From assembly GCA_965197585.1 (NCBI GenBank), contig OZ240215.1, forward strand, positions 480,001-544,000: 64,000 nucleotides of DNA, written 5' to 3'. The DNA is from Dehalococcoidia bacterium. Lineage in GTDB: Bacteria > Chloroflexota > Dehalococcoidia > Plut-88900. The notes beneath the pieces are model-generated. The model was given only the letters and a program-made list of their open reading frames with translations, had not been told where the DNA came from and made no database searches. This document shows positions 1 to 64,000 of this stretch, piece by piece. Numbering within the stretch: position 1 is the first letter of the stretch; every line of letters starts with the position of its first letter. Both the position numbers and the translations under genes were made by a program.

Positions 1-2
1 AT

Positions 3-3000
3 CCTGGCGTCGCCGGCGTCGTTCCGCCGGTCGTCGAAGACGCGGAGACGACCGCCGCGCTGGTCGGCAACACGACGCAGCCCCGCGCAGCGGGCCACGA
101 CCTGGGCTCGACCGGCGCTAAGAGGGCACAGGCGTTCACCACCGGGACCAGCAGAGCCGGGTACGCGCTGGCGTCCGTCGGGATAGAGTTCGACGAAGTT
201 TCGGACCCGTCGTCCGCGCCGTCCGACCTTGAGACGACGCTCAACGCGGACGGCGGCGGCGTCCCGGGCGACGCTCTCTGCACGCTCATCGCCCCGGCGA
301 GCCTGTCGGAACGGAGCGTGAACACCTTCGCCGCTCCGGCCTCGGGGACGACCTGCCCGGTTCTCGAGAAAGAGACGACCTACTTCGTGATCGTCGAAAG
401 GGTCCGCGTCACCGGTTCCGGCGCCATCGCCGTCAGTGGAACGGTGAGCGGCTCCGAAGACACGGGAGCCGCGGAGGGGTGGTCCATCGCGGACGGAAGC
501 GCGGCATATTCTCCTCAGGCCGCTGCTCAGGGATGGGCCTCCGACGCGTTTTCCTACAAGATCGAGGTGCGCGGCTCCTTCATCAACAACCCGGCTACCG
601 GCGAGGCGACGGTCACGGGCACGCCGCAGGTGAAGGGGACGCTCGCCGCGGCGGTCTTCGACGTGTCGGACGACGACGGGCTGACAGGCGCGGCCTACTC
701 GTACCAGTGGATGCGGGTCGACGGCGCGACCGAGACGAACATCGGGACCGGCTCGTCCACCTACACGCTCATCGCCGAGGATCTGGGCAAGCGGATCAAG
801 GTGCGGGTGGCGTTCGTCGACGACCGCGGCAACTATGAAACGCTGACCAGCGAGGCCACGCCGTCGGTCGAGGCTTTCAAGGCGGAGGACCAGGCCGGAA
901 CCGTTTCGCTCTTTCCGGCGAGACCCAGGGTCGGGACGGTGGTCAACGCCGCGCTGAGCGATCCCGACGGCCTCGAAGGCGGCGGCTCGGGGCCTGCGGC
1001 GTCCCTGGGCGCGGTTTCGTGGAGCTGGGCCAGGTCTCCTGACAGAATCGCCTGGACCGGCGTCGAGGCCTACGGCGAAGGAGACAGCTACGTTCCAACC
1101 GAAGAAGACGAAGGGATGCTGCTCAGGGCCGAGGCGTCATACACCGACGGGCACGGCCCCGGCAAGTCCGCGGAAGCGGTTTCGCCCGCCGTCGTGGGCG
1201 CCCGCGAACCGGGCCCGGAACTGACGGTGACGGAAATAGTCACGGGCCTGTCCTACCCCTGGGGCATCGATTTCACCCCCGACGGGACGATGCTGTTCAC
1301 CCAGCGCGCCGGCGTGCTGAACGCGAGGCTGACCGACGGCACCGTCAAGCGGGTCGACGCGGATCTCGGAGATCTGCTTGTCGACGGGTTCGCCGGCCTG
1401 CAGGCGCTGGCCGTGGACCCGGACTTTACGACCAACCGGCGGTTCTACACGCTCCAAGGGCACGCCGGACGCGAGATGCAGGTGATCGCCTGGACGATCG
1501 ACACGGACTACGACGAAGCCACACGCGTCGTCGATCCCCTGGTAGAGGGAATACCGATCGGGCCCGGCCCCTGGCACTCGGGAGGCCGGCTGCTATTCGG
1601 TCCGGAGGGATATCTATGGATCGCGACCGGCGACGGGCGGGTGGTGACAGGCGCGCAGGACCTGACGTCCCTGGGCGGCAAGGTCCTCCGCATAGACCCG
1701 CGGACGGGCGCCGGGGCGCCGGGCAATCCGTTCGGCGCCTCCTCGCCGGTGTACTCCTACGGCTTCCGCAACCCCCAGGGCCTGGCTCTCCGCCCGGGCA
1801 CGGACCAGATGTGGCTGGTGGAGCACGGCCCGAAACACGACGACGAGATCAATCTGCTCGCGCCGGGGGGCAACTACGGCTGGGACCCGATCCCGGACGA
1901 CGGCGGGTTGGTCTTCTACGACTACTCCGACGAGGCCGGCGTCCCCATGACCGACCTGGCCAAGTTCCCGTCTGCCCGCCAGGCCAGATGGTCCTCGGGA
2001 TTCCCCACCCTGGCAACCAGCGGGGCCGTTTTCCTGGATGGCCCCCAATGGGGGGAGTGGGAAGGGCGACTCGCGGTGGCTACGCTCAAGACGAAGTCGC
2101 TTCGTGTCTTCGAGTTCACGGAACAGGGCGATTTCGCGGGTCAGATCGTCGTTCCGGAGCTCGACGGCAGCCAGGGCCGGCTGCGGACCCCCGTGCTCGG
2201 CCCCGACGGGGCGCTGTACATCGCCACCTCCAACAAACCCGGCGTCGACAGGATTCTCAGGGTGGCCGCCAACCGCGCCGCGACGGGAGCGCCCTCTATC
2301 ACCGGCACGCCCCGCGTGGGCGAGACGCTGACGGCGGACGCCTCGAGCGTCGCCGACTCGGACGGGCTGACCAACGTCTCATACAGCCACCAGTGGATTC
2401 GGAACGAGGGGAACAGCGACTCCGATATACCGGACGCAACGGACACCACCTACACGCTCGTCGCCGATGATGTTGGCAAGACCATCAAGGTACGGGTGAC
2501 ATTCACCGACGACGCGGGGAACGAGGAGACCCTGACCAGCGCGGCAACGGAGGTGGTGCAGCAGGCTAGCAACGCCTGGTCCGCCACGATGACCGTGGGG
2601 ACAAGGGATGGGTTCACCGGGTATTCGTACTGGGGCAATCCCCACCTGGGGTCCCTGTCGACCACCGAGATCGAATGGGACGGCAAGACCCACTATGTCA
2701 GGGTCCTTTTTCTCAAGGACGGCGATCTCCGGCTCGGCCTGAACGAAGAGATGTTCTCCACAGGCTTCGTGCTGTCGATTGGGGACGAGGAGTTCGGCTC
2801 GGCGGACGCTATGGTGGATCATGGCGGTGCGTCCTACAGATTCCGGTGGGATGACCCGGGATTGGGCTGGTCGGATGGGGACGAGGTGTCGGTGAACCTC
2901 GTGCAGTCCGATCAGAATACCCCGGCCCTGGGCGCGCCGACCATCAGCGGCACGGTCCGAGTGGATGAGATGCTGACGGCAGACACCACTGATGTTGAGG

Positions 3001-4691
3001 ACGCGGACGGGTTGACCAACGTGTCGTACAGCTACCAGTGGATGGCTGACGGCGTGGACATTCAGAACGCGACCAGTTCCACCCACAAGCTCGTATTCCC
3101 CGACCAGGGCAAGACCATCAAGGTGAAGGTGTCCTTCACCGACGACCGGGACAACGCCGAGGCCCTTACCAGCGCGGCGACTGTGGCCGTTGTTGCAGCG
3201 CCTAACCGCGAGGCCACAGGTGAGCCCACCATCACCGGGACCACACAGGTGGGAGAGACGCTGACGGCCCTCACCAACGGCATCACCGACGAGGACGGGC
3301 TGGACGACGTTTCCTACAGCTACCAGTGGATTTCCGGCGGTACGGACATCGACGGAGCCACCGGCTCCAGCTACACGCTCACCAATAGTGAGCAGGGCCA
3401 GACCATCCAGGTCCGGGTGACCTTCACCGACGATGCAGACCACGAGGAGACGCTGACCAGCGCGGCGACGGGGGTGGTTGCGGCCGAGCCCAACTCTCCG
3501 GCCGCGGGAGCGCCCACCATTGATGGAACGGCCCAGGTGGGAGAGACGCTGACGGCGGACATCACGGACATCGCCGACGAGGACGGGCTGACCAACGTTT
3601 CGTACAGCTACCAGTGGGTTGCCGGAGGGTCGGACATACCGAGAGCAACGTCCTCCAGCTACACGCTTACAACCAGCGAGCAGGGACAGACCATCCAGGT
3701 TCGGGTGTCCTTCACCGACGACGCCGACAACGAGGAGACGCTGACCAGCGCGGCGACGGCGGCGGTGGCCGCCAAGCCGAACAGCCTGGCCACCGGCCAG
3801 CCCACCATCAGCGGAATCGCTCATGCAGGCCAGACATTGACGGCGGGGACGTCGGGCATTGCCGACGACGACGGGCTGGACGACGCCATATTCAGCTACC
3901 AGTGGATTGCCAACGACGGGACCACAGACATGGACATCGAGGATGCTGACGACTCAACTTACACTGTATCGGACGATGACGTGGGCAAGGTCATCAACGT
4001 GAGAGTGTCCTTCACCGACGACGCAGGGAACCAGGAGACGCTGACCAGCGGTCCCACCGCCTCTATAAGCCGGAGCATCATCTACGTGGTCGAACCGACT
4101 GCACACCCGACCAACCTCGTGGCCCAGTGGAAGAACGGTTCGGTCAGACTGTCATGGTACGCGCCCATGTTGGATACGGACTCGATCACCGGCTACAGGA
4201 TATACCGTGATTCTCAGCCGATCATTTACCGTCTGGGCTCCGGGACACGGTACCGGGACCAAGATGCAACCGAGGCCGGCTCAGAATACACCTACTGTGT
4301 CAGCGCCGTCAGGGACGGGGCCGACTTCAGCGAGTGCTCGGACGATGCGAGGGTCACCGTGCCGGGAGCGACGACCACCGTTGTGTCGCCGGATGCGACC
4401 GATCGACATCCGACGGACCTCGTTGTGAGTCTCGTGGACGGCGTGGTGGTGCTGACCTGGGACGCTCCCACCATGGAAGCCGAGACCGTCACGGGCTACG
4501 AGGTCCTGCGCCGCCGACCCGGGAATGAGGAGCACACACTGGTCCCGTACGGCCAGGCCATTGGCGGTACGACATTCATTGACCATGAGGCGACAGAGCC
4601 GGGAGTCAAGTACACCTATCGCGTGAAGGCTCTGAGAGGCGACGAGAAGAGCCGATGGTCCAACTACGTCAACATCACTATACCTCAGTAG
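3..4691 (+). CDS. Large secreted/surface protein (5'-partial): Ig/cadherin-like repeats + glucose/sorbosone dehydrogenase (PQQ-dependent) beta-propeller + 2 C-terminal fibronectin type III domains
   Basis: The frame is open from nt 3, upstream of the 318 GTG. It has about 6 copies of an ATGxPTIxGTxxVGETLTA...DxDGL...YSYQW...I(K/Q)VRVxFTDD repeat. GSDH motifs (LSYPWGIDFTPDG, HSGGRLLFGPEG, YGFRNPQGL, GNYGW) lie at about 1220-2265. FnIII motifs include PTNL..LSW..ITGYRIYR and YTYRVKA. Confidence 0.85.
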   Translation, partial: PGVAGVVPPVVEDAETTAALVGNTTQPRAAGHDLGSTGAKRAQAFTTGTSRAGYALASVGIEFDEVSDPSSAPSDLETTLNADGGGVPGDALCTLIAPASLSERSVNTFAAPASGTTCPVLEKETTYFVIVERVRVTGSGAIAVSGTVSGSEDTGAAEGWSIADGSAAYSPQAAAQGWASDAFSYKIEVRGSFINNPATGEATVTGTPQVKGTLAAAVFDVSDDDGLTGAAYSYQWMRVDGATETNIGTGSSTYTLIAEDLGKRIKVRVAFVDDRGNYETLTSEATPSVEAFKAEDQAGTVSLFPARPRVGTVVNAALSDPDGLEGGGSGPAASLGAVSWSWARSPDRIAWTGVEAYGEGDSYVPTEEDEGMLLRAEASYTDGHGPGKSAEAVSPAVVGAREPGPELTVTEIVTGLSYPWGIDFTPDGTMLFTQRAGVLNARLTDGTVKRVDADLGDLLVDGFAGLQALAVDPDFTTNRRFYTLQGHAGREMQVIAWTIDTDYDEATRVVDPLVEGIPIGPGPWHSGGRLLFGPEGYLWIATGDGRVVTGAQDLTSLGGKVLRIDPRTGAGAPGNPFGASSPVYSYGFRNPQGLALRPGTDQMWLVEHGPKHDDEINLLAPGGNYGWDPIPDDGGLVFYDYSDEAGVPMTDLAKFPSARQARWSSGFPTLATSGAVFLDGPQWGEWEGRLAVATLKTKSLRVFEFTEQGDFAGQIVVPELDGSQGRLRTPVLGPDGALYIATSNKPGVDRILRVAANRAATGAPSITGTPRVGETLTADASSVADSDGLTNVSYSHQWIRNEGNSDSDIPDATDTTYTLVADDVGKTIKVRVTFTDDAGNEETLTSAATEVVQQASNAWSATMTVGTRDGFTGYSYWGNPHLGSLSTTEIEWDGKTHYVRVLFLKDGDLRLGLNEEMFSTGFVLSIGDEEFGSADAMVDHGGASYRFRWDDPGLGWSDGDEVSVNLVQSDQNTPALGAPTISGTVRVDEMLTADTTDVEDADGLTNVSYSYQWMADGVDIQNATSSTHKLVFPDQGKTIKVKVSFTDDRDNAEALTSAATVAVVAAPNREATGEPTITGTTQVGETLTALTNGITDEDGLDDVSYSYQWISGGTDIDGATGSSYTLTNSEQGQTIQVRVTFTDDADHEETLTSAATGVVAAEPNSPAAGAPTIDGTAQVGETLTADITDIADEDGLTNVSYSYQWVAGGSDIPRATSSSYTLTTSEQGQTIQVRVSFTDDADNEETLTSAATAAVAAKPNSLATGQPTISGIAHAGQTLTAGTSGIADDDGLDDAIFSYQWIANDGTTDMDIEDADDSTYTVSDDDVGKVINVRVSFTDDAGNQETLTSGPTASISRSIIYVVEPTAHPTNLVAQWKNGSVRLSWYAPMLDTDSITGYRIYRDSQPIIYRLGSGTRYRDQDATEAGSEYTYCVSAVRDGADFSECSDDARVTVPGATTTVVSPDATDRHPTDLVVSLVDGVVVLTWDAPTMEAETVTGYEVLRRRPGNEEHTLVPYGQAIGGTTFIDHEATEPGVKYTYRVKALRGDEKSRWSNYVNITIPQ

Positions 4692-4732
4692 CCCCCTGAG
4701 CTACAGGACACGGGGTGTCATGCATACATGGA

Positions 4733-4762
4733 TGTCCGGGCGGGGCGGTGAGCCCGCCCGGA
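4733..4762 (+). terminator. GC-rich stem-loop after the surface-protein gene
   Basis: GTCCGGGCGGG-gcggtgag-CCCGCCCGGAC forms an 11-bp perfect stem; the U-tract is weak. Confidence 0.4.
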
Positions 4763-4899
4763 CGGGTGCTCTTCCTACACGGGAGCGGCTGAGGCGGCGG
4801 CATCTCGCGCCTCCCGCCATCGTGCTGCGCCCACCGCCGCACGTACCAGACGATCCCGTAGGTGAGGGTCCGGGAGTCCTGCGGGAGGACCCGCTCGCC

Positions 4900-5163
4900 A
4901 TGCTGAGACCGCACACATACTACAGCCCAAGGACCCACGTATTCCCCGACGACTTCCCACAGCGCCTGGAGCGGTTCAAGGAGGAGTCCGGCCTGTCGTG
5001 GGCGGAGATCGCCCGCCGTCTCAGAACCTACCCTCTCACCATACGACGTTGGAGGTTCAACGGGGTACGACCCAACCTGGCTCATCAGGTCGCGCTCCTT
5101 GAACTTGCCGACTCCCTGGGCCTGAGCCATATCTTCACCGACCGGAGCTCCCAGCAGGTATAG
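4900..5163 (+). CDS. XRE-like helix-turn-helix protein (paralog 1)
   Basis: GGAGG precedes ATG 4900. FPDDFPQRLERFKEESGLSWAEIARRL...TIRRWR..GVRPN is an HTH pattern. Confidence 0.75.
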   Translation: MLRPHTYYSPRTHVFPDDFPQRLERFKEESGLSWAEIARRLRTYPLTIRRWRFNGVRPNLAHQVALLELADSLGLSHIFTDRSSQQV

Positions 5164-5230
5164 TCCGCACGATATGCCCAGCTCTGCTGGCAACGCCCGT
5201 AGACCTGAGAGAGTGCTCAGGCCGAGTGCG

Positions 5231-5297
5231 TCGACTCGGGGCAAGGTCCCCGGGATGAGACAAGCACGTCGATGACGCGGCGATTGCCCCGAGTCGA
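5231..5297. repeat. 14-bp perfect inverted repeat
   Basis: TCGACTCGGGGCAA (5231-5244) / TTGCCCCGAGTCGA (5284-5297). Confidence 0.8.
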
Positions 5298-5396
5298 AAC
5301 TCGAACCCCCAAACGCCTGGCGGCACGGCCGGCCTATTGACCGGCTCAAGGAGCGCACCACGTCAGTTGGTCAGGCTCGGACACGGGCTAGACCTC

Positions 5397-5477
5397 CTGA
5401 AACGCAAAAAGGGCCGCATACATGGACACGCGGCAGGTCTGAAACGCAAAAGAGGCACACATACGTGGCCGTGCAGG
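5397..5477. repeat. Imperfect tandem direct repeat, 42-bp period
   Basis: CTGAAACGCAAAAAGGGCCGCATACATGG...GCAGG (5397) and CTGAAACGCAAAAGAGGCACACATACGTGG..GCAGG (5439). Confidence 0.75.
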
Positions 5478-5558
5478 GGGAGACCACCGCCACATCGACG
5501 GCGGCCTCCCCCTGTGTGTTGCAGTCAAGCGCCCGGCAGCGATACGGCAGGGTCCGGC

Positions 5559-5905
5559 CTAGAACAGCCTCAGCGTCTGCTGCTGTGCCTGCGTCTCCTC
5601 CGGCGTTTCGGTTGACGCTTCCTGCGCCGCTTCCTGCCCGCGCCGGTTCCGGCGCCGGGCCGGTGGAGCGGGTCTCGCGTAGGCGGGATGCTTGGGGGCG
5701 TCTTCCCACCTGGCCCTCGCCCTTTCGACCACCGCCGAGACCTCCTGCGTCAGCCCGGATACGTCCAGGTCGTCGAAGGTCTCGATGTGCGGGGCCGACG
5801 AGGGCTGCTGCACCCCGATGGTGGCCCTGCCGCCCTTGATGGACACGACCACCTTCAGGTCCTCCGAGGATTCGGTCCCCTCTCCAGTCGCCTGCTCATC
5901 GGCGT
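5559..5905 (-). pseudogene. 5'-truncated hypothetical protein ending QQQTLRLF
   Basis: The C-terminal ~115 aa of ORF 5559..6287 reads as a natural protein (EDLKVVVSIKGGRATIGVQQPSS...ARARWEDAPKHPAY). Upstream of ~5905 the frame is just the antisense of the + strand gene, and there is no native start. Confidence 0.55.
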
Positions 5906-8350
5906 CGCCGAACCCTTCTCCCTGGAGCTGGCCGGGGACATGGACGGCGTGACGCTGATGGCCCGCTGCCTCGACGACCAGGTGGTGCGCGGCCAGCTCT
6001 CCGCCCACTACCCCCAGGCCCGCATCCGGAAGGTGGACCCCGACGCCGATCCCCTGCGCATGAGCGAGGGCGAGCAGGCGTGGAGCATCACCCTGCGGGC
6101 AGACTGTCCCGAATACGTCCCCCTGCGCACCTTCAGGGACGACGACCTGCTCGACCCCGGCTCCGACCCTCTCATCGCCCTCATGGGCGCCCTCTCGGCC
6201 CTGAACGAGGGGGAGCGCGTCGTGGCCCGGCTGATGCTGCGCTCCCTCGGTCCCGACTGGTCGCAGCACCACATGGACAAGGCCCACAAGCGGCCCGGCA
6301 TGGAGCCGCGAGAGCCCGCCTACACCTACCAGACCAAGCGCCTCCAGATGGACGGCATCACAATGGCCGTCCTCGGCCTGGGCGCCCTTGCGGCCCTGAA
6401 GGGCTACCTGTGGGTGCAGGACGGGGAGATCTGGAAGGCCGCCCTCCTGGGAACGGTCACGGCCCTGGGGCTGGCCGCAGGCGGATGGGCGGGCACCGCT
6501 GGAAGAAGGCCCGGTCCCGCGTCGAGGACCCCCTGCTCATCAGGGAGAAGGTGTCCCGCATCGCCTTCGACGCGGAGATACAGGTCACGGCGGTCCTGCC
6601 CGCCGACACGGGGCGGCAGCGGGCCGGGGAGCTCCTCGGGCCGGTGGCCGCCGCATACCGCCACTTCGACAACCCCGCAGGGGCGCGGTTCAAGGTGGAC
6701 AGGGTCCGCCCCGCCGCGCCCGACCCGGCCCTGCTCCACCCGGCAGGCCCCGGACTGCTCGGCAGGCGCAGCGTCCTGGGAGTCCGCGAGGCGGCCGCCC
6801 TCTGGCACCCGCCCGGAGCGGGCGACGAGACGCCCCTGGTGGAGCGTTCCGGCGCGAAGGGGCTCATCCCCTCGGCCAGGGGAATCAGGGGAGGCGCCCT
6901 GGTGGGAGACACCACCGCGGGCAAGCCCATGCCCGTCCACTTCCCCGAAGACCTGCTCAGGAGGCACCACCTCTACGTCGCCCGCACCCGCATGGGCAAG
7001 TCCACCCTCATGCATCACATAGCCGTCCACAAGATGCGGGAGAAGGCCGAGGGCAGGGACCACGACGCCATCGTCGTCATCGACCCGCACACCGATCTCG
7101 TCGACGGGATCCTCGAACACGTCCCCGACTCCCTCATGGACAGGGTGCGCGTCATCGACCTGTCCGACGCCTCCCGCTCCCCCGGCATCAACCTTCTCGA
7201 CACCCGCATCTTCGCCGACCGCGACCGCACCGCCGACTCGGTGGTGCGCGTCGCCAAGGGCCTGTGGGAGCAGTGGGGGCCGAGGATGCAGTCCATCCTC
7301 GAACAGACGGTCAATACCCTCCACGAGGCCAACGAGCACCCCGAGACGGACGAGAACGAGCAGCACACCATCCTGGACGGGCTGCGCCTGTTGTCCAACG
7401 ACCCGTACCGGAACGCCGTCCTGGCGAAGGTCTCCGACCCCTATCTGCTTGAGTGGTGGGCCAGGGACTTCGGCAGCTGGCACCGCCAGTACCGCGCCGA
7501 GGCCCTCGCCCCCGTCCAGACCCGCCTCTCCTACTACGCATCATCCAAGAGGGCGCGGGCCATCCTCGGCCAGCGCCGCTCCACCATCGACATTCGCGAG
7601 ACCATCCTCGACGGGGGAGTCCTGCTGGTCTCCACCTCCCAGGGGACCGTGGGCAGAGACGTGGCCGCCCTGGTGGGCGCGTCCCTCCTCAACCTCGTGG
7701 ACGCCGTGATCCGGGAGCAGGGGAGCGTGGCGCTCCGGGAGCGGCGGGGGGCGCTGGTGGTCGTGGACGAGATGCAGACCATGCCCGGCGTGGACTACGA
7801 GTCCATGCTCAGCGAGCTGGGCAAGTTCGGCGCCTCCTTCATCCTCGCCACCCAGAGCCTCGCCAAGCTGGACGACCTCTCCCGAACCATGCGCGACACC
7901 CTGCTCGCCAACGTCGGGTGCCTGGCCGTCTTCCAGGTGGCCGGCTCCGACGCCCGCCACCTGGTCTGGGAGCTGGGGAAGGACCGGGTGACCGAGGAGG
8001 ACATCGTTTCCCTGCCCGTCCACCACTGCTACGTCCGCGCCACGGTCGGCACGGAGCGGATGGACTCCTTCTCGATGGAGGTGAGGAAGCCGGAGACGGG
8101 AGACCGGGACGGGGCGGACCGCATCCGCAAGGCCAGCTCCGTCTACACCGTCTCGGCCCAGCAGCTCGCCTACGCCGAGACCCAGGGCCACGGCAAGGTG
8201 GAGGAGTTCCGCAGGGGAGTCGAGACCCTGAAAGAGAGCGGCCCGCAGACAGAGGAGAAGAAGACTCCCCACGGCCCCGAGCGGTGGAAGCGGACCAGCA
8301 GGCGCAAGGCGCAGAGGAAGGAGCGTCCGGATGAAGATCAACGCCAGTGA
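5905..8350 (+). pseudogene. TraD/TrwB/VirD4-like type IV coupling protein ATPase; frameshifted at ~6492 and probably 5'-truncated
   Basis: The N-part in frame 5688 (EPFSLELAG...two TM helices...GGWA) continues in frame 6080 (HRWKKARS...). Walker A variant ARTRMGKST, IVVIDPH, Walker B LVVVDEMQ and ILATQS are present. Confidence 0.8.
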
Positions 8351-9962
8351 ACGGGAGACGCTCAGCGTCATCGCGTCGTGCCCCTTCGCCGACCGGCTGG
8401 AGCTGGCCGCCATGTCCGGCGCGTCGAGGAGCGCGGTCTACGAGGCGGTCGGCAGGCTGGAGGACGCGGGCCTCGTCGCCCACGTGCCCCACGCGGCGGA
8501 CCTGATACCCCCGACCCGCCGCTACCGCCTCACCGCCGGGGGCCTGGGCGCACTGGCCGAGGCCGAGGGCGCCAGCATCGACGACCTGCTGCGCTCTCGC
8601 CCCGTCTCCGTCCAGTGGCTGCGCGTCCTGATGGACCGGCTGGACGCCCTGGCCGTCATATACCGCCTGGCATCGACCGTGACCGGCGTCGCCCACCCGG
8701 TCGGCCTCCGCCTGTACCGGGCCGGTCCCCTCGACGCCGCCTTGACCCTCCCCGGAGAGCGGACCGTGGGCATCGCCAGGCAGGGACACGCCGCCGACAG
8801 GACGGGCTTCTCGCGGCGGCTCTGGAAGCTGCGGGACGGGCCGCGCCCCGGAACGGTCCTCGTCCTGGTAGCCGACGAGGTGCGGCTGAGGCACGCCCGC
8901 AGGATGCTGCCCCGCACCGTGGAGGCGCTGCTGGCCCTGGAACGGGACGCGGCCCTCGCCGGACCCGAGGACGAGGTGTGGCGTCCCGCCGCCTCCGGTC
9001 CCCCCGCGAACCTGCGGAACGCCCTGGGGCAGCTGGCTCCCGGGGGAGAGTTGCTCGTGGAGGCCGATCCCTCGCAGGCGGACCTGCCCGGCAACGGCGC
9101 CCCGGACGCAGACCGCGCCCTGCCCGTCCTTCTCAAACCCGCCGAAAAACGCGCCCTCGACCTCATCTACGACTGGCCCTGGCCGCTCCGCACCGAGCTG
9201 GCGAGCCTGATGGCCGTCTCCGACCGCCGAGCGTCCCAGCTGGTCAACCCCCTGGAAGGGTTCGGCCTCGTGACCCGGCCCATCGACGGCAGCGGACGAC
9301 TGGCCCTCACCGAACGGGGGATCGCGCTCCTGGCCCGAAGGGACCGCACCTCCGTCGCCGTCGCGCGCAAACGGTGGAGCGTCACCCCCGTGGACTACGA
9401 GGCCCCGCTGGAGTGGCGCAACGTGACAGGCGGTCGGAGCCGCCAGCTGCTCAGGAACATCGAGCACACCGGGGCCGTCCACGCCTTCGTCGCAGCCCTG
9501 GCAAGGCAGGCCCTCGCCCTGGGGTGGGAGCTGGCCCAGATCGACCCGCCCATGAGGGCATCGAGGCACTTCAGGCACGAGGGACGGAACCGATCGGTCA
9601 ACCCCGACGCCTTCGGCGTCCTGAAGAGAGGCCCCGCAGCCTCGCCCTTCTTCCTTGAGTGGGAGAGGCGAGCGGTGCGCCCCTCGACGATGGCGACGCG
9701 GATCGCACCCTATCTGCGCTACTACTCAACTCACAGTCCCATCGACGACCACGGCGCCAGGCCCTCCGTCCTGATCGTCTTCGACGACGACATCGCCGCC
9801 ACCAACTTCCTGCGAGTGGCGGGGGACGAGATGGACCGCGCCGGGGTCAGCGTGCCCCTGTGGGTCTCCCACAGCGCGGTCATCGACGCGCTGGGCCCGC
9901 TGGGAAGGGCGTGGAGGACTCCCGGCGACTGGGAGCCCGCACACGTCCTGCTGGCCCGCTGA
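8331..9962 (+). CDS. Replication-relaxation (Replic_Relax) family protein with winged-HTH and PD-(D/E)xK-like core
   Basis: EHTGAVHAF, VNPDAFG, FFLEWER and IAPYLRYY motifs. It overlaps the end of the coupling-protein gene, the usual pairing for this family. Confidence 0.75.
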   Translation: MKINASERETLSVIASCPFADRLELAAMSGASRSAVYEAVGRLEDAGLVAHVPHAADLIPPTRRYRLTAGGLGALAEAEGASIDDLLRSRPVSVQWLRVLMDRLDALAVIYRLASTVTGVAHPVGLRLYRAGPLDAALTLPGERTVGIARQGHAADRTGFSRRLWKLRDGPRPGTVLVLVADEVRLRHARRMLPRTVEALLALERDAALAGPEDEVWRPAASGPPANLRNALGQLAPGGELLVEADPSQADLPGNGAPDADRALPVLLKPAEKRALDLIYDWPWPLRTELASLMAVSDRRASQLVNPLEGFGLVTRPIDGSGRLALTERGIALLARRDRTSVAVARKRWSVTPVDYEAPLEWRNVTGGRSRQLLRNIEHTGAVHAFVAALARQALALGWELAQIDPPMRASRHFRHEGRNRSVNPDAFGVLKRGPAASPFFLEWERRAVRPSTMATRIAPYLRYYSTHSPIDDHGARPSVLIVFDDDIAATNFLRVAGDEMDRAGVSVPLWVSHSAVIDALGPLGRAWRTPGDWEPAHVLLAR

Positions 9963-10027
9963 ACACGCCGTGCGGGAAGGGAGTGGAGCGGCGGCTCCAT
10001 CCCGTACCGAAAGGAGGTCTTCAACAC

Positions 10028-10315
10028 ATGGAACCGGAACGGAACGAAGAACCGAGAGGCCGCCGGAGGCGGGGAGCACGCTCAGCCGTGCGCCTCGACG
10101 CCCGGTCACTCTGGGCGCGGTTGGCGCTGCTGAACCGCTCCCAGAACTGGCTCGCCCAGGAGATAGGGATCAGCTCCGGCTATATGTCCAAGCTGGTCAC
10201 GGCAGGCCGCGCGCCCTCCGGACGCATCCGCCATAGGATGCTCAAGGCCCTCGGATTCGAGGACTTTCACGAGCTCTTCAAGCTCGATGAGGAGGACCAA
10301 GATGAAGAACTTTAG
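10028..10315 (+). CDS. XRE/Cro-type HTH transcriptional regulator
   Basis: AAGGAGG RBS at ~10011, ATG 10028; SQNWLAQEIGISSGYMSKLVTAGRAPS. Confidence 0.8.
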   Translation: MEPERNEEPRGRRRRGARSAVRLDARSLWARLALLNRSQNWLAQEIGISSGYMSKLVTAGRAPSGRIRHRMLKALGFEDFHELFKLDEEDQDEEL

Positions 10316-10661
10316 TGACTTTCAGCCACCCAACGGCTTGGAGCCCGGCATCAAGATCGCCGGCCTCGTCGCGCCCTACCAGAGCGGCGCCCTGCCCCAA
10401 GACTTCCCCAACCGCGTCGAACGCCTGAAGGAGGCCAGCGACCTCACCTGGAACGAGCTCGCCGACGCCGGCGGCATCGACAGGAAGCGCTTGCACAGGT
10501 GGCGGCCCAAGAAGAACGGCAAGAAGCCCGTCAAGCCCGACGGCGACGGATACCACGCCCTCGTGAAGCTTGCGGCCCTCATTCCGGGGGGCCTCGACAT
10601 CCTCATGGGGGACGGATTCCAGCTGTACCTCTGGCAGGACTGGCAGGACCGGCAGGACTGA
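10302..10661 (+). CDS. XRE-like HTH protein (paralog 2)
   Basis: GGAGG precedes ATG 10302; LPQDFPNRVERLKEASDLTWNELA...LHRWR resembles the 4900 protein. Confidence 0.7.
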   Translation: MKNFSDFQPPNGLEPGIKIAGLVAPYQSGALPQDFPNRVERLKEASDLTWNELADAGGIDRKRLHRWRPKKNGKKPVKPDGDGYHALVKLAALIPGGLDILMGDGFQLYLWQDWQDRQD

Positions 10662-10667
10662 CGTCCC

Positions 10668-10970
10668 ATGCAGTGCCAGAGCACGGACCACATGTGCGTC
10701 CGCCGCGATGCCTACCCCGACGACTTCCCCCAGGCCCTGGAGCGCTTCAAGGAGGCATCAGGAAAGACCTGGGACGAGATCGCCTGGCTGCTGGGAACGA
10801 CGACCGCCACGCTGTGGCGGTGGCGAAACGCGGGGATCAGGCCCAACGCCCACTATCTCCTCGCCCTACAGGACCTGGCCGAGAGTCTGGGACTGGGACA
10901 CCTGCTTCCACCCATTAGGGTCATAAAGGTGCCCGTCAGCGGTTCGGCGGAAGGCGTCCGGGCCGGATAG
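10668..10970 (+). CDS. XRE-like HTH protein (paralog 3)
   Basis: YPDDFPQALERFKEASGKTWDEIAWLLG...LWRWRNAGIRPN...LAESLGLGHL is highly similar to 4900..5163. Confidence 0.75.
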   Translation: MQCQSTDHMCVRRDAYPDDFPQALERFKEASGKTWDEIAWLLGTTTATLWRWRNAGIRPNAHYLLALQDLAESLGLGHLLPPIRVIKVPVSGSAEGVRAG

Positions 10971-11139
10971 ACGCGGGGGCCTCCGCGGCCCTGGATAGGA
11001 CAGCTTCAGGCTTCAAGAACGCTCGCATCCAGGTGCGAAGGGAGCACGACCGACATCAAGGAGAAAACGAGAGTCCGGCGGCTTCCGAAAAAGACGAGGG
11101 CGTGAGCGCAGGGGCCACGTGCGCCCCGCGATATGACCG

Positions 11140-11382
11140 ATGGACCAGACCTGTATGAAGGATAAGAAGAAACAGAACGGAGGGCGAAAGCCCCGCGGCG
11201 GCGCCTTTGAGATTGGCGTCATCACGGTCTCTTCCACGCCCTCACCCGACGCCCGGGACCGCCTGCGCCGCATCATCACCATGATGATCAAGCACTCCAA
11301 CAGGGACAGGCAGGCCGCGCTCGGCGAGAACGCTGCCACGAGCGACCCGCAAGCTGATGACACCACCGAGGCGGAGGCATGA
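11140..11382 (+). CDS. Small hypothetical protein
   Basis: 80-aa ORF translationally coupled (ATGA overlap) to the next gene; codon usage is plausible. Confidence 0.5.
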   Translation: MDQTCMKDKKKQNGGRKPRGGAFEIGVITVSSTPSPDARDRLRRIITMMIKHSNRDRQAALGENAATSDPQADDTTEAEA

Positions 11383-11618
11383 TGAAGCCCGAACCGTCTC
11401 TTACCGTGATCAGCCTGGGCGGGGGCGTGCAGTCCTCCGTCATGGCGCTCATGGCAAACGAGGGGGCATTCGACCGCATCCCCGACTGCGCCATCTTCGC
11501 CGACACCCGTTGGGAGCCGCCCAGCATCTATGAGCACCTGGCGTCGCTGAGAGACCGGCTAGCGAGACGGCTTCGGGAACGAGTGCGAGGGTCACTGTGG
11601 GGTGTGAGGTGGGTGTGA
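11379..11618 (+). pseudogene. Truncated PAPS-reductase-like / adenine nucleotide alpha-hydrolase family protein
   Basis: PP-loop-type motif VISLGGGVQSS and AIFADTRWEPPSIYEHL. Family-like sequence ends after ~60 aa, far shorter than a full domain. Confidence 0.7.
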
Positions 11619-11678
11619 AGACGAACGACAGAGGTCTGAGCAACCCACGGCTGCACGGGCTATCACCGGCATCGAGCG

Positions 11679-12616
11679 CGCAATGTTTCCGTAGAAATCC
11701 GACAGTCCATGTAAGCTCATGGACATGTCAAATCTCACACTGATAACGTTGGCCTGGGAGTTGTACGAGCAAGGGATGACAAAAGCGCAGATAGCGCGGC
11801 AGCTGGGTAAACACCGGGAGACGGTCCATCTGTGGGTTCGGGGCATCCAAGAACAGGGGCTGCTGCCCTTCCTTGGGCGATACGAGCAAGCCAAGAAGGG
11901 GCCCAGGTTAGGGAGGCGGGTCGACCCGATGGTGAAGCGATGGATTTGGGCCATTAGGGAGCGGGAGGCGGGGTGCTGTGGACAGAAGATCGCCTACTTC
12001 CTGGAGCGGGAACACGGGGTACGCCTGTCAGTGCCTAAGATATATGAGATCCTGAAGGAGAAGTACATCATCCGTTCCAAGTGGAAGAAGAATCGGCGTA
12101 GAGGGCCGGTGCCCACGGCCAGCAGCCCTCGCCAGGTGGTACAGATGGACACGGTGATGTTTGGAGGCCTGTTTGCCTTCACCGGCATCGACATATACAC
12201 CAGGGAGGCAGACATCCTGTTAGCCCCCTCCCTGACCGCCGCTTACGGCTGTGCCTTCCTGGAACAAGCGATGACACGGCGCTTCGATGGCAGGGTGGAG
12301 TTGATCCAAACGGACGGGGGCAGTGAGTTCAAAGAGGCCTTTGCAGAGCGGGTGTTGGCCTACTGCCAACGACACCGGGTGGCTCGGCCCTACAAGAAGA
12401 ACGAGCAGGCCTACATCGAGAGCTTCAACCGGACAGTGCGGAAAGAATGTCTGGGCTGGACCCGCTACAGCGCCCAGGACCTTCCCCAGTGCCGGAGATT
12501 AGTAGAGCAGTTCCTGGATCGGTATCACTACCACCGCCCACACCTCGCCCTCGGACTAAAGCCCCCTCTCAAGAAAGGAGTCTTCCACCTGTCGGATATT
12601 TACGCATAATATTGCG
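11679..12616 (+). mobile_element. IS481/IS3-superfamily-like insertion sequence, 938 bp
   Basis: Imperfect TIRs CGCAATGTTTC-CGTAGAAATCCGACAG (11679-11705) and, reverse-complemented, CGCAATATTATGCGTAAATATCCGACAG (12589-12616). The direct repeat GAGCG flanks both ends (11674-11678, 12617-12621). Confidence 0.85.
11719..12609 (+). CDS. DDE transposase with integrase core (rve) domain
   Basis: N-terminal HTH (KAQIARQLGKHRETVHLW); catalytic motifs VQMDT, IQTDGGSEF and YIESFNRTVRKE. Confidence 0.9.
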   Translation: MDMSNLTLITLAWELYEQGMTKAQIARQLGKHRETVHLWVRGIQEQGLLPFLGRYEQAKKGPRLGRRVDPMVKRWIWAIREREAGCCGQKIAYFLEREHGVRLSVPKIYEILKEKYIIRSKWKKNRRRGPVPTASSPRQVVQMDTVMFGGLFAFTGIDIYTREADILLAPSLTAAYGCAFLEQAMTRRFDGRVELIQTDGGSEFKEAFAERVLAYCQRHRVARPYKKNEQAYIESFNRTVRKECLGWTRYSAQDLPQCRRLVEQFLDRYHYHRPHLALGLKPPLKKGVFHLSDIYA

Positions 12617-12621
12617 GAGCG

Positions 12622-12650
12622 TTGACAGCCGACACCGCTCGTGGTATGTT
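12622..12650 (+). promoter_or_regulatory. Sigma70-type promoter
   Basis: TTGACA (12622-27), 17-nt spacer, TATGTT (12645-50) with an extended -10 TG. Confidence 0.7.
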
Positions 12651-12655
12651 TTGAA

Positions 12656-12718
12656 CACCACCCCTATCTCTTCGGCGGTAGGGTCGAGACCGTCCTCCGG
12701 GACGGTCTCTGTCTTTGT
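12656..12718 (+). ncRNA. Candidate small structured RNA/leader (two UNCG hairpins, second terminator-like) upstream of the NYN gene
   Basis: CCCTATCtC-TTCG-GcGGTAGGG (12662-83), then GAGACCGTCC-TCCG-GGACGGTCTC (12686-709, perfect 10 bp), then TGTCTTTGT. Confidence 0.5.
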
Positions 12719-12731
12719 GTGGGAGTAGCGA

Positions 12732-13361
12732 TTGATCACCAACGTCTACATCGACGGCTTCACTCTCTACTACCGCGCCCTGAAGGACACGCCGTTCAGG
12801 TGGCTGGACCTACGGAGGCTGGCCGAGACGCTCCTTCCCCAGGACTCGATCAACCGGGTCTCCTACTTCACCGCGCGGCTCAACGCCCGTCCTGGGAATC
12901 CCTCTCAACGCCAGCGGCAGCAGGCGTATCTGAGAGCGCTGGCGACGCTGCCCGGCTTCGACGCGTACTACGGCGTGTTCCGGTCCGGCGTCAAGCGCCG
13001 TCCGCTAGCGGAGCCTGTGACGGGGCTGCCCCCTTACGTTCTGGTGAGGGACTCGGAGGAGAAGGGGTCGGACGTGAACCTCGCCACCCGCCTGCTGGTG
13101 GACGGGTTCAACGGGGAGTACGAGCAGGCGGTCGTCGTGTCCAACGACGCCGACTTTGCGGGAGCGATGCGGTATGTCCGGGACGACCTGGGGCTTCGGG
13201 TCACGCTAGTCAACCCGGACCCAAGGAACAGCAGTCCGAGGGAGTTGGCGGACGCCGCAACCTACGTCAAGCGCCTCTGGAAGAGCCACCTGAGACGGAG
13301 CCTGTTCCCACACACTCTTACCGACAAGATCGGAGTCATTACCAAACCAGCAGGGTGGTAA
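12732..13361 (+). CDS. NYN domain (LabA/DUF88, PIN-like) ribonuclease
   Basis: Acidic catalytic motifs VYIDGFTLYY, EEKGSDVNLA and VVSNDADF; GGAG RBS, TTG start. Confidence 0.9.
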   Translation: MITNVYIDGFTLYYRALKDTPFRWLDLRRLAETLLPQDSINRVSYFTARLNARPGNPSQRQRQQAYLRALATLPGFDAYYGVFRSGVKRRPLAEPVTGLPPYVLVRDSEEKGSDVNLATRLLVDGFNGEYEQAVVVSNDADFAGAMRYVRDDLGLRVTLVNPDPRNSSPRELADAATYVKRLWKSHLRRSLFPHTLTDKIGVITKPAGW

Positions 13362-13401
13362 CGCTACCCAATAGTTCCACTCAAGGGAGTAAGCAGAAGA
13401 C

Positions 13402-13623
13402 ATGACAAAGCGATATGGAGCACGACTCAACTTACTGGCTGATCCAGGCGATAAGAATAAGGTCGTCTATGTCGCACAGACGATCAAGAGTGGAAGCGCC
13501 CAGAACGCTCCATATAAGATCGACCATCGTGAGGACGGGAAAGCCAAGGAGACCTTCGTGCCTTACCAGGACGATGCGGCGTTGTTGCAGGCGATTCGCG
13601 GCGCTTTGTCCGGTAGCCTTTGA
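13402..13623 (+). CDS. Small hypothetical protein (73 aa)
   Basis: ORF with upstream GGGAG, co-oriented directly after NYN. Confidence 0.55.
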   Translation: MTKRYGARLNLLADPGDKNKVVYVAQTIKSGSAQNAPYKIDHREDGKAKETFVPYQDDAALLQAIRGALSGSL

Positions 13624-13764
13624 GAGCAGTAGGAGATGAGTACAAGAAATGCTGGACCAGCTAAATGACCTGCACGGATGAGCGAGAGAAGTCTCGCCGG
13701 AACGGGGCGTGGTCGTGCTGCCAACGTACTAGTCATCCGTACACACTGAAGGAGGGAGTAATAG

Positions 13765-14895
13765 GTGTCAGACAGCAATAAATTTGATTTTCCAGGTACG
13801 TATCGCGCCGACTGTGGGCATACTCACGACTTTGATAAAGGAAGCCCCGTCATTGCATGTCCTGATTGTGGCGACGGCAAGGGCACAACATGGACCTGGA
13901 TTGAAGGGGACATACCACCCACCACGGTGATGCACCAAATAGGCTTGCCTAGTGGTACGTTGACTCTCATGTACATAGGTATACCGCCGGTCAGCGACGA
14001 GTCTACGGACGACATCACCCGCGCAATGCAAGTGTTCTCGCGGGATTGCCAGATGATGACGACGTGGTTCGTGGGCATCATGTCTAGCCGAAGGGCTATG
14101 CGGGAGCATCTAGAGCGCCTGGCCAGCCGTAGCGAGCCTCTTAGAATCACTACATTGCGTCCGGACGGCAGAGAGGAAGCTATTCTTGCTCAGATGCCTG
14201 CGGAGGAAGTCATCGAGTCGATCGGCGATGCTGGAGACTTCGAGCGTCTCTATGCCAACTCGTTCGTCGTCTTTATGTATCACCTGTGGGAAGAGACCGT
14301 CCGACCGAAGATCGCGACCGCCGTGGGAGTAGACCCCTGTCATGTGAAAGCTGACCTGATGGGGGAGTGGCGATTGCTCAGAAATTGGATCATTCATCGC
14401 AGCAAGGATGCCGAAGACGACTTCTTCAGGCGAGCCCAAACTTTGGTTGTCGCCTTAGGGCTTCAGCGGAGCATTTTGAGCCTGACAGCCAGTAATGTAT
14501 TGGTCTTAGTACGACACCTGAACAATATGAAGATCGAGATAAACCCACATTCATTGGAAATGGGGCTCGCCCTCGAGTCCGTCAGCCCGGAGATGATTGC
14601 CGATGTCGCGAGGACACTTGAGCCGGGAGAGGGGTCCATTGTACCCGTCGAGGCAGGAATGGCCCCATCGCCCGCGATTATCGTCTTTGATGAGGTACTG
14701 GCGATGATCCACGAAAACGATTGTAGTCAAATAAAGGTCCAACTACAGTCGTCTACAGCTTGGCGGCAGTTGAGAGTTTCAGATCGTTGGGTCGCGTCAT
14801 CAGTGGTTAAGCTCTTGGAGCAGGAAGAGCAACTCTGCCGAGAGTGTGCGTCTATTCCTCGTAGGTCCCACGACCACCACCCGCCCGGCCCCTAA
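13765..14895 (+). CDS. Hypothetical protein with N-terminal Zn-ribbon-like motifs and a HEPN-like Rx4H motif
   Basis: Strong RBS (AAGGAGG); DCGH...CPDC at the N-terminus; helix YHLWEE followed by WRLLRNWIIH; C-terminal CREC. Confidence 0.6.
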   Translation: MSDSNKFDFPGTYRADCGHTHDFDKGSPVIACPDCGDGKGTTWTWIEGDIPPTTVMHQIGLPSGTLTLMYIGIPPVSDESTDDITRAMQVFSRDCQMMTTWFVGIMSSRRAMREHLERLASRSEPLRITTLRPDGREEAILAQMPAEEVIESIGDAGDFERLYANSFVVFMYHLWEETVRPKIATAVGVDPCHVKADLMGEWRLLRNWIIHRSKDAEDDFFRRAQTLVVALGLQRSILSLTASNVLVLVRHLNNMKIEINPHSLEMGLALESVSPEMIADVARTLEPGEGSIVPVEAGMAPSPAIIVFDEVLAMIHENDCSQIKVQLQSSTAWRQLRVSDRWVASSVVKLLEQEEQLCRECASIPRRSHDHHPPGP

Positions 14896-15106
14896 CGAAA
14901 TCTCCGATAACTCCATGTATCACAGTACGAGCGGAACACGTCTCATTAGAGTTTTGCACTTCCCTCCAGTAGTAGCCAGTCCTTTGACGCTACCCCGCCA
15001 ATCGCGGTGTGATGGTGGGCAGAAGTTGGCCCGGCGATGCTGCAAACACCCCGGGCCGTGGCGCCACCTGCGGAGACAGGTGATGCGAATAGATTGTACT
15101 ACTCGC

Positions 15107-15138
15107 AGACCCGCTCCCGACAGGAGGCGGGTCTTTTT
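15107..15138 (+). terminator. Intrinsic-terminator-like hairpin in the recombinase leader
   Basis: AGACCCGCTCC-cgaca-GGAGGCGGGTCT followed by TTTT, about 30 nt before the recombinase ATG. Confidence 0.6.
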
Positions 15139-15167
15139 GATTTCAGGAGATTCAAGAGGAGGCAATC

Positions 15168-16799
15168 ATGGCGAGAACCACCAAGAGGAAGACGGAGGGG
15201 AACCGGGCGGCCATCTACGCCCGCGTATCGGACAAGAGCCAGGACGGGGAGGACAAGACCTCCATCGCCGAGCAGACGGGCGACATGGAAGCCTACTGCG
15301 AGAGCAAGGGACTGACCATCACCGCGCGCTACCAGGAGGTGGGCCGGGGCTGGTCGAAGAAGCGACCCGAGTTCCAGCGGATGCTGGCCGACGCTAGACG
15401 CGGACGCTTCGATACCATCGTGTGCTGGAAGTCCGACCGCCTCAGCCGGGGCATGTACCCCGCCGCTGCCCTCATGGAGGTCGTCGAGGCCCACCAGATT
15501 CGGCTGGAAGCCGTCTTGGACGCCATCGACATGAAGACCTTCGGACTCATGGCGGCCATCGGTAAGATCGAGTTGGACAACTTCCGGGAGCGGTCCACCA
15601 TGGGCAAGCGGGGTACGGCCAAGCAAAGACGGGTGCCCACGGGAAACCTCCCCTACGGGTACCGCATTGGCGATGACGGCAGGCCGGAGGTCGTGGAAGA
15701 GCAGGCGGAGGTCGTCCGTCGCATCTTCCACATGTACGTCCATGAGGGCATGAGGGCCTACTCCATTGCCGTGCAGCTGACCGACGAAGGGGTCCCCACA
15801 CAGGCCGGCAAGCTGACGTGGCTTCAGTCCCGCGTGCACCACATCCTGGGGAACACCACCTACACGGGCACTTGGGTATACGGCAAGTACCGCCATGTCT
15901 CCACCGAGGACGGCATGAAGGTCTACGATCAGCCGAGGGACACTTGGATTGAGATCCCGATGCCGCAAGTCATCGACGACGAGACCTGGGAGCGGGCGCA
16001 GAAGTTGAAGAAGCAGCGAAGCATAAAGGCCAAGAGGAACACGAAGGTGCTCTACCTGTTGCAGCACCTGCTGAAATGCGGGGAGTGCGGCCGCAACTTC
16101 CACACGAGGGCCTCCTGGACAACCACCAGCGTTCGGAACGGCAAGGCTTACACCTACGAACTGACCACCCCCAGACGCTACTACATGTGCAACGGCACTC
16201 AGAGCCTCCGCTTGCGCTGCCGTGAGCGTCCCTACATCCGGGCGGAGCAGTTGGAGGAGCCGATATGGAGCGAGGTGAAGCGGGTGCTCCAGAACCCCGA
16301 CCTGATCGTCGCCGGTATCGCCACCCTCGATTCTCAGGAGGGCGGCGGAATGGAGGAAGAGATCGCCCAGGCCGAGCGAGACCTGCGGAGCATCCAGATG
16401 GAAGAGGATCGCGCCATCAGGCTGTTCGTGTCGGGGAAGATCACCGAGGCCCAACTCGACCTCCAGCGCAGGTTCATCACCGAGCGGCTTGAGAGCGCTA
16501 GGGCGAAGCTGGACGATTACCGGGCTCGTGAGGCGAGCGGAACCGAAAAGCGGCGACTGATGGAGGAGGTCCTAGCCTGGGCAAAAGAGTTCGGCCAGGG
16601 CTTGGACGAGTTGACCTCCGAGGAGCGCCACGATTATCTCCAGAAGCTCGTGGAACAGGTCATCATCGACAGGGACAACAACGTGGACATCACGCTGGCT
16701 ATACCCATCGACGATGACTCCTCAGACCCTGATTCTCCTGACCCTGAGTCCCCTCAGCCTGAGTGCGTGTCAATTGGATCACAAGAATCTTCACGCTGA
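15168..16799 (+). CDS. Large serine recombinase (integrase)
   Basis: AAIYARVS catalytic Ser, KRPEFQRML, KSDRLSR; recombinase domain (PYGY); Zn ribbon LLKCGECG...YYMC; coiled coil. Confidence 0.95.
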   Translation: MARTTKRKTEGNRAAIYARVSDKSQDGEDKTSIAEQTGDMEAYCESKGLTITARYQEVGRGWSKKRPEFQRMLADARRGRFDTIVCWKSDRLSRGMYPAAALMEVVEAHQIRLEAVLDAIDMKTFGLMAAIGKIELDNFRERSTMGKRGTAKQRRVPTGNLPYGYRIGDDGRPEVVEEQAEVVRRIFHMYVHEGMRAYSIAVQLTDEGVPTQAGKLTWLQSRVHHILGNTTYTGTWVYGKYRHVSTEDGMKVYDQPRDTWIEIPMPQVIDDETWERAQKLKKQRSIKAKRNTKVLYLLQHLLKCGECGRNFHTRASWTTTSVRNGKAYTYELTTPRRYYMCNGTQSLRLRCRERPYIRAEQLEEPIWSEVKRVLQNPDLIVAGIATLDSQEGGGMEEEIAQAERDLRSIQMEEDRAIRLFVSGKITEAQLDLQRRFITERLESARAKLDDYRAREASGTEKRRLMEEVLAWAKEFGQGLDELTSEERHDYLQKLVEQVIIDRDNNVDITLAIPIDDDSSDPDSPDPESPQPECVSIGSQESSR

Positions 16800-17229
16800 G
16801 GTTCAGGTTGGTGCTGTAGAGAGAGGGTCGGGGACAGACCCTCCGGCGGTCTCCCAGCCCTCCGACAGTGCTAGAACCGCCACGTTGCCGGTCACAACAG
16901 CTGCCCAGCGCGCCAAGGCCCTGATCCCAAGTCTGAAGTGGTTCGATGAGCAGCCGCGGTCGTCGTAGTGGCCGCGGGCTACAACATTTGTGTACTGATA
17001 CAGTCGATGCACGAGTTGGACATCGTCCCCGCGTTCACCGCCGGGGCATTGGACAAGAGTTACTCTCTGAACTTGATGGGTTCCTCCCGGACCAATCGTA
17101 AGTGTAGACTATCAGCTGGCCTCTCTGACACAGCGGACAGGTAGTGGGCATGGACAGAGGGATGGACAACGAGAACTCAGAGGTCGTCGAAGCCTCTGTT
17201 ATTGCCGACCTCTCAGTGGGTGCTTACGA

Positions 17230-18048
17230 GTGATGGGCATACTTGTGAGAGTAGTAGCATTCTTAGGAACCTTAGTAGTTCTCGGTGGCATCGCGGCGGC
17301 TGCCATTCTACTGGGCAACGCAACCTCAGGCGATGTAGTTCTCCTCATCCTCGGTGCCGGACTAGGGGCTATTTTGAGCCAGGCCTTTGCATTGTCTGGC
17401 GATTCATGGCTTAGAGGGCGAAGAGAACGGGCGGCCCTCACTGGCTTTGTAGAGAAACTCAGGGAAGTAGAAAGTGAGATGGCTTTCTATCGCACATACA
17501 TGGCCAATGACTTACGAGCGTACCCCGCAGCAGGGATAGCGATAAGCGATGAGGCACGCCGGGCGTTTGATAGTTTGGCAGACATAGACATCAGTCAATA
17601 CCAATTGACCCTACAATCCTTGTTCGACTACGTTGAGTACCACCCCATAGAAACTAAGAAAAAGAGTGAAATAACAAAATGGTTGAGGATTTTCGAGGAA
17701 GATACCAAGCCATGGTTCGCTTCTGGACATCAACAAAGACCGAAAGGGACGCCGGGGCGTTTTTCGGCACTCCTTGATGTATTGGCCAAACGATTAGACT
17801 TCCTGCCTTACGTACGGACAAGGAATTTTGACGCGACCCCTAAGCCAATCCTAATATGTGGACGGATATTCCGCTTCTATTCGAATGAACCTATCACATT
17901 TCATCTATATGCTTCATGGGCATGCCACGTAGAGGCCAACCAAGTTGTCTATTCCCCTGCAGATGGGAAACTGTATTGGTATGATGTTTCCGACACGGGG
18001 AGGAGGTTAGTCGATACAACTGACTACGAGCATCCGTGGGCTGAGTGA
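17230..18048 (+). CDS. Hypothetical membrane-anchored protein
   Basis: Two N-terminal hydrophobic helices followed by a soluble domain; AT-richer than the flanks. Confidence 0.6.
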   Translation: MMGILVRVVAFLGTLVVLGGIAAAAILLGNATSGDVVLLILGAGLGAILSQAFALSGDSWLRGRRERAALTGFVEKLREVESEMAFYRTYMANDLRAYPAAGIAISDEARRAFDSLADIDISQYQLTLQSLFDYVEYHPIETKKKSEITKWLRIFEEDTKPWFASGHQQRPKGTPGRFSALLDVLAKRLDFLPYVRTRNFDATPKPILICGRIFRFYSNEPITFHLYASWACHVEANQVVYSPADGKLYWYDVSDTGRRLVDTTDYEHPWAE

Positions 18049-18061
18049 GGTTTCTTCAGGC

Positions 18062-18981
18062 GTGTTGATTCGCTGGCTCTCCCTACTTCTGCTGGTCATA
18101 GCTTTCGCAGTGTGCAATGCCGTTCCAACGCCGGCACCAACCGACACTCCTCTCGCTCTCGAATCCGGTCCGACCGTTGCTGCAACGCCATGGCCTGCTA
18201 CCTCATCTCCCCTACGCCAGCACCGACCCCACTCGCTGCCGCGACTACACCGGCGGCCAGCCCGACGCCCGAACCAACGGCAACACCCCACACGACGGCT
18301 GGAACCGATACTTGGCGAGGTCTTATGGTCGCCGCCGAGCACCGCTGCTCGGAGTACAACCCTGTCGACTACCGCTATTCGCAGTCTGTAGAGCCGCGCA
18401 TCGTTGCCAGCATGGGCGGCATCATCTACGGCCGTACACCGGCTCATGGTTCGACAGCACATCTGAGACCGACATCGAGCACATTGTCGCACGCTCCGAG
18501 GCCCACGACAGCGGCCTCTGCGCAGCGGATACTGCGACGAAGCGGCGGTTTTGCCTCTGGCCTGCTGAACCTGACCCTTGCCAGCCCTTCAGTCAACCGT
18601 TCGCAGAAGAGCGACAAGGACGCGGCGGACTGGCTCCCCGACCTGAACCAATGCTGGTTCGCAAACCGCGTGGTCAAGGTGCGCCAGCAATACACCCTCA
18701 CCATCGACTAGCGTGAACGCGACGTGCTGGAGAGCATCCTGGCGGGCTGCACTTCGGCCACTATGGTTGTGCAGCAGTCCCGTCCGCTCCAAACGGCGAC
18801 TCCGAGCCTATCTACGGGAGGTGGAGCGAACATCGATGCCCTCCGGTTGTACGACGACAACGGCGATGGCTGTATCACCTGCGCGGAAGCGTGTGCCCAC
18901 CGCATCGCTCCCGTTCACCGTGGCCACCCAGCGTACCCCTACATGGACGACCGAGACGGCGACGGGGTGGTATGTGAGTGA
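18062..18981 (+). pseudogene. Secreted HNH (DUF1524-like) endonuclease with C-terminal Excalibur/EF-hand Ca-binding domain, disrupted
   Basis: Signal peptide and PT-rich linker; DIEHIVARSEAHDSG, NLTLASPSVNRSQKSD; YDDNGDG and DRDGDGVVCE. Frameshifts at ~18200, ~18432 and ~18550, plus an in-frame TAG at 18709. Confidence 0.8.
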
Positions 18982-20090
18982 ACATCGCCGTCCCAGCGTC
19001 CCCTGCTGTAACAGCGGGGGCCTTTTGCTTGTTTCAGACCGCCGCAGCGATTCCGACACTCACGGCTACGCCCCGCCCGATCCTCGCCTATTCGATAGTG
19101 AGTAAGCGGAAGCTTGTCTTCCTAATTCAACTGAGCGGCTTGATCGTGATGGGGGACTTCCAGTTGGGTCGCACGCAGCGGCTGACAAGGATTGGATTGA
19201 CCTCGCTGGTCAGGATGGCTATGTTCCTGACTGTATGCTCCTCAGCGCCAGCTACCAATCGTCGCGTGGCGGCGGGCGACTCCGCCACGCGACGATCACC
19301 AGCCTCACATCGCTGTACACTAGCTCTTCGTCGAGTCGGCCTCTTGGGTAACCCGCTCCCGGGGTAGCCTCCAAGACGCAACTCTCCGCTTTGGCTCCGG
19401 ACCCCTGCCCGGACCGCCCGGAGGCTCCGCGCTCGTGTGGCAGCGCCATCAGTCGTTCGACGTTCCCGCCGCCCCTTCGATAATCGACTTCCTCGACCTC
19501 ACCCGTCATCCTTCGGCGTCCCAACATCGAGAATTTAATCTGTCAGAGCCACCACGGCGCCATCCAGAGGCATAGTCATTGCCGGCCGGTCCCGTAGACA
19601 CTCTGGCCAACGCCGACCGGGAGCCATCCACGCGGTCCACCAGACTGGATTCGAACTAGTGGGCGCTTCCCCTACTTGTGGGAGTACAACCTAGATTGAC
19701 ACTACCCACCGAAAAGTTGGCAGTACAGTACGCTTAGGTGTGCTTGATCAGACTCGAACTTCTAATCAAGGCCCAACGCGACCGGCACTTAGATGCGTTC
19801 CGCAAACCAGATCCAGTCACTCCGGTCATAGTCATAGGTGAAGGCGTGATACCATACATTGCGTGGCAATCTTCAGGGGCGTTACTTTCGCCCTATGAGT
19901 GTGGTAAGCATTGTGGGAATGAAACCAAATTGTAGGTAGCTCGTAGCTAAAGACGAATCCCACCCTCTCCGCCAGCCCCCAATAGGTCCCGACAGTCCTG
20001 CATTCCCCGGCCACTGGACGGAGGCCTGATGCCCAGTCTGCCTGTTAGCTATGGAGACCCACGACTCCTAAGGATCATCACATAAAGCCC

Positions 20091-21230
20091 ATGGCCATAA
20101 CTTCGCTGATCTCTGCTGACTCCCACGTTGTAGAACCTCCCGACCTTTGGCAGGAGAGGATAGATAGCCGGTTCAAGGATGCCGCCCCGAGGCTTGTAGA
20201 GGAAGATGGAGTGCATCGTTGGGTGGTGGGAGATGGGGTTAATTTGGGGTCGTTGGGTGCGCCTTCGCAGGCTGGGCGTCGGTATGAGGGATTGTCGAAC
20301 CTGGGGCTTGCCGCCCGAATGGAAGAGGTCCCCGAAGCGGCGTACGAACCCAAAGCTCGGGTAGAGGCCATGGCGCAGGATGGCGTCGAGGCCGAGATGG
20401 TCTACTCGACCATCGGGACCCGCATCTATACTTCGCCCGTTAATGGAGAGCTGATGTCGGCCTGTTTTCGTGCGGTGAATGACTGGACGTCTGAATTTGT
20501 CGGGGCTTTTCCAAGTAAGCTGGCTGGCGCAGCCCTTATAAACGTAGAAAACACCGAGGATGCTGTAGATGAACTGCACAGGTGCTCCAAGTTAGGATTG
20601 CGCTCTGCAGCCGTGGCTACCTATCCGGGAGATGAATCGCCCTACCGCCTGCCCTTCTACAACTCGTTTTGGGAAAAGGCCGAGGATCTGCGTATGCCTC
20701 TGAGCATGCACGCGGGCTCGGAAAGGCCGGGGCCCGGCAGGTTCAGCATTGGCGACTTTGCCATGACCGTGCAGAAGTCCGGTGACGCAGCCTTCAGATC
20801 TACCTACCACTATTGGGCCATGCGCTCCGTTGCCGATATGGTCTTCGCAGGCGTGTTCGAGCGTTACCCTGGCCTCCAGTTGGCTGTAGTTGAGCACGAC
20901 GTAGGCTGGGCGCCGCACTTCATACACCGCATGGACATGACCTATTCCGAACATGGGTACGTGTCGGAAATACGCTTCAAGGACGGCAAGCTTCCGAGTG
21001 ACTTCATAAGACAGAACGTTCTTTTCACCTTCATGGAGGACCCGGTATTCGTGCCGCTACTTTCTATGGTAGGGGTCGATAGGGTAATGTGGGGCTCGGA
21101 CTACCCACACCGAGAGTCGACCTGGCCACGATCAAGGCAAGTGCTGACTCAGGTGTTGGGAGGACTAACGGAGCAGGAACAGAGGCGGATCACATATACA
21201 AATGCCGCAGAGCTATATAGCCTGGGCTGA
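20091..21230 (+). CDS. Amidohydrolase family protein (Amidohydro_2)
   Basis: ISADSHVVEP; MWGSDYPHRESTWP. Confidence 0.9.
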   Translation: MAITSLISADSHVVEPPDLWQERIDSRFKDAAPRLVEEDGVHRWVVGDGVNLGSLGAPSQAGRRYEGLSNLGLAARMEEVPEAAYEPKARVEAMAQDGVEAEMVYSTIGTRIYTSPVNGELMSACFRAVNDWTSEFVGAFPSKLAGAALINVENTEDAVDELHRCSKLGLRSAAVATYPGDESPYRLPFYNSFWEKAEDLRMPLSMHAGSERPGPGRFSIGDFAMTVQKSGDAAFRSTYHYWAMRSVADMVFAGVFERYPGLQLAVVEHDVGWAPHFIHRMDMTYSEHGYVSEIRFKDGKLPSDFIRQNVLFTFMEDPVFVPLLSMVGVDRVMWGSDYPHRESTWPRSRQVLTQVLGGLTEQEQRRITYTNAAELYSLG

Positions 21231-21235
21231 CTGCG

Positions 21236-21772
21236 TTGGAGAGTAATGAGATGATCGAAGTAGAAAACTTAGAAAAGACATTTGACAACAAGTTTACCCG
21301 CGAATTCGGGTTCCCCAAGAAAAGGCCTGCGACCAAGGTTAAGTCTTTCCTATCCGACAAGGAAAAGGAATTCATCCAACAATCGCCATTTCTGGTAATG
21401 GCCACAAGCAGCGCCGACGGCACCTGCGACGCATCGCCTAAGGGCGGTATGCCCGGTTTCGTAAAGGTCCTGGACGACACTCGCCTGCTCATCCCCGACG
21501 TTGCCGGGAACAGGCTGTTCCAGTCCTATCTGAACATGACGGACAATCCCCACGTCGGTCTGATCTTCTTCATTCCGGGCATCGGAGATACGGTGCGCGT
21601 GAACGGGACGATGGAATTCGTGAGCAAAGAAGAGCTTGCACGTTTGGAAGTCGAGCTGGAAGTCCACAATCCGGACGACAACTCGAAAGTGCAGCAGGGA
21701 ATCATGGTGAGCATTGAAGAGGCATATGGGCATTGTCCCAGGGCGTTAAACTTCTCCAAGCTGTGGGGTTAA
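21236..21772 (+). CDS. Pyridoxamine 5'-phosphate oxidase-like FMN-binding protein
   Basis: SPFLVMAT, CDASPKGG.PGFV, PDVAGNR, YGHCPRA. Confidence 0.85.
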   Translation: MESNEMIEVENLEKTFDNKFTREFGFPKKRPATKVKSFLSDKEKEFIQQSPFLVMATSSADGTCDASPKGGMPGFVKVLDDTRLLIPDVAGNRLFQSYLNMTDNPHVGLIFFIPGIGDTVRVNGTMEFVSKEELARLEVELEVHNPDDNSKVQQGIMVSIEEAYGHCPRALNFSKLWG

Positions 21773-21835
21773 GGTAACCTAATCGGGTGCCGACCCACTC
21801 CCTTGTCAAAAACTGCACCACGTTCGAGGACTGAA

Positions 21836-22093
21836 ATGTCGTTTGCCGAAGTGCTGGGTACCATAGGCGTAAGCATGATTCTTGTTGGGTTCTCTCTCAA
21901 CCTGTTTGGCCTGATGCAACGCCGCACCTACAAATACGTCCTTCTCAACCTTGTTGGGGGAGCGCTGGCCTGCACCGCCTCAATCCTCATTGAGTTCTTC
22001 CCCTTCGTGATACTGGAGGGCACCTGGACCGTGGTAGCCGTAGTCGGACTCATAAACCTCTTGCGGTCCCGAAAGGCCATGGAGCAGGCATAG
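21836..22093 (+). CDS. Small membrane protein (CBU_0592-like)
   Basis: Three hydrophobic segments; YVLLNLVGG...FVILEGTW. Confidence 0.7.
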   Translation: MSFAEVLGTIGVSMILVGFSLNLFGLMQRRTYKYVLLNLVGGALACTASILIEFFPFVILEGTWTVVAVVGLINLLRSRKAMEQA

Positions 22094-22178
22094 ACTTGTG
22101 CCGCCTTACAGCAATGAAACTGCCCGGTAATTCAGGGGCACTTGACCAGGGCCTCCGCGCCAATCGGGGCCCGAGTCG

Positions 22179-23429
22179 ATGACTACAGCCTACGCCCCTA
22201 CCCCCGTCTACCCCCGATACCGATGGGTCGTGCTCAGTTCCTGGATGCTGCCTCATCTCTGGAGCTTTGTCTTCCTGTCCAGCCTTGGCCTAATGCTGCC
22301 CAGCATTCGGGAGGAACTTGGACTAACGGGCTTGCAGGAAGGCTTCCTGGGCGGCGCATCCCAGCTCGCCAATATCCTCCTGGCCGTTCCCTTCGGCTGG
22401 TTCCTTAGCCGTTTCAACCCCAAGCACATCACCACCATCAGCCTCTTCTGTGCAGCGGGCTTCATCTTCTTCCAGGCTTGGGCCCCGATATACATCCTGC
22501 TCCTTCTCGGCAGGTTCCTCTACGGCGTAACCGCCGTCGCCCGAGAACCCGCCTGGGTCATGCTCATCCGCCGCTGGGTCCCGCCCCGGGAGATCGTAAT
22601 TGCTAACACCATGGGCAACTTCATGTGGGGCTTCGTGGCTCTCGGCATTATGGCCGTGCCCCTGCTCATCAGGGTGCTGGATGATAGCTGGCGCAACGCA
22701 TCCAACGTCATAGCCTTGAGCCTGGTGGCCTTGACCATGGGATGGCTGTTTCTCGGCAAGGATGGCAAGAACTTGGAGGCCGCACGGCAGGCCCCGACCG
22801 AACGCATAAACCCCTTCGCAATCGTCAAGCGCTATAAGGAGCTTTGGCTTCTTGCTTTCGGGATGTTCGGCCAGGGCATCAACTTCACCGGTTTCTCCAC
22901 ATTCTGGCCCAGCTTCCGCCTCGACCATTTTGGAATGTCGGAACTCGAATCCGCGGTGGTGATGGGCATCGGGGGCCTCTTTACATCCTTTACCGGGCTC
23001 AGCGTCGGGCTCTACGTGAGCCACAAGGGAGGCAAGAGGACGGTGCTTATGCTTTCCGGGATCATCCTCGTCGCTTCCTCTATGGGATTGCTTTGGGTAG
23101 GACCCTTGTGGATCCTGGTCCTGCTGTTTGTGGTGCAGAGCCTCGGGTGGACCTTCTTCCCCGCCGCCACGACCATCCCATACGAACTCCCGGGCATCAA
23201 ACCCCGGGAAACCGTCGTCGCCGTCTCGGCCCTCTTCATGTCCCTATGGGGTGGCGCCTTCCTGGGCCCGATCATCTCAGGGGTCATACAGGACCTCACC
23301 TCGGACGTCCGGCTGGCCATCACCATCACCAGCATGGCTCCCCTGTTTATGACAGTCGCCGCCCTCCTCCTGTCCAAGAAATGGGACCTCCCCCCATCGG
23401 CAGAACGCTCCTCCCCCACCCCCGACTAA
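22179..23429 (+). CDS. MFS transporter
   Basis: About 12 TM segments, 416 aa, YRWVVL start, GRFLYG motif. Confidence 0.9.
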   Translation: MTTAYAPTPVYPRYRWVVLSSWMLPHLWSFVFLSSLGLMLPSIREELGLTGLQEGFLGGASQLANILLAVPFGWFLSRFNPKHITTISLFCAAGFIFFQAWAPIYILLLLGRFLYGVTAVAREPAWVMLIRRWVPPREIVIANTMGNFMWGFVALGIMAVPLLIRVLDDSWRNASNVIALSLVALTMGWLFLGKDGKNLEAARQAPTERINPFAIVKRYKELWLLAFGMFGQGINFTGFSTFWPSFRLDHFGMSELESAVVMGIGGLFTSFTGLSVGLYVSHKGGKRTVLMLSGIILVASSMGLLWVGPLWILVLLFVVQSLGWTFFPAATTIPYELPGIKPRETVVAVSALFMSLWGGAFLGPIISGVIQDLTSDVRLAITITSMAPLFMTVAALLLSKKWDLPPSAERSSPTPD

Positions 23430-23437
23430 CCCATTCC

Positions 23438-24436
23438 TCACCCCACCTTCGCCATCACGTCCTTGGCGAAGGACTCGACCTGCTCCATCATTTCGGGGAT
23501 GGTGTCACCGGCGATGTGCAACGCGTTGACGTGGTCGAAACCCTGCTCCTTCAGCCCGCCGATCTTATCGATCACCTCATCCACGGTTCCGATCCAGTTC
23601 TGTTCGACGATGGTATCTAAGGGAACACCCCTCGCGAGGCGCATCATCCCCTGTCGGCTGGTGCGGTAGTGCTCAACCGCTTCCTCGTGGGTGGCGGCGA
23701 GGCTCAGCTCTCCTTCGGCTACTACGTTGATCTCGTCCATGCTACGGCCCTGTGCTTCAAGGAGAGGCTCCAGGGCCTCGATGGCGCTTCTGCCCGCCGA
23801 GGCCTGAGTAAACAGCCCGTTGCCCCACCGTGCGATGCGGCTAAGGGCGTCGGGGTTCCGGCCGGGGGCGTAGATGGGAAGGGGGTTCTGGACGGGCTTG
23901 GGAAATACCTCCACGTCACGGAACTCTACGTACTTACCGGAATAGCTGACGGATCGTTCGGAGTGACCCAGGAGCCGGTGCAGGGCCTCCATCTTCTCGT
24001 CGAGCATGCGGCCCCGGTGTACGCGGCGCATTCTGGGTTGGATCATTTCATACTCGGCTCGGTTGCCGAGGCCTATGCCCAAGGCAACCCTGCCGTTGCT
24101 GAAGTGGTCCAGAGTCGTGATCTGCCGGGCCAGGATTATCGGGTCCCGATAGGGGAGCAGGACGACACCGGTTCCAAGCACGATCTTGTCCGTTACGGCC
24201 GCCAGGTAGGATAAGGACACGATGAGCTCGTACCAGTTAGGCGGGTCGGGGTCTTCCACGGGGGCTACACCAGGGGCGAGGGTCATGAAGTCGGTGCCCC
24301 AGACGGTGTGATAGCCGAGCTTCTCGGCGTCCTGGACTATCTTGACTATCTCCCGGGGCCCGGCGAATGGGATGGGAACGAAGACCGATTCTCGGCTGGT
24401 TGGTATCTCCATGTCGTAATTCATGGGTGTCGACAC
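23438..24436 (-). CDS. LLM-class (luciferase-like) flavin/F420-dependent oxidoreductase
   Basis: AEKLGYHTVW, LGTGVVLLPYRDP, LDHFSNGRVALGIG, PKPVQNPLPI. Confidence 0.9.
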   Translation of the reverse strand: MSTPMNYDMEIPTSRESVFVPIPFAGPREIVKIVQDAEKLGYHTVWGTDFMTLAPGVAPVEDPDPPNWYELIVSLSYLAAVTDKIVLGTGVVLLPYRDPIILARQITTLDHFSNGRVALGIGLGNRAEYEMIQPRMRRVHRGRMLDEKMEALHRLLGHSERSVSYSGKYVEFRDVEVFPKPVQNPLPIYAPGRNPDALSRIARWGNGLFTQASAGRSAIEALEPLLEAQGRSMDEINVVAEGELSLAATHEEAVEHYRTSRQGMMRLARGVPLDTIVEQNWIGTVDEVIDKIGGLKEQGFDHVNALHIAGDTIPEMMEQVESFAKDVMAKVG

Positions 24437-24680
24437 CTCCTGGGGTTGGCATGGGGCACCGGGCGATTATACGCCGCGAGCTTGCCGAGGGACATGGGTT
24501 TAAGGCAAGGGAGTCTGGGCTTTCTGAGGCGGGCCTTTGATTGATGTGCGGGCTCAGGCGTGATGTTTGATTGTTTTCCGGGAAAACCGGTTTTTTCGCG
24601 TATTGGAGGTGTGGACTAGTGGGCGGTTCCTTTCGTGAGTGGGGTGAGGGGAGAGGGGGGAAGGGTGAGCGGGCAAGTCC

Positions 24681-24757
24681 GAGATTCCTCGCGAAGCCTC
24701 GGAATGGTAAAAGGGAGGGGGAGGGGTGTGGACGCCCCAATCGGGGCGCCCACACCC
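24681..24757. repeat. REP-like palindromes
   Basis: GAGATTCCTCGCGAAGCCTCGGAATGG (24681-707) and GGGTGTGGACGCCCC-AATC-GGGGCGCCCACACCC (24724-57, 14/15 paired). Confidence 0.5.
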
Positions 24758-25637
24758 TGGGCGGCTGGCCGGTCGTCCCCAGTGGGGAAGTGGGCAAGGG
24801 GGAGGGAGGTGATGGAAGGTCCCGGACGGTTGCGCGAGAAGGCGTCTACGCCTGTGCCGATGGGTGGTGTCCGCCTCAGCGGAGGGTTGACATCGGTGAC
24901 GGCTCTGCGACAGCCCCTAACTTCTGAGAGGACGTGGAGGAGAAGCGAGGAAATCTCGCTGTGGGGCGGTCTCGACCACCAGAAGTGCTCGACCGTCCTA
25001 AGGGACGGGAGCGGGGACCCGTGACCGGCGTTCGTAGTCGGAAGTTCTCCGGTTGTGACGACGGTGGAATCCTTAAATGGTGCGTTTGTTTTGAGTCGGA
25101 GGTTGTCCGACTGTTCGGACTGGCCGGCAAGGTCTGCGCCGGTGGAGTCCGGGAAGGGCACGAAGGCCCGAGGGGGCGCTATGGCCCGAGGGAGCGACAT
25201 GACGCCGTGCTCCGGGGCGTCGCCTGAGGAGGCGAAACGGATGCGCCGGGTGAGTGGGGCGCGCACTTGGCAGCAGCCCTGGGAGAGGGTGTGCCGTGAT
25301 TTGTCCGGGAACCTTCCATGCAGGGGGCGGGACGATGATTGATCGCTGCGAAGGCGTAGGCGTAGGGCCTTTGGGCAGCGCTTGTAGTGGGAGTTAAGAA
25401 GCAGGATGGTGGATGGAAAGGGGCTGGGGAGGAGGCGCGTGCCGGTGGCCGGGCGGTGGCATACCGCTCGGTGTCGGCGGGGCCTGAATAGGCTAGTGCG
25501 ACTCATGGGACTCCTTTGGTTCTTTCCCTATATAGGGCCGACGTGCTAGGTCGGCACCTGGGGAATAATATAGTACACATGTTCATATCGAGTCAAGGGG
25601 TTGGCGTCACATCTGAGAGGAGAGGAGCCCCACCCCG

Positions 25638-25727
25638 TTCCGTTCTTGAAACCCTTCGACGGGGCTCAGGGCGAACGGAACCTCCTCCCTTGGGGATAGA
25701 TACAGGCTCTCGGCGACCGGAATGACG
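25638..25727. repeat. REP-like palindromes
   Basis: TTCCGTTC...CCCTTCGACGGGGCTCAGGGCGAACGGAA hairpin and a nearby ...CCGGAATGACG motif, resembling common REP/BIME units. Confidence 0.45.
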
Positions 25728-25845
25728 TATGGGGGGTGTGGATAGGATTTTGTAGGATTAGAGATTATTGTGGACGAACTCATCGTAATATAATGGGAGA
25801 CAAGGATCGGGGTGACATCGATCAGAAGATTGGGGAGTTGACGAA

Positions 25846-26943
25846 ATGATTGAAACAAGAATTATCTCCGGGGATTCTCATGTGCAGGAGCCCAAGGAGA
25901 TGTATACGGCTCGATTGTCGGAGGAACACCTCGCTCGGCTCCCTCACGTAGAGGTTATCGACGGTGTCGAGTATCGGATGGTCGAGGGACGGAAGCCGAG
26001 AAGGCTGGACATCGCCGAGGCCCGGGAGACCGAAGAAGACCAAGTGCGTGAGTTCCGAGATGACGACTCCGGCGGCCGGGACATTGAGCGGCGGCTTACG
26101 GACATCGCCAAAGACGGCATCTACGGCGAGATTATCTACCCCAATGAGACTCTCGGGCTTCACAAATCTTTCGACGCCGGCTACCAGTTCGCCGTCGCCC
26201 AGGCCTATAACGACTGGGCCATAAACCTCTTTCGTGACCACTTGCACCGCTTCGTACCAGTGGGGGTGATTCCCGTAACGGACATCCCTACTGCGGTCGA
26301 AGAAGTTAAGAGGGTCAGCAAGCTGGGATATAGAGCTGTGAAGATCCCCATTTCCGTCAGGGGCAAACCCTACAACCAGCCGGACTACGAGCCCCTATGG
26401 GACGCCGTCGAGGACGCCGGCCTGGTCCTCAACCTGCACGCCTTCACCGACGCCGAGGACACATACCCTGAGGACTGGGGTGAGGAGAATGGCTTTGGTG
26501 GGGCGCTTAACTTCATGGTCATGAGCATGGCCGCAGGCCTGGAACCCGCGTCGATGCTTATAAGCTCGGGGATGCTGGAGCGGCACCCGGGGATCAATCT
26601 AGGAGTAATCGAGTGCGGGGCGGGGTGGCTCGCGTGGCTACTGTACGCCCTCGACGAGCAGGTGGATAAGAAGCACATGTGGATTTCGCCCAAGCTGCCC
26701 ATGAAGCCCAGCGATTACTTCCGGCGCCAGGGTCACGTCACTTTCGGAGACGACCCGGTGGCACTTCTCACCATACCCGTGCTCGGCGACGACTGCCTGG
26801 TGTGGGGCAGCGACTACCCCCACGACGAGGGCACTTTTCCTCACTCCCAGGAGGTCATCGAAAAGACCTTCCAGACCGTCAGCGAGGAATCCAAGCGCAA
26901 GATTGTGTATGGGAACGCGGCGCGGATATACGGGTTTGGATAG
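25846..26943 (+). CDS. Amidohydrolase family protein (Amidohydro_2)
   Basis: ISGDSHVQEP; VWGSDYPHDEGTFP. Confidence 0.9.
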   Translation: MIETRIISGDSHVQEPKEMYTARLSEEHLARLPHVEVIDGVEYRMVEGRKPRRLDIAEARETEEDQVREFRDDDSGGRDIERRLTDIAKDGIYGEIIYPNETLGLHKSFDAGYQFAVAQAYNDWAINLFRDHLHRFVPVGVIPVTDIPTAVEEVKRVSKLGYRAVKIPISVRGKPYNQPDYEPLWDAVEDAGLVLNLHAFTDAEDTYPEDWGEENGFGGALNFMVMSMAAGLEPASMLISSGMLERHPGINLGVIECGAGWLAWLLYALDEQVDKKHMWISPKLPMKPSDYFRRQGHVTFGDDPVALLTIPVLGDDCLVWGSDYPHDEGTFPHSQEVIEKTFQTVSEESKRKIVYGNAARIYGFG

Positions 26944-27034
26944 GGGGGATAGGCCTGGTATACGCAGTACATGGATTGATGTTGACAGTGGTTATAATAT
27001 CGGTAGAGTCCCGCGAAAGAGCAGGAGGAGGACG

Positions 27035-27385
27035 ATGAGCTTCGTTGTGCTGACATTTCGCTTCGAGCAAGAGGAGGACGGGTGGTTTGGGAAGTGCGTG
27101 GAGCTGGGTACGGCTACCTCGGCTGAATCACTGGCGCAGTTGGAGGAGGAGTTGAGGGACCTGGTGGGTCTGCATTTGGCCACTTTGGAGGAAACCGGAC
27201 GGCTGGGACAAGTGTTTGATGAGTGGGGAGTAGAATTGCACACGGACATGCCTACTGAAACGTCTACGAGTTTGCCGGTAAGTCCATGGAACAACGGGCG
27301 GGAATTACGGCTTTTTCAACCACAGATATTCATTTTGCCGGCTGTGTCCGACATAACGCCCGTAGTAGTTTCATTGCATGGTTGA
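27035..27385 (+). CDS. hicB: HicB-like antitoxin
   Basis: GGAGGAGG RBS; FEQEEDGWFGKCVELGTATSAESL...LVGLHL; overlaps the downstream hicA-like gene. Confidence 0.7.
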   Translation: MSFVVLTFRFEQEEDGWFGKCVELGTATSAESLAQLEEELRDLVGLHLATLEETGRLGQVFDEWGVELHTDMPTETSTSLPVSPWNNGRELRLFQPQIFILPAVSDITPVVVSLHG

Positions 27386-27635
27386 TCTGCCCGCACTGTC
27401 ATCGAGAGAAATGATGAGTCTTCTGAGATACGATGGATGGGAGGAGGGGCGAAATACAAGGCACGGAATAGCCTTCAAGAAGCGGGTGGAAGGGGAGATA
27501 AGGTCAACTATAATACCCTACAATCGCAAGTCTCTTGGTAAGAAGACTCTTCATGAAATACTGGGGAGACAGCAAACTGGGATAGGCAGGCAAGGATTGC
27601 AAGATCTGATAGAGAAGCGCAGGCAGGGCTGCTAG
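27378..27635 (+). CDS. hicA: HicA-like mRNA interferase toxin
   Basis: LPALSSREMMSLLRYDGW...RHG...TIIP...LGKKTLHEIL; 85 aa, basic. Confidence 0.75.
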   Translation: MVDLPALSSREMMSLLRYDGWEEGRNTRHGIAFKKRVEGEIRSTIIPYNRKSLGKKTLHEILGRQQTGIGRQGLQDLIEKRRQGC

Positions 27636-27663
27636 AGTCGAGAAGGGTAAGAACGAAAAAATC

Positions 27664-28005
27664 ATGCCGATATATGAATTTGGGTGCCGTCAGTGCGCCG
27701 GTTTAACGAACCATTTCACCAGGAAGTACGAGATTCCTGATAGCGTGACTTGCGATAACTGCGGGAGCGGGGATACTTGGAAGCTTGTGTCCTTGAGCAA
27801 TCATCGGTTCCCGGCCAAGCACAAGTACAGCGAGGACTTCGTAGAGAAGTCGATGCCATTCCTCAAGAGCCGCAAGGAGCTCAAGGGGATGTTCGAGAAG
27901 GAGACTGGGGAGTCCGACGAGGCGAAGGCGATGAAGATGAGCGACCAGATCGGCTCCCAGATCGACCGGGTAATACACAAGCAGATTTCGGATATGAATC
28001 GCTAA
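27664..28005 (+). CDS. FmdB-family zinc-ribbon protein
   Basis: MPIYEFGCRQC...CDNCGS...KLVS. Confidence 0.85.
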   Translation: MPIYEFGCRQCAGLTNHFTRKYEIPDSVTCDNCGSGDTWKLVSLSNHRFPAKHKYSEDFVEKSMPFLKSRKELKGMFEKETGESDEAKAMKMSDQIGSQIDRVIHKQISDMNR

Positions 28006-28041
28006 CGCCGACTGAGAGACGTTCACACTACTCTGAGGGTG

Positions 28042-28086
28042 AAAAGACAAGGGCGAATGTGCCTCGCACATTCGCCCTTGTCTTTT
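28042..28086. terminator. Bidirectional terminator (21-bp perfect stem)
   Basis: AAAAGACAAGGGCGAATGTGC-CTC-GCACATTCGCCCTTGTCTTTT between convergent genes. Confidence 0.8.
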
Positions 28087-28109
28087 ACTCTTCAAGGAGG
28101 AAGCAGGGT

Positions 28110-29312
28110 CTAGACAACTCCCTGTCCGGCCAACTCTCTTATATCCTCTGGCCCGTAGTCCAAGATTTCGTTCAGCACCTCGGAAGTATGCTGTCCCAAC
28201 AAGGGAGCGGCGGTGACGGTGGTCGGGGAGTCCGACATCTGGATGGGAGAGCCGAGGGTCCTGAACTTGCCAATCTGAGGGTGGTCTATGTCTACGATCA
28301 TGCCTCGCTCCATGAGGTGGGGGTCGGTGTGAATGTCCTGGGGGTTGAGGCAGGCCCCGACTATCGCGCCCGCACCACCCAGGATGCTCATCACTTCATG
28401 TTTGGTGTGCTTGGTCGTCCACTTTTCGATCATCGCCGTAATGTCGTCGTTATGTTCCCAGCGCTTTCTGGAGTCCGAGTATCGTTCGTCGCCGATGAGG
28501 TCTTCTCGGCCGATTGTCTTTAGGATCGCCTCCCAGGCCCCGGCGGGCCCTTCGTCGGCGTAGATATAAGCGTAGTCGTCGGGGCCGCCTGGGGCGCATT
28601 TGTAGACCCAGGACGGGGCCTTGCCACTGTGGTATGCGCCCCGGATATGGATGTCGGGGTCTTCGTAATAGCGCATCATCCCGACCCTGGCGAAGTTGAC
28701 CATAGCGTCTTGCATGGCTACTTCGATGCTCTGGCCTCTACCCGTCCGCTCCCGCTGGTAGAGGGCGGCTGTAATGCCGAGTGCGGCGTGATATCCGGTC
28801 CCGATGTCTCCGAAGGACACACCGGTAGGCATAGGCGGCCCATCCGGGTAGCCATTGGTTGTATAGCAGCCGCCCGTGGCCTGGGCCACCATGTCAAAAG
28901 CCTTCAGGTGACTGTAGGGTCCGTAAGTCCCGAAACCCTTAACCCGCGTAAGGATGACGCGGGGGTTAATCTTTGAGAGGACCTCGTAAGAGAGGCCCAG
29001 CCGTTCGAGGGTGCCTGGGCCCATGTTCTCGGCGACCACGTCGGAGCGCTTGAGAAGGTCAAAGAAGATGGCCTTGCCTCTTTCAGTTTTCAGGTTGAGC
29101 GTGATGCTGCGCTTGTTGCAGTTGAGGATGATGAAGTAGTAGCTGTCAATCCCTCCCTTCTTGGGAGTGCTTTTACGGCCGGGATCGCCGCGGCCGGGGG
29201 ACTCGACCTTTATGACGTCCGCCCCAAGCCAGGCCAGGGCCTGAGTGCAAGTGGTGCCGGCCTCATACTGGGTGAGATCCAAGATTCGAACGCCTTTGAG
29301 TGCCTGGTCCAT
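28110..29312 (-). CDS. Family III CoA-transferase (CaiB/BaiF; formyl-CoA transferase-like)
   Basis: LKGVRILDLTQYEAG, LGADVIKVE, NCNKRSITLNLK, GDIGTG, APLLGQHT. Confidence 0.92.
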   Translation of the reverse strand: MDQALKGVRILDLTQYEAGTTCTQALAWLGADVIKVESPGRGDPGRKSTPKKGGIDSYYFIILNCNKRSITLNLKTERGKAIFFDLLKRSDVVAENMGPGTLERLGLSYEVLSKINPRVILTRVKGFGTYGPYSHLKAFDMVAQATGGCYTTNGYPDGPPMPTGVSFGDIGTGYHAALGITAALYQRERTGRGQSIEVAMQDAMVNFARVGMMRYYEDPDIHIRGAYHSGKAPSWVYKCAPGGPDDYAYIYADEGPAGAWEAILKTIGREDLIGDERYSDSRKRWEHNDDITAMIEKWTTKHTKHEVMSILGGAGAIVGACLNPQDIHTDPHLMERGMIVDIDHPQIGKFRTLGSPIQMSDSPTTVTAAPLLGQHTSEVLNEILDYGPEDIRELAGQGVV

Positions 29313-29437
29313 TACTTGCCTCCCGCAATCGCTTGGGGTCTTCAGCCGCCTTGCGCGGTATGTTATGAGGTCGCGCGTGTTAGCGTCAATTGGAAATGGT
29401 TATGATTGCACCATATGGATAGAGGCGATTTCTGATC

Positions 29438-29932
29438 ATGCATGCGGAACTTCCGTTGTGGCCGCCGAGGCGGCGAAGGCGTCAAACGGATATGCTCTGG
29501 CTGGAGAGGCTGGAAGATGTGGGGATTGCGCCATTTCAGGACACCTTTCCCGACTCGCCCCCCTCCCAGCTCCACAAGGCTGTTGAGCAGTTCAATACCG
29601 GCCTGTTCTGGGACTGCCACGAGACTCTGGAAGACCTCTGGCTGGTCACGCCTTATCCGTTGCGGCACTTCTACCAGGGCGTTCTGAAGATAGCGGTAGG
29701 GCTTCATCACTCGGATAGACATAATGTAAAAGGCGCCAGGAACAAGCTGAGCGAGGGACTGCGGTTGCTGAAGGTATTCACGCCGTCGTTTCTTGGTCTG
29801 GACACCGGGGCCCTTGCTGTCGAAGCGGATCGATGGTTGCAGCTGGTGAGTCGAGGCCCGCGGTTGGATTGGACGGCCCTGGATTCAGAGCCTAGGCCGC
29901 AGATTCGCCAATCCCCAGGCGAACATGGATAG
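29438..29932 (+). CDS. DUF309 family protein (start may be 29492)
   Basis: FNTGLFWDCHETLEDLW...FYQGVLKIAVGLHH. Confidence 0.85.
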   Translation: MHAELPLWPPRRRRRQTDMLWLERLEDVGIAPFQDTFPDSPPSQLHKAVEQFNTGLFWDCHETLEDLWLVTPYPLRHFYQGVLKIAVGLHHSDRHNVKGARNKLSEGLRLLKVFTPSFLGLDTGALAVEADRWLQLVSRGPRLDWTALDSEPRPQIRQSPGEHG

Positions 29933-29979
29933 CTGAAGCACTTGCCCTCAAGCCCTTATTAGAGTTGGGACGTGGGGAG

Positions 29980-30789
29980 TTATATGACCTGCCAGAGCCG
30001 ACGGCCTTCACTTCTTATGATTCTGCCGAAGCTCGGAGGCATGTAGTGCCCCATTCCGATCACTGAACCGTCCTGCAGGAGGCGTTCCAGCACTACTTCC
30101 CTTGTCTGGCGAGCGAGGGCATGGTCGGTGTCGAAGATGATTTCCCAGTGGGTCTCGTTGGACTGGGGAGCGAAGTTGATGACGTCACCGAGGATGTAAC
30201 CGCGCACTCCGTCGGACAGGATGCCGAGGCTCATGTGGCCGGGAGTGTGGCCGGGAGTCGGGACCATGGTTACTTCGCTGGTGAGGGAAACCTCGCTGTC
30301 GGCCAAGACCATAGCGCCGAGTGATTCGAGAGGGTTTACCTGGGTGGCCATGTGGGCGTTGTTTTCCAGGTCCTGGTTGTAGAATTCGTAGTCGACTTTG
30401 GGAATGTAGTACGTGGCGTTGGGGAAGGTGAGCCGGGAGGCGCCGTTCTCCTCGGTTATGTTCCAACCGACATGGTCTACGTGCAGGTGAGTAATGGCGA
30501 CTATTTCGATCTCGTCGATTGAGACGCCCTTTTCGGTTAAATCGTCCATGAGTCGGCCGGGATAGTCTTTGCCCCATCCCGTATCGACGAGGATGGTCTT
30601 GCCCTGGGAACGGATGACGAAGCTGCCAAAGTTGACGTCGATCTTACCGTCATCCCCGACAAGGCCGGGGTAAGCGTCCCACTCGGAGAGAGCTACGTTG
30701 GGGAAAAGGGTAGTGGCGGGGGCTCGGTCTGCGCCGTCTGTAAGGGAGAGGACTTCTGCGTTTCCTACGGTGATTTTGTAGTCTGGCAT
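29980..30789 (-). CDS. MBL-fold metallo-hydrolase
   Basis: LVDTG, THLHVDHVG, TPGHTPGH, LGD. Confidence 0.9.
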   Translation of the reverse strand: MPDYKITVGNAEVLSLTDGADRAPATTLFPNVALSEWDAYPGLVGDDGKIDVNFGSFVIRSQGKTILVDTGWGKDYPGRLMDDLTEKGVSIDEIEIVAITHLHVDHVGWNITEENGASRLTFPNATYYIPKVDYEFYNQDLENNAHMATQVNPLESLGAMVLADSEVSLTSEVTMVPTPGHTPGHMSLGILSDGVRGYILGDVINFAPQSNETHWEIIFDTDHALARQTREVVLERLLQDGSVIGMGHYMPPSFGRIIRSEGRRLWQVI

Positions 30790-30895
30790 CGGGATCCTCC
30801 TGGGGGAAGTGTGGGTTGATAATACCACTTTGGTGAGATACCGGGTGGGTATAATGGACGCCGAGGCATTCGGCGGCTTTCCTATGGAGCTTTAG

Positions 30896-32959
30896 TTGCG
30901 TTATCGACTCGGAATAGACGTCGGTGGAACTTTCACCGACTATGTCCTTCAGGACCGGGAGACCGGTAGGCTAACCGTCGGCAAGCACCCGACTCAGCCT
31001 TCCGACCTGACCGTCGGGATTGTCGAGGGGCTGGGAGGAGTGCTGCAAGGGCGCGGGATCTCTGAGATGGAACAGGTAGTCCATGCGACTACGGTCGCCT
31101 CCAACCTGATGGTCGAGCGCAAGGGCGCGGTCACGGGCCTGCTCACGACTCGGGGGTTCCGAGACGTGCTTCTTATCCAGCGCCAACTGCGGGTGAACAT
31201 CTACGACTTGTTCCTCGATAAGGTGCAGCCTTTGCTGTCTCGGCGTTTCATCCGAGAGGTGGATGAGCGGATGACCCACTCCGGCGAGGTCTGGAAGCCC
31301 CTCTATGAGGATAGTGTCATCGAGGCAGTTGAGAGACTCAGTGCCTTGGGAGTCGAGTCCTTCGCGGTGGCCCTACTCCACTCCTATGCCAACCCGGCCC
31401 ACGAGCGTCGGGTGCGGGAGATCATACTCGATTCAATCCCGTCGGCACTGGTTACTCTGTCCAGTGATATATCACCCCAGTGGCGGGAATACGAACGCAC
31501 CAGCACTGCGGTCGCCAACGCTTACGTGATGCCTGCGGTTCGGGGGTATTTGAGGGGGTTTCAGGACACCTTGAGCAGTCAGGGATACACCAGACCCCTG
31601 CAGGTCATGCAAGCTAACGGGGGGACGGCGACGGTTGAAATTATCAACCACGCCCCGGTGCGGGTCATTGAGTCGGGGCCCGCGGCGGGTGCCTTAATGG
31701 CGGCCAGCATAGGCGGGGCCTTGGGCCTCAAGCGCATGATCTCATTCGATATGGGAGGCACGACAGCCAAGGTGTGCCTCATTGAGAACGGTTCACCCTC
31801 TACTGCCTCCCAAATCGAGATCGCCCGTATGAAGATGCAGTCGGGCAGTGGGTTGCCTATCAGTGTACCGGGTATCGACCTTGTGGAGATCGGAGCGGGT
31901 GGGGGCAGCATAGCCAGAGCGGAGATGGGGACCATCGCCGTAGGCCCGGATAGCGCAGGCGCGAGTCCTGGCCCTATCTGCTACGGCGCCGGAGGACTGG
32001 AACCTACGGTCACCGATGCAGACCTGGTCTTGGGTTACCTAAATCCTGGCTATTTCCTGGGCGGTCGTATGAAGCTGGATAAGGCGGCGGCGGAGAACGG
32101 TATCGAGGACCGGTTGGCGAGGCCGCTGGGCCTGTCGATGGAAGAGGCGGCGTGGGGTGTGCATACGGTGGTGAATTCCAACATGAGGAGGACTATCAGA
32201 CTGGCGACGGTCGAGAGGGGAAAGGACCCCCGTCGCTACACTCTTGTCGGGTTTGGAGGAGCGGGGCCAGTCCATGCCTCCCGGCTGGCCCGAGAGATGG
32301 GCATTTCTCGTGTTCTGTTGCCATCGGGGGCGGGAGTCGGGTCCGCAGCGGGACTATTGGCTGCAGACACGGTCTTCGACCTGGCTCGTACCTTTGATAC
32401 GGCCCTCGACGAGTCCATGCTGGGCTCTGTGAACATGGTCTATGAGGAGATGTTAGCCGGAGGCCGGGCCATTATGCGGGAGAATGGCGTGACGGAGGGC
32501 GTAGAGTTCGCAGCGTCTGCGGATATGCACTACGAGGGACAGGGATTCGACATTGACGTACCCCTGCCCCGAGTCCCCCTCGACGCCCAAGGCGTAGATG
32601 AGCTCAGGTCGGCTTTTCACGAAAAGTACGCGGAGACCTTCGGGTACGCACAGCCCGACCAGCCAGTACGGGCCACGGGCTGGAAGCTGAGGGCTATTCA
32701 TTCCAGGGGTGAGTTCCGGTGGCCCGAGTTACAACCAAGTGAGTCGGACCCAGTGCCCGTTTCCTGTAGACCGGCCTACTTCCCTGAAGTGGGGGGCTTT
32801 GTGGATACCCCAGTGTACGCTAGGGCGGGGTTGGGGAGAGACGCCGTGATCACAGGGCCTGCGATCGTTGAAGAAGAGGAATCGACAGTCGTGCTCCTGC
32901 CGGGAGACAAAGCCAACCTTGACCGTTTCGGCAACATCCTGGTCGAGATTGAAGAATAG
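30896..32959 (+). CDS. Hydantoinase A / 5-oxoprolinase subunit
   Basis: GIDVGGTFTD, HATTVASN, ESGPAAG, DMGGTT, GAGGGS. Confidence 0.93.
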   Translation: MRYRLGIDVGGTFTDYVLQDRETGRLTVGKHPTQPSDLTVGIVEGLGGVLQGRGISEMEQVVHATTVASNLMVERKGAVTGLLTTRGFRDVLLIQRQLRVNIYDLFLDKVQPLLSRRFIREVDERMTHSGEVWKPLYEDSVIEAVERLSALGVESFAVALLHSYANPAHERRVREIILDSIPSALVTLSSDISPQWREYERTSTAVANAYVMPAVRGYLRGFQDTLSSQGYTRPLQVMQANGGTATVEIINHAPVRVIESGPAAGALMAASIGGALGLKRMISFDMGGTTAKVCLIENGSPSTASQIEIARMKMQSGSGLPISVPGIDLVEIGAGGGSIARAEMGTIAVGPDSAGASPGPICYGAGGLEPTVTDADLVLGYLNPGYFLGGRMKLDKAAAENGIEDRLARPLGLSMEEAAWGVHTVVNSNMRRTIRLATVERGKDPRRYTLVGFGGAGPVHASRLAREMGISRVLLPSGAGVGSAAGLLAADTVFDLARTFDTALDESMLGSVNMVYEEMLAGGRAIMRENGVTEGVEFAASADMHYEGQGFDIDVPLPRVPLDAQGVDELRSAFHEKYAETFGYAQPDQPVRATGWKLRAIHSRGEFRWPELQPSESDPVPVSCRPAYFPEVGGFVDTPVYARAGLGRDAVITGPAIVEEEESTVVLLPGDKANLDRFGNILVEIEE

Positions 32960-32969
32960 GCGTAAGGCT

Positions 32970-34706
32970 ATGAGCGAGATTGATCCGGTAACTTTCAGCG
33001 TGGTCTGGAATGGCCTGGTTTCGATAGCCGAGGAGATGGGCACTGCATTACGCCGCTCTGCCTACTCCCTCGGGGTGCGGGAAGGACGGGACTTCTCCAC
33101 CGCGTTGTTCGACGCACAGGCGAGACTGATTGCCCAGGGAAACTTTAGTCCCGGTCATCTCGGGTCCATGCCATTCGTGGTCAAGCACATCCTCGAAGAA
33201 TACCCGGTCGAGGAATTGGAGGAAGGTGACTCCATATTGTTGAATGACCCATATCTTGGGTCGGGCCACCTCCCCGACTTCTTCCAGGTAAGCCCCATCT
33301 TTCTGAATGGAGAGCTTCTGGGGTTCGCGTCGAACTGTGCCCACATGGTCGACGTGGGAGGCGCGGGCCCGGGTTCTCAGGCGGTCGATAGCGTGGACCT
33401 TTACCAGGAGGGCATCAGGTTCCTACCCACCCGCATCTACCACGGGGGCCGACCCAACCGCGAGGTGTTGAGGATGCTGGAGTCCAATGTGCGGGTGCCG
33501 GACAAGGTGATGGGGGACCTGCAGGCACAGCGGAATGCCAACAGGATCGGGGAGGCGGGTGTGGTCGGGCTGGCAGAGTCGTACGGGATGGATATGCTGC
33601 GGGACTGCATGGCACTGATTCTGGATCGCTCCGAGGAATCCATGAGAAGCGCTATTCGAGAGTTGCCGGAAGGAGTGTACGAGGCCGAAGACTACTTTGA
33701 TGACTACGGCCAGGACACGAGGCCACTGACGGTGAAGGTTGCAGTACGCGTTAAGGATGGTGGCTTGACGGTTGATTTCACAGGGAGCAGCCCCCAGACT
33801 CGGTCGGGCCTCAACTCGACCTTCAATTACACTCGTGCTTACTCGTACTTTACGCTTAAGGCCCTCACGGTGCAGGACAGGGTTCCCCAAAACGCAGGCT
33901 GCATCCGGCCCATTGAGGTGATCGCCCCGGAGGGAAGCCTGTTTAATCCGCGGCCCCCGGCTGCGGTCGGGCCCCGAGCCATAATGCAGCAGCGCATGGT
34001 AGACACCATCCTGCTGGCAATGGCTAAGGCCGCCCCCGACCGAGTTATAGCCAACAGCTCTCATTGGGCCAACCCGAACTACGGGGGGATTGACCCTAAG
34101 TCAGGCAAACCTTTCGTGTACTACGAAATGATCATCGGCGGGGTTGGAGCACGGCCTACTAAGGACGGGGCAGACGGTCTCTGCTCGGCGTTCAACCTGG
34201 AGAATATCCCTGTCGAAGTGGTGGAGGCGACCTACCCGGTGATGATTGACAGGCTCCAGTTCGTGACCGACAGCGGAGGCCCGGGCCGTTATCGGGGCGG
34301 CACAGCCATGCGCAAGGACGTCCGTGTCCTCACCGGCGACGTGGTTTTCTCGAACCTGACCGACCGACAGGTCACCCATCCACAGGGTTTACTTGGTGGA
34401 ACGGGAGGGCCCTTAGGCCGCACGCTACGCAACCCGGACACCTCCGCCGAAGAAACATTCCACTCCAAGGGGACGTACCGACTACGGGCCGATGATGTTG
34501 TGAGTACTACGTTGTCTGGGTCAGGGGGCTATGGGATTCCAGAGGAACGTGACCCGGATGCCGTGCTGAGAGACGTTCTGGACGGCTACGTGTCCATAGA
34601 GGCTGCCAGAGATATTTACAAAGTTGCCGTCGCCCCTGACTCAATGTCTCTGAATTTAGCGAAGACCAATAAACTGAGAGGACTCGGAAATACGAATGAC
34701 AGATAG
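32970..34706 (+). CDS. Hydantoinase B / 5-oxoprolinase subunit
   Basis: DFSTALFD, NDPYLGSGHLPD, HMVDVGG, DSGGPGRYRGG, GGYG. Confidence 0.93.
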   Translation: MSEIDPVTFSVVWNGLVSIAEEMGTALRRSAYSLGVREGRDFSTALFDAQARLIAQGNFSPGHLGSMPFVVKHILEEYPVEELEEGDSILLNDPYLGSGHLPDFFQVSPIFLNGELLGFASNCAHMVDVGGAGPGSQAVDSVDLYQEGIRFLPTRIYHGGRPNREVLRMLESNVRVPDKVMGDLQAQRNANRIGEAGVVGLAESYGMDMLRDCMALILDRSEESMRSAIRELPEGVYEAEDYFDDYGQDTRPLTVKVAVRVKDGGLTVDFTGSSPQTRSGLNSTFNYTRAYSYFTLKALTVQDRVPQNAGCIRPIEVIAPEGSLFNPRPPAAVGPRAIMQQRMVDTILLAMAKAAPDRVIANSSHWANPNYGGIDPKSGKPFVYYEMIIGGVGARPTKDGADGLCSAFNLENIPVEVVEATYPVMIDRLQFVTDSGGPGRYRGGTAMRKDVRVLTGDVVFSNLTDRQVTHPQGLLGGTGGPLGRTLRNPDTSAEETFHSKGTYRLRADDVVSTTLSGSGGYGIPEERDPDAVLRDVLDGYVSIEAARDIYKVAVAPDSMSLNLAKTNKLRGLGNTNDR

Positions 34707-35625
34707 CAGAACGACCAAGTTCGGAGTCGCGATTCCCCAGAAATTCCCGGACGGTGTTGTCGACACCCGATACATAGGCGACTTTCTAATTCGGTTGGAA
34801 GAACTGGGCTACGATAGCGCGTGGGTAGGCGAGGGGGTGTTCAGCCGAGTTCCTAACCTGGAGCCGTTTCCGTTGCTCTCCTATGCCGCAGCTCTGACTT
34901 CGAGGGTGAAGTTGGGGGTCTCAGCGCTGACTTCAGCCTTCTGGAACCCGATATTCCTAGCGAAGGCCGTTGCCAGCCTGGACCAGCTATCTAATGGGAG
35001 GTTCATCCTTGGGGTGACTGTAGGAGTGCACCGCGAGCATTACCCGGCATTCGGGATGAGGCCGGAAGACCGGCTGACTCGATTCATCGAGGGGTTGGAG
35101 TTGATGAAGGAGCTTTGGACTAAGGAGAGCGTGACGTTCAAAGGGAAGTTCTGGGATATGGAAGAAGTATCAATCAGCCCCAGGCCTGCCCAGAAACCTC
35201 ACCCGCCCGTGTGGTTCGGGTCCCGGGCCTTGCCTGCGCTCCGGAGGTCGGTGAAGTCGGGGGATGGGTGGATGGGTTCGGGTGCTACGTCGACGGAGGA
35301 ATTCCGTGAGCACGTCCGCATTTTGAGGGGGTTCATGGAGGAAGAAGGTAAGAACCAGGCCCAGTTTCCTCTTTCGAAACGGGTGTATCTGGCACTGGAC
35401 TCAGACAAACCAAGAGCACTACGCAGGCTTGAAGAGATGATGGGCTTTATCTACGGGGACCCGACTCTTGCCTCCAAGGTCGCTGTGTACGGAGACCGGG
35501 AGGAGGTTGCTGAGGGATTACGCGAAGTCATGGCGGAGGGGATAGACCTAGTCTTGCTGGCTCCGGCGTTCGACCCTAAGGAACAGGCCGAGCTTTTGGC
35601 GGAGCAGGTGCTGCCAAGGTTGTAG
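34696..35625 (+). CDS. LLM-class flavin/F420-dependent oxidoreductase
   Basis: EELGYDSAWVGE, LDQLSNGRFILG, PRPAQKPHPPVWFG. Confidence 0.9.
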   Translation: MTDSRTTKFGVAIPQKFPDGVVDTRYIGDFLIRLEELGYDSAWVGEGVFSRVPNLEPFPLLSYAAALTSRVKLGVSALTSAFWNPIFLAKAVASLDQLSNGRFILGVTVGVHREHYPAFGMRPEDRLTRFIEGLELMKELWTKESVTFKGKFWDMEEVSISPRPAQKPHPPVWFGSRALPALRRSVKSGDGWMGSGATSTEEFREHVRILRGFMEEEGKNQAQFPLSKRVYLALDSDKPRALRRLEEMMGFIYGDPTLASKVAVYGDREEVAEGLREVMAEGIDLVLLAPAFDPKEQAELLAEQVLPRL

Positions 35626-35649
35626 GGGCGCTGCCTTTACGCCCTTCTG

Positions 35650-36315
35650 TTATCCCGAACTCTCCAGCAGCGCCACTTGCGTCTGGTCCGGCATGCTGGA
35701 CGCCGTCACGTGGAGACGTCGCTGGCCCTCGGGCGCCGGGACCCCCATCTCCTTCACGAACCGGGCTAACGCCTCCGACTCCGATGAGCTTGGCCCCGGA
35801 TAGTCCATCGGCACCACTATACGTGGTTCCAGGACCCTGGCTGTTTCCACCGACGCCTTCACACTCTCAGCCGTACCAATGGGCATGACCAGTACACTCA
35901 CGTCTCCCAATCGTTCCACCTGCCCCGAATCCAGCGGCCTCTGCAGGTCCCCGAGGTGGCAGACCACAATGCCCTCTACCTCTATGGCGTAAACGGTATT
36001 CCTTCCCGCAGCCCCGACACCGTCCTCATCCAGTGCGTTCTGGTACGCCGTCCCGACCCCCGTAATCAACACTTCCGAGATCTCGTACTCCCCAGGCCCC
36101 CTGATTTCCCTCCAAGGCTGCCCGTTCGATGGCGCGCTTTGGGCGTCCGGTGCGATTAGGGAAGGGGGACCGGTACGCGGGCCGCTCCACGTTACGGCTT
36201 TGACGAAGGGGGCCCGCACCACCTTGTCGTGCACCTGATCATACGGGTCCGTCACGACCCCCAAGTCACGAGACCGAATCGAAAAGCACCTTCTACCAAA
36301 CCAGATAATATCCAA
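35650..36315 (-). CDS. MBL-fold (Lactamase_B_3-like) protein with degenerate metal site
   Basis: LDIIWFG..CFSI, VTDPY, GPGEYEI, NTVY, CHLGDL, PRIVVPMDY; TTG start after a purine-rich RBS. Confidence 0.75.
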   Translation of the reverse strand: MDIIWFGRRCFSIRSRDLGVVTDPYDQVHDKVVRAPFVKAVTWSGPRTGPPSLIAPDAQSAPSNGQPWREIRGPGEYEISEVLITGVGTAYQNALDEDGVGAAGRNTVYAIEVEGIVVCHLGDLQRPLDSGQVERLGDVSVLVMPIGTAESVKASVETARVLEPRIVVPMDYPGPSSSESEALARFVKEMGVPAPEGQRRLHVTASSMPDQTQVALLESSG

Positions 36316-36382
36316 CTCTTCACCTTTCTTTCTTCTGAAAGTATAGAAAAGCCGATTGGCAGGCGCAACACTGCCGTTCAAC

Positions 36383-36411
36383 TTGACACATCTAACACCT
36401 GCTGATAAATT
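36383..36411 (+). promoter_or_regulatory. Sigma70-type promoter of hrcA operon
   Basis: TTGACA-17 nt-TAAATT with extended -10 TG. Confidence 0.75.
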
Positions 36412-36420
36412 CGATAGTAA

Positions 36421-36447
36421 CTGGCACTCCAAATCTCGGGGTGCCAA
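36421..36447 (+). promoter_or_regulatory. CIRCE operator
   Basis: CTGGCACTC-N9-GGGTGCCAA versus consensus TTAGCACTC-N9-GAGTGCTAA, lying between the promoter and hrcA. Confidence 0.88.
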
Positions 36448-36492
36448 ACCTGTATTTAGGCGGACAGCCCTACCTCTTACAAGGAGGCCTTT

Positions 36493-37512
36493 TTGTTAAC
36501 AGCAAGAAGAGAATCTGTGCTCAATGCCATCGTCGAGGGGCATATTGATACTGTCACGCCCGTGGGCTCCCAGCACATCGCCAAAAAATGGGGCAAGGCC
36601 CTCAGCCCGGCCACCGTCCGCTCCGAGATGGCCGCCCTCGAACAGGATGGATATATCACCAGACCCCACGCCTCTGCCGGGGGGCTACCCACCGACTTGG
36701 GGTACCGGACGTATATCAGGCAGTTTCTCGCCAACCCAGTGCTCGGGCCCAGGGAGAAGGGTCACATCAAGCGGCGTCTGGTACACGTGGCCATGGACCA
36801 GGAAGGGTGGGCAAGGTCTGCGGCCGAGGCTCTTTCCAGACTCACCGGCAGCCTCGCAGTAACCACCGCTCCCAAACCCTCCCGGGTTAGGCTGAAGCGC
36901 ATCGAACTCGTCCCTGTCCAAGATCTTATGGTGATGACCCTGGTGGTCCTCTGGGGCGCCAAGATACTACGCCAGATGATTTCATTAGAGCAGGACGTAC
37001 CCAGGAATGAATTGATGCGTGTCAGCAACAAACTCAACCACCTTTTCGAAGGCGTAGCCCCGTCGGCTATTGGGGATACTGATCTCGAGCTTTCACCGTT
37101 GGAGGAGAATGTGGTCCGGCTGGTCAAGGGACTCATGGAAGAAGAGGAACAGCGGGACCTGGAAGACCCCCTATTTGAAGGTCTCCAGCAAATCTTCGAA
37201 CAACCGGAACTGGCCGAGGCGGAAATCCTTCGGGATATGATGGAAATCCTGGAGGAGAGGGGCCGACTCAAGAATATAATGGAGCAGGTATACTCGGGGC
37301 CGGGGATCCGGGTGGCCATTGGCGGTGAGGTGAGGGTATCCAGGATGCGCCACTTCAGTCTTATCGTCTCCGAATATGGCGCTGCGGACGGCATAAAGGG
37401 CGTGATCGGGGTGTTTGGTCCCAAGCGGATGGCCTACCGGCGCAACATTCCCGCAGTAAACTATCTTGCACATCTGATGAGCGACTCCATACAGGAGAGC
37501 TTCCCCCGCTGA
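36493..37512 (+). CDS. hrcA: Heat-inducible transcription repressor HrcA
   Basis: PVGS, SPATVRSEMAALEQDGYI.RPHASAG..PTDLGYR, GPKRMAY. Confidence 0.95.
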   Translation: MLTARRESVLNAIVEGHIDTVTPVGSQHIAKKWGKALSPATVRSEMAALEQDGYITRPHASAGGLPTDLGYRTYIRQFLANPVLGPREKGHIKRRLVHVAMDQEGWARSAAEALSRLTGSLAVTTAPKPSRVRLKRIELVPVQDLMVMTLVVLWGAKILRQMISLEQDVPRNELMRVSNKLNHLFEGVAPSAIGDTDLELSPLEENVVRLVKGLMEEEEQRDLEDPLFEGLQQIFEQPELAEAEILRDMMEILEERGRLKNIMEQVYSGPGIRVAIGGEVRVSRMRHFSLIVSEYGAADGIKGVIGVFGPKRMAYRRNIPAVNYLAHLMSDSIQESFPR

Positions 37513-37524
37513 TCCAGCCATAAA

Positions 37525-38106
37525 ATGAACGACGCCACAAACAAAACCGAGGATCCCAAAGCCGAGCAGGATAGCGAGAAGGAGTCGGAAGGCCAGGAAA
37601 AAACGGAGGACTTGGCCTCGGCCCTGGAACAGGAGAAGGAACGGGCAGACCGGAACTTGGCCAACTGGCAAAGGGCGCAGGCCGATCTGTCCAACTATAA
37701 GAAGAGGGTCGACCAGGAGAAGCAGGACCTGGCTAAATTCGCCAACGCTGCCTTGATCGGCAGTATGCTAAACTTGGTTGACGATTTCCAGCGGGCTCGA
37801 TCTACGATTCCCGAAAGCATTCTCGGCATGACTTGGGTCGAGGGCCTGTTCCTGATAGAGCGGAAGCTCGGTGCAACCTTGGAGGCTGCGGGCCTTTCGG
37901 AAATCAAGGCCCTTGGTGAGGATTTCGACCCGAATCTGCACGAGGCCGTGATGCATGGTGACGGCCCGGAGGGCAAGATAGTCGAGGAGTTCCAGAGAGG
38001 ATATAAGCTCCACGACCGTGTTATACGGCCGGCCATGGTGAAAGTAGGGCAGGGCGAAGCGGAGGAGGAAGCCGCTTCGGGAGAAGGGCAACAAGGGTCT
38101 GCATAG
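37525..38106 (+). CDS. grpE: Nucleotide exchange factor GrpE
   Basis: RAQADLSNYKKR, FDPNLHEAV, GYKLHDRVIRPAMVKV. Confidence 0.96.
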   Translation: MNDATNKTEDPKAEQDSEKESEGQEKTEDLASALEQEKERADRNLANWQRAQADLSNYKKRVDQEKQDLAKFANAALIGSMLNLVDDFQRARSTIPESILGMTWVEGLFLIERKLGATLEAAGLSEIKALGEDFDPNLHEAVMHGDGPEGKIVEEFQRGYKLHDRVIRPAMVKVGQGEAEEEAASGEGQQGSA

Positions 38107-38156
38107 GGCTCTTATTGCAAACGACGATTGTTCTAACCTGAGATAATTAACATCTT

Positions 38157-39278
38157 ATGACTACTAAGGCCGACTACTACGACCTGCTGTCAGTGCAACG
38201 GAACGCCACTCCTGAGGAGATTAAGAAGGCGTTTCGTCGGCTCGCGCTCAGGTACCACCCCGACCGAAACAAGAGTCCCGACGCTGAGGACAGGTTCAAA
38301 GAGATCAACGAGGCATACGAAGTCCTTAGCGACCCGGATAAGCGGGCCGCCTATGACAGGTTTGGGCACGCAGGAACGGCGGGTGGCGGGTACGGCCGAG
38401 GATTTGAAGGCATGGGCGGATTCGGGGGGTTCGGGGATATTTTCGAAGCCTTCTTCGGCTCCAATGCCGGCGCCAAGTCCGGGCCCCAGCGCGGCGCGGA
38501 CATCCACCAGACGGTAACGATTTCCTTTGAGGACGCTGTTTTCGGCACCGAGCGCAACGTCGAAGTGCAGAGGACTGAGGTCTGCAAGACGTGCCGCGGG
38601 TCCAAAGCGGAACCCGGCACAGAGGTTGTCACCTGCTCCACTTGTAACGGAAGTGGGAGCGTCAGGAGAGTACAACAGAACCTGTTCGGTCAGTTCGTTA
38701 ACGTCACTGCCTGCGACCAATGCCGCGGCGAGGGGCGTGTCGTACCCACGCCTTGCAGCCAGTGTCGTGGGGTGGGGCGGACGAAGATGTTCAGAAAGAT
38801 AGCTGTGCAGATTCCCGCCGGTGTGGAGGATGGCACTCAGGTCCGGCTTACCAGAGAGGGCGATGCAGGGACACGCGGCGGAGCTCCGGGCAACCTCTAC
38901 GTAACGGTCAAGGTACAGAGGCATGAGTACTTCAGCCGAGATGGCGACGAAGTCGTGCTTGAATACTCCGTCAACTTTGCCCAGGCGGCCCTCGGGGACG
39001 AGGTGGAAGTTCCTACCATCGATGGCATTGTCATGCTCAAAGTGCCATCGGGCATCCAGACAGGTACGGCGCTCAGGTTGAAAGGCCGGGGCGCTTACCG
39101 GTTACGGGGTGGGGGGAGGGGTGACCAGATCGTCAACATAAACGTAAGGACGCCCGATTCCTTGAATAAGGAAGAAGAGGAGCTGTTCCGCCAGCTAACC
39201 CTGACCCTAGACAGGCCCGGGGTCTCTAGCCGGAATGGCAGGGGGATATTTGCAAAAATCAGGGAAGTGTTCCGGTAA
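38157..39278 (+). CDS. dnaJ: Chaperone DnaJ
   Basis: J-domain HPD, G/F-rich region, four CxxCxGxG repeats. Confidence 0.97.
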
Positions 39279-39302
39279 GCGAGAGATTGAGCCGAACGCC
39301 GC

Positions 39303-39341
39303 CGGGAGGCCCGACCCTGTATTACAGGGTCGGGCCTCCCG
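39303..39341. repeat. Perfect 19-bp inverted repeat between dnaJ and prmA
   Basis: CGGGAGGCCCGACCCTGTA-T-TACAGGGTCGGGCCTCCCG; no U-tract. Confidence 0.8.
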
Positions 39342-39383
39342 CTATAAAGGCCATGTTTGAGCCCATGGCAGACTAAAAAAACG

Positions 39384-40265
39384 ATGGAATTAGTAGAGTT
39401 TTCCGTTGAAGTAGATGCTGAGTCCACGGAGCCGATCTGCGAGGCCTTTCGGAGATATGGCTGTGCTAGGATAGTCGTTGAGCAGCAAGGCCCGCCCAAT
39501 GAGCAGATCCGGCTGATGGTCAGAGCCTACGCCCCCAACGACGACTCCCAAGAGAAGCTAAGGGCGGACATGGAGGTCGTAGTCAGGCTTTTGGGGCTAG
39601 TCCGGCCTGTCGGTCCACTGCAGTACCGATTCTTAGAGGAAGAGGATTGGGCCCGAGCCTGGCGCAAGCATTTCACTATCCAGCATGTAGGCAAGAGAGT
39701 TGTAGTCTGTCCGACATGGCTTGCCTACCAGCCGCAGGATAACGAAGTCGTCATCAGCTTGGACCCCGGCATGGCCTTCGGAACGGGCGTGCACCCCACC
39801 ACCCGCATGTGCCTGGAGGCCTTGGATGGAATTGTGGAGGCGGGGATGCGCGTCATGGACGTGGGCACCGGGTCGGGGATACTGGCCATAGGCGCCGCTA
39901 AGCTTGGTGCGGCGAAGGTGACGGCCCTGGACGTGGATCCCGTAGCTGTTCAGGTGGCCCGGGAGAACGTGGGGGTTAACGGTGTTGGAGAGATTGTGGA
40001 GGTGGCAGAAAGCACGCTCTGGCACGACCCCGCCAATCCTGGTCCCAGATGGGATGTAATAGTCGCCAACATCACCGTGAACCCGATAGTAGGACTAGCG
40101 CCGCATATCGTGAACTCGCTGTCCAAGAATGGAGTTGCGGTGCTAAGTGGGCTACTAGAAGAGCAAGGTGCAGCCGTCGAGGAGGCATTCGAAGCTAATG
40201 GCGCCTCTATCGAGTCCCGGGCCACACGGAATGATTGGTTGGCCTTGGTGTTCAGTCGAACCTAG
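39384..40265 (+). CDS. prmA: Ribosomal protein L11 methyltransferase
   Basis: EEDWARAW, LDPGMAFGTGVHPTT, DVGTGSGILAI, VANI. Confidence 0.93.
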   Translation: MELVEFSVEVDAESTEPICEAFRRYGCARIVVEQQGPPNEQIRLMVRAYAPNDDSQEKLRADMEVVVRLLGLVRPVGPLQYRFLEEEDWARAWRKHFTIQHVGKRVVVCPTWLAYQPQDNEVVISLDPGMAFGTGVHPTTRMCLEALDGIVEAGMRVMDVGTGSGILAIGAAKLGAAKVTALDVDPVAVQVARENVGVNGVGEIVEVAESTLWHDPANPGPRWDVIVANITVNPIVGLAPHIVNSLSKNGVAVLSGLLEEQGAAVEEAFEANGASIESRATRNDWLALVFSRT

Positions 40266-40885
40266 GACTGGTCCTGCTCTTCCTCCGGTTCGAACTCTAA
40301 CCTGTTCTCGGCGCCGGATAGGAGCCTGCTGAAATTCTCGCGGTGAGCGTAGAAGATGATGGCGGTCGGGATGAGGGCTTGAATTAAATATGCCTTCGGC
40401 CTCTTGCCGACCAGCACGGCGATAAGGAGGCAAGCTGCTCCGACTGCTGTGCCGGAGAGGGAGCCCAGGGAGGATATTCGGAACTTTGCCATCACCGAAC
40501 CACCGGTCAGGGCCGCGATAAGCCCCGGCACAGGGGCAAGGGCCAGCAGTGCCCCGAGATTCGTGACCACGCCCTTACCCCCTTTGAACCCGCGCAATGC
40601 CGGCCAAATGTGTCCCAGCACAACCGCGAGTCCAACCAAAGCGTGCACCAGACTTGAATCGGTGGCTTTCCTCGCAATAAGCACGGGCAGGAGGCCCTTG
40701 AAAGTGTCGGTTAGCAAAACAACTGTCGAGGCCGAGGGCCCGGCTACACGGTAGACGTTGGCCGCGCCTATATTTCCGCTTCCGCGTTTCTGAATATCCA
40801 GGCCCTTCGACTTCTTGACAACTATTTTTCCTGTCGGTATCCCTCCGATCAGGTAACCTAGCAACACTAGTAATATGGCCTTCAT
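40262..40885 (-). CDS. plsY: Glycerol-3-phosphate acyltransferase PlsY
   Basis: YLIGGIP, GSGNIGAANVYR, GHIWP, FKGGKGV, HRENFSRL. Confidence 0.93.
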   Translation of the reverse strand: MKAILLVLLGYLIGGIPTGKIVVKKSKGLDIQKRGSGNIGAANVYRVAGPSASTVVLLTDTFKGLLPVLIARKATDSSLVHALVGLAVVLGHIWPALRGFKGGKGVVTNLGALLALAPVPGLIAALTGGSVMAKFRISSLGSLSGTAVGAACLLIAVLVGKRPKAYLIQALIPTAIIFYAHRENFSRLLSGAENRLEFEPEEEQDQS

Positions 40886-42195
40886 TCCTTGCGGGTTCTC
40901 CTCTGAAACTTCAACTGAATAGGCGTCCCCTCGAACCCAAACTCGTCACGGATTCGGTTCTCCAGAAACCGTTGATAGGAGAAGTGTACCAGCGCAGGGT
41001 CGTTGACGAAGAATGTGAAGGTTGGTGGGTGCGTGCCGGTCTGAGTCAAATAGAAGAGCTTCAATCGTCGGCCCCGGGCCCGGGGCAGAGGACTGGCGGT
41101 CACGGCCCTGGTCAACATTCTATTCAGCGCCGACGTGGTGATCGTTTTCCCTCTCTCCTTGAATATGGTGAGGGCCGTGGGCATTAGCTCGGAGATGCCT
41201 TGACCACACAATGCTGAGGTGTACAGAATGGGAACGTATTCACCGGCGCGAAGCCGATCTTGGATATAGGGTTGGGTGGATTTAATGTCGATCTCCAGCT
41301 CATCGGCCAGGTCCCACTTGTTCACCACCACTGCCATTCCCCGGTAAGCGTCCTTGGCGTAGCCCCAAACGTGCATGTCCTGCGCAGTCATTAGCTCCGA
41401 GGCGTCGACTACCAGCAGCACGACGTCTGCCCGGTAGATTGCCCCCATGGTGCGAAGAACGCTGTATTTCTCTATTCCGTGGCCGATCTTGCCCCGCCTC
41501 CTGACGCCCGCGGTATCTATGAGGACGATGCTTTCACCTTCGTAGTCCAGGACCGTATCGATAGCGTCCCTGGTAGTACCGGGAATTTCGCTGACGATAA
41601 CCCTGTCCTGCCCGAATAGGGTGTTCAGCAGCAATGACTTCCCCACGTTGGGCCGACCCACGATGGCGACCTTCATGGCGCCGGACTGCGGATCGGGTTC
41701 CGGAGAATCCAGGTTGGCGTCTATCCAACTTGTGACCTGGTCCAGTCCTTTTGTGTGGTATGCACTTATCGGAGTCGGGTCGCCCATGCCCAGCCGGTAG
41801 AAGTCCTGTAAAGACGCCTCTCTACGAGCGTTGTCGATCTTGTTCACAATTAGTGCGACGGGCTTGTCCGACATCCGCAGGAGGTCGGCGAGGTCTTCGT
41901 CGGCTGCAGTCAGGCCGTCTCTACCGTCCACCATGAACAAGATGGCTGCGGCCTCTGCAAGAGCGGTTTTTATCTGGTCCGTTACGCCCAGGTGAATTTC
42001 ATCTTCCTGGCGGAGATCCAAGCCTCCGGTGTCTACCAGAATAAGACTCTTGCCGTTAATGGTGATCTGAGCTGCGACCCGGTCCCGCGTGGTGCCCGGT
42101 GTGTCGGACACGATGGCCATCCGCCGCCCAACATATTTGTTGAACAGCGTCGACTTCCCGACGTTAGGACGGCCTACTATGGCTACTATAGACAT
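40882..42195 (-). CDS. der: Ribosome biogenesis GTPase Der (EngA)
   Basis: Two GRPNVGKS G-domains, GTTRD, DTGG/DTAG, KH-like C-terminus. Confidence 0.97.
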   Translation of the reverse strand: MSIVAIVGRPNVGKSTLFNKYVGRRMAIVSDTPGTTRDRVAAQITINGKSLILVDTGGLDLRQEDEIHLGVTDQIKTALAEAAAILFMVDGRDGLTAADEDLADLLRMSDKPVALIVNKIDNARREASLQDFYRLGMGDPTPISAYHTKGLDQVTSWIDANLDSPEPDPQSGAMKVAIVGRPNVGKSLLLNTLFGQDRVIVSEIPGTTRDAIDTVLDYEGESIVLIDTAGVRRRGKIGHGIEKYSVLRTMGAIYRADVVLLVVDASELMTAQDMHVWGYAKDAYRGMAVVVNKWDLADELEIDIKSTQPYIQDRLRAGEYVPILYTSALCGQGISELMPTALTIFKERGKTITTSALNRMLTRAVTASPLPRARGRRLKLFYLTQTGTHPPTFTFFVNDPALVHFSYQRFLENRIRDEFGFEGTPIQLKFQRRTRKE

Positions 42196-42228
42196 CTGAA
42201 CGAGAATACTCCCAGAGCGCTTACCGGA

Positions 42229-43143
42229 CTACGACTGGCCTAGAAGCCGCGTGAGTACTGCCTTTTGGGCATGGAGTCGATTTCCGGCCTGATCGAAGAC
42301 TACGGAGCAGGGGTGCTCCATTACCTCGTCGGATACCTCTTCGCCGCGGTGGGCAGGGAGCGGGTGCATAAATATTGCGTTATCGTCGACATGAGACAAA
42401 AGCTCAGCATTGACTTGATAACCGGCAAAGTCCCGTAGTCGCCGCTCTGATTCTGCCTCTTGGCCCATGCTTGTCCAGACGTCGGTGTAGATAACATCGG
42501 CGCCGGACACTGCCTGCGCGGGATCGGGGTTAATGTCGAAAACTCCTCCACTCTTGGCGCCGAGCTCTTTTATTGTACTGACGGTCTCGGGAGGAAGGAG
42601 ATAGCCTTCGGGCGCTGCCATGGTGAAATTAGCCCCGACCAGCAGCGCTCCCAGGGATAGGCTGGCCGCCATGTTGTTGCCATCGCCGACATAGGTGATG
42701 TTTAGGCCCCCGAGCTTGCCTTTGTGTTCGTAGATGGTTAGCAGATCGGCTAGGACCTGACACGGGTGCTCACCGTCGGAGAGGCCGTTGATAACGGGCA
42801 CCGAGGCGAATCGAGCCAAGTCTACAACGGTCTGGTGACGCCGTGTCCGGGCAACTATGCCGTCAACGTAACGGCTCAGCACGCGGGCTACGTCCGACGC
42901 CGGCTCTCTCGTCCCGAGCCCTATCTCCTGAGGAGACAGGTAGATGCACTGACCGCCCAGCTGCCGCATCCCCACGTCGAAGCTGGCCCTTGTCCGAAGA
43001 GAGGGCAGCTCAAAGACCAGGGCCAAGGAACAGCCCTCCAAAAGACTGGTATTGCGCTGTTTTTTTAGCTCAACGGCACTGTGTATAAGATCCCAGACCT
43101 CGGGCCCGGTGAGGTCGGCCATGGAAAGCAGGTCTTTGTCCAT
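42229..43143 (-). CDS. argF: Ornithine carbamoyltransferase
   Basis: SLRTR, HPCQ, GDGNN, WTSMGQE, HPLP. Confidence 0.93.
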   Translation of the reverse strand: MDKDLLSMADLTGPEVWDLIHSAVELKKQRNTSLLEGCSLALVFELPSLRTRASFDVGMRQLGGQCIYLSPQEIGLGTREPASDVARVLSRYVDGIVARTRRHQTVVDLARFASVPVINGLSDGEHPCQVLADLLTIYEHKGKLGGLNITYVGDGNNMAASLSLGALLVGANFTMAAPEGYLLPPETVSTIKELGAKSGGVFDINPDPAQAVSGADVIYTDVWTSMGQEAESERRLRDFAGYQVNAELLSHVDDNAIFMHPLPAHRGEEVSDEVMEHPCSVVFDQAGNRLHAQKAVLTRLLGQS

Positions 43144-43205
43144 TACGCTCCTTGGGAAGGGTCGAAATAAGGTATGCGGAGAGACAAAAGAGCGAGATTC
43201 GCCTT

Positions 43206-43679
43206 TTAGTTCTCCTGATCAGATATGACGGGGTGGGGGAATAGGGTTCGGAAGTTGGCAGGGCCACCAAGTCGGGTCTGGCAGGCGGTGCACACCACGT
43301 ACACCTCAATCCGATGCCCGACTACTGTGCCCTTGCCGGAGGCTTCCCACTCAGAAAGAAGCTGCTCAATCTCCGACTCGTGGAACTCGGAGACGAGACC
43401 GCATGATACGCAGACAAGATGGTGATGGTGCCCGCTCATGGTCAGCATGTAACGGGGCGATCCGTCCGGTAGGCTTATCTTGCAAAGGAGGCCTTGCTCA
43501 ACCAGCAGTTTTATCGTCCGGTAGACCGTGGCCCTTCCAACACCATTTAGCTCCGCGTGGAGCTCTTCGGCTGTGAAGTTGGTGTCTTTCTCCGCTATGC
43601 TCGCGATCACCCGTCGGCGCGGGTGAGTAATCCGGTAGCGACGGCCTCCAATGGCATCAATAAGCGTCTGCGAGTCCAT
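43206..43679 (-). CDS. Fur family transcriptional regulator
   Basis: GRATVYRT, HHHHLVCVSCG, C-terminal CTAC. Confidence 0.92.
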   Translation of the reverse strand: MDSQTLIDAIGGRRYRITHPRRRVIASIAEKDTNFTAEELHAELNGVGRATVYRTIKLLVEQGLLCKISLPDGSPRYMLTMSGHHHHLVCVSCGLVSEFHESEIEQLLSEWEASGKGTVVGHRIEVYVVCTACQTRLGGPANFRTLFPHPVISDQEN

Positions 43680-43723
43680 ACTAAATTGCGGGGCCCATAG
43701 TTAACATAACGAAACAGATGTAA

Positions 43724-44029
43724 CTACCACTTCTCATCTTCGGGATATACGCTGTTGCAGACGGCAACTTCGTAGGGCGTTGCGAACCAGTTCTCCGTGG
43801 CCTTTTCCCAACGCTGGAAGTGTGGGGTCTTTATGTGTGCATCCTCGGCGTTGGAGTCCGCGTAGACCTCGTAGAGATAGAAGCGTGTAGGGTTGTCCGT
43901 GTCTACCAGCACTTCCCACCTGGAACAGCCCGGTTCGGTAACGGAACCCCTGGCATTTAGTATGGTCTCGGCGATGAATTTGTCCCGGTACTCGGGCTTA
44001 ACGTCTATGGTGACCACATCGATTCGCAT
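43724..44029 (-). CDS. ABM/putative quinol monooxygenase (LsrG-like)
   Basis: NARGSVTEPGC.RWEV, FYLYEVY, HIKTPHF; GGAGG RBS. Confidence 0.85.
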   Translation of the reverse strand: MRIDVVTIDVKPEYRDKFIAETILNARGSVTEPGCSRWEVLVDTDNPTRFYLYEVYADSNAEDAHIKTPHFQRWEKATENWFATPYEVAVCNSVYPEDEKW

Positions 44030-44199
44030 GGTTCCTCCGGGTCTGTGATTATCTGTTCTTATATTGTACACCCCTATGTATAGAGGGAATGTTTAGCCTT
44101 AGAGAACGGAGAGCGATTGTTGACGGCAAATTTCGGCCTAAGTATGATGGCTATCGAAGGACGGGAGGTTTCGCATTCGAGCCGCGACGAGGTTTAACC

Positions 44200-45183
44200 A
44201 TGCCAGAAGTTCACGCCATGCCGGATAAAGAAACGGCGCTATCACTCTACGAAGGGATGGTCACCATCCGGGAGTTCGAGGAGCGGGCCCGGCGCGAGGG
44301 TGACGCCGGAAAGCCAGTCGGAGGCATACATTCCTCCGTCGGCCAGGAGGCGGTCGCCGTCGGGATTTGTCATTGCCTACGCAAAGACGACTACGTTCTT
44401 GGGAATCATCGGAGTCATCACCACTGTCTGGCCAAGGGCGTGGACATGAAGGAGATGATGGCCGAGCTGATGGGCAAGGCCACCGGAACCAACAAGGGCA
44501 AGGGCGGCACCATGCACATCGCCGACAAGAATGTCGGGATGCTGGGAGCCAACGGCGTGATAGGCTCCAACGTTCCGGTGGCAGCGGGCGCGGCGTTGAG
44601 CGCAAAGATTCGGGGCACAGACCAGGTTGCTGTGGTGTTCTTCGGGGATGGGGGGGCCAACCAGGGCGCCCTCCACGAAGCCATGAACCTGGCAGCCATC
44701 TGGAATCTGGGCGTGATATTCGTCTGTGAAAACAACCGTTACGCTGAGTCTACGCCGGTGGAATATTCGCTGGCTGGAGGGTCGGTGGCTAATCGGGCTT
44801 CGGCTTACGGGATCGTAGGAGAGACGGTGGATGGGCAGGACGTGCTGGACGTTTCGGCGGCCATGGAAAGGGCGGTGAACAGGGCTCGGGCCGGGGAAGG
44901 GCCGAGCATCATTGAGGCCATGACCTACCGTTACTATGGCCACCACGGCGCCGATGACCCCCTCCGCTACCGCACAAAGGACGAGGAAGATTACTACCGC
45001 AACCGAGACTGCATCGTCACATACAAGACCAGGTTGCTGGATGAGGAGTTGAGCACCGGGGGGGAGTTGGAGAATATCGACGCCTCAGTATTGGTGTCGT
45101 TGGACGAGGCGGTGCAATTCGCGGATGACAGCCCTTGGCCCGATCCTGAAGAACTGCTGGCTGACGTGTACGTGAGCTACTAG
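44200..45183 (+). CDS. TPP-dependent dehydrogenase E1 alpha (acetoin/pyruvate dehydrogenase type)
   Basis: GQEA, NHRSH, GKGGTMH, TPP motif GDGG...ENN, TYRYYGH. Confidence 0.93.
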   Translation: MPEVHAMPDKETALSLYEGMVTIREFEERARREGDAGKPVGGIHSSVGQEAVAVGICHCLRKDDYVLGNHRSHHHCLAKGVDMKEMMAELMGKATGTNKGKGGTMHIADKNVGMLGANGVIGSNVPVAAGAALSAKIRGTDQVAVVFFGDGGANQGALHEAMNLAAIWNLGVIFVCENNRYAESTPVEYSLAGGSVANRASAYGIVGETVDGQDVLDVSAAMERAVNRARAGEGPSIIEAMTYRYYGHHGADDPLRYRTKDEEDYYRNRDCIVTYKTRLLDEELSTGGELENIDASVLVSLDEAVQFADDSPWPDPEELLADVYVSY

Positions 45184-45222
45184 GGAGAATCGACAGAGCA
45201 GTCGCTGGTAAAGGTGGACAGT

Positions 45223-46293
45223 ATGGTAACGGCTGAAACACAGACGGCTGAACGGAGCAGAATCAGCTTCGTCCAGTCCATCAACGAAGCAATAGCTCAG
45301 GAGATGGAGCGAGACCCGTCGGTCATAGTGATCGGGGAGGACGTGGCGGGTGCGCCGGGCAAGAAAGACCAGGGATTCGAAGATGCGTGGGGAGGTGTGT
45401 TTAAGCTGACGAAGGGCCTGATCGGTAAGTTCGGTTCACAGAGGGTGCTGGACGCACCTATCTCGGAGACCGGCTTCATCGGGGCGGGGGTCGGGGCGGC
45501 AGCCACGGGCCTGCGGCCGATCGTGGAGTTGATGTTCGTCGGTTTCTACGGAGTCTGTGCCGACCAGATCACCAACAACGCCGCGAAGATGCACTATATG
45601 TTCGGCGGAAAAGTGACCCTGCCCATCACCATTATTACGAACATTGGAACGGGGGCAGGAGCAGCGGCTCAGCATTCGGAGAGCCTTTACTCGATTTTTG
45701 CCCATTTCCCCGGTTTGAAGTGCGTAGTCCCGTCGGACGCATACACGGCCAAGGGCCTGATGACCGCTGCCATACGGGACGACGACCCGGTCATGATCTT
45801 CCTCCACAAACTGCTCCTTGGCAGGACTCGGGCCGGCCTTCGACCCTCCGAGGAGTGGGTCGTGCCCGAAGAGTCCTACATCGTGCCGATAGGTAAGGCG
45901 AATGTGGCTCGAGAGGGTGACGATATTACTATGGTCGGGATCGGGTACACGACGGGCTTGTGCCTGCAGGCCGCCGACATCCTTGAACGGCAGGGTGTTA
46001 ACGCCGAGGTGATAGACCTGCTTTCCCTCTCGCCGATGGACGAAGAGGCGATACTGAAGTCGGTCAAGAAGACTCGCCGGATACTGATCGCTGACGAGGA
46101 CTATCCTCGGTGCTCCGTGGCGACCGACATCTCCGCCCTTGTAGGTGAGAAGGCCTTCGACTATCTGGACGCACCGCCGAGAAGAGTGTGCCCGCCTCAT
46201 TCCCCAGTGCCTTATAGCATCATGTTGGAGCGCCTCTTTGCCCCGACCAAGGAAAAAATATTAGAGGCTGCGGTTGAGGTCCTGGAGGCATAA
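45223..46293 (+). CDS. TPP-dependent dehydrogenase E1 beta, copy 1
   Basis: GEDV, PISETGF, AAQHSE, PGLKCVVPS, FDYLDAP. Confidence 0.93.
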   Translation: MVTAETQTAERSRISFVQSINEAIAQEMERDPSVIVIGEDVAGAPGKKDQGFEDAWGGVFKLTKGLIGKFGSQRVLDAPISETGFIGAGVGAAATGLRPIVELMFVGFYGVCADQITNNAAKMHYMFGGKVTLPITIITNIGTGAGAAAQHSESLYSIFAHFPGLKCVVPSDAYTAKGLMTAAIRDDDPVMIFLHKLLLGRTRAGLRPSEEWVVPEESYIVPIGKANVAREGDDITMVGIGYTTGLCLQAADILERQGVNAEVIDLLSLSPMDEEAILKSVKKTRRILIADEDYPRCSVATDISALVGEKAFDYLDAPPRRVCPPHSPVPYSIMLERLFAPTKEKILEAAVEVLEA

Positions 46294-47354
46294 TGACATC
46301 TTCCAGCGTTAAATCCGACCGGCGGATCAGCTACCTGAGGGCTCTCAACGAGACCCTTGACCAGGAGATGGGTCGAGATCCCTCCGTGATCTTTATGGGG
46401 GAGGATGTAGCGGGCGGTGCGGGCAAGGAGGACCAAGGCATAATAGACGCCTGGGGCGGTGCTTTTGGGTATTCTAAAAGGCTGATCACCAAGTACGGTT
46501 CCGAAAGAGTGCGGGACACACCAATCTCCGAGACGGGATTCATCGGTGCGGCGGTGGGCATGGCGGCTACGGGCCTCCGGCCCATAGCTGAGCTTATGTT
46601 CGTCGGATTCTTCGGTGTCTGCGCCGACCAGATAACCAACAACGCAGCCAAGATGCACTACATGTTCGGGGGTAAGGTGACGCTGCCTCTGACTATTCTG
46701 ACTAGCATCGGCATCCGAGGCGGGCAGGCGGCTCAGCACTCGGAGACGCTGTATTCGGTGTTCACTCACTTCCCGGGCCTTAAGTGCGTGGTACCGTCGG
46801 ACCCGTACACCGCAAAAGGCCTGCTAGCGGCCTCGATACGGGACGATGACCCGGTTATCTACTTCATCCACAAGCGGCTAATGAGCAGCCAAGGCTTCGA
46901 TTTCGAGCCCCTCAGAGGGTCTGGTGTGCCGGAAGAACCGTACATCGTGCCGATAGGCAAGGCGGACGTGGTGAAGGAAGGGACGGATGTAACCATAGTC
47001 GGGATTGGTCACACTACCGCGGTGGGCATGGCCGCCGCCGGGGAATTGGACAAGGCAGGTGTGAGCGCCGAAGTTGTGGATGTGCTTTCTCTGTCGCCGC
47101 TGGACGAAGACACGCTATTGTCCTCGGTGCAGAAGACGCGGCGGGTAATTATCGTAGACGAGGACTATCCACGCTGCGGCATATCCGGCGATATCTCGGC
47201 CCTGGTTATAGAGCAGGCCTTTGACTATTTGGACGCTCCGCCGGTTAGGCTGACTCCGCCCCACGCCCCGATCCCCTATAGCCGGGCCTTGGAAAGCCTC
47301 TACAACCCCTCAAAAGAAGCCATCGTCGAGGCGGCCAAAGCGTTGATGGAGTAG
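46293..47354 (+). CDS. TPP-dependent dehydrogenase E1 beta, copy 2
   Basis: Same motifs as copy 1; TAATG coupling at 46291-46295. Confidence 0.93.
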   Translation: MTSSSVKSDRRISYLRALNETLDQEMGRDPSVIFMGEDVAGGAGKEDQGIIDAWGGAFGYSKRLITKYGSERVRDTPISETGFIGAAVGMAATGLRPIAELMFVGFFGVCADQITNNAAKMHYMFGGKVTLPLTILTSIGIRGGQAAQHSETLYSVFTHFPGLKCVVPSDPYTAKGLLAASIRDDDPVIYFIHKRLMSSQGFDFEPLRGSGVPEEPYIVPIGKADVVKEGTDVTIVGIGHTTAVGMAAAGELDKAGVSAEVVDVLSLSPLDEDTLLSSVQKTRRVIIVDEDYPRCGISGDISALVIEQAFDYLDAPPVRLTPPHAPIPYSRALESLYNPSKEAIVEAAKALME

Positions 47355-47381
47355 CCCCGGACTCCGGGTGTAGAGAGATAT

Positions 47382-48578
47382 ATGGCGACCCCCATCCGAA
47401 TGCCCCAGCTCGGGATGATTATGACCGAGGGAACTCTTGCCAAATGGCACAAGGGTCCCGGCTCCACCGTCCAGCAGGGTGAGCCTCTTGCCGAGATCAC
47501 CACGGAGAAAATCTCCTATGAGCTTGAAGCTCCTGAATCGGGCATCTTTCATCCCGTGGTCAACGAGGGCGACATAGTCCCCATTGAGGAACTCATCGCC
47601 CATATTCTGAAAGAAGGGGAGCCCGTCCCCGAGGCCCCTGCCCCGAAACCTGTTGACGTAATTGCAACCGCGGCGTCTACCACCACAACGCGCGGTACCC
47701 GGACTCAGGTTAGCGGGGACGTAAGGGCAGCGCCCAGCGCCCGCAAACTCGCGGCTAAGCTGGGAATAGATATTGCCCTGGTTCCACCGGCCCGGCCGGG
47801 AGGTCGTATCGTAGAGGCTGACGTTAAAACCTACGCCGAGGGACAGGCGTCGGCGCCTTCACCTAAGAAGGACGAAAAGGCGGTGTTACCCTCCGGCCTG
47901 CCGACTCCTTCCAGAATCGTACCCCTAGCCGGCATACGGAAGGCCATCGCCACCAACATGCGCCGAAGCGTGTCCAACGCGGCGCAACTTTCTTTCCACC
48001 TGGACGTGGACATGACACAGGCCACGGCCCTCCGCCGAGAGCATTCCCGAGGAAGCGATGTTCCTCTCTCGGCGACAGACATCATCATGAAGGCCTGCGC
48101 CGAAGCCCTGCTCAAGAACCCACAGCTCAACACTGTTCTCTCGGACGGCAAGGTGTACTACTTCGACCAAGTCGATATTGGACTAGCTGTAGCACTCAAT
48201 GAGGGATTGGTTGTTCCCGTCATCAAGAACGTGCAGGCAAAGACAGTTGCAGAGCTCGCATCCGAGAGAAAAGGCATATCCAGTCGGGCCCGGGAAGGCA
48301 AGCTAAAGGCCGACGAAATGACCGGCGGCACATTCACTCTCACGGTTCTCGGCACTGTTGACGGGTTCACACCCCTTCTCAACCCGGGCCGGAGCGCGAT
48401 CCTGGGAGTAGGCAGAGTCGCTAAAAAGGCTGTAGTCGTCGGAGATGAGATAGTCGCGAGAGAGACGGCGACGCTGAGCCTGACCGTCGATCACCAGGTC
48501 GTGGATGGGGCACCGGCTTCTGCCTTCTTGCGCCGGTTGAAGCAGTTGATCGAGCACCCGGAGGCGCTGTTTAAGTAA
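47382..48578 (+). CDS. Dihydrolipoamide acyltransferase E2
   Basis: Lipoyl domain (EITTEKI), peripheral-subunit-binding AAPSARKLA, catalytic DHQVVDG. Confidence 0.92.
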   Translation: MATPIRMPQLGMIMTEGTLAKWHKGPGSTVQQGEPLAEITTEKISYELEAPESGIFHPVVNEGDIVPIEELIAHILKEGEPVPEAPAPKPVDVIATAASTTTTRGTRTQVSGDVRAAPSARKLAAKLGIDIALVPPARPGGRIVEADVKTYAEGQASAPSPKKDEKAVLPSGLPTPSRIVPLAGIRKAIATNMRRSVSNAAQLSFHLDVDMTQATALRREHSRGSDVPLSATDIIMKACAEALLKNPQLNTVLSDGKVYYFDQVDIGLAVALNEGLVVPVIKNVQAKTVAELASERKGISSRAREGKLKADEMTGGTFTLTVLGTVDGFTPLLNPGRSAILGVGRVAKKAVVVGDEIVARETATLSLTVDHQVVDGAPASAFLRRLKQLIEHPEALFK

Positions 48579-48604
48579 CGGGTGTCCGGCGTTGAGAGCG
48601 TCGG

Positions 48605-50551
48605 TTATGCTTTGTGCTTCGTAAGGGCCTCGGCGAGCCCCGACACCTCGTGGATACCCTGTTTTACCGACGCTGACGACCCTGCCAAGTCATCTCCAAT
48701 TTCCTCGAACCGGCCCCCGAGGTGCTGTGACAGAAACGCCTCGGCAATGGCGTAGAAAGAGAGCCTGTTTTCGGGCCGGGCGAAACCATGCCCTTCGTCG
48801 GGATACAGAACGTACGTCACGGGTATATTCCGTTCGCCCATGGCTTGAACGATCTGCGCAGACTCTGCCTCCGTGACACGGGGGTCATTGGCGCCTTGGC
48901 CTATCAGCAAAGGTCTCATAATGCGGTCAACGTAGCTGAGAGGTGACCTCTCCTGGAGCAAGGCTCGGCCCTCGGGAGTCCTATGGTCCCCGACGCGGCT
49001 GGTGAATAGCTCTATCATCGGCTGCCAATATGGTGGAAACGACTCCAGAAGCGTTATCAGGTTGGATGGGCCGACGATGTCGACTGCACACGCGAAAACA
49101 TCAGGCGTAATCGTCAGACTGGCCAACGCTGCGTAGCCACCGTAACTGCCTCCCATCACGGCAAACTTCTCGGGATCGGCTACCCCGGAATCAATGGCCC
49201 AGTTCACCGCGTCGAGCAGGTCGTCGTGCATCTTGCGGCCCCACTCCATGTTGCCCGCGTTGATGAAGTTCTTGCCCAGGCCGGTCGAGCCGCGGAAGTT
49301 GACTACCAGTGCTGCGTAGCCCCGGTTAGCGAGCCATTGGGAATGGGGATCGTATCCCCAGTCAGCCCGAGCCCAGGGCCCTCCGTGTACTAGCAGCACG
49401 GTGGGAAGGGGCTGGGTGGGGAATCGGGGGTCCTTTCCCTGACTCTCTGCCGGCAGGGTGTAGTAGCTCACCAGGTCTAGCCCATCCCTGGATTTAATGA
49501 TCACCGGCTGCATCTTGGCGAGAGGCACCGTATCCAGTTCGGCATTGTTCGAAAACAGATATTCAAGTTGTCGGGTGGAGCGGTGGTAGACGTGGTACTT
49601 GACCGGGCCATCATCCAACATGTAGGCCACTATCCACATGTCGTCCTTCAGCGTCCTGCTCACTACTTCGACGTCACCATCCTCCTTTGACTTGAGAAAA
49701 TTCAAGTCCTCGGACACCGACTCAGCCAGAACATGCCATTCTTTTCTCTGGTGGGTGAAAGCGACGGCCTCAATGGCATTGGTCACAGGGTGGATCATGG
49801 CGTCGCTCACATCTGCCAGTTCGGTCTCTGCGATGACCGTCTCGACGCCGGTGTCGAGGTCTATGGAGGCCATAGCTGCCGTGTTGCGGCGCCGGGAGTC
49901 GATCAGATGGAGCGTACTACCGGACTTGTCGAAACCCACTGGAGTTGTTGTGAGCGCATCCTCCATGCCCACCTGCATGAAGGTATCCCACCCGCCCCGC
50001 CCGTCCGCTTCGAACACCTCGCTGCCGCCGTCGGGAGTCATCACCGTTCCGAATCTCACACGATAGTCATCGTCTATCCGAAACTCAGCGAAGCGGTCGT
50101 TGTGCTGGAGCAATGTTCTCTTACCCGTGTGTAGGTCGATCCTGTGCAGGTCGTGGTACTGGGGATTGCGGTCGTTCAGCCCGACAACTATATCGTCTGG
50201 ATGATCAGAACTGATTCCCACGATCTGTGCTTGAACATTCTCCAATGGCGTGAGGTCATGGACTTCTCGAGATTCGAGTTCCACGGTGTAGATGCGCCAG
50301 TTCTCGTCTCCTTCTTTGTCCTGAAGGTAGATTACGTGGCGGTTGGTAAAGGCCCAGAAGTAGAGCCTGATTCCCCGGCCGGAGTCTCGCGTCAGCGGCT
50401 TGGCTGCCACAGGGTCCGACGCTGGGCCGACCCATACGTTAAGGACTCCCTCGACAGGCGCCAGAAAAGCTATATTTTGGCCATCAGGGCTTAGACGCGG
50501 CGAAGCCTTATCCGGGTTGCCGAACAACACCTTGCGAGGTATGAGAGGCAT
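48605..50551 (-). CDS. S9 family (prolyl oligopeptidase/acylaminoacyl) peptidase
   Basis: HGGPW, GGSYGG, GANDPRV, DEGHG. Confidence 0.93.
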   Translation of the reverse strand: MPLIPRKVLFGNPDKASPRLSPDGQNIAFLAPVEGVLNVWVGPASDPVAAKPLTRDSGRGIRLYFWAFTNRHVIYLQDKEGDENWRIYTVELESREVHDLTPLENVQAQIVGISSDHPDDIVVGLNDRNPQYHDLHRIDLHTGKRTLLQHNDRFAEFRIDDDYRVRFGTVMTPDGGSEVFEADGRGGWDTFMQVGMEDALTTTPVGFDKSGSTLHLIDSRRRNTAAMASIDLDTGVETVIAETELADVSDAMIHPVTNAIEAVAFTHQRKEWHVLAESVSEDLNFLKSKEDGDVEVVSRTLKDDMWIVAYMLDDGPVKYHVYHRSTRQLEYLFSNNAELDTVPLAKMQPVIIKSRDGLDLVSYYTLPAESQGKDPRFPTQPLPTVLLVHGGPWARADWGYDPHSQWLANRGYAALVVNFRGSTGLGKNFINAGNMEWGRKMHDDLLDAVNWAIDSGVADPEKFAVMGGSYGGYAALASLTITPDVFACAVDIVGPSNLITLLESFPPYWQPMIELFTSRVGDHRTPEGRALLQERSPLSYVDRIMRPLLIGQGANDPRVTEAESAQIVQAMGERNIPVTYVLYPDEGHGFARPENRLSFYAIAEAFLSQHLGGRFEEIGDDLAGSSASVKQGIHEVSGLAEALTKHKA

Positions 50552-50578
50552 CACCAAACGTTTTCCACCATGTGTGGC

Positions 50579-51385
50579 CTACGTACGCGGCCTGACCCAG
50601 GACTCGGACCAGGCCAGGCAGGCCGTGGTGGATGGAGTGCCGTCGCGCTGGGCGGTCTGGGCATTGCCGGACGCATACTCACCGTTGATCACCACTTGGG
50701 CCCGACGGGCAGGAGTCATGATGCTGTAGACGCCGTGGCTTCGGCCCCCAGTCCCGGGCGGGGAGTGGATCGCGAAGGGGGTCATGGTGTCATACCACGT
50801 GAGGGCTATGTCCTCATCTCGAGATTCGATGCGCTCCGTGGAATAGGACCGGACGTCGCCTTCCCGCTCGAATTCCGCCTCAATGATACGCACTGAAGTA
50901 TCGGAGAAAGGCGGATTGATCATGGATTCGATCTCTTCTTGCAACCACCGTGCCAGTGCTACGTTGTCGGAGTATGCGACTACCTTGTCATCGGTAAGGT
51001 CCGAACGCATGAATAGTGCGTGGCCCGGGCCTGCTGGAGAGAAAAGGACCCGCCAGTGGCTGATCACCGTAGTGAAATCAGCGCCCTCGGAGGGTGCCAG
51101 GCGGATGAAGGAGTTCTCACCCGTGACACGGACTTCGTTAGGATCGACCACCGAGTCGGACTTTCCACGTTTAGCCTTGTCGAGTAGCTTCTCTTCACCC
51201 TTGGTCGTGAGGAATTTTATGGGCGTTGGGATAAGCCTCCGGCCCTTTCTTTTGAAAGTGCCTACTATCCTGTTTTCACCCAACAGTTTCGATATTCGGG
51301 CTACGCTGTAGCCTGTGGATTCGGCGGCTTCTTTAACGGTCATGGCGCCCTTGGGGGGCACAAACCTGGATCTTCTCTTAGCCAT
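50579..51385 (-). CDS. Hypothetical protein: N-terminal excisionase/MerR-like HTH fused to an uncharacterised domain
   Basis: MTVKEAAESTGYSVARISKLL...G.F.RKGRRLIP followed by a ~190-aa globular domain. Confidence 0.6.
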   Translation of the reverse strand: MAKRRSRFVPPKGAMTVKEAAESTGYSVARISKLLGENRIVGTFKRKGRRLIPTPIKFLTTKGEEKLLDKAKRGKSDSVVDPNEVRVTGENSFIRLAPSEGADFTTVISHWRVLFSPAGPGHALFMRSDLTDDKVVAYSDNVALARWLQEEIESMINPPFSDTSVRIIEAEFEREGDVRSYSTERIESRDEDIALTWYDTMTPFAIHSPPGTGGRSHGVYSIMTPARRAQVVINGEYASGNAQTAQRDGTPSTTACLAWSESWVRPRT

Positions 51386-51633
51386 TTTCGATCCTTTCTA
51401 TGCTTCCAGTCCCCACGGGACGCCCAGTTCTTTTTGTGGGCACGGAGTACTCGGGAACGTCCATTCAATATTAATACTATTGTAACAGGTCGATTTAATA
51501 GGGCAAAACCGGGCCTAGTTTTAGCGTTTTCATGCCGCCCCTTCACCTCTTGGCTGGTTGATGAAGCACAAAAGCGTGTACAATTGCATAAGATGGCCTA
51601 TGCAGCCGTAAGCAAGTTAGGGGGAGGAGTCGC

Positions 51634-52218
51634 ATGGCTACAAGCAGTTACATTCTGGACCAGTTCGTGTACGACATTAAGGAACTCCAGTCTAAGGGCG
51701 TTGATGAATCGGCAGTGCTGGATAAAGGCTCTTCTTTCCTGGAGAGGTTGATTAACAACCCGAACTGCATACCTCAGGAGTATCGGGTCCCTTCCAGCAA
51801 GGGTGGCGGTCGGATTCACGGCTCGTACCTTCTCCACCGCTCAGACAGCCTGCTGGTCTCTGCGGAGGTGTGGGGCCCGGGCGACCATGTCGACCCTCAT
51901 GACCACCACGTCTGGGGCATGATAGGAGTCCTGGACAACACGCTGAACGAGATCCGGTTCCGGTGGCACTCCGACGAAGATCGACCCGGCTTCGGGCGAT
52001 TGGAGAAAGACCGGGACGCATTGTCCAAGCCAGGCGAGGTTAGCCTGCTCATCCCCGGCATCGACGAAATACACCAGATCGACAATCCAGATTCCCGGCC
52101 CACGGTGGAAATCCACGTCTACGGTCAGGACCTGAGCAACATCGAGCGGTGCCGCTTCGATATGGCGACCGGTGCCAAAGTCGACTTCCAGAGCAAGTCG
52201 AAGTACGACAACGAATAG
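51634..52218 (+). CDS. Cysteine/thiol dioxygenase family (cupin)
   Basis: WGPG..VDPHDHHVWG, EIHQIDN, EIHVYG (3-His cupin). Confidence 0.85.
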   Translation: MATSSYILDQFVYDIKELQSKGVDESAVLDKGSSFLERLINNPNCIPQEYRVPSSKGGGRIHGSYLLHRSDSLLVSAEVWGPGDHVDPHDHHVWGMIGVLDNTLNEIRFRWHSDEDRPGFGRLEKDRDALSKPGEVSLLIPGIDEIHQIDNPDSRPTVEIHVYGQDLSNIERCRFDMATGAKVDFQSKSKYDNE

Positions 52219-52245
52219 CCGGTCTGCCGTATCTGCACATTCTCA

Positions 52246-53835
52246 ATGCCAGAGATGCCCAAAATCACTGCCTCTGAAGAGCTTGCATCCCTGCTGGATC
52301 AAGGCGCTCCCATCGCCCTGTTGGACGTGCGTGAGCACGGAGAATACAACCTCGCCCACATCCCAGGCGCCTGCCCACTTCCACGACGGCTCATTGAGTA
52401 CCGGCTCCCTCGCCTTGTACCCAATAGGGCGACCAGGATTGTAGTCTGCGATGACGATGGCAGGAGAGCAGCGTTGGCCCTTGGCACGGTGGAACGTATG
52501 AGATATGCGAATGGGTCGGTGTTGGAGGGTGGGATCAACCGCTGGACATCCCTCGGTTACGGGTCCGAGTGGGGTGTCAACGTTCTGAGCAAAGATTTCG
52601 GAGAACGGTTGCAGGTTGAACAGCAGGTTCCGGAAATAACCGCCGAGGAGCTGGAAGGCTGGATATCCCGCGGCGAGCAGTTTGTCATGGTCGACTCCCG
52701 GACGCCGGAGGAGCATCATAATTTCTGTATTCCGGGCAGCCGCAGCCTTCCCGGTGGGGAGCTCGCTTTGCGCGTCTGGGACATGATGGATACCGAGGAT
52801 ACCCCGGTTGTAGTGCATTGTGCAGGCCGTACCCGGAGCATCGTTGGTACGGGCCTTTTGCAGCGTATGGGCGTGAAGCAAATCTACGGGCTGCGGAACG
52901 GAACGATGGGGTGGCAACTGGCGGGGTTCGACTTGGAGAAAGGGTCGGGCCGGGTGACCTTGAATGCGCCATCGGATGAGGCTTTGGGAAGGGCTGAGGC
53001 ATTCGGTCGAAGAGTGGCGGCTGAGGACGGAGTGAACTACTTGACGCCCGACGGACTGCAGAGATTGTTGTCGGAACGGCGTGACGAGAACGTCTATCTC
53101 GTGGATGTGAGAACGCGCGAAGAATTCGACGCAGGCCATATTCCGGGATTCTGGTGGCATCCGGGAGGGCAGGCCGTCCAAGAGAGCGACAACGTGGTTG
53201 GGGTGAAGGCAGGGCAGATAGTCTTTTGCTGTGACGGGATAGCTAGGGCTTCGGTGACAGGCTCCTTCTTCAGGCAGATGGGATACCCGAACGTTCACGT
53301 GGTGGAGGGCGGCACGAAGGCATGGAAGGAAGCGGGACTGGGGCTTGAGTCGGGCTCCCGCGATGCTGGACCCGCCACCTTGGAAGAGGCTCGCCGTCGT
53401 GTCTCTTCACTATCTCCGGGCGAGGTGGACAGGTTGATGGAAGGGTACGCCATAGCGCTGTTCATCGGGACGAGTGCGGAGTTCTCGCAAGGACACCCGC
53501 CGGGCAGCCGATGGGCGCCTCGGGGCTCCCTGGAGCTCCTAGTGGATGGCATGGTGCCCTCCAAGTCGACACCCGTGGTCCTTGTGAGCCCCGAGGGTCG
53601 TGAATCGATACTCGCTGGACTGGCGTTAGTGGATATGGGGTATGAAAGCGTGGCGTCGTTGGATGGAGGTACGCGGGCTTGGGTTGCGGAGGGGCATCCG
53701 TTGGAAAGAGGTCTGTCAGGAGTGATGACACCCCCGGATGATTTGGTGGCTACTGGCTCTGGGCGCAACTTCGCGGGGGCTATAGAGTATTTGAGGTGGG
53801 AGGAAGAGCTGGGGAGGAAGTACGAGCGCGACTAG
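52246..53835 (+). CDS. Multi-domain rhodanese/sulfurtransferase
   Basis: Four rhodanese repeats (DVRE..EY..AHIPGA; VVHCAGRTRS; GHIPG; LDGGTRAW). Confidence 0.9.
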   Translation: MPEMPKITASEELASLLDQGAPIALLDVREHGEYNLAHIPGACPLPRRLIEYRLPRLVPNRATRIVVCDDDGRRAALALGTVERMRYANGSVLEGGINRWTSLGYGSEWGVNVLSKDFGERLQVEQQVPEITAEELEGWISRGEQFVMVDSRTPEEHHNFCIPGSRSLPGGELALRVWDMMDTEDTPVVVHCAGRTRSIVGTGLLQRMGVKQIYGLRNGTMGWQLAGFDLEKGSGRVTLNAPSDEALGRAEAFGRRVAAEDGVNYLTPDGLQRLLSERRDENVYLVDVRTREEFDAGHIPGFWWHPGGQAVQESDNVVGVKAGQIVFCCDGIARASVTGSFFRQMGYPNVHVVEGGTKAWKEAGLGLESGSRDAGPATLEEARRRVSSLSPGEVDRLMEGYAIALFIGTSAEFSQGHPPGSRWAPRGSLELLVDGMVPSKSTPVVLVSPEGRESILAGLALVDMGYESVASLDGGTRAWVAEGHPLERGLSGVMTPPDDLVATGSGRNFAGAIEYLRWEEELGRKYERD

Positions 53836-54944
53836 CGGAATGTCAGACTGTGGATTGTGGCGTGCTCCATCGCCTCCCAGTCAACGTCCAGCCCTAGTCC
53901 CGGCTTATCTGGGGCGTAGACGTATCCATCCGCTTGGGTTCGGACGACGTCTATCATGCCGTACTCGTAAGGCTCGTATGGCATAGTCTGCTCGAAGTAG
54001 GAGCAGCTGTCGGTGGTGAGCATCAGATGGAGGTTGGCGGTCGAGTTCAGGCTGAATCCCCACGACATGATCTCGCAATTCATGCCTGCGGACTCGCTAA
54101 TCTCGACGGCCTTGCGTAAAGGAGTGATTCCCCCGAGAATCAGCGCATCCGTCCGGGACGACCGCCAGCACCCCGACTTCACCGCGCTTTCGAAAGTTGT
54201 CAGGTCCATAATCCAGTTCCCAGATGGGAGCACCGGCATCTCGATTGCCTCAGCCAAAGCTCGGTAGCCTTCGAGGTCGTAGTCTGGGAGGGGGGCCTCG
54301 AACCAGGTGAAGTCCAGGCTTTCCAGTTCCTTGGCAACCCTGATAGCCGACTCCCTGTCGTAGTTGTTCTCTGCATCCAACATGAACGAGACGTCGTCGC
54401 CGGGATGCTCCTGCCTGACAGCGCGGGCGAGGGCTGCATCCTGCTCCGGTATACACCATGTGTGGAATTTGACGGCGTTGAAGCCCTGGTCTAGCAGAGT
54501 CTCCACGAAGTCCAGATATGCGGGTACGTCATCCAGCATAGGAGTGCTCGCATAGGAAGGGATTCGGTCTCTGGTGGCTCCGATTAGCTTGTAGAGAGGC
54601 ATGCCCGCCGCCTTCCCGGCCAGGTCCCACAACGCGATGTCGATTGCGGCGAGGGCCTGGGGAGGTATCGGAAAGACCCGAGGCCAGAGGTCTCGCCGGA
54701 GGCCGTCCCGGTCCAGCGGGTCACGCCCCACGAGGATCGGGGCGAGGTGGCGCAGCGTTTCTGCGGTATAGCGGTCATAGTCGAAGGAGGTGCCGTTCCA
54801 CGCGCCACCCACGCCCTCGACTCCTTCGTCAGTGAAGATACGGACTAGGGTGTTGGTGGCGAACTGGTCGGGGAGGTCGTGGGACCAGGTAAACCGCTGG
54901 ACTTGAGGAGCGACAACTCGGACTTCGACTCGTTCTATCTTCAT
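53832..54944 (-). CDS. Mandelate racemase/muconate lactonizing enzyme (enolase superfamily)
   Basis: AAIDIALWDLAGK...PLYKLIG, MLDAE, WFEAP, PGLG. Confidence 0.88.
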   Translation of the reverse strand: MKIERVEVRVVAPQVQRFTWSHDLPDQFATNTLVRIFTDEGVEGVGGAWNGTSFDYDRYTAETLRHLAPILVGRDPLDRDGLRRDLWPRVFPIPPQALAAIDIALWDLAGKAAGMPLYKLIGATRDRIPSYASTPMLDDVPAYLDFVETLLDQGFNAVKFHTWCIPEQDAALARAVRQEHPGDDVSFMLDAENNYDRESAIRVAKELESLDFTWFEAPLPDYDLEGYRALAEAIEMPVLPSGNWIMDLTTFESAVKSGCWRSSRTDALILGGITPLRKAVEISESAGMNCEIMSWGFSLNSTANLHLMLTTDSCSYFEQTMPYEPYEYGMIDVVRTQADGYVYAPDKPGLGLDVDWEAMEHATIHSLTFR

Positions 54945-55166
54945 CTAATTGTTCGTAGCGTGACTAGCGGCAACCTCTATCTCAATGCGGCGAATTTCGG
55001 GTGTTACCGTGGCAACTGGTGTCTCGAAATGCAATTCCAATGCCTCGCGTAGATTGACAAGCGCCTCTTCTACGGAATGCCCTTGGCTGGCCACGTCCGT
55101 TTCCAGAGCCTGGGCCACGTACCAATCACCTTCTTGCCAAACGCTTGCAGAGAGCTCTTTTTTCAT
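54945..55166 (-). CDS. Orphan HicB-like antitoxin
   Basis: WQEGDWYVAQALETDVASQGHSVEEALVNLREALELHF. Confidence 0.8.
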   Translation of the reverse strand: MKKELSASVWQEGDWYVAQALETDVASQGHSVEEALVNLREALELHFETPVATVTPEIRRIEIEVAASHATNN

Positions 55167-55394
55167 GCTGAGGCACCCCTCTAATCCATGCAAATCCTAT
55201 CAGATTGCATCCTATCACATCCCATCTTGCAGAATTTGATGTAGCGTGATTCTGACAAGGTGGCTACAAGACCACTCACCATTGTCATGTGTTCTTCCAT
55301 AGACCTGTCGGTAAACTCAGTGGGTTGCACGCTTCAAACCATGGGGTTAACCTTCGATTTCGGTAAATGGCCAAGATTTAGTGAAGGAGTCCCT

Positions 55395-56591
55395 TTGGCA
55401 CAGTCAAACCCGACCTACCCCATGTTCTCCCGACAGGAGATGGACCGCCGACTCGCCCGAGCCCGCTCGCTCATGGCACAAAACGACTTGGACGCACTGC
55501 TGATCACGGGTGAACACAACTTCCACTATTTCGTGGGCGCTGCCCCAAGCATCGGCCCCAACGAGTCCCTGGCCCGACCCTCGGCTTTCATTTTGCCCGC
55601 TGTAGGCGATCCGATAATCGTTTCCCAAGGCCGGGACAACATCGAGCAAGGCACCTACATCACCGACATCCGGGACTATTTCGACGTGTTGCAGTTCCCA
55701 TACGAGCTGGTTGGAGAGGCTTTGCGGGACAGAGGATTGAGCGCCGGGCGGATAGGGGCGGAACTTGGGCAGGAACAGAGAATGGGAGTGCCGGTCGGGG
55801 ACTACCTCAGCATCGTCGGCTCGATGCCCGAGGCCCGGTTTGTTGACGCCGCAGACGTCATCATCAAGACTCGCATGGTCAAGTCGGATGAGGAAGTGTC
55901 ATACATGCGTGAGGCGGCTCGCATTACTGCCAGGGCCCGACATCGTCTGTACACGGACTACTTGACTCCCGGAGTAACCGAGCGCCAGTTGGCGCGCCAG
56001 TTCCAAAAGCTGGTCCTTGAGGAGGGCGCAGACGGCACGTCCTTCGTCCACTTCCAATTTGATATACAGTCGGAGTTGCCGGGGGCTAAGCACGCATTTC
56101 ACTATGACAGGCCTCTGAGACCGGGCGTCATACTGGGCATCGACACCGGGGCCCGGGTCGGGATGTACACCGTCGACTACCCACGTATGGTCTCCCTAGG
56201 CCCGTCCACTGACAGGCAGAGGCGGCTCTACAATCAACTCCTCGAAGTGAACCGCCGTATGGTAGAGGCGCTGAGACCTGGCGTCGAGGCGGCGGACATT
56301 CACAGGGCCGGTGTGCAGGCGATGAAAGACCTGGGAGTAGAGACGGACAACCCTGAAAGGCTCACGGGTGGCAGCCGCATGGGTCACGGGCAAGGGATAC
56401 AGTTCACGGAGCCCCCCAGTGTGACGCCCACCGACCATACGGTACTTGAAGTAGGTTCTGTTATAAGCACGGAGCCGGGAATCGGGGACGATGAGTTGCA
56501 CCTGCTGTGGGAGGACACCCACGTGGTCACAGAGACCGGCTCAGACCTTATCACGACTGAGTCGGACGAGTTACGGGAGGTCGCGTTCTAG
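55395..56591 (+). CDS. M24 (Xaa-Pro/creatinase-like) peptidase family
   Basis: AAGGAG + TTG start; RMVKSDEE, IDTG...VDYPR, GHGQG, TEPG, WEDT. Confidence 0.88.
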   Translation: MAQSNPTYPMFSRQEMDRRLARARSLMAQNDLDALLITGEHNFHYFVGAAPSIGPNESLARPSAFILPAVGDPIIVSQGRDNIEQGTYITDIRDYFDVLQFPYELVGEALRDRGLSAGRIGAELGQEQRMGVPVGDYLSIVGSMPEARFVDAADVIIKTRMVKSDEEVSYMREAARITARARHRLYTDYLTPGVTERQLARQFQKLVLEEGADGTSFVHFQFDIQSELPGAKHAFHYDRPLRPGVILGIDTGARVGMYTVDYPRMVSLGPSTDRQRRLYNQLLEVNRRMVEALRPGVEAADIHRAGVQAMKDLGVETDNPERLTGGSRMGHGQGIQFTEPPSVTPTDHTVLEVGSVISTEPGIGDDELHLLWEDTHVVTETGSDLITTESDELREVAF

Positions 56592-56645
56592 CTGTACAGG
56601 CACGCCCTTACCATTTTTAGCGCCTTAGATAACACCTGTCCACGT

Positions 56646-56674
56646 TTGACATCACTCCTAAACAACGCTAAGCT
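56646..56674 (+). promoter_or_regulatory. Sigma70-type promoter of the sulfite reductase operon
   Basis: TTGACA (56646-51), 17 nt, TAAGCT (56669-74). Confidence 0.8.
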
Positions 56675-56683
56675 TCAGCACTA

Positions 56684-56734
56684 ATGAATAACGGATATTG
56701 GCTTGATAACTGCGTCTGTATGTGCCGGAAATAG
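56684..56734 (+). CDS. Cys-rich leader peptide MNNGYWLDNCVCMCRK (attenuator uORF)
   Basis: ATG about 10 nt after the -10 box with no SD (near-leaderless); codons TGC-GTC-TGT-ATG-TGC; TAG at 56732, followed by attenuator hairpins. Confidence 0.7.
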   Translation: MNNGYWLDNCVCMCRK

Positions 56735-56766
56735 GGTCGGCGCTAATCCGGCTTGGCACAGCGTTG

Positions 56767-56804
56767 CGCCCCTACGATGAAGTCTAATCGAAGGGGCGTT
56801 TTTT
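56767..56804 (+). terminator. Attenuator terminator
   Basis: CGCCCCT-A-CGAT-gaagtcta-ATCG-A-AGGGGCG followed by TTTTTT, upstream of the reductase RBS. Confidence 0.8.
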
Positions 56805-56838
56805 ATTGCAATAGAGAAATAGGGGAGATCAGGGCTAA

Positions 56839-58653
56839 ATGACTACCGTTGAAAGAGACCCTTCCATAAAGGATAAAGCCGGTCTTGACTACTCAAAGGG
56901 GATAATTCCCTACCTGCCCCAGGAAGTCTCCGACTTCGAGACCGAGGTAACAAGCTTCCAAAAGGGCGGTTGGGAAGACCCCCTGAAATTCACTGCCTAT
57001 AGGCTCGTCCGAGGCATATACGGTCAGCGCCAACCTGATCTCCACATGATCCGCATCAAGATGCCTGCCGGCAGCCTTACCGCAGACCAACTCGATGCCG
57101 TAGGCGAAGTCGTTGATAAGTACGTTCCCCTCAACAAGGGCCACGTCACCACCCGGGAGAACATCCAGCTTCACTTCGTAAATTTGGAAGATACCCCTGA
57201 TGTCTTGCGGATACTCGGGGAGGCGGGTCTCTCTACCCGTGAGGCCTGCGGCAACACCGTGCGAAACGTCATCGGCTGCCCCCTCTCCGGCGTCACCCCC
57301 GACGAGCCCTTCTACGTAGGCCCCTATCTGGCGGCCTTCGCCCGGTGGTTCGTACGGCATCCCCAGGCCCAGGCGCTCCCCCGAAAGTTCAAAGTAGCCT
57401 TCGCTTCTTGCAATGACGACTGTGTCGTCACCGCTATCCATGACCTCGCCTTCAAGCCCAGGGTCCGGGTCGACGAGAATGGCGTCGAGCGCCGTGGCTT
57501 TGAAATGATCACCGGCGGCGGCACCTCCATCATGCCCCGACTCGCCTACACCCTCTACGACTTCGTCCCTGTCGAGGACTTCCTCCGGGTCAGCGAGGCC
57601 GTAGTCCGCATCTTTAACCGCACGGACGAACTCCGACGTAACCGAATGAAGGCCCGGATCAAGTTCTACATCGACCGGGTAGGCATCGACGTTTTCCGTG
57701 AGCTGGTCGAAGAAGAGTTGAAGCAGCCCTGGGCCCAGGAGCCCTACGATCCCGAGCCTCTCATGGAACTCCCTCCCGAGCTCATTGACGAGCCCCCCGC
57801 CCTTGTGCCTGTAGAGAGCAATGGGCAGCGGTCTCCTGCCTTCGACCGGTGGGTCTCGAGCAACGTACACCGGCAGAAACAGGACGGCTACAACGTCGTC
57901 ACTGTCAAGCTTCCTCTCGGCGATATCTCCACCGAGCAGTTCCCCATTCTCAGCCGCATCGCCCGCGACTTTGCCGGTGGCCGCATCCGGACCACCGTGG
58001 AGCAGAACGTGGTTTACCGGTGGGTCCCCACAGGCGTGTTGAAAGAAGTCTGGCGTCAGCTTAAGGACGCAGGCCTCGGGGAAGCAGGAGCCGGAGAGAT
58101 CACGGATGTCGTCTCCTGCCCCGGCACGGACAGCTGCAAGCTCGGCATAACATCTTCAATGGGTCTGGGTCAGGCCGTCGGCGATGCCCTTAGGGAGGCG
58201 GCCTATGAGGACCCGCTAGTCAGGTCCCTCCACGTGAAGATCAGTGGCTGCCCCAATGGTTGCGCCCGGCATCACATCGCAAACATCGGATTCCACGGAG
58301 CAGCTACCCGCGGAGCCAACAAGAGCCAGATACCCTCCTACGAACTTTTCATCGGCGGCAGCTTCGGCAGCGATGAAGATGCCCGATTTGGCAAGAGAGT
58401 CAAGACAAAGGTACCTGCCAAGAAGGTCCCCAGCCTCGTGAAGGATATTGTCCACTTCTACCAGAACGAGCGCGAGCCCCAGGAGGTTTTCAACCGCTTC
58501 GTCGACCGCGTCGGCACCCAGCCCTTTGAAACCCTCGCCGGCGCCTACAAAGAGACGGGCCCCTTGAACAAGGAGAACCTCAACACCTACATGGACTGGG
58601 GAAAAACCCGCATGTTCAAGGTCGAGCGCGGCGAGGGAGAGTGCGCGGTATAA
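56839..58653 (+). CDS. Siroheme/[4Fe-4S] nitrite/sulfite reductase (ferredoxin-type, likely assimilatory sulfite reductase)
   Basis: GIYGQRQ, TTRENIQLH, CGNTVRN, LPRKFK, CPGTDSCKLG, SGCPNGC. Confidence 0.92.
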   Translation: MTTVERDPSIKDKAGLDYSKGIIPYLPQEVSDFETEVTSFQKGGWEDPLKFTAYRLVRGIYGQRQPDLHMIRIKMPAGSLTADQLDAVGEVVDKYVPLNKGHVTTRENIQLHFVNLEDTPDVLRILGEAGLSTREACGNTVRNVIGCPLSGVTPDEPFYVGPYLAAFARWFVRHPQAQALPRKFKVAFASCNDDCVVTAIHDLAFKPRVRVDENGVERRGFEMITGGGTSIMPRLAYTLYDFVPVEDFLRVSEAVVRIFNRTDELRRNRMKARIKFYIDRVGIDVFRELVEEELKQPWAQEPYDPEPLMELPPELIDEPPALVPVESNGQRSPAFDRWVSSNVHRQKQDGYNVVTVKLPLGDISTEQFPILSRIARDFAGGRIRTTVEQNVVYRWVPTGVLKEVWRQLKDAGLGEAGAGEITDVVSCPGTDSCKLGITSSMGLGQAVGDALREAAYEDPLVRSLHVKISGCPNGCARHHIANIGFHGAATRGANKSQIPSYELFIGGSFGSDEDARFGKRVKTKVPAKKVPSLVKDIVHFYQNEREPQEVFNRFVDRVGTQPFETLAGAYKETGPLNKENLNTYMDWGKTRMFKVERGEGECAV

Positions 58654-58660
58654 GGCTTGC

Positions 58661-59029
58661 ATGGGCATAAGCCGATCCAGGGCGCAGGACTACGCGGAGG
58701 AAATCCTCGAAAAACCGCGCGCTGCCATTCCTCTCACCCTCAAGCGGTCGAAGTCCGGCGTAACCCTCTTGCACCGCGGTCGTGCCGTGACCAAGTGCCA
58801 CGCAACGGGAGTCGGAGAGTTGCAAGCCGAGTTCATGGCCGAAGCCCTCGGCGCGGAATTGCCTGAGCCTGACTCCTCTACGTCGATTGAAGTCCCGGCA
58901 GGAGTCTTCTACCGGGCCATTGCCATCTCATCCCTAGACCTCCGCAAGCCCGAAGCCCGCGTCCTCCTCGAACAGTACCTGGCCACTGCCCAGATGCAGC
59001 GCTCAGGTATGCGTAGCATAGAGGCCTAA
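58661..59029 (+). CDS. Hypothetical protein
   Basis: Co-oriented 7 nt after the reductase; natural-looking sequence. Confidence 0.6.
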   Translation: MGISRSRAQDYAEEILEKPRAAIPLTLKRSKSGVTLLHRGRAVTKCHATGVGELQAEFMAEALGAELPEPDSSTSIEVPAGVFYRAIAISSLDLRKPEARVLLEQYLATAQMQRSGMRSIEA

Positions 59030-59051
59030 CGCAAATACCCGGAGACTCCCA

Positions 59052-59396
59052 GTGCTGCTAGTATTAGAAGTAGAAGAATCGGAGAACAGCCTTTTCGACG
59101 TGACCCGCAGCTTCCAGACCATCGGAGACCCGAGGCCCATCTCGAAAGTCGCCGCCTTCGCGCCCGACGGAACTGAAGGCGTATACGAGGTAGTCGGCTG
59201 GTCTTCCGAGGGCGCTGTAACCGCCTTCGCCGCTCTGGTTGATGACTCCGGTGAAGGGGCCGCCCTACTCGTCTATGGCGGAGAAGAGGGCATTCGCCTC
59301 CGGCCCCAGGACTCGGCTGACGACTGGTCTCTCGAAGATGCCTCTCAGTGGGGCGAGGTCTTCCTGCTCCTGGATCGCGAAACCTTCACAGAGTGA
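59052..59396 (+). CDS. Hypothetical acidic protein
   Basis: GGAG RBS, GTG start, co-oriented in the same operon. Confidence 0.6.
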   Translation: MLLVLEVEESENSLFDVTRSFQTIGDPRPISKVAAFAPDGTEGVYEVVGWSSEGAVTAFAALVDDSGEGAALLVYGGEEGIRLRPQDSADDWSLEDASQWGEVFLLLDRETFTE

Positions 59397-59431
59397 GAGC
59401 AGGCAGAGAATAGGGCGCCGTCTAGCCCTGC

Positions 59432-60472
59432 TCACAATAGCAGGATTAGAAGTATACCCCCGAACAGAGTGAGCACCCCTGCTATCCCTGTCGGGTTCAC
59501 CCTCTCCCTTAGCACTATCGCCGACAGCGTCGTCGTCCAGAATATCTGTGTCGACGATAGCGCTGCCGCTATCGAAAGGCCCGCTCTTTGTACCCCGACC
59601 AGGAACAACATGCTGGCGACGCCCAGAGATATGCTCCCGTTCGTTACTGCCACGCCTGACATCCGGTACGACCATCCGGACCGGAAGCGCCTCCTCCTTC
59701 GGTCCGAGTCTTGATGAGCTATAGACCCTTCAAGTTTCAGGACTCGACGCACGGTGCGCGCAACGAGTCCCTGGGAGAGCGCTTTCTTGACCCGTCTTCC
59801 GAAACCCAAAGCAGCGTCCTCTTCGCTCGGCAGCAGTATGTCGTTAACTCCCAGCCCGGACATCACAGTCAGGAAAATACATACTGCCGAAAGCCGGGTC
59901 ATGTTCAGCAGTGGTGGGTCCATGTGACGCAGAGCGAACCCCTGAATCGTAAGACCTGATACCCAGAACGCTGCCACCAGCGCCAGCAGAAGCACACCCT
60001 TAAACCCCAGCCACGAGGCTTGATTTTTATCCGTATATCTGCGTTGGGCAAAGCTGACCAAGTACACCCCCAGCGCTATTACTACCACCCCCAGTACGTC
60101 GTAGCGAGAAGGCGTCTCTCCCAGAACGAATATCCCCGATAGCAGCGAATAGCTCGATAGCAGTCCAGCCACCATCGGCCAGGCCTTGCTGATGTCCACG
60201 TTTCTCAGGAACAGCAGGTACAGAGGCTCGCCCAGCCCGATGTTGATAATCCCGCCGAGAATACCGAGGACCAGGTAAAGAGTCGGAATACGGGTCAGCT
60301 CCCCGATATCAGAGATCGTCAGCACGAAGATCAGTCCGGCCAACGCCCCTCCCCCCGACCCCAGCGCTCCCAATGTCAGCGGTCTGAACCGGGATACCAG
60401 CGTCTTCTGCACAATTCCCGTCATCGAGAACAGAAGCGCCGACGCAAGGACCGATAGTTCGCCTATCGGCAT
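59432..60472 (-). CDS. DMT/EamA family transporter
   Basis: About 10 TM helices in two repeats (LGETP..., LRERV...). Confidence 0.85.
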   Translation of the reverse strand: MPIGELSVLASALLFSMTGIVQKTLVSRFRPLTLGALGSGGGALAGLIFVLTISDIGELTRIPTLYLVLGILGGIINIGLGEPLYLLFLRNVDISKAWPMVAGLLSSYSLLSGIFVLGETPSRYDVLGVVVIALGVYLVSFAQRRYTDKNQASWLGFKGVLLLALVAAFWVSGLTIQGFALRHMDPPLLNMTRLSAVCIFLTVMSGLGVNDILLPSEEDAALGFGRRVKKALSQGLVARTVRRVLKLEGSIAHQDSDRRRRRFRSGWSYRMSGVAVTNGSISLGVASMLFLVGVQRAGLSIAAALSSTQIFWTTTLSAIVLRERVNPTGIAGVLTLFGGILLILLL

Positions 60473-60563
60473 GTCATCTTCTTTTCATAACAAGCGTTCA
60501 CCCTTCAAGCGCAATATAATACTCTCGAAACCTCCGACAAATACACTCTAAGAGGAGCATGTT

Positions 60564-61895
60564 ATGGTGGGAAGCACCCCCAGACTCGATTTGACAACCA
60601 ATAAGCAATGGATCGAGGCGGGGCAGCGCTGGTCCCTCAACACTTGGCAAAAGTTCCCTATCGTTCCCGCAAGGGGTCTCGGCTGCTCCCTTTGGGATGT
60701 GGAGGGTAAGGAATACCTGGACATGATGTCGGGGCAGCTCTGCGTTTCCGTCGGCCACAGCCACCCCCGACTTCTGGATGCCGTGACCCGTCAGTCGGCA
60801 CTCCTGATGCAAACGGGCTCATCCTTCACCACCCCGCAGGAAGTTGCCCTATCCAAACGCCTGTCTGAGCTTACTCCGGGGGACCTTCAGAAGCCCTTTT
60901 ACGGCTGCACGGGCTCCGACTCCGTGGAGACCGCCATCCGCATCACCCGGTTCGCCACAGGACGGCAGGAACTGATATCTTTATCCGAAAGCTATCACGG
61001 CCTTTCACTAGCTGCCTGGAGCGTCACGGGCCGCGGCTACCGTCGGGGCCACCCCGAATACGGCCCGGGCCTGCCGGGCGTCACATTTCTCCCCACCCCA
61101 AACTCCTACCGTTGCCGCTTCTGTTCACGACAGGACGGCTGTTCCCTGGCATGCTTCGACTATTCAGTCGAAATGATCGATCTCAATACCACTGGCGAAC
61201 CGGCTGCAGTGATAATCGAGCCGGTCCTCGGTGGCCCCATCGTCGTCCCGCCTCCAGGGTACATGCAAGCCCTCCGACGCTTTTGCACCGAGAGAGGCGC
61301 CCTGCTCATCATGGACGAGGCCCTCACCGGTCTGGGGCGCACAGGTAAATGGTTTGCCGCCGAGCACCACAACGTCGTCCCCGACGTCATGACCCTTTCC
61401 AAAAGCCTGGGCGGGGCCGTGCCCCTGAGCGCGACCCTCGTCTCGGAGTCCGTCGCTCGCAAGCTGGAGGAGGGAGGTTATGCTCAGAGCACCTCCCACA
61501 GCGGCGACCCCTTCCTCTGCGGCGTCGGTCTGGCCAACCTGGACATCATAGAGTCCGAGGGCCTGGTCGAAAGGGCGGAGGTTATGGGAGACTATTTTCG
61601 AACGGGCCTCGAGACTTTGCGTGACCAATACGAGATCGTTGGGGATGTGCGGGGCGTGGGCTTACTACTGGGTCTTGAAATCGTCACTGACAAATCCTCG
61701 GCTCACCCCGCCCCCGACCTGATGGACCAAATCACCAGCTACTGCCTCCAAAAGGGCCTGATACTGTTCACCACTCACGGCACGCCCGTCATCCGTCTCG
61801 CACCGCCACTAGTCATCGGCGAGCCGGAGATAGACAAGGCTCTTGCCATAATGGAGGAAGCCATACGCGCCGTATCGGAGGGTGTCGGGTCCTAG
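60564..61895 (+). CDS. Class III PLP-dependent aminotransferase
   Basis: WDVEGKEYLD, TGSDSVE, SYHG, DEALTGLGRTG, SKSLGG. Confidence 0.93.
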   Translation: MVGSTPRLDLTTNKQWIEAGQRWSLNTWQKFPIVPARGLGCSLWDVEGKEYLDMMSGQLCVSVGHSHPRLLDAVTRQSALLMQTGSSFTTPQEVALSKRLSELTPGDLQKPFYGCTGSDSVETAIRITRFATGRQELISLSESYHGLSLAAWSVTGRGYRRGHPEYGPGLPGVTFLPTPNSYRCRFCSRQDGCSLACFDYSVEMIDLNTTGEPAAVIIEPVLGGPIVVPPPGYMQALRRFCTERGALLIMDEALTGLGRTGKWFAAEHHNVVPDVMTLSKSLGGAVPLSATLVSESVARKLEEGGYAQSTSHSGDPFLCGVGLANLDIIESEGLVERAEVMGDYFRTGLETLRDQYEIVGDVRGVGLLLGLEIVTDKSSAHPAPDLMDQITSYCLQKGLILFTTHGTPVIRLAPPLVIGEPEIDKALAIMEEAIRAVSEGVGS

Positions 61896-61926
61896 ACCCT
61901 CATCCTCGAGAAAAAGGAGAGCCATC

Positions 61927-63696
61927 ATGACCTATCCCGGTATCGAAAGCCTTCGGCCCACTTTCATGGGAACCACCCACATGGTCGCTGCCGGCCACTA
62001 CCTTGCCGCCGAGGCCGGGTACCGCATCCTTGAGCAGGGAGGCAACGCCGTTGATGCGGGAGTTGCCGCTGGCATTGCCATCAACGTACTCCTGCCGGAG
62101 AGCACCAATTTCGGTGGCGTAACGCCTATCATGATCTATCTGGCCGCGTCTGATTCCGTGCTCACCATTAGCGGCCTGGGCCGCTGGCCCCGAGCTGCCA
62201 ACATCGACTACTTCATGGAACACTCCGGCGGCGAAATCTCCAAGGGGATCCTCCAGAGCATCGTGCCCGCCGCCCCCGATGCCTGGCTCACCGTCCTGGA
62301 ACGATATGGGACCATGACCTTCGGGGAAGTCGTTACCCCCGCCCTCCAGCTCGCCCGGGACGGATTTCCAATGAACCCCGTCACCTACGGAGGCTTGTTG
62401 GAAGATGCCGACCCGGTCAACGGCACCCTTGGCCGATGGCCCTCCACCCATGAGATTTTCATGCCCGATGGCCGAGTCCCCCCGGTTGGCAGCATATTTG
62501 TCCAGTCCGACCTAGGTCGTACCTTCCAGCGCCTCGCAGATGTAGAGGCTGCCAATGCCCACCTCGGCAGGCCTGAGGCTATACGTGCCGCACGGGACTA
62601 TTTCTACAAGGGAGACATCGCCCACGAAATGGCCCGCTTCAGTGAAGAGCAGGGCGGCCTCATTACCTACCAGGACCTCCACGACTTCACAGTGAAGGTC
62701 GAGCCCCCGGTGAACGCAAGTTTCCGGGACTACACCATCTACACTTGTGGTCCTTGGTGCCAGGGCCCGGTCGTAGGGCAGGTGCTCCAGATGCTTGAGG
62801 ACGATGACTTGGAAGCCCTGGGCCACAATTCAGCCGACTACTTGCATCTCTACACCGAGGCTATGGACCGGGCTTTCGCAGACCGCCACCACTACTACGG
62901 AGACCCCGATTTCATAGACGTACCCATCGAGGGGATATTGTCCAAGGGATATACGAGCTCCCGCCGCTCCGACATCGACATGTCCCGTGCACCGGGCCGT
63001 ATGCCCGAACCCGGCAACCCCTGGCCATTCCAGAGTCCTCCTAAGGGGGATAGGATTGTGGTCAATTCGGCAGGTGCTCAGCCTGTTCCCGTGGCCGGTG
63101 CCTCAGCCGCGGACACCAGTTACACCTGCGTCGTCGACAAATGGGGCAATGCCTTCTCTGCGACTCCCTCCGACCCCGTATCCGAAAGCCCCGTTGTTCC
63201 CGGCCTGGGCCTCGTGATGTCAGGTAGGGGTTATCAGAGCTGGCTCGACCCAGATATGCCCTCGAGCCTCGGGCCCTGGAAGCGTCCTCGCCTCACCCCC
63301 AACCCCGCCATAGCCTTCAAGAACGGCAAACTCTTCATGCCTTTCGGCTGCCCCGGCGGCGACGCACAGCCCCAGGGAATGATCCAGACTTTCCTCAATA
63401 TCGCCGTTTTCGGAATGAGGCCCCAGCAGGCCATAGAAGCGCCCAGGGTCACGTCCTGGAATTACCCCAACTCCTTCTGGCCCCACACCTACCTCCCGGG
63501 AAGGCTACGGGTCGAGGGTCGGATATCCGCCGAGATCCGCGCTGAACTCCAAAGAAGAGGCCATGACGTCGAAACCCTACACGAGTGGTCCCAGGCCCAC
63601 ACCTCTTCGGTCTCCGCAATAGTAGTTGACCACGAAAACGGCGTTTTGCTGGGAGGAGCAGACCCCCGCCGCGAGACCTACGTCATGGGTCGCTGA
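61927..63696 (+). CDS. ggt: Gamma-glutamyltransferase family protein
   Basis: GGNAVDA, autoprocessing site DTSYTCVVD, PWKRPR.T, PGGDAQ, GGADPRR. Confidence 0.9.
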   Translation: MTYPGIESLRPTFMGTTHMVAAGHYLAAEAGYRILEQGGNAVDAGVAAGIAINVLLPESTNFGGVTPIMIYLAASDSVLTISGLGRWPRAANIDYFMEHSGGEISKGILQSIVPAAPDAWLTVLERYGTMTFGEVVTPALQLARDGFPMNPVTYGGLLEDADPVNGTLGRWPSTHEIFMPDGRVPPVGSIFVQSDLGRTFQRLADVEAANAHLGRPEAIRAARDYFYKGDIAHEMARFSEEQGGLITYQDLHDFTVKVEPPVNASFRDYTIYTCGPWCQGPVVGQVLQMLEDDDLEALGHNSADYLHLYTEAMDRAFADRHHYYGDPDFIDVPIEGILSKGYTSSRRSDIDMSRAPGRMPEPGNPWPFQSPPKGDRIVVNSAGAQPVPVAGASAADTSYTCVVDKWGNAFSATPSDPVSESPVVPGLGLVMSGRGYQSWLDPDMPSSLGPWKRPRLTPNPAIAFKNGKLFMPFGCPGGDAQPQGMIQTFLNIAVFGMRPQQAIEAPRVTSWNYPNSFWPHTYLPGRLRVEGRISAEIRAELQRRGHDVETLHEWSQAHTSSVSAIVVDHENGVLLGGADPRRETYVMGR

Positions 63697-64000
63697 GCTG
63701 TCTCGCCATCCGGCGTCTAACGGACCAGACCGTGCCCAGCAAAATCCCTGCCCCGATAAGAACTAGAACGGACACCGCTGCCATCATGGGGGCAAACTCA
63801 GCGGTTCTGCCTGCCCACATGTTCATTGGAAGGGTCTGGAAGTCCCGTGTCTTCAGGATCAGTGCCACTATCACTTCGTTGAACGACACCAGGAAGGCCA
63901 AAAAACCCGCGAGGGCCAGACCTGGGTATATCTGGGGCAGCAGTATTCGACGCAGTGTCGTCAGCCGATTCGCTCCCAGGCTCATAGCCACCCGCTCTTG
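63683..64000 (-). CDS. ABC transporter permease (PotC-like), 5'-partial
   Basis: EAA-loop region AMSLGAN...ILLPQI.PG, FLVSFNE, TLPM. Confidence 0.85.
   Translation of the reverse strand, partial: QERVAMSLGANRLTTLRRILLPQIYPGLALAGFLAFLVSFNEVIVALILKTRDFQTLPMNMWAGRTAEFAPMMAAVSVLVLIGAGILLGTVWSVRRRMARQLSDP

Follow-up and report, generated by a model that had tools for sequence, protein, structure and literature searches.

The locus lies in a stretch of 64,000 nucleotides from the genome of a Dehalococcoidia bacterium (contig OZ240215.1), referred to here as the window. An insertion sequence (IS), a promoter, a small RNA gene with two hairpins and a gene for an NYN-domain ribonuclease follow one another on the forward strand:

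11679..12616, + strand: insertion sequence of 938 bp (context), with an rve-type transposase ORF at 11719-12609 that matches Pfam rve and rve_3
12622..12650, + strand: sigma-70-type promoter of the small RNA, with −35 TTGACA at 12622-12627, a 17-nt spacer and −10 TATGTT at 12645-12650
about 12657..12719, + strand: small RNA gene of ~60-63 nt, with a predicted start at A12657, 7 nt past the −10, and a predicted end in the T-rich tail
12662..12683, + strand: hairpin 1, a 9-position stem of 8 pairs and one U-C mismatch with a conserved outer CCC/GGG and a UUCG tetraloop at 12671-12674 (cUUCGg)
12686..12719, + strand: hairpin 2 and tail, terminator-like, with a perfect 10-bp stem at 12686-12709, a UCCG loop and a T-rich tail at 12710-12719
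12721..12734, + strand: NYN translation signals, with the RBS GGGAG at 12721-12725, an in-frame TAG at 12726-12728 and the TTG start at 12732-12734
12732..13361, + strand: NYN-domain ribonuclease gene of 209 aa, PADLOC HEC-09 family (Pfam PF01936, PADLOC HEC-09 and AlphaFold2)

The promoter, which the earlier note on this DNA called near-consensus, matches the consensus at 10 of 12 positions and has an extended −10 element (TG at 12642-12643; TGgTATGTT); a promoter scan of 3.5 kb found two promoter-like sites, with 1.1 expected. The covariance model R1 has a single match in the window, at 12655-12718 (75.8 bits, E = 2.9e-22), and 13 nt separate the 3′ end of the small RNA from the TTG start codon. 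The IS is bounded by a 5-bp target duplication (GAGCG at 11674-11678 and 12617-12621), its insertion point lies 5 bp 5′ of the RNA promoter, and two further copies are present elsewhere in the genome. It was rejected as the origin of the promoter or terminator because it stops at 12616, before the −35 element. Loci L011-L014 represent the site without the IS, and IS-free relatives keep the same promoter and RNA.

The NYN protein has one Pfam match, to NYN (PF01936; 40.4 bits with a cut-off of 24.2, E = 5.2e-10, residues 4-178), and no family in NCBIfam. The PADLOC profile HEC-09 covers it over residues 5-209 (profile positions 6-202 of 203, E = 1.9e-34). Its AlphaFold2 model (pLDDT 94.8) adopts the NYN fold of LabA-like and MARF1 domains, the best Foldseek matches being PDB entry 2qip (E = 9.1e-9) and the NYN domains of mouse MARF1 (6.4e-6) and human MARF1 (9.9e-6). 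This similarity came from the structure search; by sequence, the best PDB match was again 2qip, at only E = 0.011. No variation occurs at D8, E109, E110, D114, D139 and D141 among 37 sequences that reach down to 36% identity, and these residues form a candidate metal-binding site with a putative match to the catalytic aspartates of MARF1. A nuclease starting at TTG with its acidic residues intact, as first described from the sequence, is therefore what lies here. Weak start codons recur at the aligned start position of 82 rows (TTG 30, GTG 10 and CTG 2, compared with ATG 20). Relatives of the query in the protein collection number 6228 at E up to 0.001, other NYN subfamilies included.

Taken alone, the fold of the window copy of the RNA is modestly above chance (z = −2.3; 5 of 200 shuffles fold equally well). 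It is more than chance because it is conserved and covarying in 66 aligned copies and stands beside 79 of 80 homologous genes. In a sequence-only MAFFT alignment of these 66 copies, 88.9% of cells are paired, compared with 78.4% in shuffles, and 16 of the 19 pairs change on both sides (148 cells, compared with at most 58 after sliding of the partners). In a second, independent set of 61 copies, whose alignment was fitted to the model, 93.3% of cells are paired and 17 of 19 pairs change on both sides. Two-sided changes affect 7 of 9 pairs of hairpin 1 in the MAFFT alignment and 8 of 9 in the second set, and 9 of 10 pairs of hairpin 2 in both sets. G-U pairs are frequent, which speaks for an RNA, transcribed from the motif strand. 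RNAalifold on the MAFFT alignment returned hairpin 2 with a 3-bp extension only; hairpin 1 was entered by hand, because indels shift its register. The conserved, covarying structure that the earlier note had proposed to look for near NYN homologues is present in both helices (66 copies; 79 of 80 loci), and on the evidence of these alignments the small RNA is a conserved RNA family and no chance hairpin.

Conservation is uneven along the RNA. A C-rich, unpaired 5′ tail (A, C/U, C, C/A, C) is conserved, with A at model position 3 in 128 of 154 unique copies. The UUCG loop letters of hairpin 1 are at least 90% conserved, and sequence identity in both helices is high across phyla, beyond what a plain terminator needs. 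Both stems, loops and the U-rich tail described for the window are found in place; the UNCG loop of hairpin 2 does not extend to relatives, which carry GAAA, GCAA, UUAG and others. No match to Rfam 15 was found at E up to 1 for the window region or for 12 diverse loci, and no tandem repeats were found in 12500-13500. Multi-copy loci hold arrays of two to three whole RNA genes at spacings of 83-240 nt, most of them preceded by promoter-like sites.

Of 80 species loci, whose NYN proteins range from 93% to 44% identity, 79 have the RNA no more than 400 nt from the gene; the sole miss, L052, is a sequence that ends 23 nt past the gene. By record titles, the hosts belong to Chloroflexota, Actinomycetota, Acidobacteriota, Verrucomicrobia, Saccharibacteria, Gemmatimonas, Armatimonadota, Latescibacterota, Desulfatiglandaceae and the alpha- and beta-proteobacteria. 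RNA and NYN gene hence form one conserved unit, as had been supposed. Among 151 genomes of the class, the RNA accompanies 34 of 37 NYN loci; of the three loci without it, one is a C-terminal fragment and the other two are genes with 34% and 28% identity. Conversely, 27 of the 61 RNA copies in these genomes have no NYN gene within 450 nt, or only a remnant of one; being drawn from related genomes, these locus and copy counts are not independent. Several RNA copies, including four of the 27, precede decayed NYN stubs, and one genus relative has the RNA alone where this genome has RNA and NYN gene. A pattern scan of viral contigs for RNA-only copies returned three loci, few and near contig ends. 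The RNA outnumbers and outlives the NYN gene, as an antitoxin would. The three paralogous modules of this genome carry clearly different RNA variants, a pattern that insulated cognate pairs may be expected to produce.

One reading is that the RNA-like element has no functional tie to the nuclease and only travels with the NYN gene as part of a mobile cassette, for instance as its portable promoter-terminator or recombination site. The pair does occur in very different neighbourhoods and on mobile elements. It is present on E. coli plasmids of 3.4-4.6 kb, among them one of 3461 bp from river water (L148), and a Leptospira plasmid, in a mycobacterial prophage and on prophage or viral contigs (31 of 38 loci with at least 35% identity). 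In the window, a profile search identified its neighbours as the IS, two ORFs without a family and a serine recombinase; the suggested placement on an island is borne out there, and plasmids and prophages join the island as carriers. Varied neighbourhoods were also seen when 114 of 132 flanking ORFs of 57 other loci were scanned: the flanks are mostly housekeeping genes, about a dozen of the 114 being mobile or defence-like, which gives no clear signal of a defence-island setting. One RNA copy stands before a DUF3800 gene instead of an NYN gene (a relationship between NYN and DUF3800 was rejected, with an hhalign probability of 0.2%). Against an independent cassette, neither a conserved third gene nor a flanking repeat was seen in the flanks of the 57 loci, and covariation with G-U pairs marks an RNA. 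Moreover, the RNA keeps to one NYN subfamily, and the association, which holds from 93% protein identity downwards, ends at about 35-38% (2 of 35 distant viral NYN loci have the RNA). We consider a mere travelling companion very improbable.

The order of promoter, RNA, terminator and RNase gene noted at first sight recurs beyond the window, in 70 of the 80 loci, in which the RNA is upstream of the gene on the same strand. The remaining arrangements are divergent (four loci), convergent only (three) and convergent plus upstream (one). In same-strand loci, 5-40 nt separate the motif end from the start codon. A promoter match of at least 8 of 12 positions, ending 3-9 nt before the motif, precedes 118 of 154 unique RNA copies, compared with 4.8% of shuffled upstream sequences, and promoter-like sites precede the RNA in same-strand, divergent and convergent arrangements alike. 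The RNA thus has its own promoter and is strictly linked to this NYN subfamily, in any orientation. Contigs from four RNA libraries of three studies (at least 85% likeness) cover relatives of the RNA and gene, with ends and strand not shown and DNA carry-over possible.

These arrangements bear on whether the RNA is only a cis-acting 5′ leader or attenuator, whose terminator throttles NYN transcription and which the nuclease perhaps cuts or binds, the other copies being debris. Autoregulatory 5′ leaders precede the ribonuclease genes rne and rnc of E. coli, and here too a structured RNA lies directly before an RNase gene in most loci. The 70 upstream same-strand loci, with the RBS right behind the tail, fit such a leader, as do RNA-library contigs that bridge RNA and gene, one piece spanning 12656-12781, contigs being unable to fix transcript ends or exclude a DNA origin. 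The present RNA differs from the rne and rnc leaders in having its own terminator, in occurring on the opposite strand or downstream and in persisting without the gene. Four of the 80 loci are divergent and four convergent, with promoter-like sites; the RNA is convergent to the NYN gene in the mycobacterial prophage and flanks the gene on either side, in opposite orientation, at the third paralog of this genome (L009). The 27 of 61 copies without a gene cannot serve as leaders of one, and some copies stand in promoter-bearing arrays. Judged by its arrangements, the small RNA is not merely a 5′ leader, and a purely cis-acting role is improbable. The alternative of antitoxin or autoregulatory substrate offered by the earlier note is accordingly narrowed: the antitoxin half gains from an RNA that outnumbers and outlives the gene, and the substrate or leader half is weakened by the eight divergent or convergent loci among 80, the prophage and the third paralog.

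An RNA acting in trans could also be a type I-like antisense regulator that blocks the start region of the NYN mRNA, since its C-rich 5′ tail could in principle meet the G-rich RBS. Predicted cognate duplexes (−28.60 kcal/mol) are hardly distinguishable from non-cognate ones (−28.39 kcal/mol; median rank 28 of 63) or from those of shuffled RNAs (−27.26 kcal/mol), and the NYN protein, unlike type I toxins, is no small membrane peptide. Antisense control is the most remote of the readings considered.

Type III toxin-antitoxin systems (ToxIN, CptIN and TenpIN) consist of an RNA gene, a terminator and an endoribonuclease gene that share a single promoter, an arrangement that yields more RNA than protein, and are carried on plasmids and phage-related elements. 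Their antitoxins are arrays of short repeats that are processed by the toxin. The present module shares the order of RNA, terminator and nuclease, in the window and in 70 of 80 loci, and the numerical excess of the RNA over the gene. It differs in the fold of the nuclease, which is NYN (PIN-like) and not ToxN-type (Pfam, Foldseek), in an RNA that is a single 62-nt unit of two hairpins with its own start and terminator, and in that the RNA may occupy the other strand or follow the gene. Membership in the ToxIN, CptIN or TenpIN families was rejected, given the different toxin fold and the lack of a repeat array, and the absent repeats also count against a type III-like reading.

The reading that we put at about an even chance is nonetheless that the pair is a type III-like module of RNA antitoxin and RNase toxin, whose toxin has a new fold and whose RNA is without repeats. 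Such a module would pair an NYN-family endoribonuclease with a small RNA of ~62 nt dedicated to it. A strong promoter of its own precedes the RNA, which is composed of a short C-rich single strand, a UUCG-capped hairpin and a terminator-like hairpin. In the commonest layout the RBS directly follows the T-rich tail and leaves no space for an NYN promoter, so that the nuclease would be made only by read-through of the terminator; together with the frequent weak TTG and GTG starts, this would keep the RNA always in large excess. A stop in RNA supply, through loss of the plasmid or island or through phage-induced shut-off of transcription, would free the nuclease, which would then cleave cellular or phage RNA. 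Binding, inhibition, toxicity and trigger are steps that we infer. The carriers of the pair, namely plasmids, prophages and an island, appear typical of addiction or defence genes. A weaker T-tract where read-through is needed was sought and rejected: the T-rich tail is alike in all gene arrangements, with a mean of 6.0 T per 12 nt in proximal same-strand loci and 5.25-6.45 in the others. This equality of read-through and other layouts counts against the type III-like reading.

The linkage and the asymmetry between RNA and gene would be equally expected if the RNA were an obligatory cofactor. In that case it would activate, guide or scaffold the nuclease as part of a small ribonucleoprotein enzyme, and would be no inhibitor. 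The same linkage, independent promoter, variable orientation and a gene never without its RNA would follow. The conserved unpaired 5′ tail, which by its C-rich sequence could select G-rich targets, and the helix identity across phyla above the needs of a plain terminator also point this way. A cofactor role alone does not explain the many promoter-bearing RNA copies that persist where the gene is gone or decayed, and the read-through design and weak starts resemble means of holding the amount of protein below that of the RNA. We regard an obligatory partner as rather unlikely, though the most credible of the alternatives to an antitoxin.

The protein family itself has been named before. HEC-09 is an Hma-embedded defence candidate consisting of a single protein, described as having an NYN/MARF1-like fold with conserved aspartates (Payne et al., bioRxiv 10.1101/2024.01.29.577857; PADLOC-DB PDLC04163). 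By its full-length HMM match the window protein belongs to the same family; the window copy is not within an Hma (helicase-methylase-ATPase) system. According to the main text of that preprint, the HEC-09 representative, cloned where possible with ~150 bp of upstream DNA, gave no protection in E. coli against the coliphages tested, and toxicity on induction is noted for other candidates only; the terms 'non-coding', 'ncRNA' and 'small RNA' are absent from it (10.1101/2024.01.29.577857). That HEC-09 is not noted there as toxic would be explained by an obligatory partner. It would be expected of an antitoxin as well if the cloned upstream DNA held the RNA; the reported lack of defence remains and, like the absent repeats, counts against the type III-like reading.

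A literature search found no RNA partner described for NYN, and the word 'NYN' is absent from the text of a genome-language-model preprint (10.64898/2026.09.22.753630). The earlier remark that no such system was known for this NYN subfamily thus stands for the RNA-NYN pair and falls for the protein, which already bears the name HEC-09. The closest published counterparts of the RNA are the DUF3800-I, drum and skipping-rope RNAs, which are structured, end in an intrinsic terminator, rarely form a 5′ UTR and were reported with function unknown (Weinberg et al. 2017, PMC5737381). As described there, they share with the present RNA the 3′ terminator and an association with one protein family in either orientation, a likeness of kind and not of membership. 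The present RNA differs in its NYN partner and in having no match in Rfam 15; 'NYN' does not occur in the main text of that paper.

Overall, we tentatively propose, at slightly short of even confidence, a new and widespread RNA-protein module of toxin-antitoxin or defence type, in which an NYN nuclease would be checked or programmed by its own non-repetitive 62-nt RNA, and which occurs in more than 10 phyla, on small E. coli plasmids and in prophages. The strongly covarying RNA family is an addition to those in Rfam 15, and a large NYN protein family, left without a phenotype by a published defence screen, gains a concrete and testable partner. The natural 3.4-4.6 kb E. coli plasmids that carry the pair make direct testing possible in a laboratory strain.

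To our knowledge, control of a protein toxin by an RNA antitoxin has so far been described only for ToxN-type families. If the antitoxin reading is true, its occurrence with an unrelated nuclease fold and an RNA of different architecture would mean that the RNA-antitoxin principle arose more than once, and the 'inactive' HEC-09 would have been tried by workers unaware of its RNA partner. The principle may then extend to the DUF3800, drum and skipping-rope RNAs, which suggests a reading for other published RNA motifs of unknown function that accompany one gene in either orientation.

The module in the window consists of a promoter, a small RNA of approximately 62 nt with two hairpins, and a gene encoding an NYN ribonuclease. 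Re-reading of the sequence confirmed this arrangement, with the promoter, both hairpins, the T-rich tail and the TTG-started NYN open reading frame (ORF) all located where the earlier note had placed them. The fold of the window RNA, calculated from the single sequence, is only mildly better than that of its shuffles (z = −2.3), so this copy by itself is little proof.

Features of the module and its surroundings in the window
8331–9962, 10668–10970 and 15168–16799: neighbours of the module
11679–12616: insertion sequence (IS)
11719–12609: upstream ORF, rve-type transposase
12622–12627 (+): −35 hexamer TTGACA of the RNA promoter, separated by a 17-nt spacer from an extended −10 element ending at 12650 (score 10/12)
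12657–12719 (+): small RNA, predicted ends
12662–12683 (+): hairpin 1, UUCG cap
12686–12709 (+): hairpin 2, perfect 10-bp stem, T-rich tail after it
12732 (+): TTG start of the NYN gene, preceded by GGGAG and then an in-frame stop
12732–13361 (+): NYN gene, 209-aa ORF (Pfam NYN, 40.4 bits; cut-off 24.2)
13402–13623 and 13765–14895: ORFs without a family match, between the NYN gene and the recombinase

The RNA structure is conserved and covaries upstream of NYN homologues, in line with the functional RNA proposed in the earlier note. Loci encoding NYN relatives (93% down to 44% identity) were fetched from 80 species, and the motif is visible by eye upstream of most of them. In a MAFFT alignment of 66 RNA copies, with both helices entered by hand, 88.9% of the cells are paired (78.4% in shuffles) and 16 of 19 pairs are altered on both sides (approximately 10.5 in shuffles). 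Both-sided changes occupy 148 cells, compared with at most 58 when the partners are slid, and the covariation score is 0.383, compared with at most 0.117. Sixty-one further copies, taken from other genomes, showed 93.3% pairing and 17 of 19 pairs changed, but their alignment had been fitted to the model and is biased in its favour. The parts that are kept comprise the outer CCC/GGG and the UUCG loop of hairpin 1, much of the hairpin 2 stem and a short 5′ tail. Two UNCG caps had been described from the window copy; that of hairpin 1 is conserved as UUCG, and the loop of hairpin 2 varies freely. No match in Rfam 15 was found for the RNA of the window or for that of 12 diverse loci. RNAalifold additionally indicated an elongation of hairpin 2 by 3 bp, in competition with the base of hairpin 1 (window 12681–12684 with 12710–12713; columns 30–32 with 65–67 of alignment A2), correlated as G-U/U-G versus G-C/C-G in the two main clades; this could be an alternative conformer or merely the mark of two lineages.

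The RNA has a promoter of its own and is not tied to one position relative to the gene. R1, a covariance model of the RNA, gave 106 matches over the 80 loci, 11 of which are short and fall on the reverse strand, where the palindromic hairpin 2 is matched a second time. One copy lies upstream on the same strand at 61 of the 80 loci, and two copies do so at 9; a single copy is upstream and divergent at 4, and just behind the gene and convergent at 3. One locus combines a convergent with an upstream copy, one has an upstream and a downstream copy on the same strand, and one (L052) has none, its sequence stopping 23 nt past the gene, too early for a downstream copy to be seen. The third paralogue of the window's own genome (41% identity) is flanked by two weaker opposite-strand copies, detected with filters off. 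The T-tract is alike in all layouts. A promoter match of at least 8/12 ending 3–9 nt before the motif is present at 118 of 154 unique copies, compared with 4.8% of shuffled upstream sequences, and the convergent and divergent copies displayed have promoter-like hexamers in matching orientation. A leader acting only in cis cannot account for the divergent and convergent layouts. The earlier note had taken the RNA for an antitoxin or an autoregulatory substrate of the NYN ribonuclease; a conserved RNA gene linked to NYN stands, and its reading as a pure leader of the gene is contradicted by the opposite-strand loci.

In the common layout, 5–40 nt separate the end of the motif from the start codon, which leaves room for a ribosome-binding site and none for a promoter. 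The aligned start position reads TTG in 30 of 82 rows, ATG in 20, GTG in 10 and CTG in 2. One clade (L005, a paralogue from the same genome, 1480–1640, with L046, L048, L049 and L054) has ATC there in place of ATG, GTG or TTG, and the sole canonical start in frame falls within hairpin 1.

The ends of the IS (11679 and 12616; 938 bp, with a 5-bp target duplication) were fixed using two further genomic copies, and the −35 hexamer thus lies 5 bp outside its right end. An origin of the promoter from the IS, or of the RNA as a transposase terminator, was ruled out, as the closest relatives (L011–L014) have the same promoter and RNA at a site without the IS. In two of the three genomic copies, exactly 5 bp separate the IS from a downstream TTGACA-17-TAnnnT promoter, namely the RNA promoter in the window and a TTGACA-17-TAAAAT site at L002 (approximately 1501–2440); in the third, at L003, the right end differs and no promoter of this kind follows. 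The IS may prefer to insert close to promoters, or the coincidence may be fortuitous. The neighbours of the module, which include a 543-aa protein with MarR-type HTH matches and a weak Replic_Relax match, small HTH proteins and a large serine recombinase (Resolvase, Recombinase, Zn_ribbon_recom), suggest an integrated mobile element. In the relative L011, a recombinase lies within approximately 220 nt after the NYN gene.

The NYN protein matches the PADLOC defence candidate HEC-09 (E = 1.9e-34). Its AlphaFold2 model (pLDDT 94.8) is structurally most similar to the LabA-like protein 2qip and to MARF1 NYN domains, and D8, E109, E110, D114, D139 and D141 are shared by all 37 sequences compared. 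In the parts of the HEC preprint available (Payne et al., bioRxiv 10.1101/2024.01.29.577857), HEC-09 gave no protection against the phage panel used, approximately 150 bp of upstream DNA was cloned where possible, and the main text does not feature a non-coding RNA.

Gene and RNA differ in how often each occurs alone. R1 and the NYN protein were each run against one set of 151 class genomes: R1 gave 64 copies in 36 genomes, and the protein 38 matches that represent 37 loci in 29 genomes. The RNA is beside 34 of the 37 NYN loci, once four weak cases had been searched again with filters off; of the other three, one is a C-terminal fragment and two are genes of just 34% and 28% identity. Conversely, 27 of the 61 RNA copies outside the window's own genome lack an NYN match within 450 nt, of which 4 score below 30 bits and may be false. 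Short decayed NYN starts lie downstream of the RNA at four of the 27 (L097, L102, L133 and L134), and another at L095, which was counted among the copies beside a different, LabA-like NYN gene. One genus relative retains the RNA at a site where the window's own genome has RNA and gene. That genome has two further NYN paralogues, the 54% paralogue sharing the layout with differing stem sequences, and a third RNA copy that precedes a decayed NYN stub.

A gene rarely without the RNA, and an RNA often without the gene, is the pattern expected of a toxin and its antitoxin. Were the RNA instead an obligatory cofactor or a guide of the nuclease, the first half would also be expected, and that alternative accommodates most of these observations; the orphan copies that keep their promoters are left unexplained by it. 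Regulation of the NYN mRNA by antisense pairing is not supported, cognate duplexes averaging −28.60 kcal/mol versus −28.39 kcal/mol for non-cognate ones.

Several loci have other genes beside the RNA. At L004, in the window's own genome, a copy of 73.4 bits (1499–1562) precedes a decayed NYN start and adjoins a different, LabA-like NYN gene of 170 aa on the opposite strand (747–1259), as also in genus relatives at L095 and L107. At L100 (genome G138, 2466–2798), a relA/spoT-like ORF is immediately preceded by three RNA genes spaced approximately 135 nt from one another and interspersed with TTGACA sites; another copy is found approximately 900 nt further upstream, and no NYN gene occurs within 450 nt. 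At L109, tandem copies (1354–1415 and 1501–1562) are followed after 40 nt by a DUF3800 gene (1603–2403; Pfam E = 1.2e-15) in place of the NYN gene.

Judged by record titles, many phyla are represented among the 80 loci, which include a Saccharibacteria locus (L057) that carries the motif. A plasmid collection yielded 84 records with NYN relatives, including E. coli plasmids of 3.4–4.6 kb. The RNA lies directly upstream of the NYN gene on E. coli plasmids of 3461 bp (26.5 bits) and 4599 bp (17.6 bits) and on a Leptospira plasmid (38.6 bits); in a mycobacterial prophage it is convergent with gene 6 and abuts its stop codon (62.8 bits). Among 78 viral-contig loci, the RNA accompanies 31 of 38 near-full-length NYN genes of at least 35% identity (4 of the 7 misses are at contig ends) and only 2 of 35 more distant ones, which places it with one NYN subfamily. 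Flanking genes are mostly ordinary metabolic ones, approximately 12 of 114 being mobile or defence-like. RNA-library contigs from three studies, which do not define transcript ends and may derive from DNA, cover relatives of the RNA and gene, and one bridges the two (12656–12781).

Known type III families combine a repeat-array antitoxin with a ToxN-type toxin; the present RNA has no repeat array and the candidate toxin is an NYN protein, so two of their defining features are absent. The closest published analogues in genomic logic, in the parts of Weinberg 2017 (PMC5737381) consulted, are DUF3800-I, drum and skipping-rope, terminator-ended RNAs of no assigned function, each associated with a single gene family regardless of relative orientation; eleven unrelated RNA motifs are associated there with DUF3800 genes. 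No description of an RNA partner of NYN genes was found in the literature searched. The earlier antitoxin interpretation is partly supported, and an RNA-antitoxin-like partnership with the NYN nuclease, of type III-like logic, has in our judgement an even chance of being right. The analysis establishes the anatomy of the module, its conservation, a separate RNA promoter, the genetic linkage and the imbalance between RNA and gene copies. We infer that read-through transcripts would be the only source of the nuclease, which would be weakly translated, with the RNA supplied from its strong promoter; the RNA would bind the nuclease and restrain its putative toxic activity, and loss of RNA supply would be the trigger that frees the enzyme. 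The RNA itself is a real, widespread and uncatalogued small RNA gene, genetically bound to one NYN subfamily.

Follow-up and report, generated by a model that had tools for sequence, protein, structure and literature searches.

The sulfite reductase gene predicted in the window (by which we mean the whole 64,000-nucleotide stretch of Dehalococcoidia DNA analysed here, taken from a MAG of an uncultured bacterium) is preceded by a leader that we interpret, with a probability of roughly 0.8 and on the basis of sequence comparison and modelled RNA folds, as a classical leader-peptide (ribosome-mediated) transcription attenuator reading the supply of Cys-tRNA(Cys). Most likely, the reductase is read only when cysteine-charged tRNA is short. 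In the mechanism we propose, transcription would start at the ATG of a short upstream open reading frame (uORF) or a few bases upstream of it, and a ribosome would load without a Shine-Dalgarno sequence. With charged tRNA(Cys) plentiful, this ribosome would reach the UAG codon, where its footprint, extending to about 56744, would hide the 5′ arm of an antiterminator (AT); after ribosome release, the same arm would be sequestered in an upstream hairpin, P1. With the AT 5′ arm either covered or held in P1, the terminator (T) would form and transcription would end before the reductase. With Cys-tRNA scarce, the ribosome would stall when Cys12 or Cys14 occupies the A site, covering the 5′ arm of P1 and leaving 56734/6-56744 free to pair with 56760-56771 on its emergence; this pairing would occupy the base of the terminator 5′ arm and allow polymerase to continue into the reductase gene and two companion ORFs. 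The first-pass annotation of this region had suggested a Cys-sensing attenuator of this kind, in which the antiterminator is freed by a stall and masked once the ribosome reaches the stop codon, and the comparative and folding evidence presented here bears the suggestion out. The features concerned are collected in Table 1.

Table 1. Coordinates of the leader and of the genes that follow it, as positions in the window.
Feature	Position	Strand	Description	Basis
-35-like hexamer	56646..56651	+	TTGACA	Read from sequence; TTGAC invariant in 11/11 orthologous leaders
-10-like hexamer	56669..56674	+	TAAGCT, 17-nt spacer from -35	Read from sequence
Predicted leader uORF	56684..56734	+	MNNGYWLDNCVCMCRK, 16 codons + TAG; ATG at 56684	Near-leaderless, without Shine-Dalgarno
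Putative regulatory Cys codons 10, 12, 14	56711..56725	+	TGC 56711-13, TGT 56717-19, TGC 56723-25	Conservation
P1 (1:2), predicted anti-antiterminator and possible pause hairpin	56724..56741	+	56724-56728 : 56737-56741, stop codon in loop	RNAalifold consensus
Predicted antiterminator AT (2:3)	56734..56771	+	56734-56744 : 56760-56766 + 56768-56771, C56767 bulged	Masked folds, covariation
Predicted intrinsic terminator T (3:4)	56766..56807	+	Stem 56766-56799, U-tract TTTTTTATT	Fold, conservation with compensatory changes
Reductase Shine-Dalgarno and start codon	56822..56841	+	GGGGAG 56822-56827, ATG 56839	Read from sequence
Ferredoxin-type siroheme sulfite reductase (NirA/SirA-like), predicted	56839..58653	+	604 aa	Pfam NIR_SIR, NIR_SIR_ferr
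Two conserved ORFs, same operon	58661..59396	+	122 aa (58661-59029); about 105-114 aa (59052-59396)	tblastn

The promoter-like hexamers, the uORF and its cluster of Cys codons lie where the first-pass annotation had placed them. The -10-like hexamer is weak, matching TATAAT at 3 of 6 positions; in the relatives it reads TAAGCT, TAAGAT or TAAACT and is followed by the uORF ATG always 9-10 nt downstream (9 nt past the hexamer end in the window). This gap of 9 nt between hexamer and ATG is longer than is usual where transcripts are genuinely leaderless. Genome-wide, long ORFs were not enriched at offsets 6-10 from -10-like hexamers, an ATG or GTG opening such an ORF in 12 of 52 cases at these offsets and in 14 of 64 at other offsets. 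A promoter/terminator consensus scan flagged nothing on the + strand, neither the promoter nor the terminator of the leader; TAAGCT is a weak hexamer, and the terminator stem contains an internal mismatch and, in its upper part, an 8-nt loop. A permissive Rfam search (E up to 10) of positions 56300-57000 returned two chance snoRNA matches only, and the T-box covariance model (RF00230) had no match in the leader at E up to 10.

The whole leader precedes the orthologous reductase in all ten relatives within the order that possess this gene, so that, in an order of 12 genomes, every genome with the reductase gene has the leader, and 11 sequences including the window's own could be compared. A Cys-rich uORF and a terminator upstream of the orthologs, with the Cys codons conserved, are what the annotation had proposed to look for. 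Folding of these sequences gave an energy ladder (about -7 to -15, -10 to -21 and -20 to -24.5 kcal/mol for P1, AT and T): free energies ranged from -6.9 to -14.9 kcal/mol for P1, from -10.2 to -20.7 kcal/mol for AT and, in 10 of the 11 leaders, from -20.5 to -24.5 kcal/mol for the terminator. The terminator had been recognized at the outset; its hairpin in the window's sequence has a free energy of -21.0 kcal/mol (z = -4.6, with 0 of 200 shuffles folding as well) and consists of a strong GC stem with six T immediately 3′ of it. P1, the conserved anti-antiterminator with the stop codon in its loop, had been missed in the first reading. At two of its pairs C-G is replaced by U-A, a compensatory change found in 4 sequences for one pair and in 2 for the other. 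Together, P1 and T have 94.3% of their cells paired and five pairs with changes on both sides, a result reached by 0 of 500 shuffles, although these covariation counts are small, the 11 sequences amounting to roughly five independent lineages. For AT, 91.7% of cells are paired over the 11 leaders, compared with 35-59% in slid controls. Columns 59 and 60 of the alignment covary in P1 and also in AT, and column 92 covaries in AT and also in T; columns that covary in two helices at once match the prediction for mutually exclusive pairings.

The helices also fit the footprint of a ribosome on the uORF. When the leader was masked as for a ribosome stalled at Cys12 (A-site +12), every one of the 11 leaders had AT as its minimum-energy fold, and a stall at either Cys12 or Cys14 left AT free in all 11 sequences, whereas a ribosome mask at the stop codon fully covered the AT 5′ arm. 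A stall at Cys10 left P1 uncovered and gave folds that differed between species, and in this model Cys10 may make no contribution to the switch. The antiterminator drawn in the first-pass annotation, GGCGC:GCGCC plus UAGG:CCUA, can be formed (-10.9 kcal/mol), and its GGCGC:GCGCC part comes out best when the window's own sequence is folded with Cys14 stalled; however, its register is not the conserved one, with 84.8% of cells paired and an A.C mismatch in 4 of the 11 sequences. A third helix proposed there can also be drawn, and GCCGGA:UCCGGC forms when the whole leader is folded to minimum energy, but the helix is poorly conserved (72.7% and 59.7% of cells paired).

AT overlaps the terminator 5′ arm by 5 nt only, the minimum-energy structure of the window's own sequence (-28.8 kcal/mol) accommodates both the AT core and the terminator, and the energy model places a direct-path barrier of ~2 kcal/mol between the AT state and the terminator state; thus, the efficiency of anti-termination is not predictable. 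The low barrier and the ability of the AT core to coexist with the terminator would also fit a leader in which the uORF senses Cys-tRNA and the output is Rho, mRNA stability or downstream translation, the hairpin being a constitutive partial terminator or a stabilizer. Two further observations lean the same way: the U-tracts after the hairpin are poor in a related family of Dehalococcoidia, f59 (e.g. CUGUUAUG and UUCCGUUAG), and the Cys sORFs that have been studied experimentally, those of mycobacteria, act on translation according to the available part of the report (10.1101/834739). We nevertheless consider such an output unlikely. The window's own sequence has the strong GC stem and the run of six T, the reductase Shine-Dalgarno pairs only locally with the start region and with neither the Cys tract nor any other leader segment in a fold of 56681-56870, and the covariation of AT with the terminator 5′ arm at column 92 is sensible only under competition between the two. 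Transcription attenuation remains the reading that we prefer.

If the leader works as an attenuator, its uORF should be translated for the sake of its codons, and the pattern of conservation agrees. In all 11 sequences the uORF is 16 codons long and free of indels, and its start, stop and frame are invariant; in-frame stops are absent, whereas the two alternative frames contain 14 and 13 across the 11 sequences. Across the 11 leaders 32 of 33 Cys codons are retained, with synonymous exchanges between TGC and TGT. Pairwise nucleotide identity is 50% over codons 2-9 and 80% over codons 10-17. The fixed length and frame, the retained Cys codons and the drift of codons 2-9 point to a translated frame that is valued for its codons and not for its peptide. 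A response to Met as well, raised as a possibility in the annotation, finds no support: at codon 13, only three of the 11 sequences have Met, and the remainder have Ile or Thr.

Related leaders occur in two further families of Dehalococcoidia, with the Cys patterns CxCCC, CCC or CxCxC (peptides MNIAVTMCACCCRP, MNQIPRRLACACCCWT, MDAPIMVTCSCCCWT, MQIRVLNQNYFCCCQTKT and MNRFDSTFCFCTCPPT). The covariance model of the order's leader matched two of them, L087 (E = 1.6e-7) and L117 (E = 6.6e-3). In these families the -10 hexamer ends 6-10 nt 5′ of the uORF ATG, again without a Shine-Dalgarno sequence, and in masked folds AT was free on a stall and masked at the stop codon in 5 of 5 leaders (L086-L089 and L117). 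The features common to the leaders of the window's order and of the other families are the Cys run, which is the only shared feature of the peptides, the stop-codon hairpin and the behaviour of AT and T under the masks. A pooled MAFFT alignment of the f59 and f70 leaders with those of the window's order misaligned the stop-codon region; per-sequence folds were used in its place, with no pooled covariation count.

These comparisons bear on two explanations in which sensing by a translating ribosome plays no part, both of which we regard as very unlikely. The leader could be a structured RNA to which a protein or a small ligand binds, with the open frame incidental; P1, AT and T are indeed conserved helices, and the amino-acid changes at codons 15-16 (R to W, K/Q/L/P) track the RNA pairing. 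However, there was no match to an Rfam family, the uORF is invariant in start, stop, frame and length and lacks the stops (13-14) that occur out of frame, the Cys codons are kept through synonymous changes while the 5′ half drifts without indels, and the leaders of the other families retain only the Cys run and the geometry. No more probable is that the 16-residue CxCxC peptide is itself functional, as a metal- or sulfide-binding or regulatory micropeptide that the terminator merely separates from the reductase. The CxCxC spacing is found in 10 of 11 uORFs, as is an acidic residue at codon 8, but the rest of the peptide is unconserved, one member has just two Cys, and between families the Cys pattern changes while the geometry of the RNA switch stays. 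Finally, a chance juxtaposition, in which the terminator belongs to the upstream M24 peptidase gene, whose ORF stops only about 175 nt before it, and the small ORF is noise, is extremely improbable and already contradicted by the comparative data, because the upstream neighbour gene varies among the relatives and the leader remains with the reductase, the terminator is separated from the upstream gene by the promoter-like hexamers, and the covariance model has one match per genome (E = 1e-14 to 1e-31). An attenuator that belongs to the reductase gene is the reading carried forward.

Within the window's own genome the leader appears to be confined to this locus. The covariance model found no second copy, and a script that looked for Cys-rich sORFs with a terminator behind them turned up no further leader, its other candidates having no promoter and no suitable context. 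The annotation had suggested a search for leaders at other cys genes; the cysK-like gene of this genome has no comparable leader. A DNA pattern scan of genome contigs gave 9 matches, all from the same order, and a scan of metagenome contigs gave 25, none of them leader-like beyond the 31-nt pattern. Four metatranscriptome runs contained contigs from relatives only (90-99% alike) that span the leader into the gene, although contigs cannot show starts, ends or strand, or exclude DNA.

The gene downstream supports a role for the leader in cysteine supply. The reductase carries the siroheme/4Fe-4S NIR_SIR domains, an EACG cysteine and a K-x-K anion-binding pair. In an alignment with M. tuberculosis NirA (1zj8), which we take to be a proven sulfite reductase, it has REACGN opposite TEACGD and PRKFK opposite PRKYK; the corresponding segments of tobacco nitrite reductase are SGMDN and PRKWN. 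The EACG and K-x-K residues presumably mark sulfite specificity; a literature search for residues that form a sulfite/nitrite signature returned nothing usable. Because the EACG and PRK-x-K motifs match NirA and a close ortholog is preceded by a tRNA-Cys T-box (see below), the sequence evidence supports sulfite, not nitrite, as the substrate, which gives independent support to the preference stated in the annotation. Of the two companion ORFs, the 122-aa one (orf122) follows the reductase directly at all 11 loci and the other (orf114) at 10 of the 11. Neither has a Pfam or NCBIfam family, and a protein Atlas feature search with orf122 gave no usable match.

Leader-peptide attenuators are classically represented by trpL, hisL, leuL and thrL of the amino-acid operons of E. 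coli and Salmonella. Such systems are outlined in the introduction of the mycobacterial study considered below (10.1101/834739). The window's leader resembles them in its short ORF rich in cognate codons, in the mutually exclusive 1:2, 2:3 and 3:4 helices that end in an intrinsic terminator, in the predicted masking of region 2 once a ribosome has reached the stop codon, in the energy ladder and in the cognate pathway of the downstream gene. It differs in that its amino acid is cysteine and its host belongs to the Chloroflexota (Dehalococcoidia), in a uORF that lacks a Shine-Dalgarno and begins only a few bases from the predicted transcription start, in Cys codons that are interleaved (CxCxC) and not tandem, and in the short overlap of AT with the terminator.

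Three sources describe leaders with Cys codons. The polycysteine leaderless sORFs of mycobacteria are attenuators in which, according to the portion of the preprint available, the Cys tract pairs with the downstream Shine-Dalgarno and control is translational (Canestrari et al., preprint 10.1101/834739). Like the predicted uORF of the window, they are short and (near-)leaderless, carry Cys codons near their end and precede cysteine or sulfur assimilation genes, and ribosome stalling, on which they depend, would read the window's uORF as well; unlike them, the window's leader has a strong intrinsic terminator and no pairing of Cys tract and Shine-Dalgarno. The mycobacterial mRNAs begin at the start codon; in family f1 the distance from the end of the predicted -10 to the ATG is 9-10 nt. 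In Actinobacteria, Cys-rich leader peptides without terminators were predicted in the accessible text of an earlier study (Seliverstov et al. 2005, PMC1262725). A single Cys uORF of the terminator type came to light in the literature, in the accessible sections of its source: the uORFC-8-2 motif before cysS in Rhodobacterales, likewise a predicted ribosome-mediated transcription attenuator, which shares the conserved Cys codons and the intrinsic terminator (Brewer et al. 2021, PMC8632094). It differs from the window's leader in its host (Alphaproteobacteria), in controlling a tRNA synthetase gene and in having two tandem Cys codons, 14-15, inside the first stem; by Rfam, the window's leader has no sequence relation to uORFC-8-2 or to any other family.

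The attenuation logic is itself classical, which limits the weight of the finding. Cysteine is nevertheless the amino acid for which textbook attenuation is least documented, and the mycobacterial study, in the part of the preprint available, states that no earlier account existed of uORF-mediated attenuation for cysteine (10.1101/834739). The window's leader would be a clean, covariation-supported example of the terminator type on a biosynthetic gene, from an uncultured phylum whose regulation is essentially unknown. It also adds an unannotated gene and a regulatory element to these genomes and provides a functional call, sulfite and not nitrite, for an ambiguous enzyme of the NirA family.

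In the window's own genome we found no PAPS_reduct match above the Pfam cut-off, no ATP-sulfurylase match and no Xsc match above cut-off, and one TSUP homologue at 33% identity only. No genes for sulfate activation or APS/PAPS reduction were thus found in the window's lineage. Tentatively, and with less than even confidence, we propose that sulfite reduction is then the single cysteine-controlled sulfur entry in this lineage and that, in neighbouring Dehalococcoidia lineages, two unrelated sensors of tRNA(Cys) charging, the Cys-codon leader and a UGC T-box, replaced each other before the same reductase gene. If this is true, these bacteria live not on sulfate but on sulfite from other compounds, for example organosulfonates or thiosulfate. 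The T-box in question lies in genome G042, from another family, before a reductase ortholog of 69% identity (118.7 bits, specifier UGC, Cys). Like the window's leader, it would sense tRNA(Cys) charging and end in a terminator; unlike the leader, a T-box binds uncharged tRNA directly, without translation, so that the pair would offer a natural case of two devices, a T-box and a leader peptide, with one function at orthologous genes. The CUC specifier before ilvB and the UGG specifier before trpE served to calibrate the register, and a third T-box of the window's own genome has AUC at the same position.

The leader 5′ of the sulfite reductase gene is a real, conserved and unannotated element. 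Its promoter, upstream ORF (uORF) and intrinsic terminator were all read in the sequence at the places where the first-pass annotation had put them. A crude consensus scanner missed both the promoter and the terminator, because the −10 hexamer matches only three of six consensus positions and the terminator stem contains an internal mismatch. The terminator hairpin has a folding energy of −21.0 kcal/mol (z = −4.6), with an equal fold in 0 of 200 shuffles, and a permissive Rfam search matched the leader to no family.

Features of the leader, the genes behind it and the T-box of an orthologous locus (window positions unless a locus is named).
Feature	Position	Strand	Details
−35-like hexamer TTGACA	56646-51	+	read in sequence; 17 nt to the next hexamer
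−10 hexamer TAAGCT	56669-74	+	read in sequence
uORF start codon ATG	56684	+	nine bases 3′ of the −10 hexamer; no Shine-Dalgarno sequence
uORF	56684 to TAG 56732-34	+	16 codons, MNNGYWLDNCVCMCRK; read in sequence
P1, stop-codon hairpin (anti-antiterminator)	56724-28 : 56737-41	+	stop codon in loop; RNAalifold
AT, antiterminator	56734-56744 : 56760-56766 and 56768-56771	+	C56767 bulged; excludes both P1 and T
T, terminator	56766-56799	+	GC-rich hairpin, then TTTTTTATT
Reductase	56839-58653	+	604 aa; NIR_SIR and NIR_SIR_ferr domains
First downstream ORF	58661-59029	+	122 aa; directly downstream of reductase
Second downstream ORF	59052-59396	+	~105-114 aa
T-box with its own terminator	L085 3420-3671	−	genome G042, 5′ of reductase; 118.7 bits (gathering score 93)

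The reductase gene is present in 11 of the 12 species genomes of the order, including the window's own (a single contig of 3.43 Mb, 92% estimated completeness), and the leader lies immediately 5′ of it in all 11. A search upstream of these orthologs, proposed earlier as a check, found the Cys uORF and a terminator at every locus. Trained on these 11 leaders, a covariance model returned one full-length copy per genome (E = 3e-14 to 2e-31) and no match in the order's one genome without the reductase. The gene upstream of the leader varies by species, while the leader stays attached to the reductase. When 185,579 species genomes were searched with a DNA pattern taken from the Cys/stop region, it occurred at nine loci, all within the order, and a similar pattern gave 25 matches in a metagenome collection, none leader-like beyond the 31-nt pattern. 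Contigs of related strains (90-99% alike) in four metatranscriptome runs span the upstream gene, the leader and the reductase, although these RNA contigs reveal neither ends, strand nor level and DNA carry-over is possible.

Comparison of the 11 leaders points to translation of the uORF and to conservation of its length and Cys codons rather than of its peptide. The uORF is 16 codons long without indels in every leader, whereas the adjoining loops and spacer do vary by indels; its frame contains no stops, compared with 14 and 13 in the two other frames, and its ATG and TAG are invariant. Pairwise identity is only 50% over codons 2-9 and 80% over codons 10-17. The Cys codons, on whose conservation the original proposal had been staked, are kept in 32 of 33 instances with synonymous TGC/TGT changes, and amino acid changes at codons 15-16 (R to W; K/Q/L/P) track RNA pairing. 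The suggestion that Met might also be sensed was not borne out, since codon 13 encodes Met in only 3 of 11 leaders and Ile or Thr in the others.

The RNAalifold consensus of the 11 leaders recovered two helices, P1 and T, which jointly have 94.3% of cells paired and five pairs changed on both sides, a result reached by 0 of 500 shuffles. AT has 91.7% of cells paired, compared with 35-59% when its partner is slid by 1-3 columns, and its covariation score was reached by 2 of 500 shuffles. Columns 59 and 60 (G56739 and G56740 in the window) covary in both P1 and AT, and column 92 (C56770) covaries in both AT and T; in this alignment, three columns concerted in two helices at once are the signature expected of the predicted alternative pairings. 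In folding energy, the hairpins follow the same ladder as in classical attenuators (P1, −6.9 to −14.9; AT, −10.2 to −20.7; T, −20.5 to −24.5 kcal/mol), with one outlier terminator at −9.5 kcal/mol whose stem extends further. The antiterminator initially proposed (GGCGC:GCGCC plus UAGG:CCUA) can be drawn in the window at −10.9 kcal/mol, and its GC part is the best window fold when Cys14 is the stalled codon, but the conserved register is a different one (−13.5 kcal/mol in the window) and the proposed register meets an A·C mismatch in 4 of 11 species. A proposed third pairing fared worse, with only 72.7% and 59.7% of cells paired.

Ribosome footprints were represented by masks that hid all RNA up to 12 nt past the first base of the A-site codon, and the masked RNA was folded without the terminator 3′ arm, that is, as the RNA available before this arm is made. 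With Cys12 in the A site, the P1 5′ arm was covered and all 11 leaders had AT as their minimum-energy fold; with Cys14, an AT-type helix still formed and occupied the terminator 5′ arm. Once the A site was placed on the stop codon, masking extended to 56744, the end of the AT 5′ arm, and AT was lost. Stalling at Cys10 may contribute little, since P1 was then uncovered and the folds varied between species. We estimate a probability of roughly 80% that the leader belongs to the predicted class of Cys-codon leader-peptide transcription attenuators. The masked folds agree with the logic originally put forward, in which a stalled ribosome would free the antiterminator and one at the stop codon would mask it, once the antiterminator is placed in its corrected register. 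In the equilibrium structure of the window sequence, the AT core and the terminator stand side by side (−28.8 kcal/mol), and passage from the AT state into the terminator state by the direct path meets a barrier of only ~2 kcal/mol. AT shares only 5 nt with the terminator, and antitermination efficiency is not predictable from this overlap and barrier; in the E. coli trp attenuator, antiterminator and terminator overlap to a similar extent.

Across the Dehalococcoidia, 141 of the 301 genomes sampled contain a reductase ortholog (E ≤ 1e-100), a tally in which the unpublished genome G243 was counted only, with no use of its sequence. A uniform script screened the sequence 5′ of 59 orthologs for a Cys-rich small ORF, a hairpin and a T-rich tract; 11 of these orthologs belong to the order, 9 came from the first sample, 19 were the next best by score and 20 were chosen by family, one or two per previously unseen family. 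The screen flagged 16 of 59: the 11 leaders of the order, three leaders of family f59, a single f70 leader and one doubtful case (L120); L089, L103 and L119 were added by eye or with looser settings. The f59/f70 leader peptides are quite unlike those of the order (MNIAVTMCACCCRP, MNQIPRRLACACCCWT, MDAPIMVTCSCCCWT, MQIRVLNQNYFCCCQTKT, MNRFDSTFCFCTCPPT), and these leaders retain a near-leaderless start, a Cys run, a stop codon within a hairpin and then G-rich sequence, with the terminator 63-72 nt past the stop codon. When masked in the same way, all five had AT at the Cys stalls and lost it at the stop codon, and the order's covariance model scored L087 at E = 1.6e-7 and L117 at 6.6e-3, with the remaining three at 0.1-0.2. 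Orthologs of family f34 (L094, L097-L102) have another conserved leader, TTGACA-17-TAGACT followed by a ~150-nt structured region without a Cys uORF, which may be another regulatory RNA; L094, the one f34 leader searched, had no Rfam match.

In G042, whose reductase is the closest ortholog outside the order (69% identical), a T-box replaces the leader peptide. Its specifier is UGC (Cys) at the position calibrated on other T-boxes in these genomes, which read CUC (acetolactate synthase), UGG (anthranilate synthase) and AUC (a third), and two unrelated predicted devices would thus make the same reductase gene respond to tRNA(Cys) charging. T-boxes with UGC specifiers also precede the gene for a TSUP/TauE-like membrane protein (257-261 aa) in genome G011 (L127, 1501-1750) and in G042 (L130, 1501-1752), so that G011 uses both a Cys T-box and a Cys leader peptide. 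This protein may act as a permease for sulfur compounds under Cys regulation; its only counterpart in the window's genome is a homologue with 33% identity. The three T-boxes of the window's genome (C1 3348567-3348792, 2688806-2689152 and 2836383-2836649) have specifiers CUC, UGG and AUC, none of them Cys; the CUC one precedes an acetolactate-synthase-like gene and the UGG one anthranilate synthase.

The reductase scores under every NCBIfam equivalog cut-off, its top-scoring models are of the NirA family, and its closest solved relatives are tobacco nitrite reductase and M. tuberculosis NirA, between which overall similarity does not decide. Two active-site stretches are REACGN and PRKFK in the window's enzyme, TEACGD and PRKYK in NirA (1zj8), which we take to be a proven sulfite reductase, and SGMDN and PRKWN in the tobacco enzyme; the second Lys separates sulfite from nitrite enzymes. 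These NirA-like motifs, the Cys leader and the Cys T-box jointly make sulfite the better call over nitrite as substrate, in support of the first-pass annotation. The window's genome gave no PAPS_reduct (CysH/CysD) match over the Pfam cut-off and no ATP-sulfurylase match whatever: a sulfite reductase predicted to be Cys-regulated stands in a single-contig genome without a recognisable sulfate-activation pathway. The genome's one cysK-like gene (256 bits, below the equivalog cut-off) has no such leader. The leader is preceded, 3 kb away, by a gene (52246-53835) for a 529-aa protein made up of four rhodanese domains; rhodaneses are able to release sulfite from thiosulfate, and this protein is a possible candidate for the sulfite source. 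The two ORFs behind the reductase, the first conserved in all 11 species and the second in 10 of them, match no Pfam or NCBIfam family, a protein Atlas search by features gave no usable match for the 122-aa ORF, and both probably share an operon with the reductase.

Cys-codon attenuation is already known as a type; what is new here is the leader of this order with its corrected antiterminator. Earlier reports describe Cys-rich leader peptides predicted in Actinobacteria without terminators (PMC1262725), the demonstration in M. smegmatis that such peptides control translation by exposing a hidden Shine-Dalgarno sequence (10.1101/834739), and the prediction, 5′ of cysS in Rhodobacterales, of a Cys-Cys uORF coupled to an intrinsic terminator (PMC8632094). 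Unlike in the M. smegmatis case, the reductase's Shine-Dalgarno sequence takes no part here. A full-text search, supplements excepted, found no report of a cysteine leader-peptide attenuator on a sulfite reductase, and the matches listed for leaderless genes or attenuation in Dehalococcoidia included nothing relevant. The interest of the leader lies in the exchange of T-box and leader peptide on one gene and in the isolated place of sulfite reduction in the window's genome.

In a genome-wide look at leaderless usage, long ORFs were opened by 12 of 52 ATG/GTG codons at offsets 6-10 from −10-like hexamers in this genome and by 14 of 64 at other offsets. Its contig C1 also carries a repeat of >200 nt in at least four copies (600909, 1452151, 1870308 and 2466428, + strand), each of which opens with a strong promoter-like TTGAC-18-TATATT, followed 9 nt on by a tiny ORF, MANH(S/T)P.
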